A DNA stretch of 64,000 nucleotides, taken from positions 64,001-128,000 of the forward strand of contig JBFWVL010000006.1 in the NCBI GenBank assembly GCA_050246755.1. The letters run 5' to 3'. Source of the DNA: Bacteriovoracia bacterium (GTDB taxonomy: Bacteria > Bdellovibrionota > UBA1018 > CAIPTA01). The notes below the pieces were generated by a model. It was not told where the DNA came from and did no database searches. It worked only from the letters and a program-made list of their open reading frames with translations. Both the position numbers and the translations under genes were made by a program. Below, piece after piece: positions 1 through 64,000 of the stretch (position 1 is the first letter of the stretch; every line of letters starts with the position of its first letter).

Positions 1-1410
1 CGCTTTGGGTTCCTTCGCGCGGGGATCGGTGAGCATAAAATCGTGCAGGCTTGCGCCGGCTAAAGTGGCGAGAGATTCGGGCAAAATTTTCGCTTTCCAG
101 GCGGATTTTGCCTGCATGGCAAAGGTAAGCAGCGCGATCGCCAGGAGGGCACCGGCAAGCTTTTTTCCCGGAAAACAATATAGCAAGAGCAGCGGCGCCA
201 ATGCCATAGCAAGCGAGGATAGCAAGAATAGGCGGGCACTCTCGAAGGCAATGGGGTTTCCGTTGAAGAAGGCCAAGGTAAGGGCTAAGGAAAAACTGGT
301 GGCGATCGCGAGGAAGCCGGCGAATGCGTTCTTTTTTCGCTGGTAAAGCGTGAGGAGGATCGCGGCCGCGGCCAGAAGGTTAAGGGTGCCTTGATAAACG
401 GAGGACGAGGGTAAAAAGAAGTTTTTCAGAAAGGTGATACCGTTTGTAAAAAAGTAAGAAGGATGAAAAACCGATTGATCCCCTGCTTCCACGAAAGATC
501 CGGAAGCATTGATCACCACGAGGAGCAGGGGAAGGAGTAGGGTGGGAACGGGGGCGAGGTAGTTTAGTAGTGTGCGGATCGGAAGATCGGCTTTCGCCGC
601 GCGCCACGCCGAAAAAGGAAGGAGAATGGCAAAAATTCCTATCACTTCGTACCTCGTGTAGGAGGCGATGAGGCCCATGAGGAGGAAGCTCGCGAAAGTT
701 CTCGTGGAGGGTTGGCGCCAGTGAGAGGCTGCCGCCCAAGCCAGGGCCAGAACGGCGCAGCTCGCGAGTAAGTCCATGGAGCCGGAAGTACCTTGCCAAA
801 AGAGCAGGGGCGCGCTCGATAGGAGCAGTAGGGAAGAAAAGGCTCCCGCGGCGCCGAGAGACGTAAAGACCAGGCAAAAAGTAGAATAGAGGAGGGTGGC
901 GAGGAGGACGGTGTTCACGCGAGGCGGGTTTGCTTCAGAGGCCCCGAAGGCGATGTGAGACAAACTCACCGCGAAGGGATAGAGCGGGGGGCGGCGGCCG
1001 AGGCGAAAAAAAATCGGCATCACCTCTCCCGGATTAGGGCCGGGCAGAGCCATCGCGGGCGTGAGGGCGGTTTGGCGAAAACGCATGGAAAGGGAAGTAT
1101 CGTAGAGCTCGGCTTCATCCCACTGCACACGCATTCCCGGTTCGAAAATTTGGTTGCTGAAGTAGGCGAGACCGATAGCGCAGAGAGCGCCGAGAAGATA
1201 GAGGGCCGCCGCTCGGGGAGATTCCGGAAAATTTTTGGGCGTCGTTAAAAATAGCCCCACGCAGGCAAGGGATAGAAGGGCCGCGATCCAATAGAGCGAC
1301 ATTCCTAAAAGTTCGAATTGAGTGTCGGGCGTGCAGCGTCGGAGGGCGCTCAGCAATACGAGCGGGGCGATAAGGCCCAGGAAAGGAATGACCCGGTGTT
1401 TCAGCGGCAT
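1..1410 (-). CDS. Polytopic membrane protein, GT-C (ArnT/PMT-like) glycosyltransferase-like; runs off the window start
   Basis: Not in the ORF track because it is open-ended. Hand translation from ATG 1410 (MPLKHRVIPFLGLIAPL...) is stop-free to position 1. Many hydrophobic segments, with WDEAEL and RRPPLYP motifs typical of the GT-C first periplasmic loop. Confidence 0.6.
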   Translation of the reverse strand, partial: MPLKHRVIPFLGLIAPLVLLSALRRCTPDTQFELLGMSLYWIAALLSLACVGLFLTTPKNFPESPRAAALYLLGALCAIGLAYFSNQIFEPGMRVQWDEAELYDTSLSMRFRQTALTPAMALPGPNPGEVMPIFFRLGRRPPLYPFAVSLSHIAFGASEANPPRVNTVLLATLLYSTFCLVFTSLGAAGAFSSLLLLSSAPLLFWQGTSGSMDLLASCAVLALAWAAASHWRQPSTRTFASFLLMGLIASYTRYEVIGIFAILLPFSAWRAAKADLPIRTLLNYLAPVPTLLLPLLLVVINASGSFVEAGDQSVFHPSYFFTNGITFLKNFFLPSSSVYQGTLNLLAAAAILLTLYQRKKNAFAGFLAIATSFSLALTLAFFNGNPIAFESARLFLLSSLAMALAPLLLLYCFPGKKLAGALLAIALLTFAMQAKSAWKAKILPESLATLAGASLHDFMLTDPRAKEPKA

Positions 1411-1415
1411 AGCTA

Positions 1416-1444
1416 ATCGTAAACGCGGTGCGGAAGCAAAGCAA
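1416..1444 (-). promoter_or_regulatory. sigma70-like promoter TTGCTT-N17-TACGAT, 5 nt upstream of ATG (leaderless-type)
   Basis: Read directly on the minus strand; no Shine-Dalgarno before ATG 1410. Confidence 0.5.
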
Positions 1445-1464
1445 AAAAACACGAAGTTTTATAT

Positions 1465-1480
1465 GCAACTAAATGGTTGC
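1465..1480. promoter_or_regulatory. Palindromic operator GCAAC-N6-GTTGC, probable binding site of the adjacent ArsR regulator
   Basis: gcaactaaatggttgc lies about 45 nt upstream of the SRPBCC-ArsR pair; ArsR proteins typically autoregulate through inverted repeats. Confidence 0.55.
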
Positions 1481-1523
1481 CTTTTGGAGATTTGGTGTTT
1501 ATCGTCGTTTTAAGAGGTGATTC

Positions 1524-1976
1524 ATGAATGATCGCATCGAGAAAAAAATTGAACTGAACGCTCCCGTCGCCCGCGTATGGTGCGCGCTCACGAACCATAT
1601 TGAGTTTGGCCAGTGGTTTCGGGTGCGGCTCGATCGCTCGTTCTCTCCGGGCCAGATCACCCGCGGGAATATCCTTTACCCGGGCTACGAACACTTAACG
1701 TGGGAGGTGAAGGTGTTAAAGATGGAGCGAGAAAAACTCTTTTCCTTTACCTGGCACCCCTATGCCGTGGATCCCAAGAAGGATTATTCCAAGGAGGAGC
1801 CTACCCTCGTGGAGTTTCACCTAGAGAAAAAGGGGGAAGGCACTTTGCTTACCGTAACGGAATCGGGATTTTCCAAAATTCCGCCGGAGCGAAGGGAAGA
1901 AGCGTTCCGCATGAACGAAGGCGGTTGGGCCGCGCAGGTGAAAAATGTGGAGCAGTACCTTGCGCAGAACTCGTAG
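1524..1976 (+). CDS. SRPBCC (AHSA1/START-like) family protein
   Basis: IEKKIELNAPVARVW..LT, FSFTWHP, TLVEF.L, GTLLTVTESGF, GGW motifs; RBS gaggtg. Confidence 0.9.
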   Translation: MNDRIEKKIELNAPVARVWCALTNHIEFGQWFRVRLDRSFSPGQITRGNILYPGYEHLTWEVKVLKMEREKLFSFTWHPYAVDPKKDYSKEEPTLVEFHLEKKGEGTLLTVTESGFSKIPPERREEAFRMNEGGWAAQVKNVEQYLAQNS

Positions 1977-2301
1977 TGGTGCGGCCCTTAAGCGTGACCC
2001 TTCCGGCTTGTTCGCGGCGCTCGGAGACTCGACTCGTCTTTCGCTCGTGGAGAAGTTGGCAGACGGAGAGAGCAAATCCATTTCGGAGCTCACCGAGGGA
2101 ACGAAGCTCACCCGGCAGGCCGTTACTAAGCACCTGCGCGTGCTGGAGGGCGCGGGGGTGGTGCATAGCGTGAAGGCAGGGAGGGAAAACCATTTCGAAT
2201 TCCGGCCGCAGCCGATTCTCGAGCTTTCCGCATACTTGGAAAAAGTCGCGGGCCAGTGGGATGAGGCCCTGCTGCGCCTCAAGGCGTTCGTAGAAAGTTA
2301 G
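1945..2301 (+). CDS. ArsR/SmtB family HTH transcriptional regulator
   Basis: FAALGDSTRLSLV...TRQAVTKHLRVLEGAGVV...GRE; start codon uncertain. Confidence 0.9.
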   Translation: MWSSTLRRTRSGAALKRDPSGLFAALGDSTRLSLVEKLADGESKSISELTEGTKLTRQAVTKHLRVLEGAGVVHSVKAGRENHFEFRPQPILELSAYLEKVAGQWDEALLRLKAFVES

Positions 2302-2575
2302 TTTTTTTCGCGCGGAAAATATGCGCTTGATAAAATTTGCCGGAAGGATCGAGGCGGGATTCCAGGCAGGCATCGTATTCTTGGTTGGCTTGCAGTGAAG
2401 CGAAAACCGGTGAAGCCGCGTCCACGCAAACGGTCTCTACGTTTTGTAGCACCAATCCAGAAGGGCAGCCCAATTCTGCTCGAATACTAACGCGTATTTC
2501 GGTGCCTTCTTCGCAAGCCGAGGCAGGAGCTTGAGTGGACAAAAGGCCGGCAAGAAGACAAATAAGGTATTTCAT
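2279..2575 (-). CDS. Small secreted hypothetical protein with four mature-region Cys
   Basis: Signal peptide MKYLICLLAGLLSTQAPASA; upstream TTGCGG-N17-TATACT promoter. Confidence 0.55.
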   Translation of the reverse strand: MKYLICLLAGLLSTQAPASACEEGTEIRVSIRAELGCPSGLVLQNVETVCVDAASPVFASLQANQEYDACLESRLDPSGKFYQAHIFRAKKTNFLRTP

Positions 2576-2675
2576 GAATGGGCGAGTATAGCGCTACGCG
2601 TTACGACCCGCAAGGACTCAGGGCAAAGTAACTTGTCTCTAACTATTTGATTTTACTGATAATTAATAACCGAGC

Positions 2676-3797
2676 CTAGTGTCGGATTCCCATATTGAAG
2701 TCTGCGTCCCGTTTCGGCCTCTGGTTGAGCCGTTTCTCTAGTGTTCGAGCTCTCCAGCGAAAGGGAGCCGCCAGCCAAGATTTTTCCACGAGGTTGCGGC
2801 TCTCGGCTCCGGTTTTGCGCTCGTGAGACTGCCCAACCGGCATGAGGCCAGCCAGTGCTTGCATGATCCGCGCGAAGGTTTCGGGAAAGATGGCCGCCAA
2901 AATATTCCGCGCCCTCGCCGGAACAGAGGGCGTTAAATCCGTGCGGCGTTCCCGGGCGGCTTCCACGATTTTTTTCGCGGCGCTCTCGGCGGAAAGAGAA
3001 ATTCCGGGAAATACGTCGGAAATGGCGAACCACGCGTATTCCTTTTCATGGTCTCCCTTGAATACGGCCTGAATCGGGGAGCCGGTACGCATCACCGTAG
3101 GATAGACCGTCGTTACCGAAATACCGTCGGCGGCGAGCTCCGCCATCAATCCCTGGGAGAATCCCGCCAAGGCAAACTTCGAGGCGTCGTAGGGCAGCAT
3201 ATGCGGCACGGCCACCTTTCCGCCCATGGAACAGATATTCACGATGCGTCTTCCTTCGCTTTGGTAGAGAGAGGGCAGTGCAAGCTGCACGGCTTCGATT
3301 ACGGCGTAGAGATGGAGACGCATCTGCGCTTCAAAATCTTCGGTTACCATGCTCTCGAAAGGCCCGACGCTGATGGCGCCCGCGTTATTGATCAACATAT
3401 CGATCCCGCCGTAGGTGGCCTCGATTTTATTGAAGGCCGTCAGCAGTGGGTCGGACTCTGTTACGTCGCAAGCGAGAATTAAAATTTCGGTGCCGGGGTA
3501 AGCATCCCGCACCATTTTAGCGGCCCGCTCGAGCTCTCCGAGATCGCGTGCGATCAGGGTAAGGCGCGCACCTTCGCTCGCGAGCTGTTTGGCCAGAGCG
3601 AGGCCCAGGCCGCGGGATCCGCCGGTGATCACCACCGATTGCCGGTAGAAAGAATCCTTGTTTTTGGCGCCGCCAAAATAAACGGCGCCGGCCGAGCAGG
3701 CCAAGCCGGCGGCGAGTTTTTTTCGCCCCAGCAGCGCCGCGAACGTGGCGCCGATTCCCAATGCTAAACTTAGTTCATTTCTCATCGCCTTATTCAT
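2676..3797 (-). CDS. SDR family oxidoreductase with N-terminal membrane anchor
   Basis: TGGSRGLG, INNAG and catalytic YDASK; probable start ATG 3797. Confidence 0.9.
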   Translation of the reverse strand: MNKAMRNELSLALGIGATFAALLGRKKLAAGLACSAGAVYFGGAKNKDSFYRQSVVITGGSRGLGLALAKQLASEGARLTLIARDLGELERAAKMVRDAYPGTEILILACDVTESDPLLTAFNKIEATYGGIDMLINNAGAISVGPFESMVTEDFEAQMRLHLYAVIEAVQLALPSLYQSEGRRIVNICSMGGKVAVPHMLPYDASKFALAGFSQGLMAELAADGISVTTVYPTVMRTGSPIQAVFKGDHEKEYAWFAISDVFPGISLSAESAAKKIVEAARERRTDLTPSVPARARNILAAIFPETFARIMQALAGLMPVGQSHERKTGAESRNLVEKSWLAAPFRWRARTLEKRLNQRPKRDADFNMGIRH

Positions 3798-3836
3798 GGA
3801 AAATCTCCCCGGGTTTATGTGCCGCAAATGGGAGTA

Positions 3837-3851
3837 GCAAGAAGAGGCCCG
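3837..3851 (-). promoter_or_regulatory. Putative sigma54 -24/-12 promoter (CGGGCCTCTTCTTGC)
   Basis: GG-N10-GC spacing with TTGC, 40 nt upstream of the SDR start. Confidence 0.45.
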
Positions 3852-3980
3852 AATTGGAGAAGTGCGGCGAATTAACCTATTTTATTGGGACTGCCGGCAC
3901 AACCAAAGCTCAACGCGCGTTTCACGGTCTGGCTTTGCTCGAGATGGATAGGATAGAAGCAGCAATGCCGAAGGCGCCGG

Positions 3981-5810
3981 CTAAAATTTTGGCGCGCGAG
4001 CCCATTTTTTATTCTTACCCGCCGCAGGTGGCTTCGCGTCTTGGTAGTCCAGGGCCGCGAAAAGCATTTCCTGGTTATCGGGATCTGGGCCTTGGGACAC
4101 CGCCACGTTTGTGTCTATTTTATTCGGGTTGGTATCCGAGTTATCGTACACACCGGTAAGGCGCAATGTAGTTCCTGCTTTGATACGCACGAAAGGCTTG
4201 AGGATATAGGATTTATTCGAATTGTAGACGAACTTAGGAATCGAAAAAACTCTTGTTTCTTCGCCATCTGGATTGATTGCCGATAAGGTAATTTTCTGCC
4301 CGCGTTTATGCATGTGGAGCATCACGCGAACTAATTCGATATCGCGGGTGACTTTCTTTTCTTGGTGTAGCGTGAAGTTTTTCGCGCCAGGAGGAATAGT
4401 GAACCCGTTCTCGAAGATAAATAAGTGCTTTACCTCGGTTAAATTACGAGGGTCTCCCAGTTGTAGCTTGATCTTGGTCGTAATTTCCGAGTCTTTTCCG
4501 CTCGGGAGGAGGTGCTGCTCCATGTAGATGAAATGTCCCTTGGGTATTTTAAAGGCTGACCCAAGGGGAAGGTATTCCGGTTGGTAGCTGTTGGGACGTA
4601 AATAAATTACCGAGGAATCGTCTCCCTCGCCGACCTCCATATTAGCGAGACCATTTCCCGAAAGATCCTGATTTTTCTTCGTTACGATGAGCTTTAGGTG
4701 ATGGATGAATGCCGTATTGCTGAACTCTCGCTCGTGGGCAGTGATCCAGAGGTCTTTCGGGGCCACGCCGAGAAATGAACGCACATAGGGGCCTTGGCCG
4801 GGCCGCGGAGATTTTACGGTGATTGGTCCGAGCACGTAGTCGGTGCGGATGGGAGGCAGGATCGTGTACTTGAGTGGGGGAAGCACGCGGCCTTTGCCTT
4901 CTTGCGCCCCAGAGTCGACCCATTTCACCAAAATTCCTTTTTCCTCGGTAGTGAGGGAGGAGTCGTAGAGAAAGCCGGCAAAATAGGGATCGGGGTGTTC
5001 CAGGGGCATGCGGTGGTTGCGGATCACTTCGCGGATCATGGCGGCCCAGCCCCGCGCGTCCTTGAAGGTGCCTAAATTTTGCGGCGGGCTCCCGCCAGGG
5101 CGGTGGCAGTTCAGGCACTTGGCCTGGAGGATGGGCGCCACGTGATCGTAGTAGGTAATGGTTTTGGGCCAGCCTAGCCGTGAAATCGCGCAGCCCATGG
5201 TCTCGGTTTTGGCTTGGCGGATATTTCTATTAGCCAAAAAATCATCGAGGGCATTTCCCAAATATTCATGCTTAGCGGCGAGCTTGGTATCGGTATAGCT
5301 CATCCGATCGTCGATCGCGCCGCGGTAGACGATTTGCCAATTTTTAGTTTCTACGATCACGGCTTCGGCCGTGCGATCAAAATTTAGAGCGTCCGCTACG
5401 ATCTGGCTTTGGTCGAGGAGGATGGGAAGTTTAATCCCAAATTCTTTAGCGTGCTTTACGATATCGGCGCGTTCATCCTGCACGTTGCTGTTCACGAGCA
5501 CGAACTGGATTTTTTTATCTTGGTATTTTTCGGCTAGGGATTGAACTTTCGGCAAGCTTTTCTCAACGATGGGGCACCCGATTCCGGTTGAGATGAAAAC
5601 GATGGCCTTGGATTCGGCAAGTTTTGCGCCCCGGTAGAGCTCGAACATATCTCCGTGGTGATCGAGAAGCGAAAAATCTTCCAGGGGCTTGGGATGAACG
5701 GAACTAAGAGAGCCTCGATGGCTGGCAAAAAAGAAAGCGGCGGCAAGGCCGGCGCTAAGAAATAGGATCGCCGAGGCGCCAATGACTTTATTTCTGAAGT
5801 GCGAGGTCAC
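3981..5810 (-). CDS. Redoxin + monoheme cytochrome c + copper type II monooxygenase-like (PHM-like) multidomain protein
   Basis: N-terminal anchor; AhpC/TSA-like domain (GCPIV, YRGAIDD, MGCAI); CLNCH; IHHL, HMH and QEM copper-ligand-like motifs. Confidence 0.75.
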   Translation of the reverse strand: MTSHFRNKVIGASAILFLSAGLAAAFFFASHRGSLSSVHPKPLEDFSLLDHHGDMFELYRGAKLAESKAIVFISTGIGCPIVEKSLPKVQSLAEKYQDKKIQFVLVNSNVQDERADIVKHAKEFGIKLPILLDQSQIVADALNFDRTAEAVIVETKNWQIVYRGAIDDRMSYTDTKLAAKHEYLGNALDDFLANRNIRQAKTETMGCAISRLGWPKTITYYDHVAPILQAKCLNCHRPGGSPPQNLGTFKDARGWAAMIREVIRNHRMPLEHPDPYFAGFLYDSSLTTEEKGILVKWVDSGAQEGKGRVLPPLKYTILPPIRTDYVLGPITVKSPRPGQGPYVRSFLGVAPKDLWITAHEREFSNTAFIHHLKLIVTKKNQDLSGNGLANMEVGEGDDSSVIYLRPNSYQPEYLPLGSAFKIPKGHFIYMEQHLLPSGKDSEITTKIKLQLGDPRNLTEVKHLFIFENGFTIPPGAKNFTLHQEKKVTRDIELVRVMLHMHKRGQKITLSAINPDGEETRVFSIPKFVYNSNKSYILKPFVRIKAGTTLRLTGVYDNSDTNPNKIDTNVAVSQGPDPDNQEMLFAALDYQDAKPPAAGKNKKWARAPKF

Positions 5811-5855
5811 CTTAGATTTTTACCAGAAGAGCTGGATTAGCGGTGCAAATTCCGC

Positions 5856-7232
5856 TTAAGAAAACGTCATTTTCGCAATGGCCGATTTGCGGAATCGGAA
5901 AATGGTTCGTACGTCATTTTTCACCAGTAAAGCGTGCCCCAAATCGCCAAGCACGCCGAAAGGGAGCTGGTAGACGACACGGTCGGTCATGAGCGTTCCG
6001 CCGGCAACTTTTTCAAAGCGGTGGGTATGGTGCCAGTCCCGGTAAGGGCCTTTTAATTGGCGGTCTACGAAATATTCTTGGGGTTGCCATTTTTCGATTC
6101 TCGTACGCCAGCGCACGGGCAATCCCTTGATCAGAAGCTTATAGTCGATAAGCGAGCCTTCCTCGATCGCGGCGGTGGACATTTTCTGAATGCGGAAGCG
6201 GAGCCAAGGGGGCGTGATCGTCTCGAGATTTTTCGCCGCGGCAAAGAAGGGGAAAACTTTTTCTCGTTCCTGGGGAAGCCAAATGGCGGCTTCGAATACG
6301 TACCCGCCTATTTTCCCAAGCGGCGCCAGAATATCGGCGAGGGCCGCGGGCAGGGCGGGAAAGCGAAATGTAAATCCAAGTTTTTGGGCGGCGTCGGGCA
6401 GGGCGCGCTGCGATCCCAGGACCACTACTCCCATTTCACCCAGCGCGAGTTTGAGGACGAAGGCGGGCACTGGAAATAGGGCGGGCCGATGCAGGATTTT
6501 CGCCAAAACTTTCGTGAGCTCGGAATTCGTGACGGGATTTGGCGCCACCGCATTCAGTGGTCCCCGCACTTTTTCATTTTCCAGCGCAAAGACATAAAGT
6601 TGCACGAGGTCCTCGAGATGAATCCAGCTAATCCATTGGCGCCCGCTGCCGATCTTTCCGCCAACACCGAAGCGGAAGGGCGGCAGCATTTTCTCCAAAG
6701 CACCGCCGTTCAGGCCCCAAACCACCCCGGTGCGTAGAATCACGATGCGCTCCGCGGAGCAGGCGTACGCTTTCTCCCAATCGAGGCAAACAGTGGCGAG
6801 GAAATCGGTTCCCGGCTGGCTGCTTTCCGTAAGCAGCTCGTCGTTGCGGTCTCCGTAATAGCCGGTGGCGGAGGCGCCTAGCAGAACTTTAGGTTTTACT
6901 TTCGTGCGGTCGATGGCTTCGGCGAGGCGGGCCGTGCTTACGCTGCGGGAATCGTGGATGGCTTGCTTAGTGGCCTCATCCCAGCGGTGGGCCGCCACCG
7001 ATTCTCCGGCCAAATGAATCACCGCGTGCGCGCCCTCCATGATTTCGTCGGGGAGCGGGCTCGCGCCGTCCCACTTTACGAATTGGTAAGGAAGCGCGAT
7101 TTTTTCCGACCCGCGTTTCGGATCGCGGGTAAGCAGGGTGAGGGAATATCCTAAGCGGAAGAGCTCAAGGCAGAGTTTTTCGCCCACGAAGCCAGTGCCG
7201 CCGGTGACCACGATTCTTTTCATACGTTTCAC
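5856..7232 (-). CDS. TIGR01777 (YfcH-like) NAD-dependent epimerase fused to a C-terminal SRPBCC domain
   Basis: TGGTGFVG, HLAGE, SATGYYG, GSGRQWISWIH; C-terminal NLETITPPWLRF...FVDRQLKGPY..WHHTH. Confidence 0.9.
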   Translation of the reverse strand: MKRMKRIVVTGGTGFVGEKLCLELFRLGYSLTLLTRDPKRGSEKIALPYQFVKWDGASPLPDEIMEGAHAVIHLAGESVAAHRWDEATKQAIHDSRSVSTARLAEAIDRTKVKPKVLLGASATGYYGDRNDELLTESSQPGTDFLATVCLDWEKAYACSAERIVILRTGVVWGLNGGALEKMLPPFRFGVGGKIGSGRQWISWIHLEDLVQLYVFALENEKVRGPLNAVAPNPVTNSELTKVLAKILHRPALFPVPAFVLKLALGEMGVVVLGSQRALPDAAQKLGFTFRFPALPAALADILAPLGKIGGYVFEAAIWLPQEREKVFPFFAAAKNLETITPPWLRFRIQKMSTAAIEEGSLIDYKLLIKGLPVRWRTRIEKWQPQEYFVDRQLKGPYRDWHHTHRFEKVAGGTLMTDRVVYQLPFGVLGDLGHALLVKNDVRTIFRFRKSAIAKMTFS

Positions 7233-7246
7233 TCTATCCTAAAAGC

Positions 7247-9733
7247 CTAGTAAGTGCGCGGCCGGCCTTTTGCCTGTGGCGCCGCGGTTAGGGGATCGTC
7301 CGGCCAGCTGTGTTTGGGATAACGTGCCCGCATCTCTTTGCGCACCTCGGGATAGCCATTCTTCCAGAAGCTCGCTAGATCGCGCGTTACCTGTACGGGC
7401 CGATAGTTGGGCGCGAGCAGTACCAGCGTCAGCGGCTGGCCGCCTACCAAGGGTGCCGCTTTTAGGCCAAAAAGCTCTTGGAGCCGCACTTCCAGCTGGG
7501 GGCCCTGTTCTTCGGAATATTTGATGGGCAGGCGGTTGCCGGTGGGGACCACGAGGTGGGAGGGACACTCTCTCGCCAAGGCTTCTTTCTGCGCCTCAGG
7601 CAAAAGGTTCTCAAAAAATGGCACTAACTCTTTTGCGGAAACGCCCGCGAGCGAGCTTTCTCCGTAACTGGCTTGTTCGAGGGCTTCCCGAATTTGCTCT
7701 TCGCTCGGTAAGGCCCATTTCGCATCCATTCTATTCAAGTAACGCAGCCGTGAAAACCAAAGCGCGAGAGTTTCGTTGGCGGCGAGCAGACGGTCCCAGC
7801 GGGTAAAAAGCACGCCCCCGAGCTGTCCTTCGATCTCGGGAGCATTGGCCGGGCGCCGGTGTTCCCCCGCGATGGATAAACCATTCCATTCCTTGGTTTC
7901 TGTAACCCAAAAACGCTGCTTCTCTTCGTCCCATTCAAGGTGAGAAGTGGGGGTGGCAAGCGGCAATATTTTTTCTTGGATCAAAGATTCGGGAATGCCG
8001 ACCGCCTGGAACACGAGGGTCTCCGCGGCGTCGCGTCCTTCGGAGAGATCGATCGCGACGAAAAACTCGGACGATTTTACCGTAGAGTCAGGATGGATTT
8101 TGACTCCACGGCCCCCGGCCATTTTTGCTTGGGCCTCGTGGGCGCGGCGGCGGCGGCAGAGGCGGTCGGTATAGGCTTCGAGCATGAGCGCGGGCATTTC
8201 GTGCTCGAGGTCTGCTCTCGATTTTGGGGTTTCACTGGGGTCCCTCAATAGTGTGCGTAGCTGCTCGGCGGAACGAGCCACGTTTCGGTTTCGCGGATTT
8301 GAGGGATTGCGTTTCCAGTCTTCCCAGCGCAGCCAAAGGTCGTTCTCGGCGTCTTGGTAGGAATCCGGCAGGCGCCCGCTTGGCTCGGAAAGCAAAGCGG
8401 CGAGGTCCGCGGCGAAACCGCCCATGCCGCGATTTTTTCCGAGGAGCAATAGCTTGGCGAGCCGGGGATGCACGGGCAGTTCGCGGAGAGCCTGGCCAAT
8501 TTCCGTGAGCGTGCCGTTCGGATTTACCGCGCCGATCGACTGCAAAAACTGTTTGGCCTGCTCGAGCGAGCGGGCGGGCGGAGGTTCGAACCAACTGAAG
8601 CTCTCGAAGTTCGTCACGCCGAGGGCGGAGAGAAGGAGCAGGCTTTCGGAAAGATCCGTGCGGAATACTTCGGCGGGCTCAAAATCCTTCATGGATAGTT
8701 CGTCGTAGGGCATCCAGGCGCGGTAAACTGTTCCGGGCCCCAGCCGCGCGGCGCGGCCGGCCCTCTGGGTAGCCGAAGCCTTGGAGGCGCGCACTAGGTC
8801 CAGCGACTCAAATCCCGTGCGGGGATGGAGCTGAGAAATTCTGGCGAGTCCGCAGTCCACCACGATGCGCACTCCCTGCACCGTAAGCGAGCTTTCAGCC
8901 ACGTTGGTGGCTAAGATAACTTTACGCGTACCGGGAATGGTTTGCAGCGCCGCTTTTTGTTCCTGCAGATCGAGACTGCCGTGGAGAGTGAAGAGCGCCA
9001 CGCCCTTCGCGCCGGCCCAATCGCCGAGCTCGCCGCGCAGCCTTTCGATCTCTCCTCGCCCTGGCAGGAAGCAGAGTAAATCGCCCTCGCGGTTTTCGGC
9101 CATGGCCTTTTGCACCAGCTTGCGCATTCGCTCGGTGAAATCGGGGCCGGTGCGGATGAGCTGGGATTTCTCGTCGTAGCGAACTTCCAGGGGAAATAGC
9201 TGCCCCGGTACCTCGGCCACGGCCGCGTGTTCCAGGTAGTTCGCGAGCGGCGCGGCATTCAGCGTGGCGGACATCACCACGATCTTGAGATCGGGGCGAG
9301 AGAGTTCCTGGAGTTCTTTCAGTGCCGCGAGCGCGAGATCCACGTGCAGGCTGCGTTCGTGAAATTCGTCCAGTACCACGCAACCCACTTCCGAGAGCTC
9401 TGGGTCCTGGAGAAGTTTCCGCATCAAGAGGGCTTCGGTGAGGAATAATAAGCGTGTTTCGCGGGAGCTTTTATTGTCGAAGCGCACTTGGTAGCCCACT
9501 TCTTTGCCGAGCTTCCAGCCATTTTCTTCGGCGATGCGCTGGCTGGCGGCGATGGCGGCGATGCGGCGGGGCTCGAGCACCCAGACGGATTTATGCGTGA
9601 GCTTGAGGAGCTCCGGTGGAAGACGGGTGGTTTTTCCGGCTCCGGGCGCGGCGCTGAGCACGAGAGATTTTTTCTTCGCGAGCATCTCGAGAATCCCGGG
9701 AATCTCAGCATCGATCGGCAGGGCCGTTTTCAT
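7247..9733 (-). CDS. hrpB: ATP-dependent RNA helicase HrpB
   Basis: GAGKTT, DEFH, MSAT, ATNVAESSLT, QRAGRAAR; C-terminal LLAPNYRPVQVT.DL.SFW...RYPKHSWP. Confidence 0.95.
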   Translation of the reverse strand: MKTALPIDAEIPGILEMLAKKKSLVLSAAPGAGKTTRLPPELLKLTHKSVWVLEPRRIAAIAASQRIAEENGWKLGKEVGYQVRFDNKSSRETRLLFLTEALLMRKLLQDPELSEVGCVVLDEFHERSLHVDLALAALKELQELSRPDLKIVVMSATLNAAPLANYLEHAAVAEVPGQLFPLEVRYDEKSQLIRTGPDFTERMRKLVQKAMAENREGDLLCFLPGRGEIERLRGELGDWAGAKGVALFTLHGSLDLQEQKAALQTIPGTRKVILATNVAESSLTVQGVRIVVDCGLARISQLHPRTGFESLDLVRASKASATQRAGRAARLGPGTVYRAWMPYDELSMKDFEPAEVFRTDLSESLLLLSALGVTNFESFSWFEPPPARSLEQAKQFLQSIGAVNPNGTLTEIGQALRELPVHPRLAKLLLLGKNRGMGGFAADLAALLSEPSGRLPDSYQDAENDLWLRWEDWKRNPSNPRNRNVARSAEQLRTLLRDPSETPKSRADLEHEMPALMLEAYTDRLCRRRRAHEAQAKMAGGRGVKIHPDSTVKSSEFFVAIDLSEGRDAAETLVFQAVGIPESLIQEKILPLATPTSHLEWDEEKQRFWVTETKEWNGLSIAGEHRRPANAPEIEGQLGGVLFTRWDRLLAANETLALWFSRLRYLNRMDAKWALPSEEQIREALEQASYGESSLAGVSAKELVPFFENLLPEAQKEALARECPSHLVVPTGNRLPIKYSEEQGPQLEVRLQELFGLKAAPLVGGQPLTLVLLAPNYRPVQVTRDLASFWKNGYPEVRKEMRARYPKHSWPDDPLTAAPQAKGRPRTY

Positions 9734-9741
9734 GGATCTCC

Positions 9742-10260
9742 CTAGCGGTACCCGAGAAGAAAACGAACCACCGCGCCAGAGCCATCGCGTTCCGCGGCGA
9801 TCACGAAGCGGCCATTGGCCGAGCGGAAAATTTCTCCGGAAGGCATGGAAACAAACGTTTGGGCCATACGGGAGGCCTCGGCGGAGTCGGTGAGATCGTA
9901 CGTCACCGTTTTATTGGGAAGATCGATCATCATGGCGGCGGCGGCATGAAGCACCACCGTGCAGGTCCCGCTGCCATGAACGATTTTAGAGAAAACGCAG
10001 ACGACGCTGAAGGCCTTTACGCCCTGTTTATCCACGAAGGCCGCTTTTTTGGTCCACTTTCCCTGTTCGTCTTGCTGGCCTACGGCCAAGATTTCAAAAA
10101 GCCTCTGGGTATCAGAGTCGCCGCCACCGATGCCCGAGAGCATGAGGGTGGCTTGGTTGCCTTCGCGGTTAAAGATTGGGTAGATCCCGGCCTCGGCGGC
10201 GAGGGACGCGAACACGGCGCAGAAAATGAGGAGCAAATTAGCCATATAATTTCGTAACAT
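9742..10260 (-). CDS. Secreted hypothetical protein
   Basis: Signal peptide ending ASLAAEA; one Cys pair; directly upstream of hrpB. Confidence 0.6.
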   Translation of the reverse strand: MLRNYMANLLLIFCAVFASLAAEAGIYPIFNREGNQATLMLSGIGGGDSDTQRLFEILAVGQQDEQGKWTKKAAFVDKQGVKAFSVVCVFSKIVHGSGTCTVVLHAAAAMMIDLPNKTVTYDLTDSAEASRMAQTFVSMPSGEIFRSANGRFVIAAERDGSGAVVRFLLGYR

Positions 10261-10332
10261 TTATTTGGGAGAGGGTCGAATTTAACGCGCTCCGTCCCGC
10301 GGCGTCGTGGTTTCGCTAAGAATGGTTAAATT

Positions 10333-10785
10333 TCAGCGGCACTTTTTGCAGATGCCCAGCAGCTCGAAGCGGTGCGACGTAACCAAGAATCCCATTTCTT
10401 TGGCTTTTGCGATCATCGGGTCGATGCCGCAAAAATCGATGGGCGAGGCGGTTTGGCAGCTCGTGCAAAACACGTGGTGGTGATGGTGGGCCGAGGATTC
10501 CAAGCAAAAGTGGGTGGCGCCGGTGCCGAACTCGGTGGCTTGCAGCACACCGTCCTCCGAGAGGGTTTTCAGATTGCGGAAGACGGTAGCGCGGTCAAAG
10601 GCGAGTTTTTTGTATTTTTTTTTCTTCAGGCCGGCAAAAATTTGCTGGGCGTTTTGCGGTTGCTCGGCATGGAGCAAATACCGAACCAAAGCGAGCCGGA
10701 ACTCTGTTTTTTTGAGTCCGTGTTTCTCTAAAAGCGCGCCGGCCCCGAGTAAATGCTCATGGGAGTGATCGTGCTTTGCTTTCAT
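10333..10785 (-). CDS. zur: Fur-family regulator, probably Zur
   Basis: GLKKT..R, RATVFRNL..L, HHHHHVFCTSC, GICKKC; last gene of a metal-uptake operon headed by a Zur box. Confidence 0.8.
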   Translation of the reverse strand: MKAKHDHSHEHLLGAGALLEKHGLKKTEFRLALVRYLLHAEQPQNAQQIFAGLKKKKYKKLAFDRATVFRNLKTLSEDGVLQATEFGTGATHFCLESSAHHHHHVFCTSCQTASPIDFCGIDPMIAKAKEMGFLVTSHRFELLGICKKCR

Positions 10786-11569
10786 AGAGAATCTTTACCA
10801 GCAGCGCCAAGAAAAAACTAGCCGTAAGGGTTACCACCACGCTCGCCCCCGCGGGCAGATCGAGGCGGTAGGAGAGCAGAAAGGCTACCAGAATTTCGGA
10901 TACGCCGATGGCCCAGGCGAGCAGTAGCTGCGCTCGTAAGCCTTGCACCAGGCGGCAGGCGAGGGCCGCAGGAACCACGAGGATCGAGAATACCACCAGC
11001 ACGCCGGCGTGGGCGGTGGAAAAAGTGATCACGATGCCGAACAGTAAATAAAAAAGGAAATCCCATACCAGCGAGGTTAGCTCGCCGCGAGAGCAGGCCC
11101 AGAATTGCTTTCGGAATAGGTAGTGAATCGCACCCACCACCGAATATACGGCGAGCGTTTCCAGCACTTTCGGCCAAGTGACGAAGAGAATATTTCCCAC
11201 GAGCGCCTCTTTGAGGTGCTCGGTGCCATGGGGCAAGCGATCCGCCACGAGAATGAGGGCGCCGCTGGCGAGGGCGTAGGTAATGCCGATGAGAACTTCC
11301 TGCGATATTTTCCTTTCGTAGTGCCGCAGCAAAGCGAGCAGGAAGGCCACGAAGAGGCAGAGAAAGAGAGAGCAGAGTAAATGCGCGGGACCGCCTTCTT
11401 CCGGCGTCAGGTAGAGGCTGAGCGTGCCACCGAGGGCGGCCACTTGAGCGAGACTGATGTCCACGAAAATCACGCCGCGCTCGAGCACGTGGAGGCCCAA
11501 GTAGGAATGGATGGCTACGAGCAATACGGCGAGCGCAATCGGCGCGGCGAGAAAGGAAAGAGTTTCCAC
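10757..11569 (-). CDS. Metal ABC transporter permease (ZnuB/ABC-3 family)
   Basis: HSYLGLHVLERGVIFVDISLAQVAALG; GVLVVFSILVVPA; multi-TM. Confidence 0.85.
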   Translation of the reverse strand: METLSFLAAPIALAVLLVAIHSYLGLHVLERGVIFVDISLAQVAALGGTLSLYLTPEEGGPAHLLCSLFLCLFVAFLLALLRHYERKISQEVLIGITYALASGALILVADRLPHGTEHLKEALVGNILFVTWPKVLETLAVYSVVGAIHYLFRKQFWACSRGELTSLVWDFLFYLLFGIVITFSTAHAGVLVVFSILVVPAALACRLVQGLRAQLLLAWAIGVSEILVAFLLSYRLDLPAGASVVVTLTASFFLALLVKILYESKARSLP

Positions 11570-12465
11570 TATTTCGCCGCCTCAACCGCTTGCACCAAGC
11601 GCTCCACAAGTTCTTCCGTGCTGTGGATGGAAGGTTCCCCGCCCACGGACACGGGAACGCGCGCGATATGTGCGTCCGGTACGCTAAGCTTGATTTTTTC
11701 GCCCGCGGCCGAGTCGAAAAAATTCTCGATCAGCACGAGGCGGATTTTCTTCGCTTTCATCCCGGCGATCACCTCGAGGAGGTGGGAAGCGGTGGGCGGG
11801 ATGCCTGGTTTTGGTTCCAGCTGGTAGGAGTTTTTGATTCCGAAGCGTTCAAAAAAGTAGGAGAGCGTTTTGTGGTAGCTAACTGCTTCTTTGATCCCGG
11901 TTTTCGCGAGGCGTGCTTGCCAGGATTTGGTTTTGTCTTCGAGCTGCTTTTGCCAGGCGGCGGCATTCTTTCGGTAGAACTCTGCGTGAACACCATCCAG
12001 CTCTGCCAGGCGCTCGGCCACTATGACCGCGGCTTTTCCCATACGAACGGGATCCACCTGGAAGTGAGGATTTCCCCCTGGATGCACGTCGCCCTCAGCA
12101 CGCGAAACCGTGCCGGTGGGCTTCTCGATCGGATCGAGGGATGGGCCAAGTTCGAGAAAGCCTTTGCTTCCCGGGTTCACGCCGGGATTACGTGCCCCAC
12201 GGATGAGGGGGAGCAGCCACGCGGTTTCGAGCTCGAGGCCTTGCGCTACCACGAGGTTTGCGTTCCTTACTTGCACCATGAACGAAGGTTTCGCTTCGAT
12301 CTCGTGCGGATCCTGGGTTCCCTTCGCAATCGAGGTAGCCGCTACTTCCTGGCCGCCCACCACGGAAACGAGCGCCGCCAGATCGGTGGTGGTCGTGACC
12401 ACCGTTACTTTTGCTTCGGCAGGAGTAACTAGCGCCAGAAATACGAGAAAGAAAATTTTTTTCAT
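11569..12465 (-). CDS. Zn/Mn ABC substrate-binding protein (ZnuA/TroA family)
   Basis: Signal peptide; QDPHEIE, GDVHPGGNPH, YHKTLSY, EPKPGIPP. Confidence 0.9.
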   Translation of the reverse strand: MKKIFFLVFLALVTPAEAKVTVVTTTTDLAALVSVVGGQEVAATSIAKGTQDPHEIEAKPSFMVQVRNANLVVAQGLELETAWLLPLIRGARNPGVNPGSKGFLELGPSLDPIEKPTGTVSRAEGDVHPGGNPHFQVDPVRMGKAAVIVAERLAELDGVHAEFYRKNAAAWQKQLEDKTKSWQARLAKTGIKEAVSYHKTLSYFFERFGIKNSYQLEPKPGIPPTASHLLEVIAGMKAKKIRLVLIENFFDSAAGEKIKLSVPDAHIARVPVSVGGEPSIHSTEELVERLVQAVEAAK

Positions 12466-12476
12466 GGGTTCTCTTT

Positions 12477-13592
12477 TCAATAGGAATGCGAAGGATGCGC
12501 GCCGATCGTGAAATTAGCCTGCACCAAAAATTTTCTTTCTTTGCGGTTTCCCTGCGCGTTGGGGGGAGTGATCGCGTGATCGTACTCCGCCCGGAAAGAA
12601 GAAAACTCACTCGGGCTGAAGCTGAGCCCGGTGGAATATTTATCGGTAATGCCATTGGTGAGGGCGCTCGAATTTACGGCGGAGTCGGAATCTTCCACGC
12701 GCAAATGGTCGTAGCGGGCCACGGCCGCCCAGCGCTTCGCGAATTGGAACTGCACCCAAACGTTTCCGCCATTGGCCCTCTCGTTTTTAAGCGCGCCCGG
12801 CTGATCGAGCTTTCTTTGCAGGAATTCGCCGGCGAAGATCCAGGAATGGTATTTTCCGCCTTCTACAGGGCGCCATTTGAAGGTGAGGTCGGCGCCGAGC
12901 AATTTCGTTTTCGTGCGTAAATAGTTATTTCCTTCCGCATAGCTTCCACCCACTTCAGCGGTGAGCGAATCCGAGAGGTCCCAGAGGTTTTTCCAGTGGC
13001 CCACGCCTGCGCCATCGTCGGGGGTGGGAGATTTGAATTCGGTATTTTCTCCTGCTCCGCGGAAGAATTGGCCGGTGATTTCGCTATACCAAGAGAAAGG
13101 TAAAAGTACGGCGGCGGAGGCGCCCACGTCGTTCAGTCCTTCTTCGCCGAGGAGGGCGGTATTAGCCACCGGTGCTTCCACCAATGGGAATACGTGAGTG
13201 TGCAGGGTATTGTGCTTGCCGAAGGCCGCTTTAAATTTTCCCACCCGCAGGGTGGTATAGGGCACGTGGTTGCTTTCGGCGAAGAGCTCTTCTGGCTCGA
13301 CCTTCCAGGCTTGGTCCACCACGCCGGAGCTATTGAGAGTGTATTCCGGATGGATCGATAGCAGCATGGTAAGGCTGCTATAGGGGTCTACGTCGGAAAA
13401 AAAAGCGAGTTCGGCTTCTTGGAGATCGATCCCGTTCCGGGTCGTATTTGTTCCTTCCCGGCCCAAATTAGAGTGGCGATAGAGGAATAGCGTATTGGCG
13501 CTCACGTTCGGCGAATTTAGGGAGGACGGCTCCTGGGCAAAACTAATTTGGGTAAACGCTAGGGCCGCGGCGGCGAGTAGGAAAGGCTTCAT
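12477..13592 (-). CDS. Outer-membrane beta-barrel, zinc-regulated porin-like
   Basis: Signal peptide; QEAELAFFSDVDPY, GKFKAAFGKHNTLHTH, amphipathic strands, C-terminal IGAHPSHSY; about 370 aa with no plug domain. Confidence 0.75.
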   Translation of the reverse strand: MKPFLLAAAALAFTQISFAQEPSSLNSPNVSANTLFLYRHSNLGREGTNTTRNGIDLQEAELAFFSDVDPYSSLTMLLSIHPEYTLNSSGVVDQAWKVEPEELFAESNHVPYTTLRVGKFKAAFGKHNTLHTHVFPLVEAPVANTALLGEEGLNDVGASAAVLLPFSWYSEITGQFFRGAGENTEFKSPTPDDGAGVGHWKNLWDLSDSLTAEVGGSYAEGNNYLRTKTKLLGADLTFKWRPVEGGKYHSWIFAGEFLQRKLDQPGALKNERANGGNVWVQFQFAKRWAAVARYDHLRVEDSDSAVNSSALTNGITDKYSTGLSFSPSEFSSFRAEYDHAITPPNAQGNRKERKFLVQANFTIGAHPSHSY

Positions 13593-13611
13593 CTGCACCT
13601 CGAAAGTTGAT

Positions 13612-13630
13612 AATGCAACTTAGTCGCATT
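13612..13630. promoter_or_regulatory. Zur box-like palindrome AATGCAAC-TTA-GTCGCATT
   Basis: Close to the deltaproteobacterial Zur consensus ATGCAAC-N3-GTTGCAT (recalled); 20 nt upstream of the operon's first ATG. Confidence 0.75.
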
Positions 13631-13678
13631 TGAGTTTTCCGAAAGCAAGCAGAAATTTCCGTGCCACCGCGTCAATGG

Positions 13679-13891
13679 CTAGGCGGCTCGGGAGCCGTTG
13701 CGATTTTCCGGTTTCTGTTCGCCAGCGTGAATGGGCTCGTGCGGCGCAGGCTCTTCCAGTTTTTCTTCGTGAGGCGCGCCGGGGCGCTGGTTTTTGGGAT
13801 CGTAGCTAGCTTGGCGCCAGTCATCATGTTCGGTCATTCCCTCGGGGCCGAAATAGTAGTCGTGATGGTATTTTTTTGGACGTGGTGTCAT
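13679..13891 (-). CDS. Small (70 aa) hydrophilic hypothetical protein
   Basis: MTPRPKKYHHDYYFGPEGMTEHDDW...; RBS ggagg; sigma54-like promoter upstream. Confidence 0.55.
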   Translation of the reverse strand: MTPRPKKYHHDYYFGPEGMTEHDDWRQASYDPKNQRPGAPHEEKLEEPAPHEPIHAGEQKPENRNGSRAA

Positions 13892-13917
13892 CGGAAGCCT
13901 CCCTGGCGAGGGAGGTA

Positions 13918-13932
13918 GCAAGATAGGGCCCA
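13918..13932 (-). promoter_or_regulatory. Putative sigma54 promoter (TGGGCCCTATCTTGC)
   Basis: TGG-N8-TTGC spacing, 27 nt upstream of ATG 13891. Confidence 0.55.
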
Positions 13933-13933
13933 A

Positions 13934-14815
13934 CTAGGGCGAAACGGATGCGGCGGGTTGCCCGATCGGCACGATGGTAGGTGCCGGTGCGCCCGGTGGG
14001 CGAGGGCGAGGGCGAGGCATGGGAATGGGATGTTCTCCGTCGGCGGCAGGCATGGGGGAGGGGGGGACTCCGGGTTCTGCCAAGGTATTGGGCATCACCG
14101 AATCGGAAAGAGGAACTGGTCGAGGTGCTTCGGCAGGGCGCGGGCGCGGAAGAGGGATTTTGGGCTTTTCGGGGTCTGGGCATTTAGATATTTCGCCCTT
14201 AAAAACTTGGTCGCGCATAAATTCGTAGCCGGCGAGGCACTCGGCTTTCAAAAAGTTTGGCGCCGTAATATAGCCCGAAAAAACTTCGGCGAAAGTTTCG
14301 TTGAGGTCATTATTATGGGGCTGGCCATTGCGGCGATGAGTGCTATAGCCGTCGAAACCGCGGCAGGTGCGAAAAGCCGAGGCACGAAAAGCTTCGTACG
14401 CGGTTTTCCCCCGGATATCCATCGTGTGCCCAATCCAGTGGCCGATTTCGTGAGCCACCGTGCCGGTGCTTACCGGGCAGGCGTATAGAGTATTGTTTTG
14501 ATCGAGGCAGCCCATGGAATACAAGATTCGGTTTCCGCCAAACTGATTGCTGCCATGGTTGGCTACGACGTAACTGAATTTGAGGGGGTCGAGAAAACGG
14601 CGCGCATCCATTTTCATTTCGCGCAGGCGCTTTAGGACGGCATCCGTACGCTCTTTAGAGATCGCTTCCACGGCGCCCTTGCGGCCTTTCGGAAGTCCAA
14701 GGCAGAGGCCCTGCTCGGAGCTTGGGATATCTCCGATCATATGCACGTTGGAGCGCGCGTGAGCCAAGCTGGTCATAAGGCAGAGCGCGATGGTGAGAAA
14801 AGACAGTGCTTTCAT
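13934..14815 (-). CDS. Secreted gluzincin-type zinc metallopeptidase with Pro-rich tail
   Basis: Signal peptide MKALSFL...AHA; AHEIGH plus NETFAEVF; C-terminal IPLPRPRP / IPMPRPRPRP. Confidence 0.7.
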   Translation of the reverse strand: MKALSFLTIALCLMTSLAHARSNVHMIGDIPSSEQGLCLGLPKGRKGAVEAISKERTDAVLKRLREMKMDARRFLDPLKFSYVVANHGSNQFGGNRILYSMGCLDQNNTLYACPVSTGTVAHEIGHWIGHTMDIRGKTAYEAFRASAFRTCRGFDGYSTHRRNGQPHNNDLNETFAEVFSGYITAPNFLKAECLAGYEFMRDQVFKGEISKCPDPEKPKIPLPRPRPAEAPRPVPLSDSVMPNTLAEPGVPPSPMPAADGEHPIPMPRPRPRPPGAPAPTIVPIGQPAASVSP

Positions 14816-15054
14816 AGGGGACCAGCTAAATAGTATACTTAATTGGTCTGATATCCAATGAAAACCTATTAATAATTTCGTCAATTATATTAATGGGTTG
14901 GGGGACTGAAATCAGCCTTTCCCTGGGCGATCAGACTTTCGATTTCTATCGGGCCCGAGAGCCAGTATTATGAAGGCGCCTGAACAATCCATATTTAAAT
15001 TCGACTGATTCTTCGCCCAGCGAGGCCTGCGATTTTTTTGATTTCGTCCTCTGC

Positions 15055-17124
15055 TTGATCCTCATTTTCGGAGCCTGGTTTCTATGGTTCGGCTGGAAAC
15101 CGGGAATTATATTTTCGGCGGGAGATGGCCTGGATTATGCGTATCCCGCGATTCATTTTTTAAAAGAAAATGTAACAAAAAATATTTACTACGATCCTTC
15201 CTGGCTAGGCGGGGCGAAAGTGGAAGGGGTTTGGGCAAGCCCTTGGTTCCTTAGTTTGCCCCTGCGTCTCGGGCTAAGCACGCCTTCCCTATTTTTTCTC
15301 TGCTTTTTCGTGCCGCAGGTATTGCTCGCGTTTGCTTCCTTACGATTCTTGGAAAGCTTGGGCGCGGGTGTCTCCGATTTTCGCCCGGCGAATATCCTCA
15401 AGAAAATCTCCTGGATATTCCTAGTTGCCTTCCCGCCTTTTCTCGGCTGGTCGTTCCTGGAAGGGCGATTTTTCTTTCCCTCTCTGTTCGCGCTGGCGGT
15501 TTGCGCCTTGTTCGCGAGTATCTGCCGAAGACAACTCAGCGTTTTCTCGGCTTTGGTATTGGTGGCTACCTTGGTGAGCACGGCGCAAAGCGTATCGTAC
15601 CAGCAGTTTATTTCGGCGGCCTACGTCAGCCTTCCATTCCTATCGATTTTGGCCTGGAAACTTAAGCCCGGGAAATTCGAGCTGGCGATTTTTTTTACCC
15701 TAGGTGCAGTGGCCGCGCTCTGGTGTCTCCGTCAGCAGCTAGAAATGCTCGCGCATTTTATGGGTGCCGACGCTTCCCGCTCGGAAAAGGGCGCGCAAAT
15801 TGTCTTCTCCTTCGTGGTGATGAACTGGCGCGACTGGCTTGCCTCGATTTTCTGGCATAGAGAGCTGCTAACGCCGCGGCGGCCCATGATCGAGATTACC
15901 GAAACGAATATCGCTTTCGGTCCCTTGTTGATTTTTCTCCTGGCCGGCTGGAGCTCTAGCCGCTGGCGCAGCTTGGGTTGGGCGGCACTGGGGCTATTCG
16001 TGGTTTTAGCGGCATTCGCTTCGAATGTATTTCCTGTTCCGTCGCTCCTATTTTTTCTCGCGCCTCCGCTGGAATATTTTCGCGTGCCGGTGCGCACGAT
16101 TTTTCCTCTCCTTTACTGTGCCCTGCCGATCGCGCTCTTTTTCCTCGAGGAGGCTAGGGCGCCCGGAACGGTAAAAAAATCATGGGCGGCGAGCTGGATC
16201 CTTCTTCTGAGTTTGGCCGTATACTTTAGCCCACCTCCGATCAGAGAGGGAATGGTTTGGATTTTAGTGGCGGCATTGGTGTGGAAAAAATCCGCTAAAA
16301 AATTCGGCAGTGAGGTTTTCCTTTTTCCGCTCGCGCTGGCGTCACTGCTGGCATTCGGCGCAAGACTAGCCTTTACTCACGACCTCAGTGAAACGGACGC
16401 GAATGCCCAGGCGCTCAGGGAGAAAATCCTGAGGGAGGCGCCCGAGCTTAAAAACCCTCTCGTGCGCGCCACGCTAGATTTTCAGGACAAAAAATTTCAC
16501 GCCAACACGGCGCACGTATTAGGAATTTCTTCCCTCGACGGATACTGGCAGCCACTAAAATCTTTTAACTCTATCGCCAGCGACGCTTACCGCGTTCCGG
16601 CCAATCCTCTCGCGCTGAATTTTCGCATCCCAAATTCGGAGCCGGCCTCGGAAAAACTATTCAAGCTTTACAACGTGAAATATCGCCTTCGCCTGGAAGC
16701 CGACGGCACATTGCGGGTGAGGCCCGTGGATTCTAAAGGAACGAGTGCGTGGCTGCTCCAGAGCGGCGCAGATTTGCCCTGCGGAGATGGCCAGGTAAAA
16801 GCGCTCCGCATCCTCGACGCTTATTTTTCTTTGGAGACTGAGGTGCAGAACGCCGGCGGCTGCCGCCTCGTGTTTGCGAGCAACTTCGCCGAAAATATAC
16901 TTGCCACCGATGAGGGAGGAAAAATTTTACCCACGCGGCCGGCGCTCGGCGGCCTCTTGGCCGTGCAATTACCTGAACATGTGGAACGCGTGAGCTTACG
17001 GGCCGTTTCCTCCGCGCCGGCTTGGACGAGGTTTTCTCAAATTTTAGGTGGGATATTATTCTTTCTGGCTATTGCGCTCTGGCGCCGCCGTTATCCTCGC
17101 CGCCTTCATCATCGGGCGGGATAA
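15055..17124 (+). CDS. YfhO-like polytopic membrane protein (GT-C fold)
   Basis: GDGLDYAYP...YYDPSWLGG, FRVPVR, SLDGY motifs; many TMs; start uncertain (the frame is open from about 14974). Confidence 0.6.
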   Translation: MILIFGAWFLWFGWKPGIIFSAGDGLDYAYPAIHFLKENVTKNIYYDPSWLGGAKVEGVWASPWFLSLPLRLGLSTPSLFFLCFFVPQVLLAFASLRFLESLGAGVSDFRPANILKKISWIFLVAFPPFLGWSFLEGRFFFPSLFALAVCALFASICRRQLSVFSALVLVATLVSTAQSVSYQQFISAAYVSLPFLSILAWKLKPGKFELAIFFTLGAVAALWCLRQQLEMLAHFMGADASRSEKGAQIVFSFVVMNWRDWLASIFWHRELLTPRRPMIEITETNIAFGPLLIFLLAGWSSSRWRSLGWAALGLFVVLAAFASNVFPVPSLLFFLAPPLEYFRVPVRTIFPLLYCALPIALFFLEEARAPGTVKKSWAASWILLLSLAVYFSPPPIREGMVWILVAALVWKKSAKKFGSEVFLFPLALASLLAFGARLAFTHDLSETDANAQALREKILREAPELKNPLVRATLDFQDKKFHANTAHVLGISSLDGYWQPLKSFNSIASDAYRVPANPLALNFRIPNSEPASEKLFKLYNVKYRLRLEADGTLRVRPVDSKGTSAWLLQSGADLPCGDGQVKALRILDAYFSLETEVQNAGGCRLVFASNFAENILATDEGGKILPTRPALGGLLAVQLPEHVERVSLRAVSSAPAWTRFSQILGGILFFLAIALWRRRYPRRLHHRAG

Positions 17125-17935
17125 TCGGCTCTCCCGGGGAAGAGCATTGCAGTAGTTCCGGCAGTGGGCTGAGCGTAGGGATGGCGCGCAGCTGCTCCGT
17201 GGACAAAGCCGGGGCTTCTCCGTTTTCTCCGCTCAAGTAAAAATCGCTGATTTCTTTGCCGGTGGCAGCAGAAATTTTTTCCAGGTAGCTGCGCTCTACT
17301 TCCAAAGGAGAATCGCCGGCAATCTTTGCGCCGACGCTACCCGTCCAGTCGTATACTTTCGTTTGTTCTATGAAAATAGGATTTTTTTCGCTTCCGCAGG
17401 GAACATCGTAACTCACAAAACGATTTGAAAATTCCAATTGCTGCGGCGATAGCCAGCGATACTCCAGACGGAGGCCCGATTCGCTTTGTGCCACCAACCG
17501 TTCCCGCGTATGTTCTTTAATCAAGTAGGTTTCGGTTGTGCCGTCGGTTTCAGTGAGCACGAGGGATTCGCAGCCGTTCTGGATGATGTTCAAATCGTCC
17601 TGGAGCTGGCTCACGTTCACCGGTGTGAACTGAAAAGCGCCAAAGGCGAAGAGCACTTCAAAATTGGCACGGATTTTTTTCTTCGAGCTGAATTGAATTT
17701 TTTTAGAAATTTCTAATCCGGTGATATCGGCGCTGATCTTTCGCAGGTTCTGTAGGTATTTAGGAATACTTAGGCAGCCTTGGGTATTAACGGATTCTTC
17801 TAAAGAAACAGATGTCCTGGCTGGAACGTGGTTTTGGGTATTTTCCGAGTCCCTATTCTTTCCGCAAGAGAGAACAGTGAGGGAGAAAATAAATAACCAG
17901 TTGGATCGGCGACACAGATTCGTGAGCGAAGGCAT
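17069..17935 (-). CDS. Hypothetical lipoprotein
   Basis: Lipobox VLSC; four further Cys; start placed at ATG 17935, after the upstream terminator. Confidence 0.6.
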   Translation of the reverse strand: MPSLTNLCRRSNWLFIFSLTVLSCGKNRDSENTQNHVPARTSVSLEESVNTQGCLSIPKYLQNLRKISADITGLEISKKIQFSSKKKIRANFEVLFAFGAFQFTPVNVSQLQDDLNIIQNGCESLVLTETDGTTETYLIKEHTRERLVAQSESGLRLEYRWLSPQQLEFSNRFVSYDVPCGSEKNPIFIEQTKVYDWTGSVGAKIAGDSPLEVERSYLEKISAATGKEISDFYLSGENGEAPALSTEQLRAIPTLSPLPELLQCSSPGEPIIPPDDEGGEDNGGARAQ

Positions 17936-17957
17936 TGGCGAAACTCCATCTCCATAG

Positions 17958-17988
17958 AAAAAGGGAGGCGGCTTGCACCGCCCCCCTT
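17958..17988 (-). terminator. Rho-independent terminator after the Q/K-repeat lipoprotein
   Basis: Minus strand AGGGGGGCGG-tgcaag-CCGCCTCCCT-TTTT. Confidence 0.75.
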
Positions 17989-18016
17989 CCTGCATTCTTG
18001 TTCTTATTTTAGCGGC

Positions 18017-18784
18017 TTATACTTTCGAGCCCTGATCCTGGCCTTTGTCTTCGCCTTTAGCAGGCTCTTCTACTTTGCCTTGGTCTTGGCCTTTATCTTG
18101 ATCCTGGCCTTTGCCTTGGTCTTCGTCTTTAGGCTGAGCAATCTCGCGGAGATTCATGGTGAAGGAAACAAGCTTGCAAGATTGTACTTCGCCCTTGTCT
18201 TCGCCTTTATCTTGGTCCGACCCCAGCGCCACGATTTTGCCTTGGTCTTGGCCTTTATCTTGATCCTGGTCTTGGCCTTTGTCTTCTTCTTTCGGAGCCA
18301 TGCACTCCTTAAGATTTACCGTTACGGTGCCCGTAGAGAGACCCTGATCGGCCGCTTCGTGAGTATACGAGAGGCTTTCCACGGTCATCCCCGATTTCGA
18401 AAATACGATCGAAGGGCTAGCTTCGTGAAGGTCGGCGGCCAAGATCAATTCTTCTCCCGACCAGAATTCGAGATTCTGCGCGCGAGTCTCCACGGCTTTA
18501 GAAATCGACGTCAACTCGGCCACGTTGGCGGCGAGGGTAGGGTAGCCTTCGAAGGTTGTGTCGTCGACCACGTCCACTGATTGCCCGTCGACCATCATCG
18601 AGCCTTTTTCTACGGTGAATGCATAGGCCGCAATGCCGCGCTCATAGGCTGGGTTGGAGTCGGCTAAGGCCGGTGCGGCTTTGGCGTTGCCGGAAGTGAG
18701 GGTATTGCTGTCGTTGCTGCCACTGCTGCAAGCGGCAAGAGAGCAGATGGCGAGAGCTCCGATAAATAGATTTCCTAATTTCAT
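18017..18784 (-). CDS. Lipoprotein with C-terminal (D)KGQDQ Gln/Lys/Asp repeats
   Basis: Lipobox LAAC; repeats DKGQDQDQDKGQDQGK...GKGQDQDKGQDQGK...DKGQDQGSK; RBS ggagg. Confidence 0.85.
   Translation of the reverse strand: MKLGNLFIGALAICSLAACSSGSNDSNTLTSGNAKAAPALADSNPAYERGIAAYAFTVEKGSMMVDGQSVDVVDDTTFEGYPTLAANVAELTSISKAVETRAQNLEFWSGEELILAADLHEASPSIVFSKSGMTVESLSYTHEAADQGLSTGTVTVNLKECMAPKEEDKGQDQDQDKGQDQGKIVALGSDQDKGEDKGEVQSCKLVSFTMNLREIAQPKDEDQGKGQDQDKGQDQGKVEEPAKGEDKGQDQGSKV
18074..18269. repeat. 34-bp exact direct repeat (18074-18107 and 18236-18269) within degenerate coding repeats
   Basis: tttgccttggtcttggcctttatcttgatcctgg occurs twice and encodes QDQDKGQDQGK. Confidence 0.9.
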
Positions 18785-18851
18785 TTTCTTAATCCTCCAA
18801 ATGAAGCCGAATAAATCGAGCCTCGTTAATTTTTAGTTCTTCGAGCCATTT

Positions 18852-18866
18852 GCAACTGCCGGACCA
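18852..18866 (-). promoter_or_regulatory. Putative sigma54 promoter (TGGTCCGGCAGTTGC) for the Q/K-repeat lipoprotein
   Basis: Correct -24/-12 spacing, 68 nt upstream of ATG. Confidence 0.6.
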
Positions 18867-19039
18867 ATTTTTTTTCCGCGGATCATCTAACGCTTTCTCT
18901 CGAGAGAACCGATGCGCGCAAATTTTGCGGATATTTTCTCCACGGGCGGCTTGGTACGTCGTAACGAAATCGCCCCGTGTTCCCGGGGCGGTCTTACTCT
19001 CTGATCTTATTTTTCTCTGACGAATTTCCGCTGTCTGCC

Positions 19040-19054
19040 CGGCACCGACTTTGC
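19040..19054 (+). promoter_or_regulatory. Putative sigma54 promoter (CGGCACCGACTTTGC) for the transglutaminase
   Basis: GGCAC-N5-TTGC, 68 nt upstream of ATG 19122. Confidence 0.65.
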
Positions 19055-19121
19055 GTGAGCGGCAGTTTGGAAGAGGAAAAAAATTTTATTTTGAATCAAC
19101 GTAGAAGCCCAAGGGGAAATT

Positions 19122-20627
19122 ATGAAACCAGGAATGTTTATGAGTGTGGCGTTCATGCCGGTGGTGCTAGCGGTATTTTCTATTTCCGCAGTAGCCGAAA
19201 CCGCGGCTGATTACTTAAAGGAGTTTCATGAAAATCCTGCGGCGGTAATGCAGCGTTTGCCCAGTTGGGTCGATGAAAAGGGCAATGCTCACCGCCGCGG
19301 AATTATTGATCAGCATGAGGTAGAAAGGAGATTTTCCGATCGTAAGGCGGCCCGTGCTCATATAACCGGACGCCGCGCGGATAGCTCAATTATTGGCGGA
19401 GACGTTCCCGACTCCAAGGACGTTCCCGAAAAATTGGTGGAACCAGGCTCGGCGATAGTTCGCAACTTACCGGAGATGGACGCCCGCGCCCTGACCCAGG
19501 GAGTAGTTCCGGTATTGCCTTGGACGGATTCTTATTGGCCCATGTATAGAGGAATCATCGGCTATCGCTACGCAGATAAATCTTTTCCCAAGTCGAAAGA
19601 CTGGCAGACAAACTACCAGTACGTGCAGGCCAATCCGGCTAGCTCGATCGTGGCCACCGGCGATACCGCGCTCATCAACGCACTTTCTCCGGCGGAAAAA
19701 TACGATTTCGCTCTTGGGGATCCCAATTTTACGCTTACCCATTTTTCGTGGGCTACGGGCGAAAAGCATTTTACCGAGACGGGATCGGTGGCCAGCTGGA
19801 TGGGAATTTGCCACGGCTGGAGCGGGGCGGCGCACATGCAGAGCGTGATCACCGAAATTCCGGTGGAGGTGATCGCCAGCAGTGGCGTGAAGGTTACTTT
19901 CTTTCCCCAGGACGTGAAAGCCCTGCAATCGATGCTGTGGGCGAATGCTTCTCCACCGACCCGCTTCGTGGGGAATCGCTGCGATACACCAAAGCCGCCA
20001 AAGAACGCGTACGGACGCATCCTGGATCCCAACTGTTTTGATACCAATCCCGGTACCTGGCATACGGCGGTAGTAAACCAGCTGGGAATAAATCAGCGAA
20101 GCTTCGTGATGGATTCCACCTACGACGCGCAGGTCTGGAATTTTTCGCTTTCCAAATATAGGTATAAGTACATCAATCCCCAAACGTTCCAGGAAACCTC
20201 GAACCTCGCCAGGGCCGCCATTTCCATCGAGCGTTTTACCTTGGATAAATTCAAGGAGTTCCGTTCTCCCGGTGTGCGTTTCGTGGTGGGAGTGGCGATG
20301 GACGCCTCTTACGTGAGCGATATTGCTCCCACGCGGGCGAACAAAGTGGAGCCCTCGCTGAAGACTCTGCGCTTTATTTACGACCTTGAGCTCGACGAGA
20401 ACTACAATATCATCGGCGGGGAATGGTATTCGAATGCGCACCCGGACTTTATGTGGACCTTCGATAAATCTGCGCAGGCCATGGCGCCAGGAGATGCCCA
20501 ACTGGCGAATGCCGATTGGACACTCGCCAGCCCAGTGCCGGCGGACTGGGCCGCGCCGGCGCAAAGAGCAGCTAGCCGGGGGGCGCCTCTATTCGCTTTC
20601 ATTCGCCGTTTGGTAGGTGCACCTTAG
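19122..20627 (+). CDS. Secreted transglutaminase, GP42/TGase_elicitor family
   Basis: Signal peptide; [23 protein letters not shown] (catalytic Cys-His), QDVKAL (catalytic Asp), [13 protein letters not shown]...VWN, YDLELD...IIGGEW...HPDFMW, collinear with Phytophthora GP42-type TGases as I recall them. Confidence 0.8.
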
Positions 20628-21403
20628 CCGAAATGGCCGGTGATATAATCTTCGGTCAGCTTCACGGTGGGGTTCGTGAAGATCTTGCCGGTTTCGTTAA
20701 ACTCGATAAGCTCGCCCATATACATAAAGGCGGTGTACTCCGAGGTACGGGCGGCCTGCTGCATATTGTGGGTCACGATCACCACGCAATATTCGGTGCG
20801 GATCTCGCCGATTAGCTCTTCGATGCGGGCGGTGGAGATAGGGTCGAGCGCAGAGGTGGGCTCGTCGAGGAGCAGTACTTCCGGGCGCACTGCGATCGCG
20901 CGGGCAATGCACAAGCGCTGCTGCTGGCCGCCGGAAAGGCTCATGCCGTTTTGTTTCAACTTATCTTTTACTTCGTTCCAGAGGGCCGCTTTCTGCAAAG
21001 CCCACTGCACGCGCTCTTCTAGCTCGGCCCAGGAAAGAGTCTCGTAAAGCTTCACGCCGAAGGCCACGTTATCGAAGATCGACATGGGGAATGGAGTGGG
21101 TTTTTGGAATACCATGCCGATCTTGGCGCGGATTTTATTAATGTCTTCGCGGGAATCGAGAATATTAGTGCCGTTGAACCCGATCTCACCCGTGGCTTTC
21201 TGTTTCGGATACAGCTCGTACATGCGGTTGAACGTGCGAAGGAGCGTGGATTTCCCGCAGCCCGAAGGGCCGATGAAGGCGGTAACGGTTTTATCGGGGA
21301 TGGTAAAATTCACGGATTTTACGGCGTGGAAACCACCGTAGAAAAAGTTGAGGTCTTTTACCTGCAATTTCGATATGCCTTTGGGGACCGCAATATTCGT
21401 CAT
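20624..21403 (-). CDS. pstB: Phosphate ABC transporter ATPase
   Basis: [53 protein letters not shown]. Confidence 0.97.
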
Positions 21404-21418
21404 CTGCTTCTCCAGTAT

Positions 21419-22261
21419 TTAGCCACGGCGCGCCCGGAGCGCAAAGCGGGCGATAATATTTAAAAATAAAACGGCGAGTGTGATCAAGAGGGCGCCGGCC
21501 CAGGCCAGATGCTGCCAGTCGTCGTAGGGGCTCATGGCGAACTGAAAGATCACTACGGGCAGGTTCGCCATCGGTTTATTGAGATCTGTATTCCAGAACT
21601 GGTTATTGAGGGCCGTAAACAGCAGCGGGGCGGATTCGCCGCTGATGCGGGCGATCCCGAGAAGTATACCGGTGAAAATACCGTTCCTGGCCGCGCGATA
21701 GGTTACCGATACGGTGATCTTCCACTGGGGAGCCCCCAGCGCGGCCGCGGCTTCGCGCAAGTTATTCGGCACTAGCAGCAGCATATTCTCGGTATTGCTC
21801 ACCACGAGGGGAATGAGAATCGTGGCGAGCGCGCAGGTGCCCGCCCAGCCGGAGAAATGCCCCATCCTGGCTACCACCACCGTGTAGATGAAAAATCCGA
21901 TCACCACGGAGGGCGCAGAGAGCAAAATACTGTTCACGAAGCGAATCACCTCGGCGAGCTTATTGTTGCGGCCGAATTCGGCGAGGTAGGTTCCCGCCAA
22001 AATTCCGATCGGCGTTCCGATCAGGGTGCCGATGCCGGTGAGCATAAGACTGCCCACGATCGCGTTTAGCAAGCCACCTTTGTTTCCGGGCGGAGGGGTC
22101 ATTTCGCGGAATACCGCCATCTGCAGGGCGGGGATTCCGTTGCGGAAAAGAGTAAATAAAATCGCGCCGAGAGCCAGGAGGCCGATCATCATCGCTAAGC
22201 AAGCCGCCCCGAGGCCAAGGCGGTTCACGATTTTTCGGCGTCGGTAAAGGGAAGCGTCCAT
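21419..22261 (-). CDS. pstA: Phosphate ABC permease PstA
   Basis: [38 protein letters not shown]. Confidence 0.95.
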
Positions 22262-23271
22262 TAGGTTTCCGCTCCGTCTCTGCGCTTCATGCGAATGAGT
22301 AATATTTTTGCGAGCGCCAACACGATGAAAGTGATCACGAAGAGGATGAGCCCGAGCTCGATCAGGGCGGAGGTGTAGAGCGTGCCCACAGCCTCGGTGA
22401 ACTCATTGGCGAGCGCCGACGAAATCGTATTGCCCGGCATGAGCAAAGAGCCGGATAGCTCGTGCGCATTTCCGATCACGAAGGTAACCGCCATGGTTTC
22501 TCCGAGGGCGCGGCCGAGGCCGAGCATAATTCCGCCGATCACGCCCAGTTTGGTATGAGGAAGTACCACGCGCCAGGCCACTTCCCAGGTGGTGGCGCCC
22601 AGGCCGTAGGCGGATTCTTTGAGCATCGGCGGAACTACGTCGAACACATCGCGCATTACCGAAGAAATAAAAGGAATGATCATGATCGCCAGGATCATTC
22701 CCGCCGTGAACATACCGATGCCTAGGGGCGGGCCTTGGAATAAAGTGCCCACTATCGGCCAGGCGCCCAGATTGGCAACTAGCCAAGGGTGAATATTTTT
22801 CGCGAAGAAAGGGGCGAACACGAAAAGCCCCCACATGCCGTAAATAATGCTGGGAATGGCGGCGAGCAGTTCGATGGCGATGCCGAGTGGAATTCTCAGC
22901 ACGCGGGGGGAGAGCTCGGTGAGAAAAAGGGCGATCCCGAAACTGATCGGAACTCCGATCAGCAGCGCAATCCCGGAAGTGACCAAGGTTCCGAAGATAG
23001 GAACACCGGCGCCGAATGCTTCGGCCACGGGATCCCAGTGCGTATTGAAGAAAAAGCCCCAGCCGAAAGCCTTGATCGCCGGAAGACTGCCGTGGACAAG
23101 GGCGGCGACGATGGCCAGGAGAAGAGCGAGCACGAATAGGGCAAAGAAAAGAGTCGACGCCCGAAAAATTCGATTGATCCAGCGCTGTTGTTTTAGGCGT
23201 AAATCGATGCGGGCCAAAGAGAGCGAACCATCCTTCTCCGTCACGAGGTTACTCTCGCGCGTATGATCCAT
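22261..23271 (-). CDS. pstC: Phosphate ABC permease PstC
   Basis: [38 protein letters not shown]. Confidence 0.95.
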
Positions 23272-23319
23272 GATAGTCCGCCCGCTCCGTATGACGCTGC
23301 ACGAAAAAGCGTTTGATCA

Positions 23320-24336
23320 CTAATTCTTCAGCTCGTCTTTCCAGGTTTTCTCGACGAGTTTCGATACCTTTGCCGGTACCGGTACATAATGGAGCTCTTC
23401 CGCCATGGTCTTTCCGTTGGCGAAAGCCCAACGGAAGAATTTCACGGCTTCCTTGGCTTGTTCCGCATTGCTAGGGTCCTTACGCATGAGCACGAAGGTA
23501 GAGCCGGCGATCGGCCAGCTACCGGCACCGGGGGCGTCGGTAAGGATGAGGTAATAGTTCTTTGCCTTAGCCCAGTCGGCGCCAGCCGCGGCGGCTTCGA
23601 AGGATTTGCTATTGGGCTCAACGAACTTTCCGGCCGCATTCTTCATCTGCGCGAAAGCTATTTTATTCTGAAGCGCGTACGCATATTCCACGTAACCGAT
23701 CGAGCCTTCGATTTGCTTTACGTAGGAGGCCACGCCTTCGTTTCCTTTGCCTCCCACACCAGTAGGCCAGTTCACGGCGCTGCCTTCACCCACCTTGGAT
23801 TTCCATTCTTCGCTGACTTTCGAGAGGTAGTTGGTGAAGATGAAAGAGCTGCCCGAACCGTCGGAGCGGTGAACGATGCTAACCGCGGTGGCGGGAAGCT
23901 TCACTCCCGGATTCAGTTTGGAGATCGCGGCGTCGTTCCAGGTTTTTACTTTGCCGAGGAAAATATCGGCGAGCACAGGCCCCGAAAGTTTTAACTGACC
24001 CGAAGCTACGCCGGGAACATTGATGATGGGAACGAGGGCGCCGTTGATGATGGGAAACTGCACGAGATGATCTTTTTCGAGATCTTCCGCCTTGAGAGGC
24101 ATGTCGGTGGCGCCGAAATCCACGGTCTTGCCTTGAATTTGCTTGATGCCGCCGCCCGAACCGATGGACTGGTAATTCACCGAGCTTCCCGTTGCCTTTT
24201 TATAAGCGTCGGCCCATTTAGCGATCACGGGGTAAACGAAAGTAGAGCCGGCTCCGGTTACGTCAACGGCGAAGGCCGAAGGCATCGCTAGAAAGGCCGC
24301 GAGCGCGAGAGCAATAGAAAGGCGTGGAATGGGCAT
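23320..24336 (-). CDS. pstS: Phosphate-binding protein PstS
   Basis: TGAGSTF, YQSIGSGGG, DFGATD, RSDGSG, GKGNEGV, IGYVEYAYA. Confidence 0.96.
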   Translation of the reverse strand: MPIPRLSIALALAAFLAMPSAFAVDVTGAGSTFVYPVIAKWADAYKKATGSSVNYQSIGSGGGIKQIQGKTVDFGATDMPLKAEDLEKDHLVQFPIINGALVPIINVPGVASGQLKLSGPVLADIFLGKVKTWNDAAISKLNPGVKLPATAVSIVHRSDGSGSSFIFTNYLSKVSEEWKSKVGEGSAVNWPTGVGGKGNEGVASYVKQIEGSIGYVEYAYALQNKIAFAQMKNAAGKFVEPNSKSFEAAAAGADWAKAKNYYLILTDAPGAGSWPIAGSTFVLMRKDPSNAEQAKEAVKFFRWAFANGKTMAEELHYVPVPAKVSKLVEKTWKDELKN

Positions 24337-24451
24337 GGATTTCCTCCAGAGAAAGTAGAATTGTTTTGTCTATAATTTATAGGGTCATGGACCACTGCGT
24401 TCAATAGGAAATACCTTCCCAATCAATTCCTAATAATCGAATATTTGTGCG

Positions 24452-24466
24452 TGGCACGATGGTTGC
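24452..24466 (+). promoter_or_regulatory. sigma54 promoter (TGGCACGATGGTTGC)
   Basis: Exact match to the TGGCACG-N4-TTGC consensus, 33 nt upstream of the DoxX-like gene. Confidence 0.75.
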
Positions 24467-24498
24467 TCTATGGGCCTTGGGGCAGTTAAGGGGGCAAA

Positions 24499-25041
24499 GT
24501 GGTGCGTGTGCAGCGAAAAAATGAAAATGATCACCTAAGGTTGGTGGCCAATCGGGAAAAGAAGCAGGCGTTTCAGCGTTCAGCCGTGGACCGCAACCGA
24601 GGTTCCGTGGTTTTGGGCTTCCGCCTTTTGCAATTCGCGCTGGCCATACTTTTGGCGGGAGCGGGGGCCGATAAAATTTTCCAGGCTTCTTTAACCTGGA
24701 ACCAATACGTTCCCGCGATCTTGCCTTGGCTCTTCGGGATGGACGTTTCGTCTTTTCTCGCCGTGATTGGATTGTTCGAAGTAGCTCTGGCGCTCGGGCT
24801 GGTACTTGCCCCAGGGTATTTTGGCGGAGTGGTTTCTCTCTGGCTTTTATTGGCGAATTTCAACTTAGTGGCCAGCGGAAACTTCTTAGACCTTGGTTTA
24901 CGAGATCTTTCGCTCGCGATCTGTGCCTTTGCGCTGGGCTCTCTTGGGCAAATCCCAGAAATTTCCACCTTGCATCGAATTAAGCCGAGGCGCTTTCGCC
25001 TTCTTGTATCGAAGAATCCGCGATTTCAAGCAGCCCAATAG
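24499..25041 (+). CDS. DoxX-family membrane protein
   Basis: AGADKIF..LTW.QY, GLFEVALALG, LDLGLRDLSL; 4 TMs. Confidence 0.7.
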   Translation: MVRVQRKNENDHLRLVANREKKQAFQRSAVDRNRGSVVLGFRLLQFALAILLAGAGADKIFQASLTWNQYVPAILPWLFGMDVSSFLAVIGLFEVALALGLVLAPGYFGGVVSLWLLLANFNLVASGNFLDLGLRDLSLAICAFALGSLGQIPEISTLHRIKPRRFRLLVSKNPRFQAAQ

Positions 25042-26536
25042 TGGCCGGCCCATTGATCACGTTCCCCATTTTATCAAAGCGAGAGCCATGGCAAGGGCAG
25101 TCCCAGGTTTTCTCCGCTGAATTCCATCGCACTATTCCATTTAGGTGGGGGCAAACGGCCGAGTACCGGTGGATTCGCCCGAAGGAGTCTTTATAGACGG
25201 CGATCTTTTGTAGGCCTTCTCGAATTACGGCGCCCTCGCATTTAGGAATGTCTTGCGGGGAAGAAACGTCTCCGCCGTCGATCCAATCGGAATAGGGGAC
25301 AGTGGACTGCATCGTTTCCTTCACGAAAGTATTCAGGCTTAGCAGTGAAACGCGAGAGGGATCATAGAGTTTCGCCCACGGGTTTGGCTTTCCTTTGATT
25401 AGATCCGTGAGCAAGATGCCGGCGATTGTACCGTGGGTCAGGCCGTGGCCGGAGTCTCCCGTCACGATAAACACATTTTCCTCGTCGTGAGGATTACGTC
25501 CGATGAAGGCCAAGCCGTCGTGAGGCTCCATCACCTGGCCTGACCAAGAATACGCAATCGGCGCATGCACGCCGAGGCGTTCGGCGGCCCAGCGGCGAAG
25601 CTTTTCGTAGTGGTCCACGGCTTCGCCGTCCTGGCCGGTGCGATGGTCCTCGCCTCCCACGATGAGGATCTCGCCTTCCGGATCTTTGGCCCAGCGCACG
25701 TAGTGGTAGGGATCCGAGTTGTCCCAGTAGAGGCCCAGCGCGGGAGATTTTCTGGAAGGTACCCGCAGGCCCACGCAGTAGGTTCGATATGCCGCCATTT
25801 TGGTGTGCATGGTTACGCGATCGTTGAAGGGAACGTTGGCGGCCACTACCACCGCTGCGCTCACTACTTGAAAGCCGCGGTCAGTAGTCACCCGCGCGGG
25901 CCGGCCCCCTTCCACGGATTTCACCTCTGTATGGGTGAAAATTTTTCCGCCTTTCGCCTGCACGGCGAGGGCGAGGGCGTTGAGGTAGCGCAGCGGATGA
26001 AACTGCGCCTGGCGCGGGAAGGCCACGCAGATCCCGGTTTCAAATATTTCTCCGGGCGCATTCTCGATCAGCTCGGCATCGCTCAAGGGAGTTTCTTTGG
26101 TGAGCTCGTATTCGCTGATGAGTTCCTGCCGGCTGGAATCGGCTCCAAGAAATAAATAGCCTTTCACGCGTTCGAAGGAGCAATCAATCTTTTCTTTTTT
26201 TACGATCCTTTCGATTTCGTCGATGGCCGCCGCGTGGCTTTCTATCGCAAGCGAGAGGCCTTTTTTTCCGTGCAGTCGTTTGAGGCGAGCGAAACCGTCG
26301 TCGAGGGCGCTCGCGAGGTGAGCGGAAGTAAGGCCGGTCTCTCCCTGCCCGATGCTTTCTCGATCGAGCACCACTACGCTTTTGCCGGCTTCGAGCAGGC
26401 GATACGCCGTGCTGAGGCCGGCGATTCCCGCCCCGATTATGCACACGTCGCAGTGGTGGTGAGCGTTCAAGGAAGGAAAGAGAGGATGCTCTATTTTTTG
26501 CCAGATGGATTGGCTGCCATGTTTATTTCTATCCAT
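24980..26536 (-). CDS. FAD-dependent oxidoreductase with C-terminal Rieske [2Fe-2S] domain (YhfW-like)
   Basis: GAGIAG, QFHPLRY, GGEDH, WSGQ; CPHL...WDCPCHGSRF. Confidence 0.92.
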   Translation of the reverse strand: MDRNKHGSQSIWQKIEHPLFPSLNAHHHCDVCIIGAGIAGLSTAYRLLEAGKSVVVLDRESIGQGETGLTSAHLASALDDGFARLKRLHGKKGLSLAIESHAAAIDEIERIVKKEKIDCSFERVKGYLFLGADSSRQELISEYELTKETPLSDAELIENAPGEIFETGICVAFPRQAQFHPLRYLNALALAVQAKGGKIFTHTEVKSVEGGRPARVTTDRGFQVVSAAVVVAANVPFNDRVTMHTKMAAYRTYCVGLRVPSRKSPALGLYWDNSDPYHYVRWAKDPEGEILIVGGEDHRTGQDGEAVDHYEKLRRWAAERLGVHAPIAYSWSGQVMEPHDGLAFIGRNPHDEENVFIVTGDSGHGLTHGTIAGILLTDLIKGKPNPWAKLYDPSRVSLLSLNTFVKETMQSTVPYSDWIDGGDVSSPQDIPKCEGAVIREGLQKIAVYKDSFGRIHRYSAVCPHLNGIVRWNSAEKTWDCPCHGSRFDKMGNVINGPATIGLLEIADSSIQEGESASA

Positions 26537-26545
26537 AATTCCCCT

Positions 26546-27007
26546 TTATTGACGAAGCATAGCTAGGACCGTCGAGGTGGATGCCGATTCCCGCTTTGCG
26601 AAACGTTTGCTTTGCACCGGCAGGCCGCTAAAATTTTCGCGGAGGAATTTACGGATTTCCTCATTTCGTAGTTCCGCCAAGGCGATGGCCTCCGCGCTGG
26701 GTTTTTCGAGCTCCGCCCAGTTCACCACTTCAAATTTTTCGATCTTTTCTTTTCCGCCGGCTTCTTCCACGAGCGCGAGAAGACGCTCCTTGTTTTCCGG
26801 GCTGAGCTTAATTTGTGCTGGCGCGAAAAAGAAATCGGTGGCCAGGGTATTTTCCGGATTCGCTGAGTAATTTTCCGTCTCCGAAACGGCACTTACTTTG
26901 GGCAGCTCCTTTTTTTGTGGGCAGGCGCTGAGCAGCAGGATGGGCGCCAGAGAAAGAAGAAAGGGTAAAAGATAGGCTACTAGCCTAGTGTGATTTTGTT
27001 TGATCAT
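26546..27007 (-). CDS. Hypothetical lipoprotein, degenerate OmpA-C-like domain possible
   Basis: Lipobox LSAC; FFFAPAQIKLS...LAELRNEEIRKFL; RBS ggagg before ATG 27007. Confidence 0.55.
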   Translation of the reverse strand: MIKQNHTRLVAYLLPFLLSLAPILLLSACPQKKELPKVSAVSETENYSANPENTLATDFFFAPAQIKLSPENKERLLALVEEAGGKEKIEKFEVVNWAELEKPSAEAIALAELRNEEIRKFLRENFSGLPVQSKRFAKRESASTSTVLAMLRQ

Positions 27008-27045
27008 CCTTCCTCCTTTGGCTGGTAAACCAGTGAAGGAAGGTA

Positions 27046-27060
27046 GCAAAGCTCAGGCCA
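27046..27060 (-). promoter_or_regulatory. Putative sigma54 promoter (TGGCCTGAGCTTTGC)
   Basis: TGGC-N7-TTGC, 39 nt upstream of the lipoprotein/YhfW-like operon. Confidence 0.6.
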
Positions 27061-27125
27061 GCAGGAGGCGGGGAGTAATGTCCCAAAGAAAGGCCTAAGC
27101 GTGGCCTTTCTTTGGGGCTAAGAAT

Positions 27126-27722
27126 CTAATTGGTGATGCGTACACGCGTATTCGCGCGTCCATATTTACTGACCAGGCGAAAAAGGCGGTCCGCATTCGT
27201 TGGGTGCTGGCGAATGCAGCCGCCGGAATCACGGCGTCCCAGCATCCGGATATGGTCGCCGTAGGTGGCGTGAAGGGCGATTCCGCCCACGATGAAAATC
27301 GCCCGGTCCATGCGCGCCTCCCAAGAGCGCGAGGTATAGGTATAGTGCAGGCTTTTAGGAGAAAAAACTCCACTGGGAGTATGGGCAGTATAGCAGCGGC
27401 CATTCGGGGGGCAGCGTACCGTTTCGGAGCCGGTGGAAACAGCCCAGTCGCCGAAGAGCTGGCCATTTTCCCAGACCCAGAGGTGCTGGCGGGATTTATC
27501 TACGAGTACGTAGACGGCGGCATCGCGGGGGTCTTTCAGGCCGATAGTGAAATCAATGTTGATGGAGTCGTCGAGGCGAACGCCTTCTCGGAGCATTTCT
27601 CCGTAGATTTCCGCGGGGCTGGCGATATCACCGAGCTCTGCTTCGCCGGAAGCAAAGGTCTCTGCAGCCAAGGCGGCGTGAATGGGCAACGCAAACAATA
27701 GAAACGCTAGAATCAGTTTCAT
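27126..27722 (-). CDS. L,D-transpeptidase (YkuD family)
   Basis: Signal peptide; VDKSRQHL, VSTG, TPSG, GIALHAT...LGRRDSGGCIR. Confidence 0.9.
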   Translation of the reverse strand: MKLILAFLLFALPIHAALAAETFASGEAELGDIASPAEIYGEMLREGVRLDDSINIDFTIGLKDPRDAAVYVLVDKSRQHLWVWENGQLFGDWAVSTGSETVRCPPNGRCYTAHTPSGVFSPKSLHYTYTSRSWEARMDRAIFIVGGIALHATYGDHIRMLGRRDSGGCIRQHPTNADRLFRLVSKYGRANTRVRITN

Positions 27723-27850
27723 GATTTTCTCCTCGGGTTTTTCCTTGCGGCTCTCAGCGCGCGGCCGAAACATAGCAAAGCCCGGGTACGCTTACAATAA
27801 AGCATCTGCCGCGAGGCGTTTTGGTAAATAGGCGCTCTGCGTCATTTTTT

Positions 27851-29029
27851 TTATTTGGGAAATACCGAACTAGATTTTGCGCGGAGGAGCGTGGCCCGCT
27901 TCACATCGCCTTTTTCCTCTAGCTCTACGTTGTCCCAGAGATCGCCGCGAGCGCATTCCAGTACAAACTCATTCTCGGCATGAGCCTTCGAGCGTTGCAC
28001 GCGGGCGGCTCGTTTTCCGTCTGGAAGGCAAATTCGGCATTCTACTTGGCCTTTTCGCTCCATCCGCTGGCTCACGATTCGCCCCGTGCTTCGCGGGGGA
28101 GAAGGGGAAGCAGTTGCCGAAATGAGAACGTAAGAAAAAAGCAGGGCCTCTTTTCTTAGCCCTACGGAAGCCCCTACTTCGTTCACCCATTCCGGAAATT
28201 CGCAGCTCGCTTCTTCGTGGCACCAATCTCTGGCTTCTTTCAAGGCTCCGCAGGGCCGCGCATCTAAGCAAGGTAGGAGAACCCGCCCGAGCCCTTCGCT
28301 TTGTAAGGCATCCTTCAGCTCCGCCAATTCCCGCGAGCTTTCGCGGGACCCCGGCTCGATGAGGACCAAAAATCTTTCTTTTCCGTCGGCTTCGCTGAAT
28401 GCGCGAAGAGCGTTGAGCGCATTCGCCATGGCTTTTTTCCGTGCACCAAAATCTGGATACACCTCCGCCAGAGAGTTCACGAAACTAAGGTGAGTGGGTT
28501 TATTTTTGCGCAATAAGCTCTCCCAGTTTTCCCCTTTCGCGGCGGGCGCCTGAAACCGCGCCGTGAATCCGAACGGTTTTGCGCGAGTGAGATTGGCGGC
28601 AATCTCGCTGAACAGGGGTGACTGATCCCAGCCATGAAAGGAAAACTTCTTACTCCGCTGGGCGCACCACCAGGCGGCGCCCCAGAATGCCGTGCCTGGA
28701 CCCGTTCCCACGTCGAGCCACTGTGCTTCTTCCTGTGGCAGCGGATCCTGGCCAAGGAGAAACGCTTCCTCGAGCACCACCGCAACCTTTAAGGCATTGG
28801 CCGGTAAATAATAGGCGGCATAGGCCTCGGCTTCCTCACGGCGAAAAGAATAATGCGTCTCGTGTTCGGGAACAATCCCGCGGCCCTTCGCGAGTCTCGG
28901 CCAGAGGCTTTTCAAGCCCGCGCTGCGCTTGGCGATCGCCTGGGGGGTGGGGATGCCTTGCCAAAGTGCGCGGGTTAAAGCCTCTTCGAGGTCCGGCGGA
29001 AAACGAAAGGATTCCCGTAAAAAAAACAT
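27851..29029 (-). CDS. Rsm22/METTL17-like SAM-dependent methyltransferase
   Basis: AYAAYYLPAN, LDVGTGPGT, LIEPG, PCLDARPC..DWCH, FSYV. Confidence 0.8.
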   Translation of the reverse strand: MFFLRESFRFPPDLEEALTRALWQGIPTPQAIAKRSAGLKSLWPRLAKGRGIVPEHETHYSFRREEAEAYAAYYLPANALKVAVVLEEAFLLGQDPLPQEEAQWLDVGTGPGTAFWGAAWWCAQRSKKFSFHGWDQSPLFSEIAANLTRAKPFGFTARFQAPAAKGENWESLLRKNKPTHLSFVNSLAEVYPDFGARKKAMANALNALRAFSEADGKERFLVLIEPGSRESSRELAELKDALQSEGLGRVLLPCLDARPCGALKEARDWCHEEASCEFPEWVNEVGASVGLRKEALLFSYVLISATASPSPPRSTGRIVSQRMERKGQVECRICLPDGKRAARVQRSKAHAENEFVLECARGDLWDNVELEEKGDVKRATLLRAKSSSVFPK

Positions 29030-29030
29030 C

Positions 29031-30464
29031 TTAGCCTTCCTTGGGGAAGGAGCAGATAAATTCCGTGCCGTGCGGCGAAGCGGTTTGAACCCTCACTTTT
29101 CCGCCGTGTCTTTGCACGATGTGTTTCACGATGGCGAGGCCGAGGCCGGTGCCGCCTTGGTCGCGGGTACGCGCCGTATCGATCCGGTAGAAGCGCTCAA
29201 AAATCCGCGGTTGGTGCTCGGGAGCAATTCCGGGGCCGCTATCCACCACGTGTAGCCGAACTTCCTGGCTTTCATTTTCCCAGCGCACCAGAATTTTTCC
29301 TCCGCCGGGAACATACTTGATCGCGTTTTCCAGCAAATTGAACAGTACCTGTTCTAGGCGCTTCCGATCGGCGAATAATTCCTTGGCGCCAAATTGCGTT
29401 TCGATGCGGTGGCCCTTTTTTTCGCGCAGAGACTCCAGCTGCTGGAGCACCGAGGCGGTAAGCTGCTCGAGGCCAATTTTTTCCCGGGATAGCTCGGTGC
29501 CGCTTTCGAGGGCAGAGAGGCTGAGCAAATCGCGCACGAGCTCGATGAGGCGGTCGGCGTTCCGTTCGATCGTAGCCGCCGCTTTTTGTTCCTGCTCTCT
29601 TCCTGCTAAATCGCCTTTCAAGGTTTCGGCGTATCCTTTGATCGAGGTGAGAGGGGTACTGAGTTCGTGCGATACGTTCGCCACGAAATCGATTCTCACT
29701 TGGTCCATCTGCTTGAGCTCGGTTACATCATGGAAAACACCCACCACGCCGTATAGCTCTTCGCCCGACATCTTGAGCGGTGCGAGAGACACGGAAAAAT
29801 TTCTCGCTAAATTCTCGCCCTTGGTACGCAGTTTCGTATCGAGGTAAAGAGGCGTGCCCCCGCTCAAGGTTTCGCGGAAAGAATCGAGCACGTCGGGATT
29901 GCGCAAAAAATCGGAGAGACGGCGGTTTTTCTGGCCGAGGTTGCCGAAGAGCACGGCGAAACGGGAATTATAAAAAAGCACGTTCCCGTTCCGGTCCACT
30001 GCCACCACCGCTTCGGTGATGGCGCTCATGATCGCCTGGATTTCGTCTCGTTCCTGACGGAGAATTTTTTCCTGGTTCTCGATACTGCGGCCGATCCGGT
30101 GGATGGCGCTCTCGAGGTGCGACCATTCATCTTCTTCGCCGTACTGGCGGCGGGGGGTTCCATCGCCCCGTTTCAGGATCAGGCGCGCTTTAATCAGGAT
30201 CTTTCCTAAGGGCAGAACCAGCTGGTATCCGGTCCACAGGCTGATGGCCGTTACGATCAGCGCCACGATGCCAGCAAGAATCAAAAAGGCGCGGTCATAG
30301 GCGGAGATCACTTCTGCGGCGGTGTGCAGAGAGGAAAATTTCTGAGCGAGGTAAATCCGGGTGAGGAGGCCGGCCACGAGCATGGCGGGAAAAAATCCGA
30401 GCAGCTGCTGCAGCAAAAAGCGGCGAAATAAATGCCGGGGAAAATGCGGTCGAAAAAGCTGCAT
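29031..30464 (-). CDS. phoR: Phosphate regulon sensor histidine kinase
   Basis: TM, HAMP and PAS regions; DFVANVSHEL.TPLT, NLLENAIKY, FERFYRID..R..GGTGLGL. Confidence 0.88.
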   Translation of the reverse strand: MQLFRPHFPRHLFRRFLLQQLLGFFPAMLVAGLLTRIYLAQKFSSLHTAAEVISAYDRAFLILAGIVALIVTAISLWTGYQLVLPLGKILIKARLILKRGDGTPRRQYGEEDEWSHLESAIHRIGRSIENQEKILRQERDEIQAIMSAITEAVVAVDRNGNVLFYNSRFAVLFGNLGQKNRRLSDFLRNPDVLDSFRETLSGGTPLYLDTKLRTKGENLARNFSVSLAPLKMSGEELYGVVGVFHDVTELKQMDQVRIDFVANVSHELSTPLTSIKGYAETLKGDLAGREQEQKAAATIERNADRLIELVRDLLSLSALESGTELSREKIGLEQLTASVLQQLESLREKKGHRIETQFGAKELFADRKRLEQVLFNLLENAIKYVPGGGKILVRWENESQEVRLHVVDSGPGIAPEHQPRIFERFYRIDTARTRDQGGTGLGLAIVKHIVQRHGGKVRVQTASPHGTEFICSFPKEG

Positions 30465-31159
30465 TAGCTCCTAGCCGAAACTCGGTAGCCCACGCCGCGC
30501 ACGGTTTCGATCAATTCCCCGCATTCGCCCAGTTTTTTTCGCAGGCCAAATACATGGGTGTCGATCGCTCGCTCCACCACGGCCACATCGCCCTGAACTT
30601 CGGCGATGAGCTGATCGCGCGTGAGCACGCGGCCTTTATTTTGCACTAAAGCGGTAAGCAGTTTGAACTCATAGGGAGTGAGCGAAATGATCTGGCCTTC
30701 GAGGCGGGCCTCATGGGCAGATTCGTCGATCACCAGGGGGCCAAGCTCGAGGCGCTTGCTTGCTTCGCGGGTTTCTGTGCGGCGTAAAAGGGCGCGGGCG
30801 CGGGCGGTGAGCACGGAGAGCTCAAACGGTTTCACCAGGTAATCATCGGCGCCCGCTTCCAGGCCCAAAATTAAATCCGCGTTCGTGGCCTTCGCGGTAA
30901 CCATCAGGATCGCCAGCGAATTATGATCGGAAATTTTTCTCAGCTCGCGAATCACTTCCAGGCCGCTCAGCTCGGGCAGCATCCAGTCCAGAACGGCGAG
31001 ATTGAATTTCTCATTTTTCAGGAGATGGAGGGCTTCCCGGCCATTGGTGCAACTCTGCACTTCATGGCCCTCGCGGCTGAGGTGCATCACGATAAGATTG
31101 CGGATATCTTCTTCGTCTTCCACTACCAGCACACGGCTACGTCGCGCGTTGTTTGTCAT
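30464..31159 (-). CDS. phoB: OmpR-family response regulator PhoB
   Basis: VVEDE, LDWMLP, GADDYLVKPF, ETVRGVGY; lies between phoU and phoR. Confidence 0.88.
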   Translation of the reverse strand: MTNNARRSRVLVVEDEEDIRNLIVMHLSREGHEVQSCTNGREALHLLKNEKFNLAVLDWMLPELSGLEVIRELRKISDHNSLAILMVTAKATNADLILGLEAGADDYLVKPFELSVLTARARALLRRTETREASKRLELGPLVIDESAHEARLEGQIISLTPYEFKLLTALVQNKGRVLTRDQLIAEVQGDVAVVERAIDTHVFGLRKKLGECGELIETVRGVGYRVSARS

Positions 31160-31168
31160 AAGAGAATC

Positions 31169-31840
31169 CTAGGTTTCGGTCTTCGGCCTGCCGCCGTGGC
31201 GGATATCATCGCCGGTCACGGCGAAGATCACATCCTCGGCGATATTCGTGGCGTGGTCGCCCAGCCTTTCTAGGTTGCGGGCGATCAAAATCAAATCGAG
31301 CGCTTGCTTGGCGATATCCGGTTTGGCTTGAATACGCGTGATCAAGTCATGGAAAACTTTGTCCTTCAAATTATCCACGGTGTCGTCCATTAACAGAACT
31401 TTCTGCGCGAGCTCACGGTCCCGATTCACGAAAGAGTCGAGAGACTCGCGTACCATCGCCCGTACTTCGGTGGCCATCACGGGAATATCAATGAGATCTT
31501 TCACTGGCTCACCTTCCAGATAATCTTTGGTATTGTAGGCGATGTTCACCGCCTGATCGCCCATGCGCTCCAGGTCGGTCGAGATTTTCAGTACAGCAAT
31601 TACAAGTCTTAAATCGGCGGCCAGTGGCGATTGCCGGGCGAGCAATTGCAGACAAGCTTCGTCCACTTCCATATGCTCCCGATTAATTTTTGCTTCGAGA
31701 TCGTGCACCTGTTTGAGCAGTTCTGGCTGCCTTTGGATCAATGCTTGAGTGGCTGCTTCTACTGCCAGCTCCACATGACCACCCATGGCAAGAATTTGTT
31801 CTTTGAGATTTTTCAGTTCGTGTTCGAAATGCCTTTGCAT
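31169..31840 (-). CDS. phoU: Phosphate signalling protein PhoU
   Basis: QSPLAADLR, DLERMGD, NLERLGDHATNIAE. Confidence 0.96.
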   Translation of the reverse strand: MQRHFEHELKNLKEQILAMGGHVELAVEAATQALIQRQPELLKQVHDLEAKINREHMEVDEACLQLLARQSPLAADLRLVIAVLKISTDLERMGDQAVNIAYNTKDYLEGEPVKDLIDIPVMATEVRAMVRESLDSFVNRDRELAQKVLLMDDTVDNLKDKVFHDLITRIQAKPDIAKQALDLILIARNLERLGDHATNIAEDVIFAVTGDDIRHGGRPKTET

Positions 31841-32135
31841 GCATAATGCTTACCTTTTTCCCGCAAAAAATTCTCTTTATCTTTGCGTTAGGATAGTGCG
31901 AAAATTTTCTATTGCTGCGCGCCAAGTTTGAATAAATTTTTTTCTTGGGGCTTGGGCTAAGTGCACCCATACTATTTCTGACACGGAAATTTGTACGGGA
32001 TTCGAACGCAGAGTGTCGTATGTTTCGTGAACTCGCTATTTGATTTCGGAACGCGTTATCGCTTAAAGTAACCGGCGTTCTTTGGTGGGTCGCTACCGTG
32101 TAAATAAAAGGTATCGACATTATGGGGGAAAAATA

Positions 32136-32711
32136 ATGGCAACCAAAACGAATAAACCGAAAGCAGCCGCTGTGGTGGCTAAAGCTGCTGGACCTGAAAC
32201 TGCAAAAACCGTCGAAGCAAAGTTGACTCGTTTGCTTCGCCTGCCGAACGAGGCAGAAGCTGAGAAGATCATCAGCGCGCTCAAAGGTCATGGTCTCACC
32301 AAAACTCAGGTAGTTGCTTTAGTAGAAGCGATTCGCCGGGAAGAACAAGAGATCATCTACGGTGACAAAGTAATCCGGGGCGAGCTCCAAACGAATCAAG
32401 AAGATTTAATGGACGAAGCCGACCTTGCGTCGAGCGATATCGATCAGGGCATGAAGATGCGCATGGCGAACCGCGAGAACTTCAAAGTGAAACGCTTGCA
32501 CCGTGCCTTAGATAAAATCAAAGACGGCAGTTATGGGGAGTGTGACGGCTGTGGATCTGATATCGGATTCGCCCGCTTATCGGCTCGTACGATTGCCGAG
32601 CTTTGCATCGCCTGCAAAGAAGACGAAGAGCGGAAAGAGAACCTCTCCGCCGTTGGCCGCAAACCCAAGAGCATGGGACATACCCTCGGCTCCAAGCTTA
32701 CGGTTAGCTAG
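32136..32711 (+). CDS. dksA: DksA/TraR C4 zinc-finger protein with N-terminal extension
   Basis: DEADLA acidic tip; YGECDGCG..I...RL.A....ELCIACK. Confidence 0.8.
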   Translation: MATKTNKPKAAAVVAKAAGPETAKTVEAKLTRLLRLPNEAEAEKIISALKGHGLTKTQVVALVEAIRREEQEIIYGDKVIRGELQTNQEDLMDEADLASSDIDQGMKMRMANRENFKVKRLHRALDKIKDGSYGECDGCGSDIGFARLSARTIAELCIACKEDEERKENLSAVGRKPKSMGHTLGSKLTVS

Positions 32712-32730
32712 TTTTTCGCACCAGAAAGAG

Positions 32731-32765
32731 AAGGCCGGTGCCCGTTTAGGGGATCGGCCTTTTTT
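32731..32765 (+). terminator. Rho-independent terminator after dksA
   Basis: AAGGCCGGTGCCC-gttta-GGGGATCGGCCTT followed by a T run. Confidence 0.75.
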
Positions 32766-33819
32766 ATTTTTTAGAAAAGAGAGAGCGGAAAAACTTTTGG
32801 CAGCTTCCGCTCCACGACTGCAAGTGTTCCGGCAGTAACTTCCGCATCTCGCCCCAATCCATACCCATTTCCGTAACGTAGTTGCGGAAAGCGGCCACTA
32901 TCTCCGCCCTGTTCTTGGGAATAGGGCGATTTAGGCGGTAGGGAATCAGTGTCTTCGCGTTACGGATAAAATCCAGCCGGCCCTCGATCAGCTCGAGCTC
33001 CAGTATAAATTCGGCGGCGTCTTTCTGTGGGCGAATCGCGCGGATTTCCACGGTGCGGTAGGCCTCATTCATGGGCTCGGTAACGCGGGTCAGGCAAACG
33101 GCCTGGTACTTCGCCTTCGCCGACCACTGGCAGGGGGCCCGTAGATAGACATCGTCTCGAACCCTCTCAGAAAAAGTACGCAGATCGGAAATTTTTCCCT
33201 CGTCGAAGTCTTTTACGATCTTCGCGAAGCGCTCGCGCGAATTCTTTCCATGTGAGGCGAGGGAGGGAGAGTTTGGATTGGGATCGGACAAGATTTCCAT
33301 GGCCAATTCCGGATGGTTCGCCATATCCACCATAAAATTCCGGAAAAATTTGGCATCTTTCCCGAAGGCCGTTTCAAGACCGATGTGGATATGCCCGCCG
33401 CCCTCCCGGGAGTGGGGCTTCAAACCGGCATCGGCGGCGGCGTCGAAAAGATCCTGAAGCCGAGAGCGCATGGCTTTGTATTCTTCCTTCGTGGCCGGTT
33501 TTCCCTGAACCTCCACTACCGCCGGATCCACGCTGAGCTGGAGCCAATAGCCGTCGGAATAGTTCACGCGGTAGCCGGCCCCGGATTTCTCTACCACCCA
33601 ATCCACCGTGCAGTCGCCTTTCAGCAGGCATTTCTTTTTCATAGCTTCGGCCAAGGCTTCGCGTCCCGCTTCGTTTTCTGGGGTATAGGTGGTGGTGCTC
33701 TGTCCTCGGCTGCCCCGGATGATGCCGGGGTTAGTAAAGGTGAACTCGAGCCCGTAGGTAGGCGGCCAGGCCCACGCGGGAGCGCAGAGAAATAGCAGGA
33801 ATAAGAAAATAGAGTTCAC
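32764..33819 (-). CDS. Secreted amidoligase/COOH-NH2 ligase-fold protein (putative)
   Basis: Signal peptide (..APAWA); YGLEFTF, DPAVVEV, GGGHIHIG, KYQAV, TVEIRA. Confidence 0.6.
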   Translation of the reverse strand: MNSIFLFLLFLCAPAWAWPPTYGLEFTFTNPGIIRGSRGQSTTTYTPENEAGREALAEAMKKKCLLKGDCTVDWVVEKSGAGYRVNYSDGYWLQLSVDPAVVEVQGKPATKEEYKAMRSRLQDLFDAAADAGLKPHSREGGGHIHIGLETAFGKDAKFFRNFMVDMANHPELAMEILSDPNPNSPSLASHGKNSRERFAKIVKDFDEGKISDLRTFSERVRDDVYLRAPCQWSAKAKYQAVCLTRVTEPMNEAYRTVEIRAIRPQKDAAEFILELELIEGRLDFIRNAKTLIPYRLNRPIPKNRAEIVAAFRNYVTEMGMDWGEMRKLLPEHLQSWSGSCQKFFRSLFSKK

Positions 33820-33857
33820 CCCGGCGTATCGGCCTTCCAGGGAGAAAATCCTACCGG

Positions 33858-35096
33858 TTAGCGGGAGTAGGCGCGCCTAAGCTCGTTCACGTTCTCGGCC
33901 TTCACGTGGCCCTTGCGGCTGCACATGATATTTTCGATATCCAGCTGGTAGTTCACGATCGTTTGCTTCTCGCGCACGTAAAACTCCACGTAGCAATCAG
34001 GGAGGCCGAGCACGTGGCCGAACTCGTGGCGGATCGTCCACTGGGCGTCGTACTCGGTGAGGGGTTGGCTGGCATTCATCGTGATCGTATCGCCGCCGAG
34101 CCCGTTCACGTGAGGCGTGGCACCTTCTTCAAACTCGATATGGGCCAAGCTCGAATCGTTCACGAAGGGCATTTCCAGATGCCAGTCCCCGAATTTCCAC
34201 TCGTCTTCGATATTGAAACGCAGGAAGTGGCGCACGTCCTCGGCCACGGGATCCTGAAACGGAGTGATGAACTGCGAGCCGCCGTTCGCGCCACGTTCCC
34301 AGCGGAATTCCGAGCGCGGGGCCGAAGAGGGAATCGTGAAGTAGCTATCGAAGGTTCTTTTTCCGGCCGCCTGCTTTTGCTGAAAGTAGGCTTCAAGGTC
34401 CTGCTTGGCGGAAATTTTTGCGTCCACCTCGCGCTCGCAATTGGCCAGCGAGCCGCCGCCGTTGAAACAGAGGCCTACGAGCCAGCCGCGGAGATTGGCT
34501 TTCTCCTGGGGATTCTGCACGTCGAAGTTTTTCAGTTTCTCGGCGCGGTTCGTGAGGCGGGAAAGAAAATAATAGCCGCGGATATCTTGGTTGCGGCGCC
34601 CTTCTAGCTGATAGAGGTAGGGAGCCATGGTGCGCCAGCGAGCCGCGGTTTGGTACACGCGGTCCACCTTCCAGCACCACTGGATATAGTCGTCCACGGG
34701 AATCGGCGTATCGTTCGTGAACGGCGCATTTTCGAAAATCACTTTGCGCAGTGGCTCGGGGAGGTCCGTTTTCAGTTTATTGTATTCCGCGAGGGTGAGC
34801 GTGGGATTGTATTCGTTCGGCGCCTCGATCGGATAGCCGCGCTGGGTTTCTTTGGAAGTGAGCGAGAGCTTATCGTTCGCCGGGCGGAAGGAATTGATGT
34901 GCTTGAGCCAATCGAGGTTGCGTGTTCCCATCGCCATCACCGGGCCAAGCCCATCGCTATCGCTGTCTTCGAATTGAAGGAAGAGCTTAGGGCCTTTTTC
35001 GCGGTATTCGATGCCCGCGGCATCGGGTGGAATATCCGGGATTTGCGGAGCGGCGAGGGTGGTGAAGGGTACTAGGGCGAGGAGTAAGAATTTCAT
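33858..35096 (-). CDS. Secreted metzincin-type zinc metalloprotease
   Basis: Signal peptide; HEFGHVLGLPD plus Met-turn ENIMC. Confidence 0.8.
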   Translation of the reverse strand: MKFLLLALVPFTTLAAPQIPDIPPDAAGIEYREKGPKLFLQFEDSDSDGLGPVMAMGTRNLDWLKHINSFRPANDKLSLTSKETQRGYPIEAPNEYNPTLTLAEYNKLKTDLPEPLRKVIFENAPFTNDTPIPVDDYIQWCWKVDRVYQTAARWRTMAPYLYQLEGRRNQDIRGYYFLSRLTNRAEKLKNFDVQNPQEKANLRGWLVGLCFNGGGSLANCEREVDAKISAKQDLEAYFQQKQAAGKRTFDSYFTIPSSAPRSEFRWERGANGGSQFITPFQDPVAEDVRHFLRFNIEDEWKFGDWHLEMPFVNDSSLAHIEFEEGATPHVNGLGGDTITMNASQPLTEYDAQWTIRHEFGHVLGLPDCYVEFYVREKQTIVNYQLDIENIMCSRKGHVKAENVNELRRAYSR

Positions 35097-35202
35097 GGAG
35101 GTAGACTATGGCGGGAAGGGGCGGAATGCTAGCGTGGTTTCGGGGTAAGCGGTTTTTTATTGCCGCCAATTATTATGATTTCGGCAAAGAGCCGTAAGTT
35201 GC

Positions 35203-36351
35203 TTATTTCGCTCGAATTTTTCTCGCATCCAAAATCCGAACGGTTTCCCTCGCCAGCGCCTCTGCCAATACCCGATTCCCTCTCGCATTCAGCTGCAGCA
35301 TATTCAGCCGGTATGCGGAAAACGAAAATCGTGCCCGCGCAACGGGATCTATTTCCTCCACCCAATCCCCAATCTCGTCGGGCAATGGAGGATGTTTCGA
35401 AAAAACTTCCGCCGTGTCTACGAAGGAAACCGGCCCTTGCGCCAAGCGCACAAAGATTTCCTTCAGGTAAGGCTCCGTAGGAAAGGTTCTCACCAGAATC
35501 ACCGGCACCTTATGCTGTTCGGCCAAATCCAGCATCGCGCCCATCACCTCCTCGAAGTTCTTGGAATGTTCTGCGCGTTTTCTCTGCGCGTAGCCCAGGC
35601 GAAACTGGGTCCATAAAAGCGAGCGCGCGGTGAGCGAAGCCAAGGGCCGAACCAACCAGCGCAAGAGTAAATAGGGCTTGGTGTCGGGGAAGCGCAGGGC
35701 TACCGGAAAAAAGTTATCGTCGAGAACTAAGGTGTCCACGAAGCCGTAGTCCAAAACCAAAGCATCCGGCTTATAGTCGAAAATTTCGAACCGCAGCCGC
35801 GCCAAGCCGATGATCGCGGAAGCCGCGTGCCGGCCTCCATTCCAAACCTCGTACTCACTACCCAAAAGCCGTTCGAGCTGAGCCGGATATGCTTCCTCAT
35901 CTTCCACGCCGTGGCCGAACGCCTGGTAGCTGCCGAGCACGATCACGCGTTTCTTTCCTGCGGGTTTTTCCCGGCTATGTTCCCGGCCCCGAAATCCCAG
36001 TGCGTTGCTGTGGATCGAATAAGGTCCTATGCCTTCGCCCCGGATAAAATCGTAGCTCTTCCAGGAGCGACTGGAAGTAAGCCGCGTGGTCTCGAATATC
36101 TTCCGCAATCGCTCTCCCGAGCCAAAGTCCCGATTCGAGTACACCAAGAAAGGAGGAAGAAAGGGGTCGCTCGTTTCTTGACGCAGCCACTGGCCGTACA
36201 GGCGGGAGTAGACCGCTTGCTGATACTGCTCGGTCTTGGCCTCTACGGGATCTTTAAAAAACATCCCGATCCGTAGCAGCCCTTCCGCCGCGAGCAAAAC
36301 CAAGACCAGGAAGGCCAAAGCGCGGACGAGAAAAAGAAAAGCCCGTTTCAT
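35203..36351 (-). CDS. Membrane-anchored SGNH/GDSL hydrolase-like protein
   Basis: AEGLLRI anchor, NALGFRG, VIVLGSYQAFGHGV; catalytic motifs degenerate (GSY for GDS; QLN for HxN). Confidence 0.7.
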   Translation of the reverse strand: MKRAFLFLVRALAFLVLVLLAAEGLLRIGMFFKDPVEAKTEQYQQAVYSRLYGQWLRQETSDPFLPPFLVYSNRDFGSGERLRKIFETTRLTSSRSWKSYDFIRGEGIGPYSIHSNALGFRGREHSREKPAGKKRVIVLGSYQAFGHGVEDEEAYPAQLERLLGSEYEVWNGGRHAASAIIGLARLRFEIFDYKPDALVLDYGFVDTLVLDDNFFPVALRFPDTKPYLLLRWLVRPLASLTARSLLWTQFRLGYAQRKRAEHSKNFEEVMGAMLDLAEQHKVPVILVRTFPTEPYLKEIFVRLAQGPVSFVDTAEVFSKHPPLPDEIGDWVEEIDPVARARFSFSAYRLNMLQLNARGNRVLAEALARETVRILDARKIRAK

Positions 36352-36391
36352 TCAGGCAGTTTCGCGCAACCCACCAAGAGGCGCCACAAAT

Positions 36392-36417
36392 AAAAAAGGC
36401 CCCCTTGCGGGAGCCTC
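36392..36417 (-). terminator. Rho-independent terminator after the motor operon
   Basis: Minus strand AGGCTCCC-gcaa-GGGGGCCT-TTTTT. Confidence 0.75.
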
Positions 36418-36439
36418 TTCCAAAACATGCCCTAAGAAC

Positions 36440-37027
36440 TTACTCGGCTTGTTTCTCTACAGTTAGGCGGAACGTGCGGTAGCCGGCCATGCCCGCGGTG
36501 AACATTACTTGGCGGATCAAGTCGTAGGAAGCTTCTTTGTCGGCTTGCACCAGCAAATCACCTTTCCACTTCTTGGCCGCTTCCACGGGGTCCGCCGCGC
36601 GGGAAGCAAGGGTATCGAATTCCTCTTTCTTGCGCTGGAGCACGTCGTAGACCGGCATGATCCCGCGATTAGCGGTGGTGCGGTCCACGGCGCCTTCGGG
36701 GATCTTGAACTTATTCTCTTTATAGTCACCCTCGAAGGTGAGCACGGGTTCGCTGTCTACCGTGATCTGGTCTTTCGAGATGATCAGTACGATTCCTTCG
36801 CCGAAGGTTTCCACTGCCTTGGAAACGGGCAATTCGAGCTTATCGGTTTGGGGAACCTGCATCTGCGACAGTCCGTAGCTTTTCAGGAGGAAGATCACGA
36901 TGATGATCAGCACGTCCATCAAGCTCGTCATCTGCAGGCCGAAGGTCTTGTTCTTCCGGCGGCGGGCGTGCCCGCGGCGGTGGCCGGAGGCGCTAGATCC
37001 AGGAGAGGGTATTGATACACCGGACAT
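36440..37027 (-). CDS. ExbD/TolR family protein, AglS-like gliding motor subunit
   Basis: LQMTSLMDVLIIIVIFLLKSY, LPVS, QADK..Y......TAGMAGY. Confidence 0.85.
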   Translation of the reverse strand: MSGVSIPSPGSSASGHRRGHARRRKNKTFGLQMTSLMDVLIIIVIFLLKSYGLSQMQVPQTDKLELPVSKAVETFGEGIVLIISKDQITVDSEPVLTFEGDYKENKFKIPEGAVDRTTANRGIMPVYDVLQRKKEEFDTLASRAADPVEAAKKWKGDLLVQADKEASYDLIRQVMFTAGMAGYRTFRLTVEKQAE

Positions 37028-37029
37028 AA

Positions 37030-37566
37030 TTAATTCCCACTTATTACGTTGCCGAAAATTACGTTAGCGAAGAGATAAGTTTCGGGCTTATCCACGCCGT
37101 TTGCGTCTTTGGCATAAAACGGAGGATCCGTTTTCAGGAGCAAGCGAACCGTGTCCATGAGCTTCACGAGATCATTGTATTTCACTTCGCCAACCGGCAT
37201 GAACACGATGTTCTGTTCTTTCTGGAACTGTTGCTTGATGGGGATCAGGGCTTCGTGGATTTTATCGAAGGCGTAGTCCTTCTCAATCTTCGGAAATACC
37301 TGAGCCTTGATTTTATTCGAGCCGCTCGAGAGCTTGATCTGCTCTTGCTCGATGGTGAGCGTGAGCGCCAAAGGCTTCTCTTTATTATCATCGGGCATGC
37401 TCGAAACCACCGGCACCGGAGTGTCGATGAGGGTTACGGCCAAGAGCGACGTAGCGAGGAGCAGGAATGCGATCAGGGTCACGAACGCATCCATAATCGG
37501 AACGAGCGGAAGATCGATCTCGCTTGTTCCTCGGCTACGGCGTCGGCTTGATGGGCGCTTTAACAT
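37030..37566 (-). CDS. ExbD/TolR family protein, AglQ-like
   Basis: LVPIMDAFVTLIAFLL; KYNDLVKLMD. Confidence 0.85.
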   Translation of the reverse strand: MLKRPSSRRRSRGTSEIDLPLVPIMDAFVTLIAFLLLATSLLAVTLIDTPVPVVSSMPDDNKEKPLALTLTIEQEQIKLSSGSNKIKAQVFPKIEKDYAFDKIHEALIPIKQQFQKEQNIVFMPVGEVKYNDLVKLMDTVRLLLKTDPPFYAKDANGVDKPETYLFANVIFGNVISGN

Positions 37567-37578
37567 CGCGTCCGCCGC

Positions 37579-38235
37579 CTATACTTCTTCAGTGGAATGT
37601 TTGTATTTGCGGGCGGAGAGCAGATCGATGAGTTTCACCGAGTATTCGTCGGCTTCTTCGATCAGCGTGGAGGCTTTGGCGCTCAGCCAGGAGTGGAAAA
37701 TCATCGCCGTGATGGCCACGATCAAACCGAAGGCCGTGCAGTTCAGGGCTTCGGCGATACCGGCCGAGAGAACGTTTTGGCGTTCGGCGGCGGGGGCCAC
37801 GGCGAGCTGACCGAAGGAGTAGATAAGGCCGGAGATCGTTCCGAGGAGTCCAAGCAGGGTAGACAAGTTCGCGATCAGGGCTAGGTAGTGCAAGCGCTTC
37901 TCGATTTTTGGAATCACTTCGAGGGAGGCAGCGTCTACGGCGTTCTGGATCTGGTGCTCGTCGCGGGAGGCGCGCTGCAGGCCCGCCTTGATGATACGCG
38001 GGAGAGCGGCGCGGCCGGCTCCGTTGCAAAGGCGAATGGCGCCGTCGATATCGTTGGCGAGCACGTACTTTTGTACTTCGAACATGAAGCTCGTGCCGTC
38101 GATATTAAATTGTAAAACGATCCGTACGAACCGCTCGAGAATGATAGCAATCGTAATCGCGAAGCAAATCGCGATCGCATGCATCATGTGTCCGCCAGCC
38201 TGATACTGCTCAATAATGGTGTTTAGAATGTTCAT
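37579..38235 (-). CDS. MotA/TolQ/ExbB proton-channel protein, AglR-like
   Basis: ANLSTLLGLLGTISGLIYSF, GIAEALNCTAFGL; followed by two ExbD-like genes. Confidence 0.9.
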   Translation of the reverse strand: MNILNTIIEQYQAGGHMMHAIAICFAITIAIILERFVRIVLQFNIDGTSFMFEVQKYVLANDIDGAIRLCNGAGRAALPRIIKAGLQRASRDEHQIQNAVDAASLEVIPKIEKRLHYLALIANLSTLLGLLGTISGLIYSFGQLAVAPAAERQNVLSAGIAEALNCTAFGLIVAITAMIFHSWLSAKASTLIEEADEYSVKLIDLLSARKYKHSTEEV

Positions 38236-38352
38236 GACCCTCTCCTTGGGAAACGTGACTTCAATTGAACCGTACTAATTTTGGTTATTTTTCCAGCGCT
38301 TCCGGCGTCGGAAAAATGTCAGCACGGCATCTTCCTATGATTTTATTGTACT

Positions 38353-38682
38353 TTACTTCACAACTTTGTCGATAACACCTTTGATCGACTCGCGGGGCTG
38401 GTTGCCCACGAGTTGGTCAACGAGTTGCCCGTCTTTGAAAAAGATCATCGTGGGAATACCGCGTACCTTGTATTGCTGGGGAGCGTTTGGGCTTTCGTCC
38501 ACGTTCACCTTCACGACCTTGATTTTTTCTTTGTACTCGGTGGCGAGGCCGTCGAGTACAGGGCCTAAAGCCTTACACGGTCCGCACCATTCCGCCCAGA
38601 AATCCACCAGTACTGGACCGGGGTGTTGTAAAACCTCTTTTTCAAAGTTTTCATCCGACGCTGTAAATACGAATTCGTTCAT
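38353..38682 (-). CDS. trxA: Thioredoxin
   Basis: VDFWAEWCGPCK, GIPT. Confidence 0.96.
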   Translation of the reverse strand: MNEFVFTASDENFEKEVLQHPGPVLVDFWAEWCGPCKALGPVLDGLATEYKEKIKVVKVNVDESPNAPQQYKVRGIPTMIFFKDGQLVDQLVGNQPRESIKGVIDKVVK

Positions 38683-38803
38683 GCTTTCTCTTCCTTTTTC
38701 GCGGGTTTATCGCTAATTCTCATTGTAGCCTAGATAAGTAAATGGGTAAATGATCCACCCCGGTATTGCGCGGGATGTCATCATGGACTTAGGGGAGTTA
38801 CAC

Positions 38804-39406
38804 ATGAGCGCAGAAGAAAAAGCCCTCCAAAGTTTGAAAAGCCAGGTTTCTGAAGGCCAGCGTGTACGCGAAGAATTTTTCGCGCGGCAAACCGCCGAAG
38901 TGATCGCGATCGCGAAGATCATGGGCGAATGCATTGGCCGCGGAAATAAACTTTTGATCTGCGGAAATGGTGGCTCGGCCGCCGACTCGATTCACTTCTC
39001 CGGCGAAATGGTGGGGCGCATGATGCGCGAACGCCGCCCGTTACCGGCCATCGCATTGGCCGCGGATCTTTCCGCACTTACGGCTATTGGTAATGACTAT
39101 GGCTACGACCACGTTTTTTTGCGCGGCGTAGAAGCGTTCGGGAAGCGTGGTGATATTCTTTTTGCGCTCTCCACCAGCGGAAAATCCCCTAACGTGTTGA
39201 AGGCGGTGGAAGCCGCAAAAAAAATGGGACTCACCGTGATTGCCATGACCGGCGGCACGGGGGGGCCATTGGGAGAGGTGGCCGACCGTCATTTAAATGT
39301 CGCTCTCGGCAAGAACTCTCCCCGAATCCAAGAGGTCCATATTCAGGTGATTCATTTGCTCGTGGATTTAATGGACGAATTTTTTCTACCGGAGAAGCAG
39401 GCCTAG
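38804..39406 (+). CDS. gmhA: D-sedoheptulose-7-phosphate isomerase
   Basis: CGNGGSAADS.H, GNDYGY, STSGKS, RIQEVH; RBS ggggag before ATG 38804. Confidence 0.93.
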   Translation: MSAEEKALQSLKSQVSEGQRVREEFFARQTAEVIAIAKIMGECIGRGNKLLICGNGGSAADSIHFSGEMVGRMMRERRPLPAIALAADLSALTAIGNDYGYDHVFLRGVEAFGKRGDILFALSTSGKSPNVLKAVEAAKKMGLTVIAMTGGTGGPLGEVADRHLNVALGKNSPRIQEVHIQVIHLLVDLMDEFFLPEKQA

Positions 39407-39829
39407 ATGCTGCTTTGGAAAAATCCTTTATTCCTGAATCGCCTGATCGGAAAGGCCATCGACCTCATTATCGTGGTGGCTCTCGTTAGTGTTCTTTATC
39501 CTGCCGGCCCTTTAGCCGGGTTTCTCTATATCTTAATCTGCGACGGCCTGAAAAATGGCCGCAGTATTGGCAAGCGGGTGGTGGGGCTGCGCGTAGTTAA
39601 CACGGTGACCGGTAAGCCAGCCGACTTCAAGGATTCGATCGTCAGAAATTCGACGGTGGCCATCCCGACCCTCTTTTCTATGGTGCCCATAGTCGGTTGG
39701 TTTCTTTGGATTGTTATTGGAATTCCAATACTTGCTATCGAGGTATACCTCATGACAAGATTAGATCAGCAAGCTCGACTGGGCGACACGATGGCTGATA
39801 CGAAAGTTTCAGAGTGGGTGGAAGTCTAG
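39407..39829 (+). CDS. RDD family membrane protein
   Basis: R...AID, GRSIGKR..GLRVV, RN, RLGDTMADTKV. Confidence 0.88.
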   Translation: MLLWKNPLFLNRLIGKAIDLIIVVALVSVLYPAGPLAGFLYILICDGLKNGRSIGKRVVGLRVVNTVTGKPADFKDSIVRNSTVAIPTLFSMVPIVGWFLWIVIGIPILAIEVYLMTRLDQQARLGDTMADTKVSEWVEV

Positions 39830-39892
39830 GAGAGAGTGTAAAAGTTCGAGGTTAAGTTCAACGTTAAACGCTTCAAGGAAGGAGCAATTAAG

Positions 39893-40198
39893 ATGAGTGC
39901 AGAGAAATTAGGACCCTGGGACGCAGAATCCATCAGACGTGCACGGAAGGCACGCAATTTGACTCAGGCAGAGTTGGCTGAGGGACTCGGCTGTCGTCAA
40001 CAGACGATCAGCGAGTGGGAGCTTGGAATGTACGCACCGAAAAACGCGTACCAAAAGTTGCTCACGATGTTCTTCGGATCCGCTCCTGTAGTGGCCGAGG
40101 CTATGCCTACGCAAGCCGTGTGGAGCAACGATTCAGAAATTCTGAACGTAGCTATCCCATCCACTTCGAGTGAAGCTCTTCTCTCCGAGAAGAACTAA
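39893..40198 (+). CDS. XRE-family HTH protein
   Basis: IRRARKARNLTQAELAEGLGCRQQTISEWELG..P; RBS aaggag. Confidence 0.88.
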   Translation: MSAEKLGPWDAESIRRARKARNLTQAELAEGLGCRQQTISEWELGMYAPKNAYQKLLTMFFGSAPVVAEAMPTQAVWSNDSEILNVAIPSTSSEALLSEKN

Positions 40199-40221
40199 AT
40201 TCCTTAGCGTTTGAGATTCGT

Positions 40222-40256
40222 AAGGGCAGCCGGTAACGGTTGCCCTTTTTTCTTTT
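40222..40256 (+). terminator. Rho-independent terminator
   Basis: AAGGGCAGCC-ggtaac-GGTTGCCCTT plus T run. Confidence 0.8.
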
Positions 40257-40276
40257 GGTAGAGTGTAAAATTTAAA

Positions 40277-40322
40277 AAACAAAAAAAGCCTGAGCAACAC
40301 TGCTCAGGCTTTTTTTTGTTTT
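40277..40322. terminator. Bidirectional terminator hairpin
   Basis: AAAAAAAGCCTGAGC-aacact-GCTCAGGCTTTTTTT. Confidence 0.8.
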
Positions 40323-40342
40323 ATCCGGTGGAGTGAAGCGGG

Positions 40343-41572
40343 CTAGTCGGCGGAGCCGCTTTCCGATTTATCGGAAGAATCATCCGATGCGGATTCATTG
40401 TCGTGGGCTTCTTCGGCTTCTTCTTTCGACATCGGTGCATGAATATTCGTCGCGTCGGTGCAGATTCGGTTCATGCGTTCGGCGTCGTTGAACTGGTAAT
40501 ATTTATTCCAGAACAAGCGGCGCGCTACCGTGAGCTCGTAGTGTCCCATGTCCACGTGCTCTCCCGGCTCGCCGCAGCTCATGGCGCCCAAGCGGCATTC
40601 GCGGCTGTTAAAATCGGCAAAGATCGCTGCCGTGATGGAAGCCATTCGGTTGGCCGCCATTGCTTCTACGTAGTACTTGGTGGAAAAACCGTGTCCTTGC
40701 TCTCGCTCGAATTGTTCTTTTACTTCCTTGGAGGCCGAGCGAAGTAAGGCGGGGCTCAGGCGTTGGTCGATCGAGGCAAATGCTTTTTTCATCTGCGCTA
40801 CTTGCGCCTCGCTGCTGGCATTGCTTCCGCAAATTTCTTTCGTGCGGGCGATGAATTTTTCCAGGCGGCCATCGATATCGGCCTTAGACAAGGTTCGGGC
40901 TTGGGATTTAATTTTCATGTCCCCGTCGATTTGGTCTTTCGTTTTGTAAGCGCTGGCTTCCAGGCCGATGCCAGTGAAGCCGAAGTCCAGGAGAGCCTGG
41001 CGTAGTTCCACTTGGCTGGGTTTCCATTGGCGCTGATTCATGAAGGCGATGAGCTGGTGCACTTTTTGATCGTCTTTATCCGGAAGCATCATCATCAGGG
41101 CTTCGTGGAAATAAAGTTTTCCGCGGGTTTCTTTTCCTTCGGCTTTTCCGAGAGCGGTATCGGAGGTGAGCTCTTTGCTCACGTACACTTCTCTCCCGCT
41201 TTGGCAGGCGCCTTTGGAGCCTACGAGACGGGTTTTCGGTTCGATCTTCGCGCAAGGATCTTTGCCGGGAAGGGCGAACCAAGAAATAGGTCTAATGCGC
41301 TCATTCACGTCGGGTTCAGAGCTGGGATCTACCACCTGGCGCAGAATGGCGCCGAATCTAGGAATGCGCTCTTCAAAAGCGCGGATATACGTATCCGTTA
41401 CGTCGAAGTCGGGAAGATCTTTGGCGTGCACGGCGTGGTCTTCCGCGAGTTTTTTATTTATCAAAAGGCCGCCGCCGGTGCTGGCGCCGCCTTCGGCCCA
41501 GGCGCTAGAGGCGCAGGCAAAAGTGGTAAGGGTGAGGGCGATCACTTGTTTGAGCGTTAACTGTTTCATCAC
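40343..41572 (-). CDS. Secreted hypothetical protein (GGxxxGGG mature N-terminus)
   Basis: Signal peptide then EGGASTGGG; FHEAL motif; acidic tail; RBS aggag. Confidence 0.7.
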   Translation of the reverse strand: MMKQLTLKQVIALTLTTFACASSAWAEGGASTGGGLLINKKLAEDHAVHAKDLPDFDVTDTYIRAFEERIPRFGAILRQVVDPSSEPDVNERIRPISWFALPGKDPCAKIEPKTRLVGSKGACQSGREVYVSKELTSDTALGKAEGKETRGKLYFHEALMMMLPDKDDQKVHQLIAFMNQRQWKPSQVELRQALLDFGFTGIGLEASAYKTKDQIDGDMKIKSQARTLSKADIDGRLEKFIARTKEICGSNASSEAQVAQMKKAFASIDQRLSPALLRSASKEVKEQFEREQGHGFSTKYYVEAMAANRMASITAAIFADFNSRECRLGAMSCGEPGEHVDMGHYELTVARRLFWNKYYQFNDAERMNRICTDATNIHAPMSKEEAEEAHDNESASDDSSDKSESGSAD

Positions 41573-41694
41573 TAACTCCTGTATCGGTTTATTTTGATCA
41601 ACTATTAAGATGATTATGCAGGAGAGGCAGAGGCGAAAATAGGTTTAATTAATTAAAAAGTACGCTATAATTTAATCAAATGGATAATTTATAA

Positions 41695-42516
41695 GTGCCT
41701 AATACTACTAAGCAAATCTCCTGTTTTGCCTATTTGGACTACCGGAACTACCTAAAAGACCGCCTCCCGGTGACCGGAACTACCCGAGGGCAGCGTTCTA
41801 AGCTCGCGGCCGCCCTTGGTCTCCAAACGGCTTTCGTTTCTCGCGTGCTCCACGGAGAAGCCGAGTTCAGTCTCGAGCACGCCATGACGATCAACCGCTT
41901 TCTCGGGCATACCGAGGGCGAAAGCGAGTTCTTCGTTTTGCTGATCCAGTGGGGCAGGGCGGGCACCGCCGAACTGAAGGCTTACTGGAAAAGGAAACTC
42001 GACGCGATCCTCGAGCAACGCCAAATCGTGGCCGAGAGAATCCAAATCAAAGAAACCTTAAATTCCGAAGACCAGATGACCTATTACAGCGCCTGGTACT
42101 TCTCCGCCGTCCACATCATGCTGATGGTCCCTCGCTGGCAAACGGCTTCCGCCCTCGCGGAGTATTTGCAGCTTCCTCTCGCGCAGGTGAATCGCGTGCT
42201 CGAGTTTCTGGTGGGGGTAAGCCTTGCCAAGGAGGAGGCTGGAAAATTTACGATCGGAAAAAATCGAATTCACCTTGGGAAAAATTCTCCTATTTTGCCT
42301 CGGCATCATAGTAATTGGCGCATGCGCGGGATGCAGAGCATGGAGAGATTTTCGGGGGAGGATCTTTTTTACTCCGGGCCGATATCGCTTTCGGAGGCCG
42401 ACGCAAAAAAAATACGCGAGATGCTGCTCTCTTTCTTGGAGCAGAAGGAGAAGTTGATTGAGCCTTCGCCTGAGGAAACGGTGTTTTGCTTGGGGATCGA
42501 TTACTTTCGGCTCTGA
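41695..42516 (+). CDS. TIGR02147/DUF4423 family HTH-containing protein
   Basis: YLDYRNYL...RG..SKLA..LG...FVSRVL.G, YYSAWY..AVH, HHSNWR. Confidence 0.8.
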   Translation: MPNTTKQISCFAYLDYRNYLKDRLPVTGTTRGQRSKLAAALGLQTAFVSRVLHGEAEFSLEHAMTINRFLGHTEGESEFFVLLIQWGRAGTAELKAYWKRKLDAILEQRQIVAERIQIKETLNSEDQMTYYSAWYFSAVHIMLMVPRWQTASALAEYLQLPLAQVNRVLEFLVGVSLAKEEAGKFTIGKNRIHLGKNSPILPRHHSNWRMRGMQSMERFSGEDLFYSGPISLSEADAKKIREMLLSFLEQKEKLIEPSPEETVFCLGIDYFRL

Positions 42517-42570
42517 TTGGTGTCTGACACCTTTTGGTGAGGCGTGCGTCAATTCGGGCCACCCGTTCGC

Positions 42571-42599
42571 TTGCCAGGCAGGGCACTCCCGGCTAAATT
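42571..42599 (+). promoter_or_regulatory. sigma70 promoter TTGCCA-N17-TAAATT, 9 nt before the polA ATG
   Basis: Read directly; no Shine-Dalgarno before polA. Confidence 0.6.
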
Positions 42600-42608
42600 A
42601 ACCGCCTC

Positions 42609-45455
42609 ATGCCAGATAAAAAACCTCTCCTCTGCCTCATCGATGCTTCCGGATTTATTTTCCGCGCTTTCTACGCGGTTCGCCACTTGAGCAATAAATC
42701 GGGACTACCCACCAACGCCGTATTCGGTTTCGCGAATATGATCCTGAAGGTTTTAGAAGATGTTCGTCCCACCCACATCGCGGTGATCTACGATACGAAG
42801 CACCCGAGCTTCCGCAAAGAAATGTATACGGAGTACAAGGCGAACCGCTCGGCCGTGCCCGAAGATCTCGTGCCCCAATTTCCTTACATCAAAAAATTCG
42901 TGAAGACCCTCGGCTTGCCGGCCTTCGAGCAGGAGGGTTTCGAGGCCGATGATCTGATCGCCACCTTCGCGCACCAGGCGGCGGATCTTTCGCAGGAGCA
43001 CCCCGACGTTTGCATCGTATCGAGCGACAAAGATTTGATGCAGTTGGTGACCGACAAAATCTACCTCTACGACACGATGAAGGACCAGCGTTACTATCCG
43101 CAGGAAGTGAAAGAAAAGCTCGGCGTGCTGCCGGAGCTCGTGCCGGATTACCTCGGTATCGTGGGCGATACCTCCGACAATATTCCTGGCGTAAAAGGCA
43201 TCGGGCCCAAGGGCGCGGTGGCCCTGCTCGAACAATTCGGTTCGATGGAAGGCATCTACGAGAATATCGAAGCGGTAAAAAAGGAAGGCCAGCGCAAGAC
43301 GCTGATCGATTGCAAAGACCAGGCGATTCTTTCCAAGCAGCTCGCCACCGTGAAGCGCGACATGAAAATCCCCACCGATTGGCATTCCCTGCGCTGCGAG
43401 CCCAAGGCCAGCGAAGAGTTTTTTACTCTTCTTCAGGAGCTGGATTTTCAGAATCTCGAAAAAAAGATGCGGGCCTGGGCCATGCCCGAAGGTTCCCGTT
43501 CTTCCCGCCACGAGCCGGGAAAAGCCAATAATGCCGTGATCGCGCCGGCTCCTCCCTTCGATCCGGAAATGGATTCCGCATCCGGCGATTCGGCCGTTTC
43601 CCATTCCGCTTCCACGAGCGACGAAGTGGCCGCCGCCAAAAAAGAGTACGTGGTGGTGAAAGACCTTACCGCGCTCGAAAAAATCTTCAAAAGCCTCGCT
43701 GCGGTGAAAGAAATCGCCATCGATACCGAAACCACCTCCTTGGAGGTGCACGACGCCGCCGTGGTGGGATTCTCTTTCTGCGCCGACGGCGCCACCGCTT
43801 ACTACGTGCCCGTGGGCCACTTGGTGGCGGGCACCGACTACCGCTGCGAAGGCCAGTGCGACGCAGAGGACGCCCTCGCGCTCTTCGCGAAATTCCTCGA
43901 AGGCAAAAAGATCGTGGGCCAGAACCTGAAGTACGACCTGAACGTATTGCGCGCGGCTGGGATCCAGCTCAAGCCGGAGCAGATCGCCTTCGACACGATG
44001 ATCGCTTCGTATATCTTAACCCCGGATGGCCGCCATAACTTGGACCTGCTTTCCGAAAAATACCTCGGCCACCGCAATATTAAATTTGAAGACGTGGTGG
44101 GCGAGGGCAAGGCGCAGATTCCCTTCGCCCAATCCGCGATTGAAACCGCCGGCGAATACGCTGCCGAGGACGCGCACGTGGCTTATTTGCTCACGCAGAA
44201 GCTGCGTGCCCAGCTAGCGGCCCTTCCCGCCCAGGAAAAAGTTTTCCGCGAAATCGATATGCCGCTCCTCTGCGTGCTGGCCGCGATGGAATGGGAGGGG
44301 GTGGCGATCGACGTTCCGCTCCTCAGGGAGCTTTCCGAGAAGTTTGCGGTTACGCTCAAGGAGCTTGAAAAAGAAGCGCATAAGCTGGCCGGCGGGGAAT
44401 TCAATCTCGCGAGCCCTAAGCAATTGCAGAAAATTCTCTTCGAAGATTTGAAGCTGCCCGCCATGAGGAAAACCAAAACCGGTTTTTCTACCGACGTGGA
44501 TGTGTTGCAAAAACTTAGCAGCCTCCATGCGTTGCCCGCTCTGATTCTCGAGGTTCGGGAGCTTTCAAAGCTCAAGGGAACTTACGTGGACGTATTGCCC
44601 ACGCTGGTACATCCCAAGACTGGGCGTGTGCACGCGCACTTCAATCAAACCGTGGCCGCCACGGGGCGCCTCTCGAGCTCGGATCCCAACCTGCAAAATA
44701 TTCCGATCCGTACCGAGAGCGGGAAGCTCGTGCGCAAGGCCTTCATCGCGAGGCCGGGATGGAGCTTGATCGGCGCCGACTATAGCCAGATTGAGCTGCG
44801 TATCCTGGCTTCCATGAGCGGGGACGAATTGCTCACCAAGGCTTTTAGCGAAGGACAAGACGTGCATGCGCTCACCGCTTCCCAGCTCTTTTCGGTGGAC
44901 CTCAAAAAAGTGGATCCCGACCAGCGCCGGAAGGCGAAGGCGATCAACTTCGGCTTGCTCTATGGCAAGGGCGTCTTCGCGCTCGCCGAGGACTTGAATA
45001 TTTCCCGCACCGAAGCTTCGGACATCATTAAGCGCTATTTCGAGCGCTACCCCACGATCCGTGGATTCCTCGACGGCCTCAAGGCGGAGGCCAAGCGCAC
45101 CGGTTACGCCGAAACGCTCTTCGGCCGCCGCCGTTATATCGAGGGAATCAATTCCCAGAATAAAATGATCGCCGCGGGTGCTGAGCGCGTGGCGGTAAAC
45201 GCTCCTATCCAGGGCACCGCCGCCGACATCGTGAAGATCGCCATGGACCATCTGGCCGCGGCCCTCACGAAGGAAAAACTGAGAACGCGGCTGACGCTGC
45301 AGGTGCACGACGAATTGGTGCTCGAGGCCCCGGCCGACGAGATCGACGAGGCCAAGCGCCTCATCAAGCTACATATGGAAAGCGCCGGCGAGGGCAAGAT
45401 CAAGGTACCGCTCACCGTGGATATCGGCGTGGCTAAGAACTGGCTGGATCTCTAG
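42609..45455 (+). CDS. polA: DNA polymerase I
   Basis: 5'-3' exonuclease (FEADD, GDTSDNIPGVKGIG), 3'-5' exonuclease (DTETT), polymerase motifs TGRLSSSDPNLQNIP, ADYSQIELR, QVHDEL. Confidence 0.98.
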   Translation: MPDKKPLLCLIDASGFIFRAFYAVRHLSNKSGLPTNAVFGFANMILKVLEDVRPTHIAVIYDTKHPSFRKEMYTEYKANRSAVPEDLVPQFPYIKKFVKTLGLPAFEQEGFEADDLIATFAHQAADLSQEHPDVCIVSSDKDLMQLVTDKIYLYDTMKDQRYYPQEVKEKLGVLPELVPDYLGIVGDTSDNIPGVKGIGPKGAVALLEQFGSMEGIYENIEAVKKEGQRKTLIDCKDQAILSKQLATVKRDMKIPTDWHSLRCEPKASEEFFTLLQELDFQNLEKKMRAWAMPEGSRSSRHEPGKANNAVIAPAPPFDPEMDSASGDSAVSHSASTSDEVAAAKKEYVVVKDLTALEKIFKSLAAVKEIAIDTETTSLEVHDAAVVGFSFCADGATAYYVPVGHLVAGTDYRCEGQCDAEDALALFAKFLEGKKIVGQNLKYDLNVLRAAGIQLKPEQIAFDTMIASYILTPDGRHNLDLLSEKYLGHRNIKFEDVVGEGKAQIPFAQSAIETAGEYAAEDAHVAYLLTQKLRAQLAALPAQEKVFREIDMPLLCVLAAMEWEGVAIDVPLLRELSEKFAVTLKELEKEAHKLAGGEFNLASPKQLQKILFEDLKLPAMRKTKTGFSTDVDVLQKLSSLHALPALILEVRELSKLKGTYVDVLPTLVHPKTGRVHAHFNQTVAATGRLSSSDPNLQNIPIRTESGKLVRKAFIARPGWSLIGADYSQIELRILASMSGDELLTKAFSEGQDVHALTASQLFSVDLKKVDPDQRRKAKAINFGLLYGKGVFALAEDLNISRTEASDIIKRYFERYPTIRGFLDGLKAEAKRTGYAETLFGRRRYIEGINSQNKMIAAGAERVAVNAPIQGTAADIVKIAMDHLAAALTKEKLRTRLTLQVHDELVLEAPADEIDEAKRLIKLHMESAGEGKIKVPLTVDIGVAKNWLDL

Positions 45456-45458
45456 CTT

Positions 45459-47291
45459 TTACTTTAAGCTAGCAGGGCTACCGATCGCCGGGCTTAGGCC
45501 TTTTAGCTGGCGATCCAGCTCTCTGAACATGAATTCCGTTGCGCGATAAGGCGTGGTGATCCGGCGATCCAGATTATCGTTGAGGGTGATATGCACGCCA
45601 TCGCGGCCGGCCATCTGGTGGCACTGGGCGCAACTCACGCGGTGGAACGTGAGCGTGTTTGCATCGTGGCGGCGTGGATCGCGGTAGAATTCGGGCGTGA
45701 GGTCCTTGAGGATCTGCTCGAGCTCCGCCTTGCGCTTGCCCTTGCTGCGCTTGATTTCTTCCCGGAAGAGCACGGTATCGTAGGCCGTGGAATAAAAACC
45801 GAGATCGATACCCGCGCGCACCACCCGCATCGGTTCGAGGCGGCGCGCTTCGTTATAGGAGCGGGTGAGGGTGCCGAAAACCCAGATGCCGGTGAGCGAA
45901 GAAGAGAAGGCGATGGTTTGCACCGGGCGCTGGGTGAATTCGCGCACGAAGGCGATCGTGGCGGCTTCGGCATTGGCCGCGCTTTCCTTTTCGCGTACCT
46001 CGGTGAGCTTATCGAGGCGGGTTAAAAAATACCGGAGCTGTTCTTGGCGCTGCTCTGGTTTTGCGAGGCGATCCACGGCGTCGAACATCAGATGGATATA
46101 AAGCTGTTCGTAGGCGTGTTTGCCGGCCGGATCCATCAGTTGAAAAATGAAGCGGACCTGCGGGGTTTTCTCTTCGCCCGAAAAATGGATGTCGGTTTCT
46201 GGCTCATAAGGACGGGAGAGGATCGAGACCAATTTATAGCGGGCGGGATCCGAAACATCGGCGGCCACATTGGTGATGGGGAAGATATCCAGGCCCGAAG
46301 TGTAGAGGTTTTTCGTGGTTACGTCGGAGAGCTTGAGCGTGTCGTTGCCGGGTTCCGAGGCTTCATTGAAGTCGGGGGTCGGTTTTCCGTTTAGGAAACC
46401 AAGAAACTTTTCCCAGCCCTCGCTGCCCATGAGGTTAGTAAGGGGGAATTCTTTCGCCGTGGCGGGAGTGGCATCGAATACCAGCTGGCGGGGCTTATTT
46501 AGGAATTCCAGCCCAGGCTGGGGGCGGGGCTCCGAGATGCCATAGTCCGGCAGGAATCCATCCGGGTAGAACCACATGGAATTTTCGCGCAGGGAATACA
46601 CATCGCCGTAGCGGGGCCACTTGGTGCGGCTGAACTCTTCCGTCACGAGCTTGAGAATTCCTACCTTGGCTTCATATTTTTCGAGGAGAGCCGGAGGAAT
46701 ATCCGCGAAGGTGCGGAAAGAGTCAGCATAGGGATCGATTTCTTTGAACGCGTCGAAATCGGAAGCCTCGTGGGCGAAGTGTTTTCCGCACTGAGCGTCG
46801 GGGCGGGTCTTCACATAGTAGTCGAAGCTGATGTCCACCAGCGTATAGCCGGCGGCTCTCTCTTCGGCGTACATGTCGGGGAATTCGTTGATATGCCGAA
46901 CCCAGTAGGTGGATTTTACTTCGCAGCCTTCCGGCGTGGCCCCGATGGAAGCGTGGTCGATATGGCGATTTTCTCCGGAAACTCCCGATTTAATCAGCTG
47001 CGCCCAGCTCCGCTGGTAGCCGCTTTGGTAAACGGGATAGATCGGATCGGCGGCTCCGAGGCCGGTATCGTAGAAAAAATAATTGAATTGAGGGCGGGAA
47101 AAGCCGAAGTTTTCTTCGAAGTAAGTATTGATATCGTAGATCGAGCCCGGGCGAAGTGCCGCATGGTTACTTTCGGTGATCTTTTCTTGCCAGCGGTGAC
47201 GCACCACCGACATCGGATATTTATTCTCGATGGCCATGGCCTCGGCCGCAAAGATAGACGTAAGTACCAGCGCCGCGATTATAAATTTCAT
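45459..47291 (-). CDS. Secreted hypothetical protein with one C-terminal CxxCH heme-binding motif
   Basis: Signal peptide; CAQCH; RBS gaggga. Confidence 0.65.
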   Translation of the reverse strand: MKFIIAALVLTSIFAAEAMAIENKYPMSVVRHRWQEKITESNHAALRPGSIYDINTYFEENFGFSRPQFNYFFYDTGLGAADPIYPVYQSGYQRSWAQLIKSGVSGENRHIDHASIGATPEGCEVKSTYWVRHINEFPDMYAEERAAGYTLVDISFDYYVKTRPDAQCGKHFAHEASDFDAFKEIDPYADSFRTFADIPPALLEKYEAKVGILKLVTEEFSRTKWPRYGDVYSLRENSMWFYPDGFLPDYGISEPRPQPGLEFLNKPRQLVFDATPATAKEFPLTNLMGSEGWEKFLGFLNGKPTPDFNEASEPGNDTLKLSDVTTKNLYTSGLDIFPITNVAADVSDPARYKLVSILSRPYEPETDIHFSGEEKTPQVRFIFQLMDPAGKHAYEQLYIHLMFDAVDRLAKPEQRQEQLRYFLTRLDKLTEVREKESAANAEAATIAFVREFTQRPVQTIAFSSSLTGIWVFGTLTRSYNEARRLEPMRVVRAGIDLGFYSTAYDTVLFREEIKRSKGKRKAELEQILKDLTPEFYRDPRRHDANTLTFHRVSCAQCHQMAGRDGVHITLNDNLDRRITTPYRATEFMFRELDRQLKGLSPAIGSPASLK

Positions 47292-47358
47292 TTTCGTCCC
47301 TCTAGTATTGCGAGGAAATTTACTACATTTACGCGATAAACGAAATATCTAGATGCGC

Positions 47359-48429
47359 CTAAGGAAGCGCGAGGGTGCGGGTGGCCTGTAGCTCTTTTCC
47401 GATCTCTTCGGCCCATATTCTCGAAGCCTGCGCGTTCAGGTGGCTATCCCAGCCTAAGCCGTAGCTTTGCAGCGCTTCATCCCAGGATTCCACATGGAGA
47501 GCGGCGTAGGCGTCCACGCAGGGGATATGCTGGCTCGCGCAAAGATCGCGGTAGGCTTTCAGGTATTCGGCCTTTCCTTCCAGATAAATGAGGAGGAAGG
47601 GCAACTTCTTTTTCCGCGCGGCTTCGATGGCGCGTCGAATGGGACGGATGGTAGAGGTATGCACGAACTCAGGGGATGCGGCGTCGGGAAGGTAGGGGAC
47701 GTTTGTATTGTCTCCGCGATTAACGTCCACGCTGACTTTTCTCCAATGGCCCAGCAAGTAATTATAGGAGAGAACCATCGCGCTTACGGTTTTTGATCGC
47801 AGGAGCCACGCGGGCGAATTGCGAAGAGCGAAGGCGGCAAAATCGGGGGAGTGATGGGTAATACCGGTATTCTTATTTACCAGCCAGTGTTCGGGCGTGG
47901 CCGCGCGCGCCGCCTCGTCGTCGTTGCTGTTCGCAAAGTACACCACCAGGTTCGGTCGGTAGGCGAGGGCCAATTTTTCCAGGACCGCGGTTTTTTGTAC
48001 GGCGTTATAGCCCAGAACCGCAAAGTTCAGCGTTTCGGCGTCTAGCCCGAACCTTAGCTTCAGGGGGGACCGCATTGCTTCGCCTAGAGAATCGACAAAA
48101 GGCAGGCCGAACCCCATCGCGTGCGAATCGCCCACCAGCGCCACGCGAAACTTCCCCGCCGGCGGCGTGGGCGCCCACTCGTCTCCCCGGAATCCAAGGG
48201 AATTTATTTTTAGAAAAGTTCCGGTGGCGAAACCGCGAAAATTAGGCACCAGGGTATAGCCGACTTCGGGATCGGAGTGCCGTGCGTATATGTTTTCGGG
48301 CGGCGAAAAAAAAGCGGGAGGCAAAATCATGCGGATGCTGATTTCCAGGAGGAGAAGGGTGCCCGTTAAGAGAAGAAGGCCGATGATGAGCCAGTGCGAC
48401 CAACCGAAAACCTGGGGCCCGGCTTTCAT
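47359..48429 (-). CDS. Membrane-anchored SGNH/GDSL hydrolase
   Basis: NSLGFRG, VGDSHAMG, NFAVLGYN, NDD, DSHLN. Confidence 0.85.
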   Translation of the reverse strand: MKAGPQVFGWSHWLIIGLLLLTGTLLLLEISIRMILPPAFFSPPENIYARHSDPEVGYTLVPNFRGFATGTFLKINSLGFRGDEWAPTPPAGKFRVALVGDSHAMGFGLPFVDSLGEAMRSPLKLRFGLDAETLNFAVLGYNAVQKTAVLEKLALAYRPNLVVYFANSNDDEAARAATPEHWLVNKNTGITHHSPDFAAFALRNSPAWLLRSKTVSAMVLSYNYLLGHWRKVSVDVNRGDNTNVPYLPDAASPEFVHTSTIRPIRRAIEAARKKKLPFLLIYLEGKAEYLKAYRDLCASQHIPCVDAYAALHVESWDEALQSYGLGWDSHLNAQASRIWAEEIGKELQATRTLALP

Positions 48430-49170
48430 TCAAAGCTTTCCGAGCTTCACTCTGGGCATGATTTCTTTGATTCGCTGTTTCAGCGCCGCACGGGAGTGGG
48501 TTGGCGCGGCTACCCAGGCCCAAACCTTTAAGTGACGGCTACCTTCGGGAGAAATAAAGGGTAGGAAGTTCACCACCAAGCCGCGACCAAACTCCGGCGA
48601 AAGCAGAGCTTCGTTGAGCTGGGTTCTCCAAAGAGCCACTTCATCAAGCAGGATTTCATCTTCCACCACGCAGTGGTTGAGATGGAGGAGATCCAGTTCT
48701 CTGGCCTTCTTGGTAACGAGCTCGCTCACGTGGAAAAGATGCAGGGGCACTCTTTTACGCCGTTCCTCGTGCGTTTCGTCTTCCGTATAGAGTTCCTTAA
48801 AGGAGTTCAGCCACTGGTGCAGGCTCGAGAGAGGAATTCTTTCCAGCTCGGTATCCAGCAGCTCGGCGAGTTTCATGAATGCCTGGCCCGCCTCTTTGGT
48901 GCGCCGACAGATGAATTTTCCCTGCAGGGCCAAATTGAGGGAATCATTTAGATCGACGATGAACTGCGCGAGCAGTTCCGGGCAGCTCAAGATTTTTAGC
49001 ACGCCTTTTAGCGAATGCACGCTGGCGTAGAGGTCTTCCCAGTAGGGAAGGTAAGATTGGGTTTGACTGGCTTGGGCGAGATCGCGCCCGACTTGGCGCA
49101 GGGCCAAGATCAAATCGGGAAGGCGATCGGAAAATTTCGGGAGCTCAGGGCTCGCGGATAACTCTGCCAT
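48430..49170 (-). CDS. Hypothetical protein with N-terminal HPt-like motif
   Basis: LYASVHSLKGVLKIL resembles HPt HxLKG; probable start ATG 49170. Confidence 0.55.
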   Translation of the reverse strand: MAELSASPELPKFSDRLPDLILALRQVGRDLAQASQTQSYLPYWEDLYASVHSLKGVLKILSCPELLAQFIVDLNDSLNLALQGKFICRRTKEAGQAFMKLAELLDTELERIPLSSLHQWLNSFKELYTEDETHEERRKRVPLHLFHVSELVTKKARELDLLHLNHCVVEDEILLDEVALWRTQLNEALLSPEFGRGLVVNFLPFISPEGSRHLKVWAWVAAPTHSRAALKQRIKEIMPRVKLGKL

Positions 49171-49444
49171 TGGCCATTCTGCTTTGGTGAGAGGCCCGCA
49201 ATTTCTGCAGGGCACTCGTGAGGGCTTCGGCGCGGGCTTGGTCTTCGTAGTTTGCGCGGTTCATGCGGGAGGCAACCGAATAGGGGGCGGGAGGCGCTTC
49301 GGTTTTTTTGGCGGTGAGAGTTTCGGGTTCGCCGAAGGCGGCGCGAATCGTTTGCTCGAGGTCGAAAAAATTTTCCAATTTTTTTCGGCGATTAGCGCTG
49401 GGGGGGATATCGAGTAGAAATAGGGCCTGATCCGCAATGCTCAT
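49145..49444 (-). CDS. Small hypothetical protein
   Basis: Fills the operon tightly between its neighbours; ATG just after the upstream stop. Confidence 0.5.
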   Translation of the reverse strand: MSIADQALFLLDIPPSANRRKKLENFFDLEQTIRAAFGEPETLTAKKTEAPPAPYSVASRMNRANYEDQARAEALTSALQKLRASHQSRMANGRVIREP

Positions 49445-49447
49445 CAG

Positions 49448-49867
49448 TTACGACTCCAACTTTGTCCAACGACTGCCTTCTTTCATTAAAGTTTGCTTGA
49501 GTTTGCGGCAAAAGTCTTCGGGAAAAGTTGTCTCGGCCACGCTCACGTCTTTGACCGATAGTTTGCGCAAATAGTCCGCGGCGATTTTGGCGTCGGGCTG
49601 CGCGCCGAACTGAAACGCGAGGAAGCTGGGGCGCTGGCAGCTGGGATCACCAGGTATCACGCAGAAGCCATCAGCCGGGAAAAGACCGCGCGCGAGGAGG
49701 CGCGACACTTGGCCGTGTACGTTCCAGTCGATAAGCCCGGCAATTCCTTCCATGCGTTCCGCGAGCGAAATGCGTGAGGCATCGATGCCGAAAAGAACCC
49801 ACGGAGCTTTCACCGCCGCCAAGGCCGCCGCGATCTCGCGTTTCTGTTCCGTGCTGAGATTCGCCAA
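49448..49867 (-). CDS. Stand-alone M17 peptidase N-terminal-like domain protein
   Basis: EGIAGLIDWNVHGQVSRLL motif; immediately after nusB. Confidence 0.55.
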   Translation of the reverse strand: MANLSTEQKREIAAALAAVKAPWVLFGIDASRISLAERMEGIAGLIDWNVHGQVSRLLARGLFPADGFCVIPGDPSCQRPSFLAFQFGAQPDAKIAADYLRKLSVKDVSVAETTFPEDFCRKLKQTLMKEGSRWTKLES

Positions 49868-50317
49868 TTAGTCCTCCGTGCGCCCAAGCAAGGTACGTGC
49901 TTTATCTAGGATTCCGTTTATAAAAGCGGAAGAATCTTCGGTGCCGAATCGTTTTGCCAGCTCCACGCATTCATCGAGCGTAACTTTCGAGGGGATGTCT
50001 TTGAAATTTTTGAGCTCCTCCACGCCGATGCGGAGGATATTGCGGTCGATCTTCGTCATGCGGTAGAGCTTCCAGTGCTCGCTGTAACGTACGATCTCCT
50101 GGTCGATATTGTCGAGCTCCGCGCAGATGCCGGTTACCAGGCGTTGGAGGTAAGGAATATCGGTAACTTCTTCTGCATTTTTGGGGCCGAAATTGGTGAT
50201 GTAGGAGGAAACGGCCAATGGAACCGAAGAAGGATCGGGAGCGAATTCGCCTTCGGATTGATTTTCGAGGGCGAATAATATTTGCAGGGCGAATTCACGC
50301 GATTTTCTTCTACGCAT
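49868..50317 (-). CDS. nusB: Transcription antitermination factor NusB
   Basis: RRKSREFALQILF, IDRNILR, VELAKRFG..DS..FINGILD. Confidence 0.95.
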   Translation of the reverse strand: MRRRKSREFALQILFALENQSEGEFAPDPSSVPLAVSSYITNFGPKNAEEVTDIPYLQRLVTGICAELDNIDQEIVRYSEHWKLYRMTKIDRNILRIGVEELKNFKDIPSKVTLDECVELAKRFGTEDSSAFINGILDKARTLLGRTED

Positions 50318-50330
50318 CTCAATAAACCTT

Positions 50331-50810
50331 TTAAAGAACGAACGGCCGCGCCTCAGGAGCTTCTAGGCTCTCTTTTTTCAATTCCGTGAGAAATTCTTCC
50401 ACGTCCTTGAATTCACGATAAACGGAGGCAAAACGGATATAGGCCACTTTATCGCGCCTATGCAAGACCTCCATAACATATTGGCCAATCTCCCGGGAGG
50501 ATAGCTCGCGTACCCCTAAGCTTTGGATACGGCGTTCTACGTCGCGGGTCATATCTTCGAAGTCGGAGGCGGTAAAATCGCGCTTGCGGCAGGCAATACG
50601 AATGCCTTCGCTGATTTTTTCGCGATCGAATTCTTCACGCCGGCCATCTTTCTTCACCACGAGGGGCATCAGCTCTTCCACCCGTTCGTAGGTAGTAAAG
50701 CGTCCATCGCATTCTAAGCACTCGCGCCTGCGCCGGGTGATGTCTCCACTTTGGCTAATCCGGGAGTCGACCACCTTATTTTCTATATGACCGCAGAAAG
50801 GACACTTCAT
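50331..50810 (-). CDS. nrdR: Transcriptional repressor NrdR
   Basis: MKCPFC..VVDSR..RRRRECLEC..RFTTYE; ATP cone; VAYIRFASVY. Confidence 0.97.
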   Translation of the reverse strand: MKCPFCGHIENKVVDSRISQSGDITRRRRECLECDGRFTTYERVEELMPLVVKKDGRREEFDREKISEGIRIACRKRDFTASDFEDMTRDVERRIQSLGVRELSSREIGQYVMEVLHRRDKVAYIRFASVYREFKDVEEFLTELKKESLEAPEARPFVL

Positions 50811-50948
50811 TGTAATCCTCCTAACCATCCGAAAAAATTGGCTTTTTCTGCTTTCTTGAAAATTCTAGCACCTAGGAGGTAGCCGCGCCCGTGTTTTTTT
50901 TAAGGGTGGGCAATAAAGTGCCGATAGGGAGGTGGGAGAATTAGCCCT

Positions 50949-51632
50949 ATGGCCGATATAAAAAAGTCGAGTATTCAGAAAAAAAGTGGCTGTTACCTGC
51001 TGAATATCAAGCAGCCGGAACGCACGTTCAAGCGGCTGAAACTCAGCTTCCAACGCATCTCGGTGACCATCAGCACGCTGAAGAGCGAGCGTAAGGTAGA
51101 GGCTGCCGTGGGTATCGTGGACCTCTCTGAGACCGGCGCCGGCTTCTTTACGGCCGAGCTATTGTCCAAGGGCTGCGGCGTGGAAGTTTGCTTTACGGAT
51201 CCTATGATCCTCAAAGTAAGGGCGATCGTAGCTTGGTCGATCCCGATCGAATCGGGGCTGCAAGAAGCTCGTTTCCCCTGCCGCTCCGGTCTTCAGTTTA
51301 TGTACGACAACGAGGCTCAGCGCCATGCCGTGGTCGACTTCATTGAAAAGATCTCGGCCAATCCGATGGACAATTACCGCCGTACTTTCTCGGCTCCCGC
51401 GACCGGTGTAGCGGAGCCTGCTCCGGCGGCTACGCCCACGACGGCGGCCCCCGTGGATCCTGCCGCCGCGGCTCCCGGCGAAGCTCCCGCACCCGTAGCA
51501 GCCGAGACCGCTCCCGCGGTGGCCGCTGTTCCTGAGCCAGCGCCGGCAGCAGAGGCTGCCCCGGCGCCTGCGGCCGAAGCTACTCCCGTGAAAACGGAAG
51601 GCGACGGCAGTGGCGAATCTCAGGCCGCTTAG
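50949..51632 (+). CDS. PilZ-domain protein with Ala/Pro-rich tail
   Basis: RTFKR and DLSETG motifs; low-complexity C-terminus. Confidence 0.75.
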   Translation: MADIKKSSIQKKSGCYLLNIKQPERTFKRLKLSFQRISVTISTLKSERKVEAAVGIVDLSETGAGFFTAELLSKGCGVEVCFTDPMILKVRAIVAWSIPIESGLQEARFPCRSGLQFMYDNEAQRHAVVDFIEKISANPMDNYRRTFSAPATGVAEPAPAATPTTAAPVDPAAAAPGEAPAPVAAETAPAVAAVPEPAPAAEAAPAPAAEATPVKTEGDGSGESQAA

Positions 51633-51642
51633 CTAAGAATTA

Positions 51643-52950
51643 TTAAGAACGATAGATTGGAAATCGCTCGCAGAGCGATTTCACTTCCGCGCGAATTTTT
51701 TCGGCCGTGGCTGGGGGCAGGTTTTTTGTTTCCGCGGTTTGCTCTTTGAGCGCTTTGCAGATCTGCGAAACCCAGCCCGAGATTTGCTTCATCTCGGGAA
51801 TGCCCAGGCCGCGCGAAGTCACGGCCGGAGTGCCCAAGCGAATTCCGCTCGTCACGAACGGAGAGCGCGTCTCGAAGGGAATGGTATTCTTGTTCACCGT
51901 GATATGCGCGAGATCGAGGGCCGCTTCCACTTCCTTGCCGGTGAGTCCATAGGAGCCTACGTCGAGGAGCATGAGGTGGTTATCGGTTCCGCCCGAAACG
52001 ATCCGTAAGCCCTCTTTGGCGAGCCCTTCGGCCAAAGCCTTTGCATTCTCCATCACCTTCTTCTGGTAAACGGCGAATTCCGGTTTCAGCGCTTCACCGA
52101 AGGCCACGGCTTTCGCGGCGATCACGTGCATGAGGGGACCGCCCTGCATGCCGGGAAACACGGCCGAGTTAATTTGCTTTGCGAATTCCGGGCGTGAAAG
52201 AACGAAGCCGCCGCGGGGGCCGCGCAAGGTTTTATGCGTAGTGCTCGTCACGAAATGCGCATGGGGAATCGGCGAAGGATGCAGGCCCGCCGCCACGAGA
52301 CCCGCGATATGGGCCATGTCCACGAGCAGGTACGCACCCACTTCCTCGGCGATTTTTCCGAGGCGGGCGAAATCTAAGGTACGCGGATAAGCGCTGGCGC
52401 CGGCGATAATCAGTTTCGGCTGCACTTGCTGTGCTTTCGCCCGGATTAATTCGTAGTCAAGACGCTCGCTCTCTTTCTCCACCGTATAGTGATGGGCCTG
52501 GTAGAGCTTGCCGGAGAAATTCACGGGAGAGCCGTGAGTGAGGTGCCCGCCGTGGGAAAGGTCCATGCCGAGAATGGCATCGCCCGGTTTGAGCACGGCG
52601 AGAAATACTGCCATATTTGCCTGCGCGCCGGAATGCGGCTGCACGTTGGCGTGGTAGGGCGTGGGGGAGGAATCATCGCAGCCGAAGAGTTTGCGCAGGC
52701 GCGAAAGCGCGAGGTTCTCGGCTTCGTCCACGTAGGTGCAACCGCCGTAGTAGCGTTTGCCGGGGTAACCTTCGGCGTATTTATTGGTGAGCACGCTGCC
52801 CTGGGCGGCCATTACGGCGGCGGAAACGTAGTTCTCGGAAGCGATTAATTCCAGGCCGTCTTCCTGACGTTTCAATTCTCTGGAAATGGCGCCCTGGATC
52901 TCGGGATCAGCGGCTAAAACTTCGGGAACCCGGTACTGAAAACTTTGCAT
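51643..52950 (-). CDS. glyA: Serine hydroxymethyltransferase
   Basis: [36 protein letters not shown]. Confidence 0.98.
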
Positions 52951-53384
52951 TACTTTCCTTCCAGCGCGGAAATTTTATCCACGCGTTTTTGGTGGCGGCT
53001 CTCAAATTTTGCATTTAGCCAGGCGCGGGCCATCGCGAGCGCATGGGTGGCGCCCGTGACGCGCTCGCCGAGGCAGAGCACGTTGGCATTATTGTGTTCG
53101 GTGGCGAACTGGGCGGTGAAGATGGATTCCACGTGAGCCGCGCGGATGCCCTTCAGCTTATTGGCGGAAATACTCATGCCGAGGCCGGTTCCGCAGATAA
53201 GAATGGCCTTTGCGCACTTTCCCGAGGTAACGGCGGCGCAGGCTTTCTCGGCGAAGTCGGGATAGTCCACCGAATCAGTGGTTTCGGGCCCGAAGTCGGT
53301 GAATTCCACTTCTTTCATTTCCTGAATTAAATATTTTTTGAGCTGGAGGCCGGCGTGATCAGACGCGATCGCTAGTTTCAGCAT
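52950..53384 (-). CDS. rpiB: Ribose-5-phosphate isomerase B
   Basis: ASDHAG, DYPD, CGTGLG, HNNANVL. Confidence 0.95.
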
Positions 53385-53428
53385 GAATCCCTCCCGGAAA
53401 AATGAATTGGAACAGGGAAAAGGTAGCC

Positions 53429-54706
53429 TTAGACCTTGCTGAAAACAAGGGTAGCGTTCGTGCCACCGAAGCCGAAGCTATTGCTCATTACGGACTGCAT
53501 CGTTTTGCGGCTCGCGTGATGCGCAGAGTAATTCAGGCGGCAGTTTTCACTCGGATTATCGAGGTTGATGGTGGGAGGAATATCTCCGGTATTGAGCGCC
53601 ATCAGCGAAATCGCGGCTTCTAGCGCACCCGCGCCGCCGAGGAGGTGGCCGGTCATGCTCTTGGTGGATCCCATGATTAGATTTTTCGCGTGGGAGCCGA
53701 ATACGCGCTCTACCGCCATCGATTCGTTTTCGTCGCCGGCGGGCGTGGAGGTGCCGTGAGCGTTTACGTAGCCCACGGAGGTGGGATCGATTTTCCCGCG
53801 CTCCAGCGCGAGCTTCATGCTGCGCCCGGCGCCTTCGCCTTCGGGAGCGGGGGAAGTCATGTGAAACGCATCCGAGGTAGCGGCGTAGCCCGTTACTTCG
53901 CCGTAAATCTTGGCGCCGCGTTTTTTCGCGCGCTCGTAGTCTTCCAGGATCAAAGCGCCGCCGCCTTCACCGATCACGAAACCATCGCGGTCGCGGTCGA
54001 ATGGCCGGGAAGCTTTCGTGGGGTCTTCATTACGCGTGGAGAGCGCCTTCATCGCATTGAAGCCGCCCACGCCGCTGGCGCAAACTACGCTCTCGGATCC
54101 GCCGGCGATCATCACGTCGGCATCACCGCGAGAAATCATCATCGCCGCTTCGCCCACGGAGTGCGCCGAAGAAGCGCAGGCCGTTACGGTGCAAAGGTTG
54201 GGGCCCTTTGCATTCAGCATGATGGAGAGGTGGCCGCTGATCATATTGGGGATCACGGAAGGAATGAAAAAAGGAGTGATGCGTCTCGGGCCTTTTCCAC
54301 GGATCGTGTCCACGGTGTCTTCGATGTCCGAGAGGCTTCCCATACCGGCCGACATCAACGTGCCGAACGTTTCGGGGTCTACATTATTGCCGTTCTCATC
54401 GGCGCGGCCTTTGAAGCCGGCATCTTCCCAGGCGTGCATGGCTGCCACGAGCCCGAGGTGGATGAAGCGGCCCATCTTGCGCTGTTCTTTAACATTGATA
54501 TACGCGTCGGCAGAAAAGCCCTTCACCTCGCAGGCGAAGTGGGTCGCGTATTCTTTCGCGTCGAATAGGGTAATAGGGGCGGCGCCAGATTTTCCTGCGA
54601 GCAGGGCGGGCCACGTCTCTTTAAGCGAAAGGCCGAGAGGTGAAACCACCCCTAGGCCCGTTACTACTACTCTGCGCTTTAGATTTGGCCAGTTGGCGAG
54701 GCTCAT
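53429..54706 (-). CDS. fabF: 3-oxoacyl-ACP synthase II
   Basis: TACAS, NAHGTST, GHLLG, SNSFGFGGTN. Confidence 0.97.
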   Translation of the reverse strand: MSLANWPNLKRRVVVTGLGVVSPLGLSLKETWPALLAGKSGAAPITLFDAKEYATHFACEVKGFSADAYINVKEQRKMGRFIHLGLVAAMHAWEDAGFKGRADENGNNVDPETFGTLMSAGMGSLSDIEDTVDTIRGKGPRRITPFFIPSVIPNMISGHLSIMLNAKGPNLCTVTACASSAHSVGEAAMMISRGDADVMIAGGSESVVCASGVGGFNAMKALSTRNEDPTKASRPFDRDRDGFVIGEGGGALILEDYERAKKRGAKIYGEVTGYAATSDAFHMTSPAPEGEGAGRSMKLALERGKIDPTSVGYVNAHGTSTPAGDENESMAVERVFGSHAKNLIMGSTKSMTGHLLGGAGALEAAISLMALNTGDIPPTINLDNPSENCRLNYSAHHASRKTMQSVMSNSFGFGGTNATLVFSKV

Positions 54707-54722
54707 TCGGACCCCTTAGGGC

Positions 54723-54959
54723 TTACGCGCCCTTTTTGGTTTTAATATAATTAGTAACGTCGCCTACCGTTTTCATTTTTTCGGCGTCTTCATCAGGAAT
54801 ATCGAGTTCGAACTCTTCTTCCATGGTCATCACTAGCTCAACGATATCGAGACTGTCCGCGCCGAGATCATCAATGAAAGAAGCCGTGTCGGTTACTTTT
54901 TCCGCTTCGACAGCGAGCTGGTCACAAATGATGTTTTTTACGCGTTCTTGAATATTCAT
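54723..54959 (-). CDS. acpP: Acyl carrier protein
   Basis: [14 protein letters not shown]. Confidence 0.97.
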
Positions 54960-55266
54960 AAATCCTCTTTCGTTGGTGATGCCTCGATTTATACAGAAAC
55001 CACCTATGGTTTACCACCGCTTTTTTCACCCGGCAACGGATGGAAGACGGAATTAGTTGGTGATGACGCTAAGCGCTGCTGCGGGGCTGCATTTTCGGAA
55101 AGTTGTCGACGAAGGATCGTTGAAAATAAAAAATATTTAGATAGGTTCTTTGCCTTGGTTTAGGCGTCCGGTTCAAGTCTCCTTCCGCCGCGGAAGTTAC
55201 GCCGCGTTAATCGTCGAGACAAAAATCCCTCTGTCGGCATGACTCCCTTTGTGCTTTTCTTTGGTC

Positions 55267-56775
55267 GTGGAAACCCAAGTGATCATCGTCGGAGCAGGCC
55301 CAACCGGCCTCGTGCTTGCCCTCTATTTAACCAAGCTCGGCATTCGCGTGAGAATTTTCGACGCCGCGAAAGAAGCCGGCAGCACCTCCCGCGCCCTCGT
55401 GGTGCACGCGCGCACCTTGGAATTTTACCGCTGGCTCGGTATCGCAGACGAAGTGGTGAAGCGCGGCCACCCGGCGAAAGCCCTTCGCCTCTGGGCTAAA
55501 GGCAAGCAAGTAACGCAAGTGCCGGTGGGAGAAATCGGCCAAGGGCTAAGTCCCTATCCGTACCTTTTATTTTTTCCCCAGGACGAGCACGAGCGCTTGT
55601 TGATCGAGGCGCTTAGCGCGGCTGGCATAGTGGTGGAGCGGGAAAAAAATTTTTTGGATTTTCAGGAGAATGCGCAGGGAGTGAGTGCGCGTTTTCTCGC
55701 GGCGGGCGGAATAGAAGAAAGCTACCGTGCCGATTTTATCGCGGGCTGTGATGGCGCTCACTCCCGGATGCGGGAGCTTTTGCACACGGGCTTTCCTGGT
55801 TCTACCTATAATCAGCTTTTCTACGTGGCCGATGTGCAAGCTTCCGGTCCGGCGATCAATGGCGATCTCAATCTTGCGCTCGACAATGCGGACTTTCTCG
55901 CCGTTTTCCCGATGAAGGGCGAGGGGAGAGTGCGCCTGATCGGCACGGTGGAATCCTCCGCTGAAGGCAAGAAAATCGAATGGACCGACGTAAAGCACGC
56001 CGCGATCGATCACCTCAATGTGAAAGTAGAGCGCGTGAATTGGTTCTCGAGCTACCGCGTGCACCACCGCGTGACGGAGCATACCCGCAAAGGGCGCGCT
56101 TTTCTCCTCGGCGATGCCGCGCATATCCATAGCCCCGTGGGCGGGCAGGGGATGAATACCGGCATCGGCGACGCGATCAATTTGGGCTGGAAGCTCGCGA
56201 TGGTGGTCAAGGGCCAAGCAAAAGATTCCTTGCTCGATACCTACGAAGTGGAGCGCATCGCCTTTGCTAAACAACTAGTGAATACCACCGACCGGGCATT
56301 TACTTTTATTACGAGAAACGGGCCGATCGCGCGCTATGTTCGGTTAAATATCGTGCCGGCCTTGGTGAAGGTATTGTTCCGCCTTCAAGGCCTCCGGGTT
56401 TTTATGTTCCGCACGGTTTCGCAGATCAATATTCATTACCGGATGAGTAGGCTCAGCGAAGGATCGGCCGGCACGGTAAATGCCGGAGACCGGATGCCCT
56501 GGGTGAAATTTGCGGATGGCACGGATAATTTTCAAGTGCTCGAGGGCATGAGGTGGCAGGTGCAGGTGTATGGCGAAGTAAGTGCCGAGCTCCTGAATTT
56601 TTGCGAAAAGACCGGCCTGGAATTGAGGGCCTTTCCCTGGAGCGCGGAAACGCAAAAAGTTGGCTTCATGCGGGATGTGGTTTATTTGCTGAGGCCGGAT
56701 GGGTACTTAGCTTTTATTTGCGCGAATGCGAGCGCTGCAAGCTTGGAGAAATATGTGGCCCGATGGTTGGGGTAG
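55267..56775 (+). CDS. FAD-dependent monooxygenase (PheA/TfdB aromatic-hydroxylase family)
   Basis: GAGPTG, GCDGAHS, GDAAHIHSPVGGQGMNTG..DA.NL.WK, RPDGY. Confidence 0.9.
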   Translation: METQVIIVGAGPTGLVLALYLTKLGIRVRIFDAAKEAGSTSRALVVHARTLEFYRWLGIADEVVKRGHPAKALRLWAKGKQVTQVPVGEIGQGLSPYPYLLFFPQDEHERLLIEALSAAGIVVEREKNFLDFQENAQGVSARFLAAGGIEESYRADFIAGCDGAHSRMRELLHTGFPGSTYNQLFYVADVQASGPAINGDLNLALDNADFLAVFPMKGEGRVRLIGTVESSAEGKKIEWTDVKHAAIDHLNVKVERVNWFSSYRVHHRVTEHTRKGRAFLLGDAAHIHSPVGGQGMNTGIGDAINLGWKLAMVVKGQAKDSLLDTYEVERIAFAKQLVNTTDRAFTFITRNGPIARYVRLNIVPALVKVLFRLQGLRVFMFRTVSQINIHYRMSRLSEGSAGTVNAGDRMPWVKFADGTDNFQVLEGMRWQVQVYGEVSAELLNFCEKTGLELRAFPWSAETQKVGFMRDVVYLLRPDGYLAFICANASAASLEKYVARWLG

Positions 56776-56902
56776 AAGTTATACGTCTAGTTTTTAAATA
56801 TTCGCCTATCGATAAGGTATTGTAATTTCGGTGGTTTCTTGAACGAAAAAACCTTTCCTGTGGCCGCTTTACTTTAGGTCTCCCGCGCTCTAATAAGACC
56901 CC

Positions 56903-58504
56903 ATGAGAACGCTGCTCCTATTGGCGATGCATTTGGCGAGTCTCCCAGCCTTCGCGGATCCTGATATCCGTTTATTTCCCTATCGCCAGAAGATCGGTCT
57001 CTTTTCTTTTTCGCCATCGTCCTCCGATAAATTGCCCAAGCAAGCTTTGGATCTTTTGCGGAAGCACCCTGTTTGGCAAACGGTGGCGGGCCTGAGCATT
57101 CCGGGTTTTTCGCCCTTACTATCGGCGAATCGGCGTTGGATCGTGGATGGTTCGGGTTCCAGTTTGAAGCTTATCGAGCAAAGCGAGCTTTCTCTTTCGC
57201 AGGATTGCGCCACGAAAAAATACACAAGATGGGGATCCGCCAAGCTGGAACTCAGCGGCTCCGTGAGGCCGATGGACTTTATTATCGGCGGCCCAGATTT
57301 TTGCGCGCCCACGAAGCCCGCTGCCTTTACGGTAACTTTTCTTGGTGAAGATCGCTTCGTGATAAAGCCTGCCGAGGCCGGGATCGCCGTTCTTTTCTTT
57401 CCGGCGCAGAATCTTGCGGTTCGTGGCTCGAAGAAGATTCTCGATGCCGTTCACGTGTTTACGGCGCCGGTTGGCCCCACCACTCTCGGCAGCTCCACGG
57501 GCTTGGAGATTCCAAGGTCGGATTATTTTCACCACGACTTGAGTCGCCCCATGCCGGTCGTTTTGGATAAGAGCTTTCCGGATGCGTTCTTGGCGATTTT
57601 GGAGAGTTCATTGTCTAAGTGGAACGCGGCTCTGGGCACCAATTTCTTTCGGCTCCAAGCGCAGAAGGAAGAAGTGGATCCCTACGATTGCCTGTCTTCT
57701 AGGAAACTCTGCTTTTTGTGGAATGGGTCTACGGAAATTTCTTTTTTAGGGGCCGGTGGAATAACGGGAATGGTTTTCGATCCGATTTCCGGGCAGATCC
57801 AGGGCGGCTATATAGGAATAGATGCGGACTCCCGCGAAAATCTTCCCGCGGTGCCCCTAACTCCGGAAATTCTGAAATTTGAGAGCGAACAGGCCTCCGT
57901 AGAGGATGCGGCGGTGCTTTTTTCCAGGAGGGATGAGCTCGCGCAGTTCCGGCATCCAAAACCATCCTGGCAGCTTGGCTATGTTTTTACGCATGAGCTC
58001 GGGCATTTCAACGGCTTAGGCCATAATTTTCTCGGCAGCTACCGCGGAAGTTCTTTCCACAAAACGGATTCGGTTATGGATTATGCCGCGTTTTCGGCGG
58101 TGGATTCCAAAAGCAGTGAACTGGGCAAGTTTGATCTGGAGGCCGTGGCGCTCATCTATAAAAACGAGAAACCCGGGCTTGATTATTTATATTGCGGCGA
58201 CGACGAATCCAACCTTGAGGGCGTTTCGAAAAATCCAAACTGCAATAAATTCGATCTGGGCCGCCCGGATCGCTGGTTCATTACGCTGGCGAAGATTGCT
58301 CCTGAAGGGGTATTTGCGAAGCACCCGCGCTTCGAAGGGATAAACTTGGATTACCTAGGTTCTTTCCTGGAAGCCAATAAGCCAGGGGTTATGGCGGGCC
58401 AAACGGATAACGTGCAGGGTTTTCTCTGCGCCAATTATTCCGCCGATCGGAGAGTTTACGAGTACCTCCAGGCGAATAATGCCATTCGGCTCGAGTGTAG
58501 ATAA
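56903..58504 (+). CDS. Secreted metzincin zinc metalloprotease (DUF4953-like)
   Basis: Signal peptide; DPISGQI, HELGHFNGLGHNF, SVMDY Met-turn. Confidence 0.8.
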   Translation: MRTLLLLAMHLASLPAFADPDIRLFPYRQKIGLFSFSPSSSDKLPKQALDLLRKHPVWQTVAGLSIPGFSPLLSANRRWIVDGSGSSLKLIEQSELSLSQDCATKKYTRWGSAKLELSGSVRPMDFIIGGPDFCAPTKPAAFTVTFLGEDRFVIKPAEAGIAVLFFPAQNLAVRGSKKILDAVHVFTAPVGPTTLGSSTGLEIPRSDYFHHDLSRPMPVVLDKSFPDAFLAILESSLSKWNAALGTNFFRLQAQKEEVDPYDCLSSRKLCFLWNGSTEISFLGAGGITGMVFDPISGQIQGGYIGIDADSRENLPAVPLTPEILKFESEQASVEDAAVLFSRRDELAQFRHPKPSWQLGYVFTHELGHFNGLGHNFLGSYRGSSFHKTDSVMDYAAFSAVDSKSSELGKFDLEAVALIYKNEKPGLDYLYCGDDESNLEGVSKNPNCNKFDLGRPDRWFITLAKIAPEGVFAKHPRFEGINLDYLGSFLEANKPGVMAGQTDNVQGFLCANYSADRRVYEYLQANNAIRLECR

Positions 58505-58510
58505 AAATAT

Positions 58511-58603
58511 TTGATGCGACGCTACTTCCGCTGCGGAAGTAGCGGTGTTCGAATCTCGAGCGGGTAAGCATTATTTCCGACGTCGGAGGTAGCGCCCCAT
58601 CAA
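58511..58603. repeat. REP-like nested inverted repeats
   Basis: CGCTACTTCCGC-T-GCGGAAGTAGCG perfect hairpin; second degenerate copy TTTCCGACGTCGGAGGTAGCG; outer TTGATG...CATCAA. Confidence 0.6.
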
Positions 58604-58606
58604 GCG

Positions 58607-59356
58607 CTAAACGTACATCCCGCCGTTCACGGCGATCACTTGCCCCGTCACGTAGGAGCTGGCCGGAGAAGCGAGCCAGAGTACGGCTTCGGCGATTTCT
58701 TTGCCTGAGCCCATGCGTCCCATGGGAATATTCGCGAGCATCGCCGTCTTGGCGGCCTCGGGAAGGTCGGTAGTCATCTCGGTATCGATAAAGCCAGGGG
58801 CCACCACGTTCACGCGAATATTGCGAGAAGCGAGTTCTTTAGCGAGAGTCTTCGACAGGCCAATCAAGCCCGCCTTCGAAGCGGAGTAAGCGGCCTGGCC
58901 GGCATTGCCCATTTGGCCCACCACGGAGCTCATATTGATAATGGCGCCTTCGCGGGCCTTCATCATGGGGCGCACCACGGCGCGGGCGCAGAGGGCGGCG
59001 CCTTTCAAATTCGTATTGAGGGTATCGTCCCACTCTTCGTCCTTCATGCGCATAAAGAGGGAATCCTTGGCGATGCCGGCGTTATTCACGAGAATATGAA
59101 TCGCGCCCTTGGCTTTGATCACTTCGTCTACGGCGGTATCCACCGCGGCGGAGTCGGAAACGGAAAAAGGCTTTACGAGGCCATCTCCGCCGGCCGATTT
59201 GATCTCGGCGAGCACGGCTTCAGCTTTTTCTACGCCGCGGGAAGTGCAGTTCAGCACCACGAAGGCGCCGGCAGAAGCCAAGCGAAGGGCCACTTCCCGG
59301 CCGATGCCGCGGGAGGCGCCGGTCACGAGGGCTACTTTTCCGTTGAGAGTGCTCAT
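58607..59356 (-). CDS. fabG: 3-oxoacyl-ACP reductase
   Basis: TGASRGIG, NNAGI, GNAGQAAYSASK, VNGGM. Confidence 0.96.
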   Translation of the reverse strand: MSTLNGKVALVTGASRGIGREVALRLASAGAFVVLNCTSRGVEKAEAVLAEIKSAGGDGLVKPFSVSDSAAVDTAVDEVIKAKGAIHILVNNAGIAKDSLFMRMKDEEWDDTLNTNLKGAALCARAVVRPMMKAREGAIINMSSVVGQMGNAGQAAYSASKAGLIGLSKTLAKELASRNIRVNVVAPGFIDTEMTTDLPEAAKTAMLANIPMGRMGSGKEIAEAVLWLASPASSYVTGQVIAVNGGMYV

Positions 59357-59372
59357 TTGAAATCTCCTAAAA

Positions 59373-60371
59373 TTACCAGCGCATCACGCCGGCGGCCCAA
59401 GTGAGGCCTCCGCCAAAAGTGGTCATCAAAACGAGGTCGCCCTTTTTGATTTTTCCCGCTTTTACGTATTCGTCGAAGCAAGTGGGGATTGTGGCCGAAG
59501 AAGTATTGCCGTATTTCTGCAGGTTGAGGGCAACTTTTTCCATCGGGAAGCTCAGTCGCTTGCCAATGGTTTCGATGATGCGCAGATTGGCTTGGTGAGG
59601 CACGAACCAGTCGATATCGCTGACCTTGAGATTTTGCTTTTCCAGCACTTCCTCACAAGCGGCCACCATGTTTTTCACGGCGTGCTTATAGATTTCCTGG
59701 CCGTTCATGCGGATGAACTGCATGTTTTTGTCCACGGTTTCGTGGGTGGGAGGGAACTGGCTGCCCCCGCCCGGCATGTCGAGAAGATCGCCGAGGCGGC
59801 CGTCGGCATGCACGGCGAGTTCTAAGATCTCTCCGGGGTCTCCGGCTTTGCAGGGCTGCACGAGCGAAGCGCCGGCGCCGTCGCCGAAGAGCACGCAGGT
59901 AGTGCGGTCTTTCCAGTTCACGAAGCGAGAAAGCGCTTCGCTGCCGATCACGAGCACGTTCTTGTACTGCCCGGTGCGCACGAGGGCATCGGCCACCTGC
60001 AGGCCGGCCATCCAGCCCGCGCAGGCGCTAAAGAGATCGTAGGCGCCGCCGCCAGTATGGCAGCCGATTTTCGCCTGCACGGTGGCGGCAAGCGAGGGCA
60101 TGAAGCGGTCGGGGGAGGTGGTGCAGCCGATAATGAGATCCACTTCTTCGGGTTTCACGCCGGCTTTTTTTAGGGCATCCAGGCAGGCGGTGGCGGCGAT
60201 ATCGCTGTTTTGCTCATCGGGGCCAAGCTTGCGGCGCTCACGGATACCCGTGCGCTCGGTGATCCACTGGTCGGAAGTGTCCACGATTTTTTCCATGTCG
60301 TGGTTAGTGACTATTTTTTCGGGGAAGCCGGTGCCGAAGGCGGCGATGCGGGCGCGAGTTGTTTTAGGCAT
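59373..60371 (-). CDS. fabH: 3-oxoacyl-ACP synthase III
   Basis: WITERTGIRERR, ACAG, PHQANLRI, GNTSSA, FGGGLTW. Confidence 0.96.
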   Translation of the reverse strand: MPKTTRARIAAFGTGFPEKIVTNHDMEKIVDTSDQWITERTGIRERRKLGPDEQNSDIAATACLDALKKAGVKPEEVDLIIGCTTSPDRFMPSLAATVQAKIGCHTGGGAYDLFSACAGWMAGLQVADALVRTGQYKNVLVIGSEALSRFVNWKDRTTCVLFGDGAGASLVQPCKAGDPGEILELAVHADGRLGDLLDMPGGGSQFPPTHETVDKNMQFIRMNGQEIYKHAVKNMVAACEEVLEKQNLKVSDIDWFVPHQANLRIIETIGKRLSFPMEKVALNLQKYGNTSSATIPTCFDEYVKAGKIKKGDLVLMTTFGGGLTWAAGVMRW

Positions 60372-60381
60372 ATTGAATTCC

Positions 60382-61461
60382 TCAATCTTTTTCCAGAGCG
60401 CCAATCTTCGTGTCGGACTCCTGAATTACTTGGCGCAGCACGGAAGGCAGGTCAGTTTTAGCACTCTCCGCTGCGCGCAAGATACCATTTTTTATTGCTT
60501 TTGCCGTGGAGCGGCCATGGGAAATAAAGGCATGCCCGTCAATCCCAATAAGCGGCGCGGCCCCCACTTCCGCGTAGTCGGTGCGGCGTTTGAGTTTTTT
60601 TAGGGCACGCATGGCGAAGGCGGCCCCCACCACGGCCAGCCAGTCGCTTTTAATTTCTTTTTTGAGCAAATCGGTTACGGCGGTGGCGAGGCCCTCTAAA
60701 CTCTTTAGTACGATATTTCCCGTGAACCCGTCGCAGACCACCACATCGCAGTTCCCATGAAACAGGCGCCCGCCCTCTACGTAGCCTTGGTACACCCCTT
60801 TACCAAACACTTTTTGTTCTTGGAGCTTCTTGAGCACGCTATTGGTTTCGCGGGTGAGATCGGTGCCCTTGGAATCCTCTCCGCCGTTGGAGAGCACGCC
60901 CACGCTTCCCTTAGTGCCGGGAAATAGGGAGCGAAAATATTCCGATCCCAGCAGCGCCCACTGCACGAGGTGAATGGGTTTGCAGACGGTATTGGCGCCG
61001 GCATCGAGCAAGAGCAGGAATCCACGGGTGGTGGGAAGGGGTACGGCGATCGCGGGCCGCTCCACGCCGGCAATGCGTTTCATGTAGAGCACGGCGGAAG
61101 CTAGGGCCGCACCCGAGTTGCCGGCACTGAGGAAGGCGGCGTGGGGCTCTTTTGCGGCGAGACGCATGGCCACATTGAGGGAGGCTTCTTTTTTTTGGCG
61201 CACGGCCGAAGCGGGGTGATCGTCCATCTCAATCCATTCGGGCGTATGGTGAATGGATATTTGGTGGAGGCGGGCTTTTTTTTCTTTTTTTGCCTCAGAA
61301 TCGAGGAGGGGGCGAAGCTTGGTTTCATCGCCGACTAGCACAATACGAATATCATCACGCTCGATCGAAACCCAAAGCGCTCCCCGCACGTTTACCTTGG
61401 GGGCGAGGTCGCCGCCCATCGCATCAACGTATACGGTGGACAAGTGTCGCTTGGACTTCAT
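60382..61461 (-). CDS. plsX: Phosphate acyltransferase PlsX
   Basis: VDAMGGD.AP, SAGNSGA, RPAI, DAGAN, DGFTGNIVLK. Confidence 0.96.
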   Translation of the reverse strand: MKSKRHLSTVYVDAMGGDLAPKVNVRGALWVSIERDDIRIVLVGDETKLRPLLDSEAKKEKKARLHQISIHHTPEWIEMDDHPASAVRQKKEASLNVAMRLAAKEPHAAFLSAGNSGAALASAVLYMKRIAGVERPAIAVPLPTTRGFLLLLDAGANTVCKPIHLVQWALLGSEYFRSLFPGTKGSVGVLSNGGEDSKGTDLTRETNSVLKKLQEQKVFGKGVYQGYVEGGRLFHGNCDVVVCDGFTGNIVLKSLEGLATAVTDLLKKEIKSDWLAVVGAAFAMRALKKLKRRTDYAEVGAAPLIGIDGHAFISHGRSTAKAIKNGILRAAESAKTDLPSVLRQVIQESDTKIGALEKD

Positions 61462-61495
61462 CGAGAAAAACTATTTAGCTGTTTTAGCTAGTGGA

Positions 61496-61690
61496 TCAGG
61501 CTTCTGCAGCTGCAGCGGCCATTACCTGTTTTCCGTTATAGTGCCCGCAGCTACCGCAAATACGGTGAGAAAGGGCGGGGGCATTGCAATTGGAGCAACG
61601 CATGGTGTTTGCGGCCTCCATGCGGTATGCGCTGGAAAATCTGCGTAGGTCGCGACGGGAGCGGGTCTGTCTCTTCTTTGGTACTGCCAT
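61496..61690 (-). CDS. rpmF: 50S ribosomal protein L32 (zinc-ribbon form)
   Basis: MAVPKKR...RR, CSNC...HRICGSCG.Y.G. Confidence 0.95.
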   Translation of the reverse strand: MAVPKKRQTRSRRDLRRFSSAYRMEAANTMRCSNCNAPALSHRICGSCGHYNGKQVMAAAAAEA

Positions 61691-61922
61691 AGTGGGGGAA
61701 ACATAGTGGAAAAGATTTGGAAATTCCACTCCTTTTTCACTCTTTCCCGGGCGCCATATTGCAGTGAATCATTTCTTTGGGGAGGTTTTCTGAAATGCTC
61801 GCTTAAGGATGAAGCGTTTGAAATCTAAAAGGTTTTTATTCCAGTACTTGATTTCCTTTCCTTGCCCTCTCTGCGGCGTTTGCTACAATCTTAGATGAGA
61901 GAGGTTTTACACGGAGGTCCTC

Positions 61923-62744
61923 TTGTCTGATTTATCCTATTTTGTCTCCCACGCGGGAAAGCAGCAGGGACCCTTTTCCCAGCAAGACCTCAAGAAGAAG
62001 CTTAAGGGCGGCGATCTCACGTATACTGATTACCTTTGGCATCCCGACAATCAATCGTGGGTGATGCTGGCGAGCTTCTTCGCCACGGAATTTACTCCCC
62101 CGAAAGATCCTCCCACCGGCGTGAAAGTAGACGAGGCGAAGCTCAAGGAACGCGAATTCGCCTCCGAAACTTTTTCTCAGGATCTCGGCATTTCCAACGA
62201 GCCGATTTGGTTTCTCTACCGCGACAATACGAAGTTCGGCCCGTACCGCTACCTCGAGCTGGTGCGCCTGCTGCAAACGAATGCGTGCGCGCCCGACGAT
62301 TTTATCTGGAAGCCGGGATTCGAAGACTGGACCAGGCTGCGGCATTGCCCGGAGTTTGAAGATCCCGTGCTCAAGAAGCTGGTGCACCTGCGGAATTTTG
62401 GCACCGAGAAAATTTTCGTGCAGCGCCGTTTCCCGCGCGTTCCCTACGAGAGCGAAGTTATTCTCCACGACGAAAAACGCGTGATCTTCGGCGCGGCCCG
62501 TTCCTTATCGGAAGGCGGCGCGTTCCTCGAGGTGAACAAGCTGACCCACGTGAAGGGCGATCGTATCAAGGTGCACTTTACGCCGGGTGGGGTGGGCGTG
62601 CCATTCAATTGCATCGCCGAAGTTACCCAGGTTTCTAAAGGGCCGCCGGCCGGCTATAACGTAAAATTCATTTACTTAGAGGAAGAGGATCGCAAGCGGA
62701 TCGCGCAGTATACGGACTCAATAGTTTCGGCTACGGCGGGATGA
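61923..62744 (+). CDS. Tandem GYF_2 (DUF4339) + PilZ domain protein
   Basis: QQGPFS..W, KFGPY..IWKPGFEDW; RRFPR and SLSEGG; TTG start after RBS ggagg. Confidence 0.8.
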   Translation: MSDLSYFVSHAGKQQGPFSQQDLKKKLKGGDLTYTDYLWHPDNQSWVMLASFFATEFTPPKDPPTGVKVDEAKLKEREFASETFSQDLGISNEPIWFLYRDNTKFGPYRYLELVRLLQTNACAPDDFIWKPGFEDWTRLRHCPEFEDPVLKKLVHLRNFGTEKIFVQRRFPRVPYESEVILHDEKRVIFGAARSLSEGGAFLEVNKLTHVKGDRIKVHFTPGGVGVPFNCIAEVTQVSKGPPAGYNVKFIYLEEEDRKRIAQYTDSIVSATAG

Positions 62745-62763
62745 TAGGCAGTTGCAGCGATAA

Positions 62764-64000
62764 ATGACGGAACAAATAAATTTTCTCCTACGTAAGGTTA
62801 CAGGCGACCAAGCGGTGGGGACCGAACAAAATCTGCGCGATCTGCTTCAGAAGGGGCAATGCAAGCCTGCGGATCTTCTCTTTGATTTTTCCTCCGCACG
62901 CTGGTGCCGCGTGGGCGATCATAAAGCCCTGGCGGATCTTTTCCGCGTGAAGCCTTCGCAAATTCCCGACCGCAAGATCATTTACTATATGGGCCCTGGC
63001 TCTTCGGGCATCATGCAGGGGCCGCACAGCACCAAGGAAATTCAAGCGCGGATTCAGTCGCGGGAGATCTGTGAGTCCACCTGGATTTTCGTGGATGGCG
63101 ATAAAGAGTGGCGCCAAGTGCGCAACGTGAAGATTCTCTTCGAGATGCTTCCGGCGCTTCCCAGTGAAGCTCCCGTCAAGCCGGCACCCGAGGCTCCCGA
63201 GCCGGCCGCTGTCCCGGACCTAGAGATTTCGTTTCCGGAACCTGGCGATGGAGACCGCGCCTCCCTTACGAACGCCTTGGAGGGGTTGGAGCTTTCTTCA
63301 CTTTCCACCAAAGCGGATACGGGCACCGATTCCGGCTTTTCCCTTAGCCTCGGCGAAGATCCCGCCGTGGATCAGGAAGATCCCACGAAGGCATTTTCCA
63401 CGCTCGGCTTGTCCGCCGAGCTTTCTGCGCCTCCGCCCATGAAGGCCACGCCGCCGGCGCCGCCTTCTTCGGCTCCCCCCGCGCCACCGCGGGCCCCCGC
63501 TGCTCCGGTGGCTACGGTCCAGCCTGAGCCCGAGAGGGACACGGGCAGTTTCGACGGCATCACCGCGCAGATCCCGATGGAACCTATCTGGCTCGTGAAG
63601 CGGGGGAACGTGGAAACGGTCGCCGGCCCCTTTCGCTTCCTCGAGGTGATAAAGCTGCTCGAAGAGGGCAAGCTGAATAAAAACGATAAAATTTCGCGCG
63701 AAGGCACGAACCGTTTCGTGAAAATCCAGCAACAGTACGAATTCAACGTGAAGTTCGTGGTGGAGACCGTGGTCGAGAGCGGCGTGGAGCGCCAGCGGAT
63801 CGTGATCAAGCGGCGCCATCCTCGTGTGTCTTACATGACGGAAGTCCAGATCACCAGCAAGGCGGGCGTGCAAGTGGCGGCCTGCGTGAACGTGAGCGCG
63901 GGCGGTATCCTGATCGAGATGCCCAAGGGCGACTTCACGCTCGGCGAGGTTATTGATATCAAGATGCTGCCGAGCCTGATCAACAAGACGATTGTTTGCC
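62764..64000 (+). CDS. Multi-GYF-like + Pro-rich linker + PilZ protein; runs off the window end
   Basis: Not in the ORF track. Hand translation from ATG 62764 is stop-free: QGPHS..W, AGPFRFLEV, RRHPR, NVSAGG. Confidence 0.75.
   Translation, partial: MTEQINFLLRKVTGDQAVGTEQNLRDLLQKGQCKPADLLFDFSSARWCRVGDHKALADLFRVKPSQIPDRKIIYYMGPGSSGIMQGPHSTKEIQARIQSREICESTWIFVDGDKEWRQVRNVKILFEMLPALPSEAPVKPAPEAPEPAAVPDLEISFPEPGDGDRASLTNALEGLELSSLSTKADTGTDSGFSLSLGEDPAVDQEDPTKAFSTLGLSAELSAPPPMKATPPAPPSSAPPAPPRAPAAPVATVQPEPERDTGSFDGITAQIPMEPIWLVKRGNVETVAGPFRFLEVIKLLEEGKLNKNDKISREGTNRFVKIQQQYEFNVKFVVETVVESGVERQRIVIKRRHPRVSYMTEVQITSKAGVQVAACVNVSAGGILIEMPKGDFTLGEVIDIKMLPSLINKTIVC

Follow-up and report, generated by a model that had tools for sequence, protein, structure and literature searches.

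The window, that is, the whole 64-kb stretch of DNA that was analyzed, belongs to a predatory-type bacterium of the lineage Bdellovibrionota and encodes together a GP42-type putative transglutaminase (TG), a lipoprotein with Gln/Lys repeats (LPP), and a second lipoprotein (LP2). TG and LPP are separated by a 337-nt spacer. The features considered here are as follows:

19122–20627, + strand: TG, ORF of 501 amino acids with a PF16683 match
18017–18784, − strand: LPP, ORF of 255 amino acids with a lipobox, head-to-head with TG
17069–17995, − strand: LP2, ORF with the lipobox V-L-S-C, 21 nt downstream of LPP
19809–19814, + strand: codons of the CH catalytic motif, Cys230-His231 of TG, by alignment with GP42
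19040–19055, + strand: sigma-54-type −24/−12 element of TG, CGGCAC-N5-TTGCG
18851–18866, − strand: sigma-54-type −24/−12 element of LPP-LP2, TGGTCC-N5-TTGCA
18179–18301, − strand: LPP repeat block 1, residues 162–202, a Q/K/D/G loop between Cys161 and Cys203
18020–18136, − strand: LPP repeat block 2, residues 217–255, a Q/K/D/G C-terminal tail

Enzyme and lipoproteins encoded at the locus

TG matched the Pfam family PF16683 (TGase_elicitor) with an E-value of 2.4e-36 and a score of 125.7 bits (cut-off, 25), and residues 122–447 of TG covered positions 18–332 of the 361-position profile. The initial annotation had recognized the GP42/TGase_elicitor motif set in a secreted protein and proposed this HMM search, which was positive. 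The three motifs, WMGICHGWS (residues 226–234), QDVKAL (263–268), and IIGGEW..HPDFMW (430–445), include invariant or near-invariant residues in a family alignment of 78 sequences. C230-H231 was invariant (78/78 homologues), and conservation reached 95% or more of the homologues at each of C230-H231, D264, D331, D335, N340, H440, and D442. The sole relative of TG in the PDB was Phytophthora GP42 (PDB ID: 3tw5; E 5.5e-21). WMGICHGWS aligned with ..GISHAWS.. of GP42, the crystal chain of which carries Ser at the Cys position. D264 of QDVKAL lay opposite the Asp of GP42 MDLKAL, and N340 opposite GP42 VWN, both residues being invariant in the family alignment. A catalytic "CH" motif with Asp/Asn in the active site of GP42 is described in PMC10318531, and D264 and N340 appear, as aligned, to fit such a site. 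In the family, the His is expected to be oriented by Asp on an adjacent helix and/or by Asn on a beta strand.

TG begins with a hydrophobic Sec signal for export, read by inspection as ending in ..SAVA/ET, and its invariant Cys287 and Cys305 are consistent with a disulfide. The TG stretch aligned with the Pep-13 motif ([13 protein letters not shown]) has only VWN in common with the GP42 chain, and TG lacks the Pep-13 epitope at this position. Transamidase activity of TG would be expected from its family. The identity of GP42 as a transglutaminase was given by the Pfam family name and the PDB title, and GP42 is reportedly active as such. We know of no defined protein substrate for GP42 and of no substrate for bacterial GP42-type enzymes, and a literature search found no paper on the activity of any bacterial TGase_elicitor member.

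Lipoboxes follow the pattern [LVI][ASTVI][GAS]C at the end of the signal peptide. In LPP the lipobox is L-A-A-C19, the Cys of which was invariant in 16/16 aligned orthologues, and Ser at +2 suggests that the protein is probably located in the outer membrane. Cys19 is followed by a disordered linker, a folded beta domain (residues ~50–161 plus a strand at 202–214), a repeat loop, and a repeat tail. The AF2 model of LPP had pLDDT values >90 over residues 50–165 and 202–214 and <55 in the loop and tail. As initially annotated for the C-terminal third of the lipoprotein, repeats of the DKGQDQ/GQDQGK type make up LPP from residue 162 onward, with an underlying DNA periodicity of 12/18/36 nt (TRF), and one repeat block (residues 162–202) is flanked by two Cys residues, Cys161 and Cys203. 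All 13 full-length orthologues contained exactly three Cys residues, namely the lipobox Cys and the pair bracketing the loop, and the folded domain with its two Cys residues was the best conserved part of the protein. LPP matched no Pfam family, and a PDB fold search yielded no match at E ≤0.001, with every TM-score <0.35. An antisense ORF at 18080–18580 (+ strand) was rejected as a real gene, since the protein read from the minus strand shows both conservation and a predicted fold. An NCBIfam match to EntB on the LPP repeats scored 17 bits, far below the cut-off of 780, and was rejected as low-complexity noise.

LP2 probably starts with the Met at 17935. Its lipobox Cys was invariant in 12/12 aligned orthologues, as were four further Cys residues (C54, C122, C180, and C264). 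No Pfam family matched LP2, which was predicted by AF2 with a pLDDT of 83.9; a PDB fold search gave no match at E ≤0.001 and TM-scores all <0.35, with weak lipocalin/START-like leads. An Atlas search with LP2 gave scores of 0.80–0.82 ("lipoprotein", no family), and lipocalin/DUF1579-like structures at TM-scores of 0.25–0.34 that serve as leads only. LP2 is, we propose, a lipocalin-like lipoprotein with disulfide bonds that is transcribed together with LPP. The named database copies of LPP and LP2 that were looked up, from Pseudobdellovibrio, are annotated as "hypothetical protein". LP2 had been missed in the initial annotation, as had the subtilase that is a frequent partner in relatives and an LPP without long repeats (see below).

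Conservation of composition, gene linkage, and promoters

A word-indexed protein search with LPP residues 1–170 retrieved only LPP itself and one fragment, so that an exhaustive profile search was needed; this yielded a family of 100 representative clusters. Of 79 family members, 75 carried Gln in the loop and 67 carried Lys there. Composition was counted over the 72 members with at least 30 amino acids of loop and tail, in which Gln, Glu, and Lys made up 21.2%, 16.2%, and 12.6% of these segments; in the folded domain of the family, Gln and Lys made up 3.3% and 2.7%. Gln of at least 15% together with Lys of at least 10% was found in 53 of the 72, Gln enrichment only in 11, Lys enrichment only in 4, and neither in 4, the last being distant members; some loops were short. 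The repeat units differed completely among members (QDKG, DQDK, EQEQDKSP, ETPVQEQEKK, and QQQGKDD). Loops and tails rich in Gln and Lys are nevertheless shared across the family, even though the repeat unit itself has turned over completely. Gln and Lys residues at i/i+2/i+4 were far more common in the LPP repeats than in shuffled sequences (z = 9 to 12). Across the whole 3.5-Mb genome, Q/K/D/G-rich windows occurred only in LPP and in one unrelated vWA/TPR (Bat-like) protein. Acidic Q/E/K-rich low-complexity tails are also carried by unrelated exported proteins, such as the Bat-like protein.

The LPP of genome G001 has a Q/D-rich, Lys-poor tail, and self-polymerization of LPP through Lys therefore cannot be general. 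In genome G008, LPP lacks long repeats, having an 18-amino acid loop (4 Gln and 1 Lys) and a two-Lys end, and its pairing with TG is kept. The folded domain could therefore act in binding rather than as a substrate, and may be the part of LPP that is important to TG.

We surveyed 401 genomes of the phylum with LPP rather than TG as the anchor. LPP was present in 22 genomes, in 3 of them at contig ends. Of the 19 assessable genomes, 18 encoded TG no more than 5 kb away from LPP, and the remaining genome showed no TG in the range fetched. The survey of neighborhoods for Gln/Lys-repeat exported proteins, which had been suggested initially as a check on the pair, was therefore positive. The linkage spans two classes of Bdellovibrionota, Pseudobdellovibrio included, and occurs in three gene orders: divergent (11 genomes), directly convergent (1), and LPP>LP2>S8 protease>small ORF<TG (6). 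TG orthologues in the same context were 45–53% identical, and the linkage was kept over divergence to 37–53% (TG) and 25–50% (LPP) identity. LP2 followed LPP in 11 of 15 loci from genome contigs and in 11 of 19 loci of the LPP-anchored survey. Five Pseudobdellovibrio-type genomes searched for PF16683 contained one to four TG copies each, with the linked copy scoring best. Two epibiotic predators, Pseudobdellovibrio sp. HCB154 and "Bdellovibrio sp. qaytius", also encode the module, whose distribution was limited to a few families within a single phylum. All LPP-linked TGs were on one side of a branch with 99% SH-aLRT support and may descend from one ancestral arrangement, so that the 18 genomes cannot be counted as independent.

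Among TG loci of other lineages, 65 of 80 had neither LPP nor a Q/K-rich neighbor, and the TG family therefore needs no such partner in general; homologues in non-predatory Thiothrix, cable bacteria, and cyanobacteria were without one. Proteases were encoded beside TG-family genes, with Peptidase_C11 in 20/80 loci and Peptidase_S8 in 14/80, and a subtilase (S8) was a frequent partner of the module in relatives. A link to the adjoining pst phosphate operon or to the gene for a 689-amino acid membrane protein was dropped, as no match to them lay near the TG-LPP pair in related loci. One PstB-like match was seen in genome G006, beside a TG copy without LPP.

The spacer contains two sigma-54-type elements, the −12 GC of each lying 68 nt before the ATG of TG or LPP, in agreement with the initial annotation of a sigma54-type promoter about 68 nt upstream of each gene. 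Both scored 13 of 15. Matches scoring at least 13/15 numbered 12 on both strands of the 64-kb window, and two of these were in the spacer, each directed toward its own gene; the background was 0.43 sites per kb per strand at a score of at least 12. A GG-N10-GC element preceded TG in 15/15 orthologous loci and 6/7 Pseudobdellovibrio-type loci, and an element was found 34–81 nt before the LPP start in 15/15 loci and 7/8 further loci. In the alignment of TG sites only GG and TTGC/TGC were conserved; the LPP sites gave the consensus TGG.cc-N5-TTGCt, with a perfect TGGCAC-N5-TTGCT in two Pseudobdellovibrio-type loci. The elements were kept before both genes, including at loci where the divergent arrangement has been lost. 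The genome encodes RpoN (on C3) and yields 27 matches to Sigma54_activat, 23 of them strong (E ≤3e-44) and none within 10 kb of the TG-LPP locus. The spacer contained no sigma-70-like site, and a repeat scan of it found no convincing shared inverted repeat or activator site. An Rfam search of 16900–20800 gave one sRNA match (22 bits against a threshold of 39), which was rejected as sub-threshold. Among sequencing runs containing the locus, no RNA run was listed; the three DNA runs belong to a single study, and one of them may be the source sample.

A candidate cross-linking module and alternative readings

All of the elements in the initial annotation were thus recovered where it had placed them. 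Its interpretation, that TG polymerizes LPP into a membrane-anchored mesh, gained partial support from the GP42-type family, the co-occurrence, the family-wide Gln/Lys enrichment, and the conserved sigma-54-like elements; the roles in a "cyst wall" or "prey seal" that it offered are speculation. The functional link between TG and LPP is well supported, and TG, LPP, and LP2 very probably form one functionally linked, co-regulated module.

We propose a three-gene, extracytoplasmic module under sigma-54 control in Bdellovibrionota, in which TG would act as a Sec-exported Cys-His transglutaminase of GP42 type and LPP as a lipid-anchored scaffold, the small disulfide-stapled beta domain of which displays a Gln/Lys-rich loop and trails a Gln/Lys-rich tail. 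An enhancer-binding protein would switch on both promoters together. TG would attack Gln side chains in the repeats of LPP to give a thioester and then pass the acyl group to Lys residues of adjacent LPP copies or to amines elsewhere in the envelope, turning the anchored LPP into a covalently cross-linked layer. The subtilase encoded in the clusters of most relatives may process the N-terminal extension of TG or trim the product. We put the probability that LPP is the cross-linked substrate of TG at about 0.5 and regard the pair as a candidate envelope cross-linking system; our literature search found no description of a bacterial system of a secreted transglutaminase and a Q/K-repeat lipoprotein. 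A complex prediction with alignments for TG residues 25–501 and LPP residues 20–255 returned a score of 0.00 and a mark of 0.32, run without controls, and speaks neither for nor against binding.

LPP and/or LP2 could instead be a binding partner of TG, such as an anchor, chaperone, inhibitor, or immunity/decoy protein, with TG acting elsewhere, for example on the envelopes of prey or neighbors; in that case the repeats would serve as no more than a hydrophilic spacer or as a decoy. The conservation of the folded domain and its two Cys residues above the rest of LPP, and the pairing in G008 without long repeats, point in this direction. An enzyme with an adjoining lipoprotein also resembles effector/immunity pairs, for which this layout is usual, and the presence of the module in the two epibiotic predators would suit action on other cells. 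However, a spacer leaves unexplained why Gln (21%) and Lys (13%) are retained through turnover of the repeat unit and in a period-2 register, and one repeat block is a disulfide-stapled loop rather than a segment between anchor and domain. TG homologues of non-predatory Thiothrix, cable bacteria, and cyanobacteria, moreover, do without any such partner. We consider the binding-partner explanation possible but doubtful. An unlikely alternative is that TG, with its papain/transglutaminase fold, hydrolyzes rather than cross-links, as a protease, protein-glutaminase (deamidase), or peptidoglycan amidase. LPP would then be its target, through cleavage or conversion of Gln to Glu, or an unrelated co-regulated envelope protein. 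The fold class includes many hydrolases according to PMC10318531, C11 and S8 proteases are often encoded beside TG-family genes, and the literature search turned up no assayed bacterial member. Yet GP42, the only characterized member, is a transglutaminase by family name, PDB title, and reported activity, its unusual CH active site is identical in TG, and deamidation does not require Lys enrichment beside Gln.

The absence of any functional link, with the genes being neighbors through shared descent and the repeats being drifting low-complexity sequence, appears highly improbable. A single ancestral juxtaposition could suffice for the position of all LPP-linked TGs on one side of one branch, and the restriction of the module to few families of one phylum is in keeping with this. 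Against it, the linkage outlived at least two rearrangements (divergent, convergent, and convergent with inserted genes) and the sequence divergence noted above, while the rest of the gene neighborhood changed, including the pst operon and the membrane protein gene of the window. TG and LPP each retained their own sigma-54 elements, and the composition of LPP was conserved where its sequence was not.

Comparison with known cross-linking systems

Transglutaminase cross-linking is well known from animal skin, blood clots, and Bacillus spore coats; to our knowledge, no Gram-negative envelope is built in this manner. A transglutaminase with a dedicated Gln/Lys scaffold is a kind of system already known, of which TG/LPP would be a variant; the LPP-anchored linkage, the family-wide Gln/Lys composition, and the conserved sigma-54 elements at TG and LPP are new. 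TG shares with GP42 of Phytophthora sojae (PF16683; PDB ID: 3tw5) the family, the non-canonical Cys-His motif, and secretion, with conserved Asp/Asn positions that align, but is bacterial, carries an N-terminal extension of ~120 residues ahead of the Pfam domain, and is encoded under sigma-54-type promoters beside a gene for a dedicated Q/K-repeat lipoprotein.

Bacillus subtilis Tgl is a papain-fold transglutaminase of the spore coat that acts on the Gln/Lys-rich substrates GerQ and SafA under the control of an alternative sigma factor. It hardens a surface layer by cross-linking dedicated structural proteins, as proposed here for TG, but belongs to an unrelated transglutaminase family and to a monoderm spore coat, and its substrates are neither lipoproteins nor encoded beside the enzyme. 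In the mammalian cornified envelope, TG1/TG3 act on involucrin, loricrin, and SPRR, whose short Gln/Glu/Lys-rich tandem repeats form multivalent scaffolds at the membrane. As in LPP, the repeat units of these scaffolds evolve fast while their composition is kept; in contrast to TG/LPP, the system is eukaryotic and Ca2+-dependent with a TG2-type fold, and it is the enzyme TG1, not the scaffold, that is lipid-anchored. Like the scaffolds of Tgl/GerQ and TG1/involucrin type, members of the LPP family are rich in Gln (21.2%) and Lys (12.6%) in the loop and tail, segments that are predicted to be flexible in LPP (pLDDT <55). The transglutaminase of Streptomyces mobaraensis is a secreted Cys enzyme, the pro-form of which is activated by co-secreted proteases, and offers an analogy for the S8/C11 protease genes beside many TGase_elicitor genes, although it has another fold family, comes from a monoderm, and has secreted protease inhibitors rather than lipoproteins as known substrates.

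In Braun Lpp, a small lipoprotein of the outer membrane, the C-terminal end is fixed covalently by an extracytoplasmic Cys enzyme, an L,D-transpeptidase of the type that tethers outer-membrane proteins to peptidoglycan. Braun Lpp provides a functional analogy for a bolder and quite improbable reading, in which the module would be a second, Lpp-independent route to covalent envelope links in a diderm. Gln residues of the LPP loop and tail would be transamidated onto free amines, namely Lys of neighboring LPP and/or the meso-diaminopimelate amine of peptidoglycan, and would yield, under sigma-54 control, a cross-linked lipid-anchored layer or a tether from outer membrane to wall; in epibiotic predators such as Pseudobdellovibrio, this could reinforce the attachment zone to prey. 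The chemistry would differ from that of Braun Lpp, being Gln transamidation rather than L,D-transpeptidation, and the Braun Lpp profile PF04728 matched neither LPP nor any other protein of the genome (95.7% complete).

If LPP is cross-linked by TG, predatory bacteria would have a novel covalent type of envelope architecture, and the module would offer a natural, genetically encoded pair of Gln/Lys tag and enzyme. Comparative genomics provides an enzyme and a candidate substrate whose Gln/Lys content is the only conserved feature outside its small fold, together with an accessory lipoprotein, a protease that is likely to activate the enzyme, and regulation of a common type, and the question is thus directly testable with four recombinant proteins. 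Since HCB154 and qaytius are cultured strains, genetics may also be feasible.

The transglutaminase-like enzyme and two lipoproteins

The two divergently transcribed genes reported in the initial annotation are both real, and encode a secreted GP42-type transglutaminase-like enzyme (TG) and a Gln/Lys-repeat lipoprotein (LPP). A second lipoprotein gene (LP2), not mentioned in that annotation, lies downstream of LPP.

Genes at the locus (window positions)
15055-17124, + strand: 689-aa polytopic membrane protein, convergent with LP2 and overlapping its end
17995-17069, - strand: LP2, probable start 17935; begins 21 nt past the LPP stop
18784-18017, - strand: LPP, 255 aa
19122-20627, + strand: TG, 501 aa
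20624-24336, - strand: pstB-pstA-pstC-pstS phosphate transport operon, convergent with TG; named by eye from translations

The N-terminus of TG reads as a Sec-type signal. The proposed family assignment was borne out by Pfam PF16683 (TGase_elicitor; E 2.4e-36, 125.7 bits against a cut-off of 25), and the sole match among all PDB sequences was 3tw5, the Phytophthora sojae GP42 "transglutaminase elicitor" (E 5.5e-21). The GP42 motif set read from the sequence was recovered in alignment: WMGICHGWS, QDVKAL, VWN, and IIGGEW..HPDFMW of TG corresponded to WFGISHAWS, MDLKAL, VWN, and IIGGEW..HPDFLW of GP42, the crystal chain of 3tw5 having Ser at the position of the catalytic-motif Cys of TG. Among 78 aligned sequences (the window protein and 77 homologues from fetched loci), C230-H231 was invariant (78/78), and D264, D331, D335, N340, H440, and D442 were each kept in at least 95%. 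TG belongs to the GP42/TGase_elicitor family. A published overview of the papain-like enzymes (JBC 2023, PMC10318531) describes GP42 as unusual in having His right after Cys (the "CH" motif), with an Asp from a neighbouring helix or an Asn from strand beta-2 orienting this His; alignment with GP42 identifies D264 and N340 as the predicted partner residues in TG. A role as a Pep-13 elicitor was ruled out, because VWN is the only part of the Pep-13 stretch that TG and GP42 have in common.

LPP carries the lipobox of a lipoprotein, as had been claimed (L-A-A-C19, with Ser at +2). Structural prediction by AlphaFold2 from a 12-sequence alignment showed a small, confidently predicted domain of eight strands and one helix (pLDDT >90 for residues 50-165 and 202-214), with disorder in the first 43 residues, the loop at 162-201, and the tail at 215-255. 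The repeat block said to be bracketed by two Cys residues is this loop, flanked by Cys161 and Cys203 on the last two strands, and the tail is the second repeat block. All 13 full-length orthologues from the loci contained exactly three Cys, namely the lipobox Cys and the loop-bracketing pair, suggesting a putative disulfide-stapled scaffold loop for display. The folded domain was the best conserved part of the protein.

LP2 has a V-L-S-C lipobox, four further invariant Cys, and a confidently predicted, mainly beta domain (pLDDT 83.9). No described family was found for either lipoprotein: LPP had none in Pfam, only a noise-level match on the repeats in NCBIfam, and none by PDB fold, and LP2 had none in Pfam and no PDB fold match at E <= 0.001, with weak lipocalin-like leads only.

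Conservation of the linkage and of repeat composition

The closest TG loci among one-genome-per-species contigs came from MAGs labelled Bdellovibrionales, Pseudobdellovibrionaceae, Bdellovibrio sp., and Oligoflexia; remoter enzymes (36-47% identical over the best-matching segment) occurred in Thiothrix and relatives, Polyangia, Desulfobulbaceae/cable bacteria, Crocosphaera, and others. HMM searches of 80 TG loci detected the LPP domain in 15 and LP2 in 11. All 15 LPP genes were divergent from TG, and LPP was detected in none of the other 65 loci. The survey was repeated with LPP as the anchor, using a 16-sequence profile of the folded domain. LPP was present in 7 of 127 genomes of the window's class and 22 of 401 genomes of the phylum sample: the window's own and 5 of 7 of its family, 13 of 53 in family f21, 2 of 27 in f25, and G279 in f31. 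A survey of co-occurrence had been proposed in the initial annotation, and TG lay within 5 kb of LPP in 18 of these 22 genomes.

Arrangement of TG and LPP in LPP-bearing genomes (G numbers denote genomes; G000 is the window's own)
Divergent, 11: G000, G002, G004, G005, G008, G343, G288, G183, G351, G333, G279
Directly convergent, 1: G425
LPP>LP2>Peptidase_S8 lipoprotein>144-aa ORF<TG, 6: G258, G401, G387, G413, G276, G309
LPP at a contig end: G001, G423, G359
No TG in the 11.4 kb examined around LPP: G345
Divergent, outside the 401-genome sample: G003

In the five Pseudobdellovibrio-type genomes searched for PF16683, the linked TG was the best-scoring of one to four copies. By exact look-up, G258 is Pseudobdellovibrio sp. 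HCB154 and G401 is "Bdellovibrio sp. qaytius"; TG is annotated as "hypothetical protein" in both, as is LP2 in HCB154, and the exact HCB154 LPP sequence had no entry in the protein collection looked up.

Paralogues were also found apart from the cluster, located here by contig (C) or fetched locus (L):
G000:C4:97995-98987 (L035:6735-8150): second TGase_elicitor paralogue of the window's genome, 40% identical over 392 aa
L145:1255-1992, - strand: second, unlinked LPP paralogue in G258
L144:739-1470, + strand: second, unlinked LPP paralogue in G359

The TG paralogue was preceded by a 383-aa protein and had no LPP, LP2, or Q/K-rich neighbour. In the two LPP paralogues, both from Pseudobdellovibrio-type genomes, the Cys loop was 7 residues long and the tail was (DQDK)n, with no TG within the 3.5 kb examined around them.

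A maximum-likelihood tree of 85 TGs was divided by a branch of 99% SH-aLRT support. The 23 LPP-linked enzymes shared one side with an unlinked paralogue and a long-branch row, and the 20 TGs with a Peptidase_C11 neighbour fell on the other. A single origin of the linkage is therefore probable, and the genomes cannot be treated as independent counts.

The repeats of the window's LPP showed a periodicity of 12/18/36 nt (TRF). When 1.84 billion representative proteins were searched exhaustively with a profile, the LPP family amounted to 100 clusters at E <= 0.001, and 78 of these also passed E <= 1e-10. Composition was taken from the 72 members that had the two Cys and a combined loop and tail of 30 residues or more. 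Their loop and tail segments comprised Gln 21.2%, Glu 16.2%, Lys 12.6%, Gly 9.4%, Asp 8.8%, and Pro 8.5%, and the folded domains of the same set contained Gln 3.3% and Lys 2.7%. Both Gln >= 15% and Lys >= 10% were found in 53 of the 72 (Gln only, 11; Lys only, 4; neither, 4), and among 79 two-Cys members the loop contained Gln in 75 and Lys in 67. The repeat units were wholly unlike across lineages (QDKG, DQDK, QDQGKG, EQEQDKSP, ETPVQEQEKK, QQQGKDD, and APVEPQDQGKG); composition is kept in the repeats, and sequence is not. Gln and Lys spaced two, four, or six residues apart were much commoner than in shuffled segments (z = +9 to +12), and those adjacent or three residues apart were rarer (z = -5 to -10), values that are overstated because repeats inside one protein are not independent.

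A Q/K-rich scan of the 80 TG loci gave 28 ORFs, of which 16 were LPP-family, found in every one of the 15 LPP loci except L044 and L051; by eye, three of the other 12 were TG N-termini and the rest other or probably spurious. All repeat-forming Q/K-rich windows on signal-bearing proteins in these loci belonged to the LPP family. Across the whole genome in six frames, windows of similar Q/K/D/G richness occurred only in LPP and one Bat-like vWA/TPR protein. The latter, a Q/K/D/E-rich ORF outside the window (G000:C1:1049962-1051980, +), appeared by eye to encode a Bat aerotolerance-type membrane protein with a long QQQGQDQQK.. tail.

Sigma-54-type promoters

The sigma-54-type sites claimed about 68 nt upstream of each gene were recovered, the -12 GC lying 68 nt from the start codon in both cases.

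Elements in the 337-nt spacer between TG and LPP
18866-18851, - strand: LPP element, TGGTCC-N5-TTGCA
19040-19055, + strand: TG element, CGGCAC-N5-TTGCG

Scanning with a weighted TGGCAC-N5-TTGCW score (GG/GC required) found 12 sites scoring at least 13/15 on both strands of the window together, these two included. The spacer contained no sigma-70-like site, and an Rfam search over 16900-20800 gave nothing at threshold. In 15/15 orthologous loci both genes were preceded by a -24/-12 element, which for LPP stood 47-81 nt from the start. Stacking of the sites showed conservation of GG and TTGC alone, with diverged flanks. In the Pseudobdellovibrio-type loci, where the genes are not divergent, LPP keeps TGGCA(C/T)-N5-TTGCT in 7/8 loci and TG keeps TGGAAT-N5-(G/C)TGCA in 6/7, against a background of 0.43 sites per kb per strand at score >= 12. 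Sigma-54 dependence of both the TG and LPP-LP2 transcription units is thus a well-supported prediction from promoter sequence. The genome encodes RpoN and has 27 Sigma54_activat matches (23 strong), none within 10 kb of the locus.

A direct repeat midway between the elements, TCCACGGGCGG (18939-18949) and TCCCGGGGCGG (18981-18991), 42 nt apart, could serve as an activator site, and 18971-18990 can form a GC-rich hairpin. Elsewhere in the window, a perfect sigma-54 consensus, TGGCACGATGGTTGCT (24452-24467, +), lies 47 nt before an ORF (24499-25041) for a 180-aa protein with no Pfam family, divergent from pstS (23320-24336, -).

A cross-linking model and its alternatives

Family membership, an intact active-site motif, export signals, the layout of domains and disorder, conserved linkage, repeat composition, and promoters are established for these proteins, and the computational case that TG, LPP, and LP2 form a functional module is strong. 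The simplest model using all of these facts is probably an extended form of the initial proposal, in which TG cross-links the LPP repeats into a membrane-anchored mesh. A sigma-54 enhancer-binding protein would turn on TG and LPP-LP2 together; TG would be exported, and LPP and LP2 would be lipidated and sent to the outer membrane, as predicted by the +2 rule, which is uncertain outside enterobacteria. Cys230 of TG would attack Gln side chains of the exposed loop and tail and pass the acyl group to a Lys on another LPP molecule or to some different amine, yielding a lipid-anchored, covalently cross-linked layer. We infer the activity of TG, its substrate and acceptor, the location, and what LP2 and the protease discussed below contribute.

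LPP might instead act chiefly by docking to TG, whether as anchor, inhibitor, or immunity/decoy protein, the repeats being secondary. G008 keeps the TG-LPP-LP2 layout with a loop of only 18 residues, among them 4 Gln and 1 Lys, and hardly any tail, the G001 tail is Gln/Asp-rich and Lys-poor, a few remote members lack Gln/Lys enrichment, and conservation is strongest in the folded domain; on these grounds docking deserves consideration, and we judge it unlikely but credible. TG could also be a hydrolase or deamidase, as are many papain-fold "transglutaminase-like" proteins, which seems rather improbable here, and it is slightly more doubtful still that a Gln-rich LPP is coupled by transamidation to the amines of peptidoglycan or into an attachment plaque. 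Pure inherited synteny would accord with the probable single origin of the linkage. However, the pairing outlasted rearrangement and divergence to 37-53% (TG) and 25-50% (LPP) identity while other window neighbours did not: the pst operon and the 689-aa membrane protein, which has no Pfam or NCBIfam family, had no match close to TG and LPP in the related loci that were compared. We consider synteny alone very unlikely.

The putative cross-linking of LPP by TG would resemble two known systems in which a transglutaminase has its own Gln/Lys-rich scaffold, namely Tgl with GerQ/SafA in Bacillus and the cornified envelope of animals. Full-text literature searches found no account of a GP42-type enzyme with a stapled-loop lipoprotein scaffold, an accessory lipoprotein, and sigma-54 control in diderm predators. 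Among the papers listed, those on the TGase_elicitor family all concerned oomycetes, none on transglutaminase in Bdellovibrio was relevant, and none on transglutaminase with outer-membrane lipoproteins pointed to such a system. If LPP is joined to peptidoglycan amines or into an attachment plaque, a diderm would have a covalent envelope link not needing Braun lipoprotein. Braun Lpp (PF04728) had no match in the genome, which is 95.7% complete and contains four YkuD (L,D-transpeptidase) genes, one of them in the window:
27126-27773, - strand: ORF with a YkuD match at about 27165-27515

Peptidase_S8 (subtilase) genes were found in 9 of the 15 LPP loci and 14 of the 80 TG loci overall, and also in the one locus of Pseudobdellovibrio-type order that was read (L147); none adjoins the cluster in the window's own locus.

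Subtilase genes within or flanking the TG-LPP-LP2 cluster (one or more bearing a lipobox)
L147:6306-7445, + strand
L046:6541-7950, - strand
L034:35-1498, + strand

In most relatives, the cluster subtilase may activate a pro-form of TG, by analogy with Streptomyces transglutaminase, a model for a protease-activated pro-form. Separately, a Peptidase_C11 (clostripain) gene followed the TGase_elicitor gene in 20 of 80 loci (for example, L038:7592-9148, +; the other 19 include L056, L058, L064, L067, L068, and L074). These enzymes form a distinct TG subfamily in Bdellovibrionota and Polyangia, and the two genes may constitute a zymogen-activation pair.
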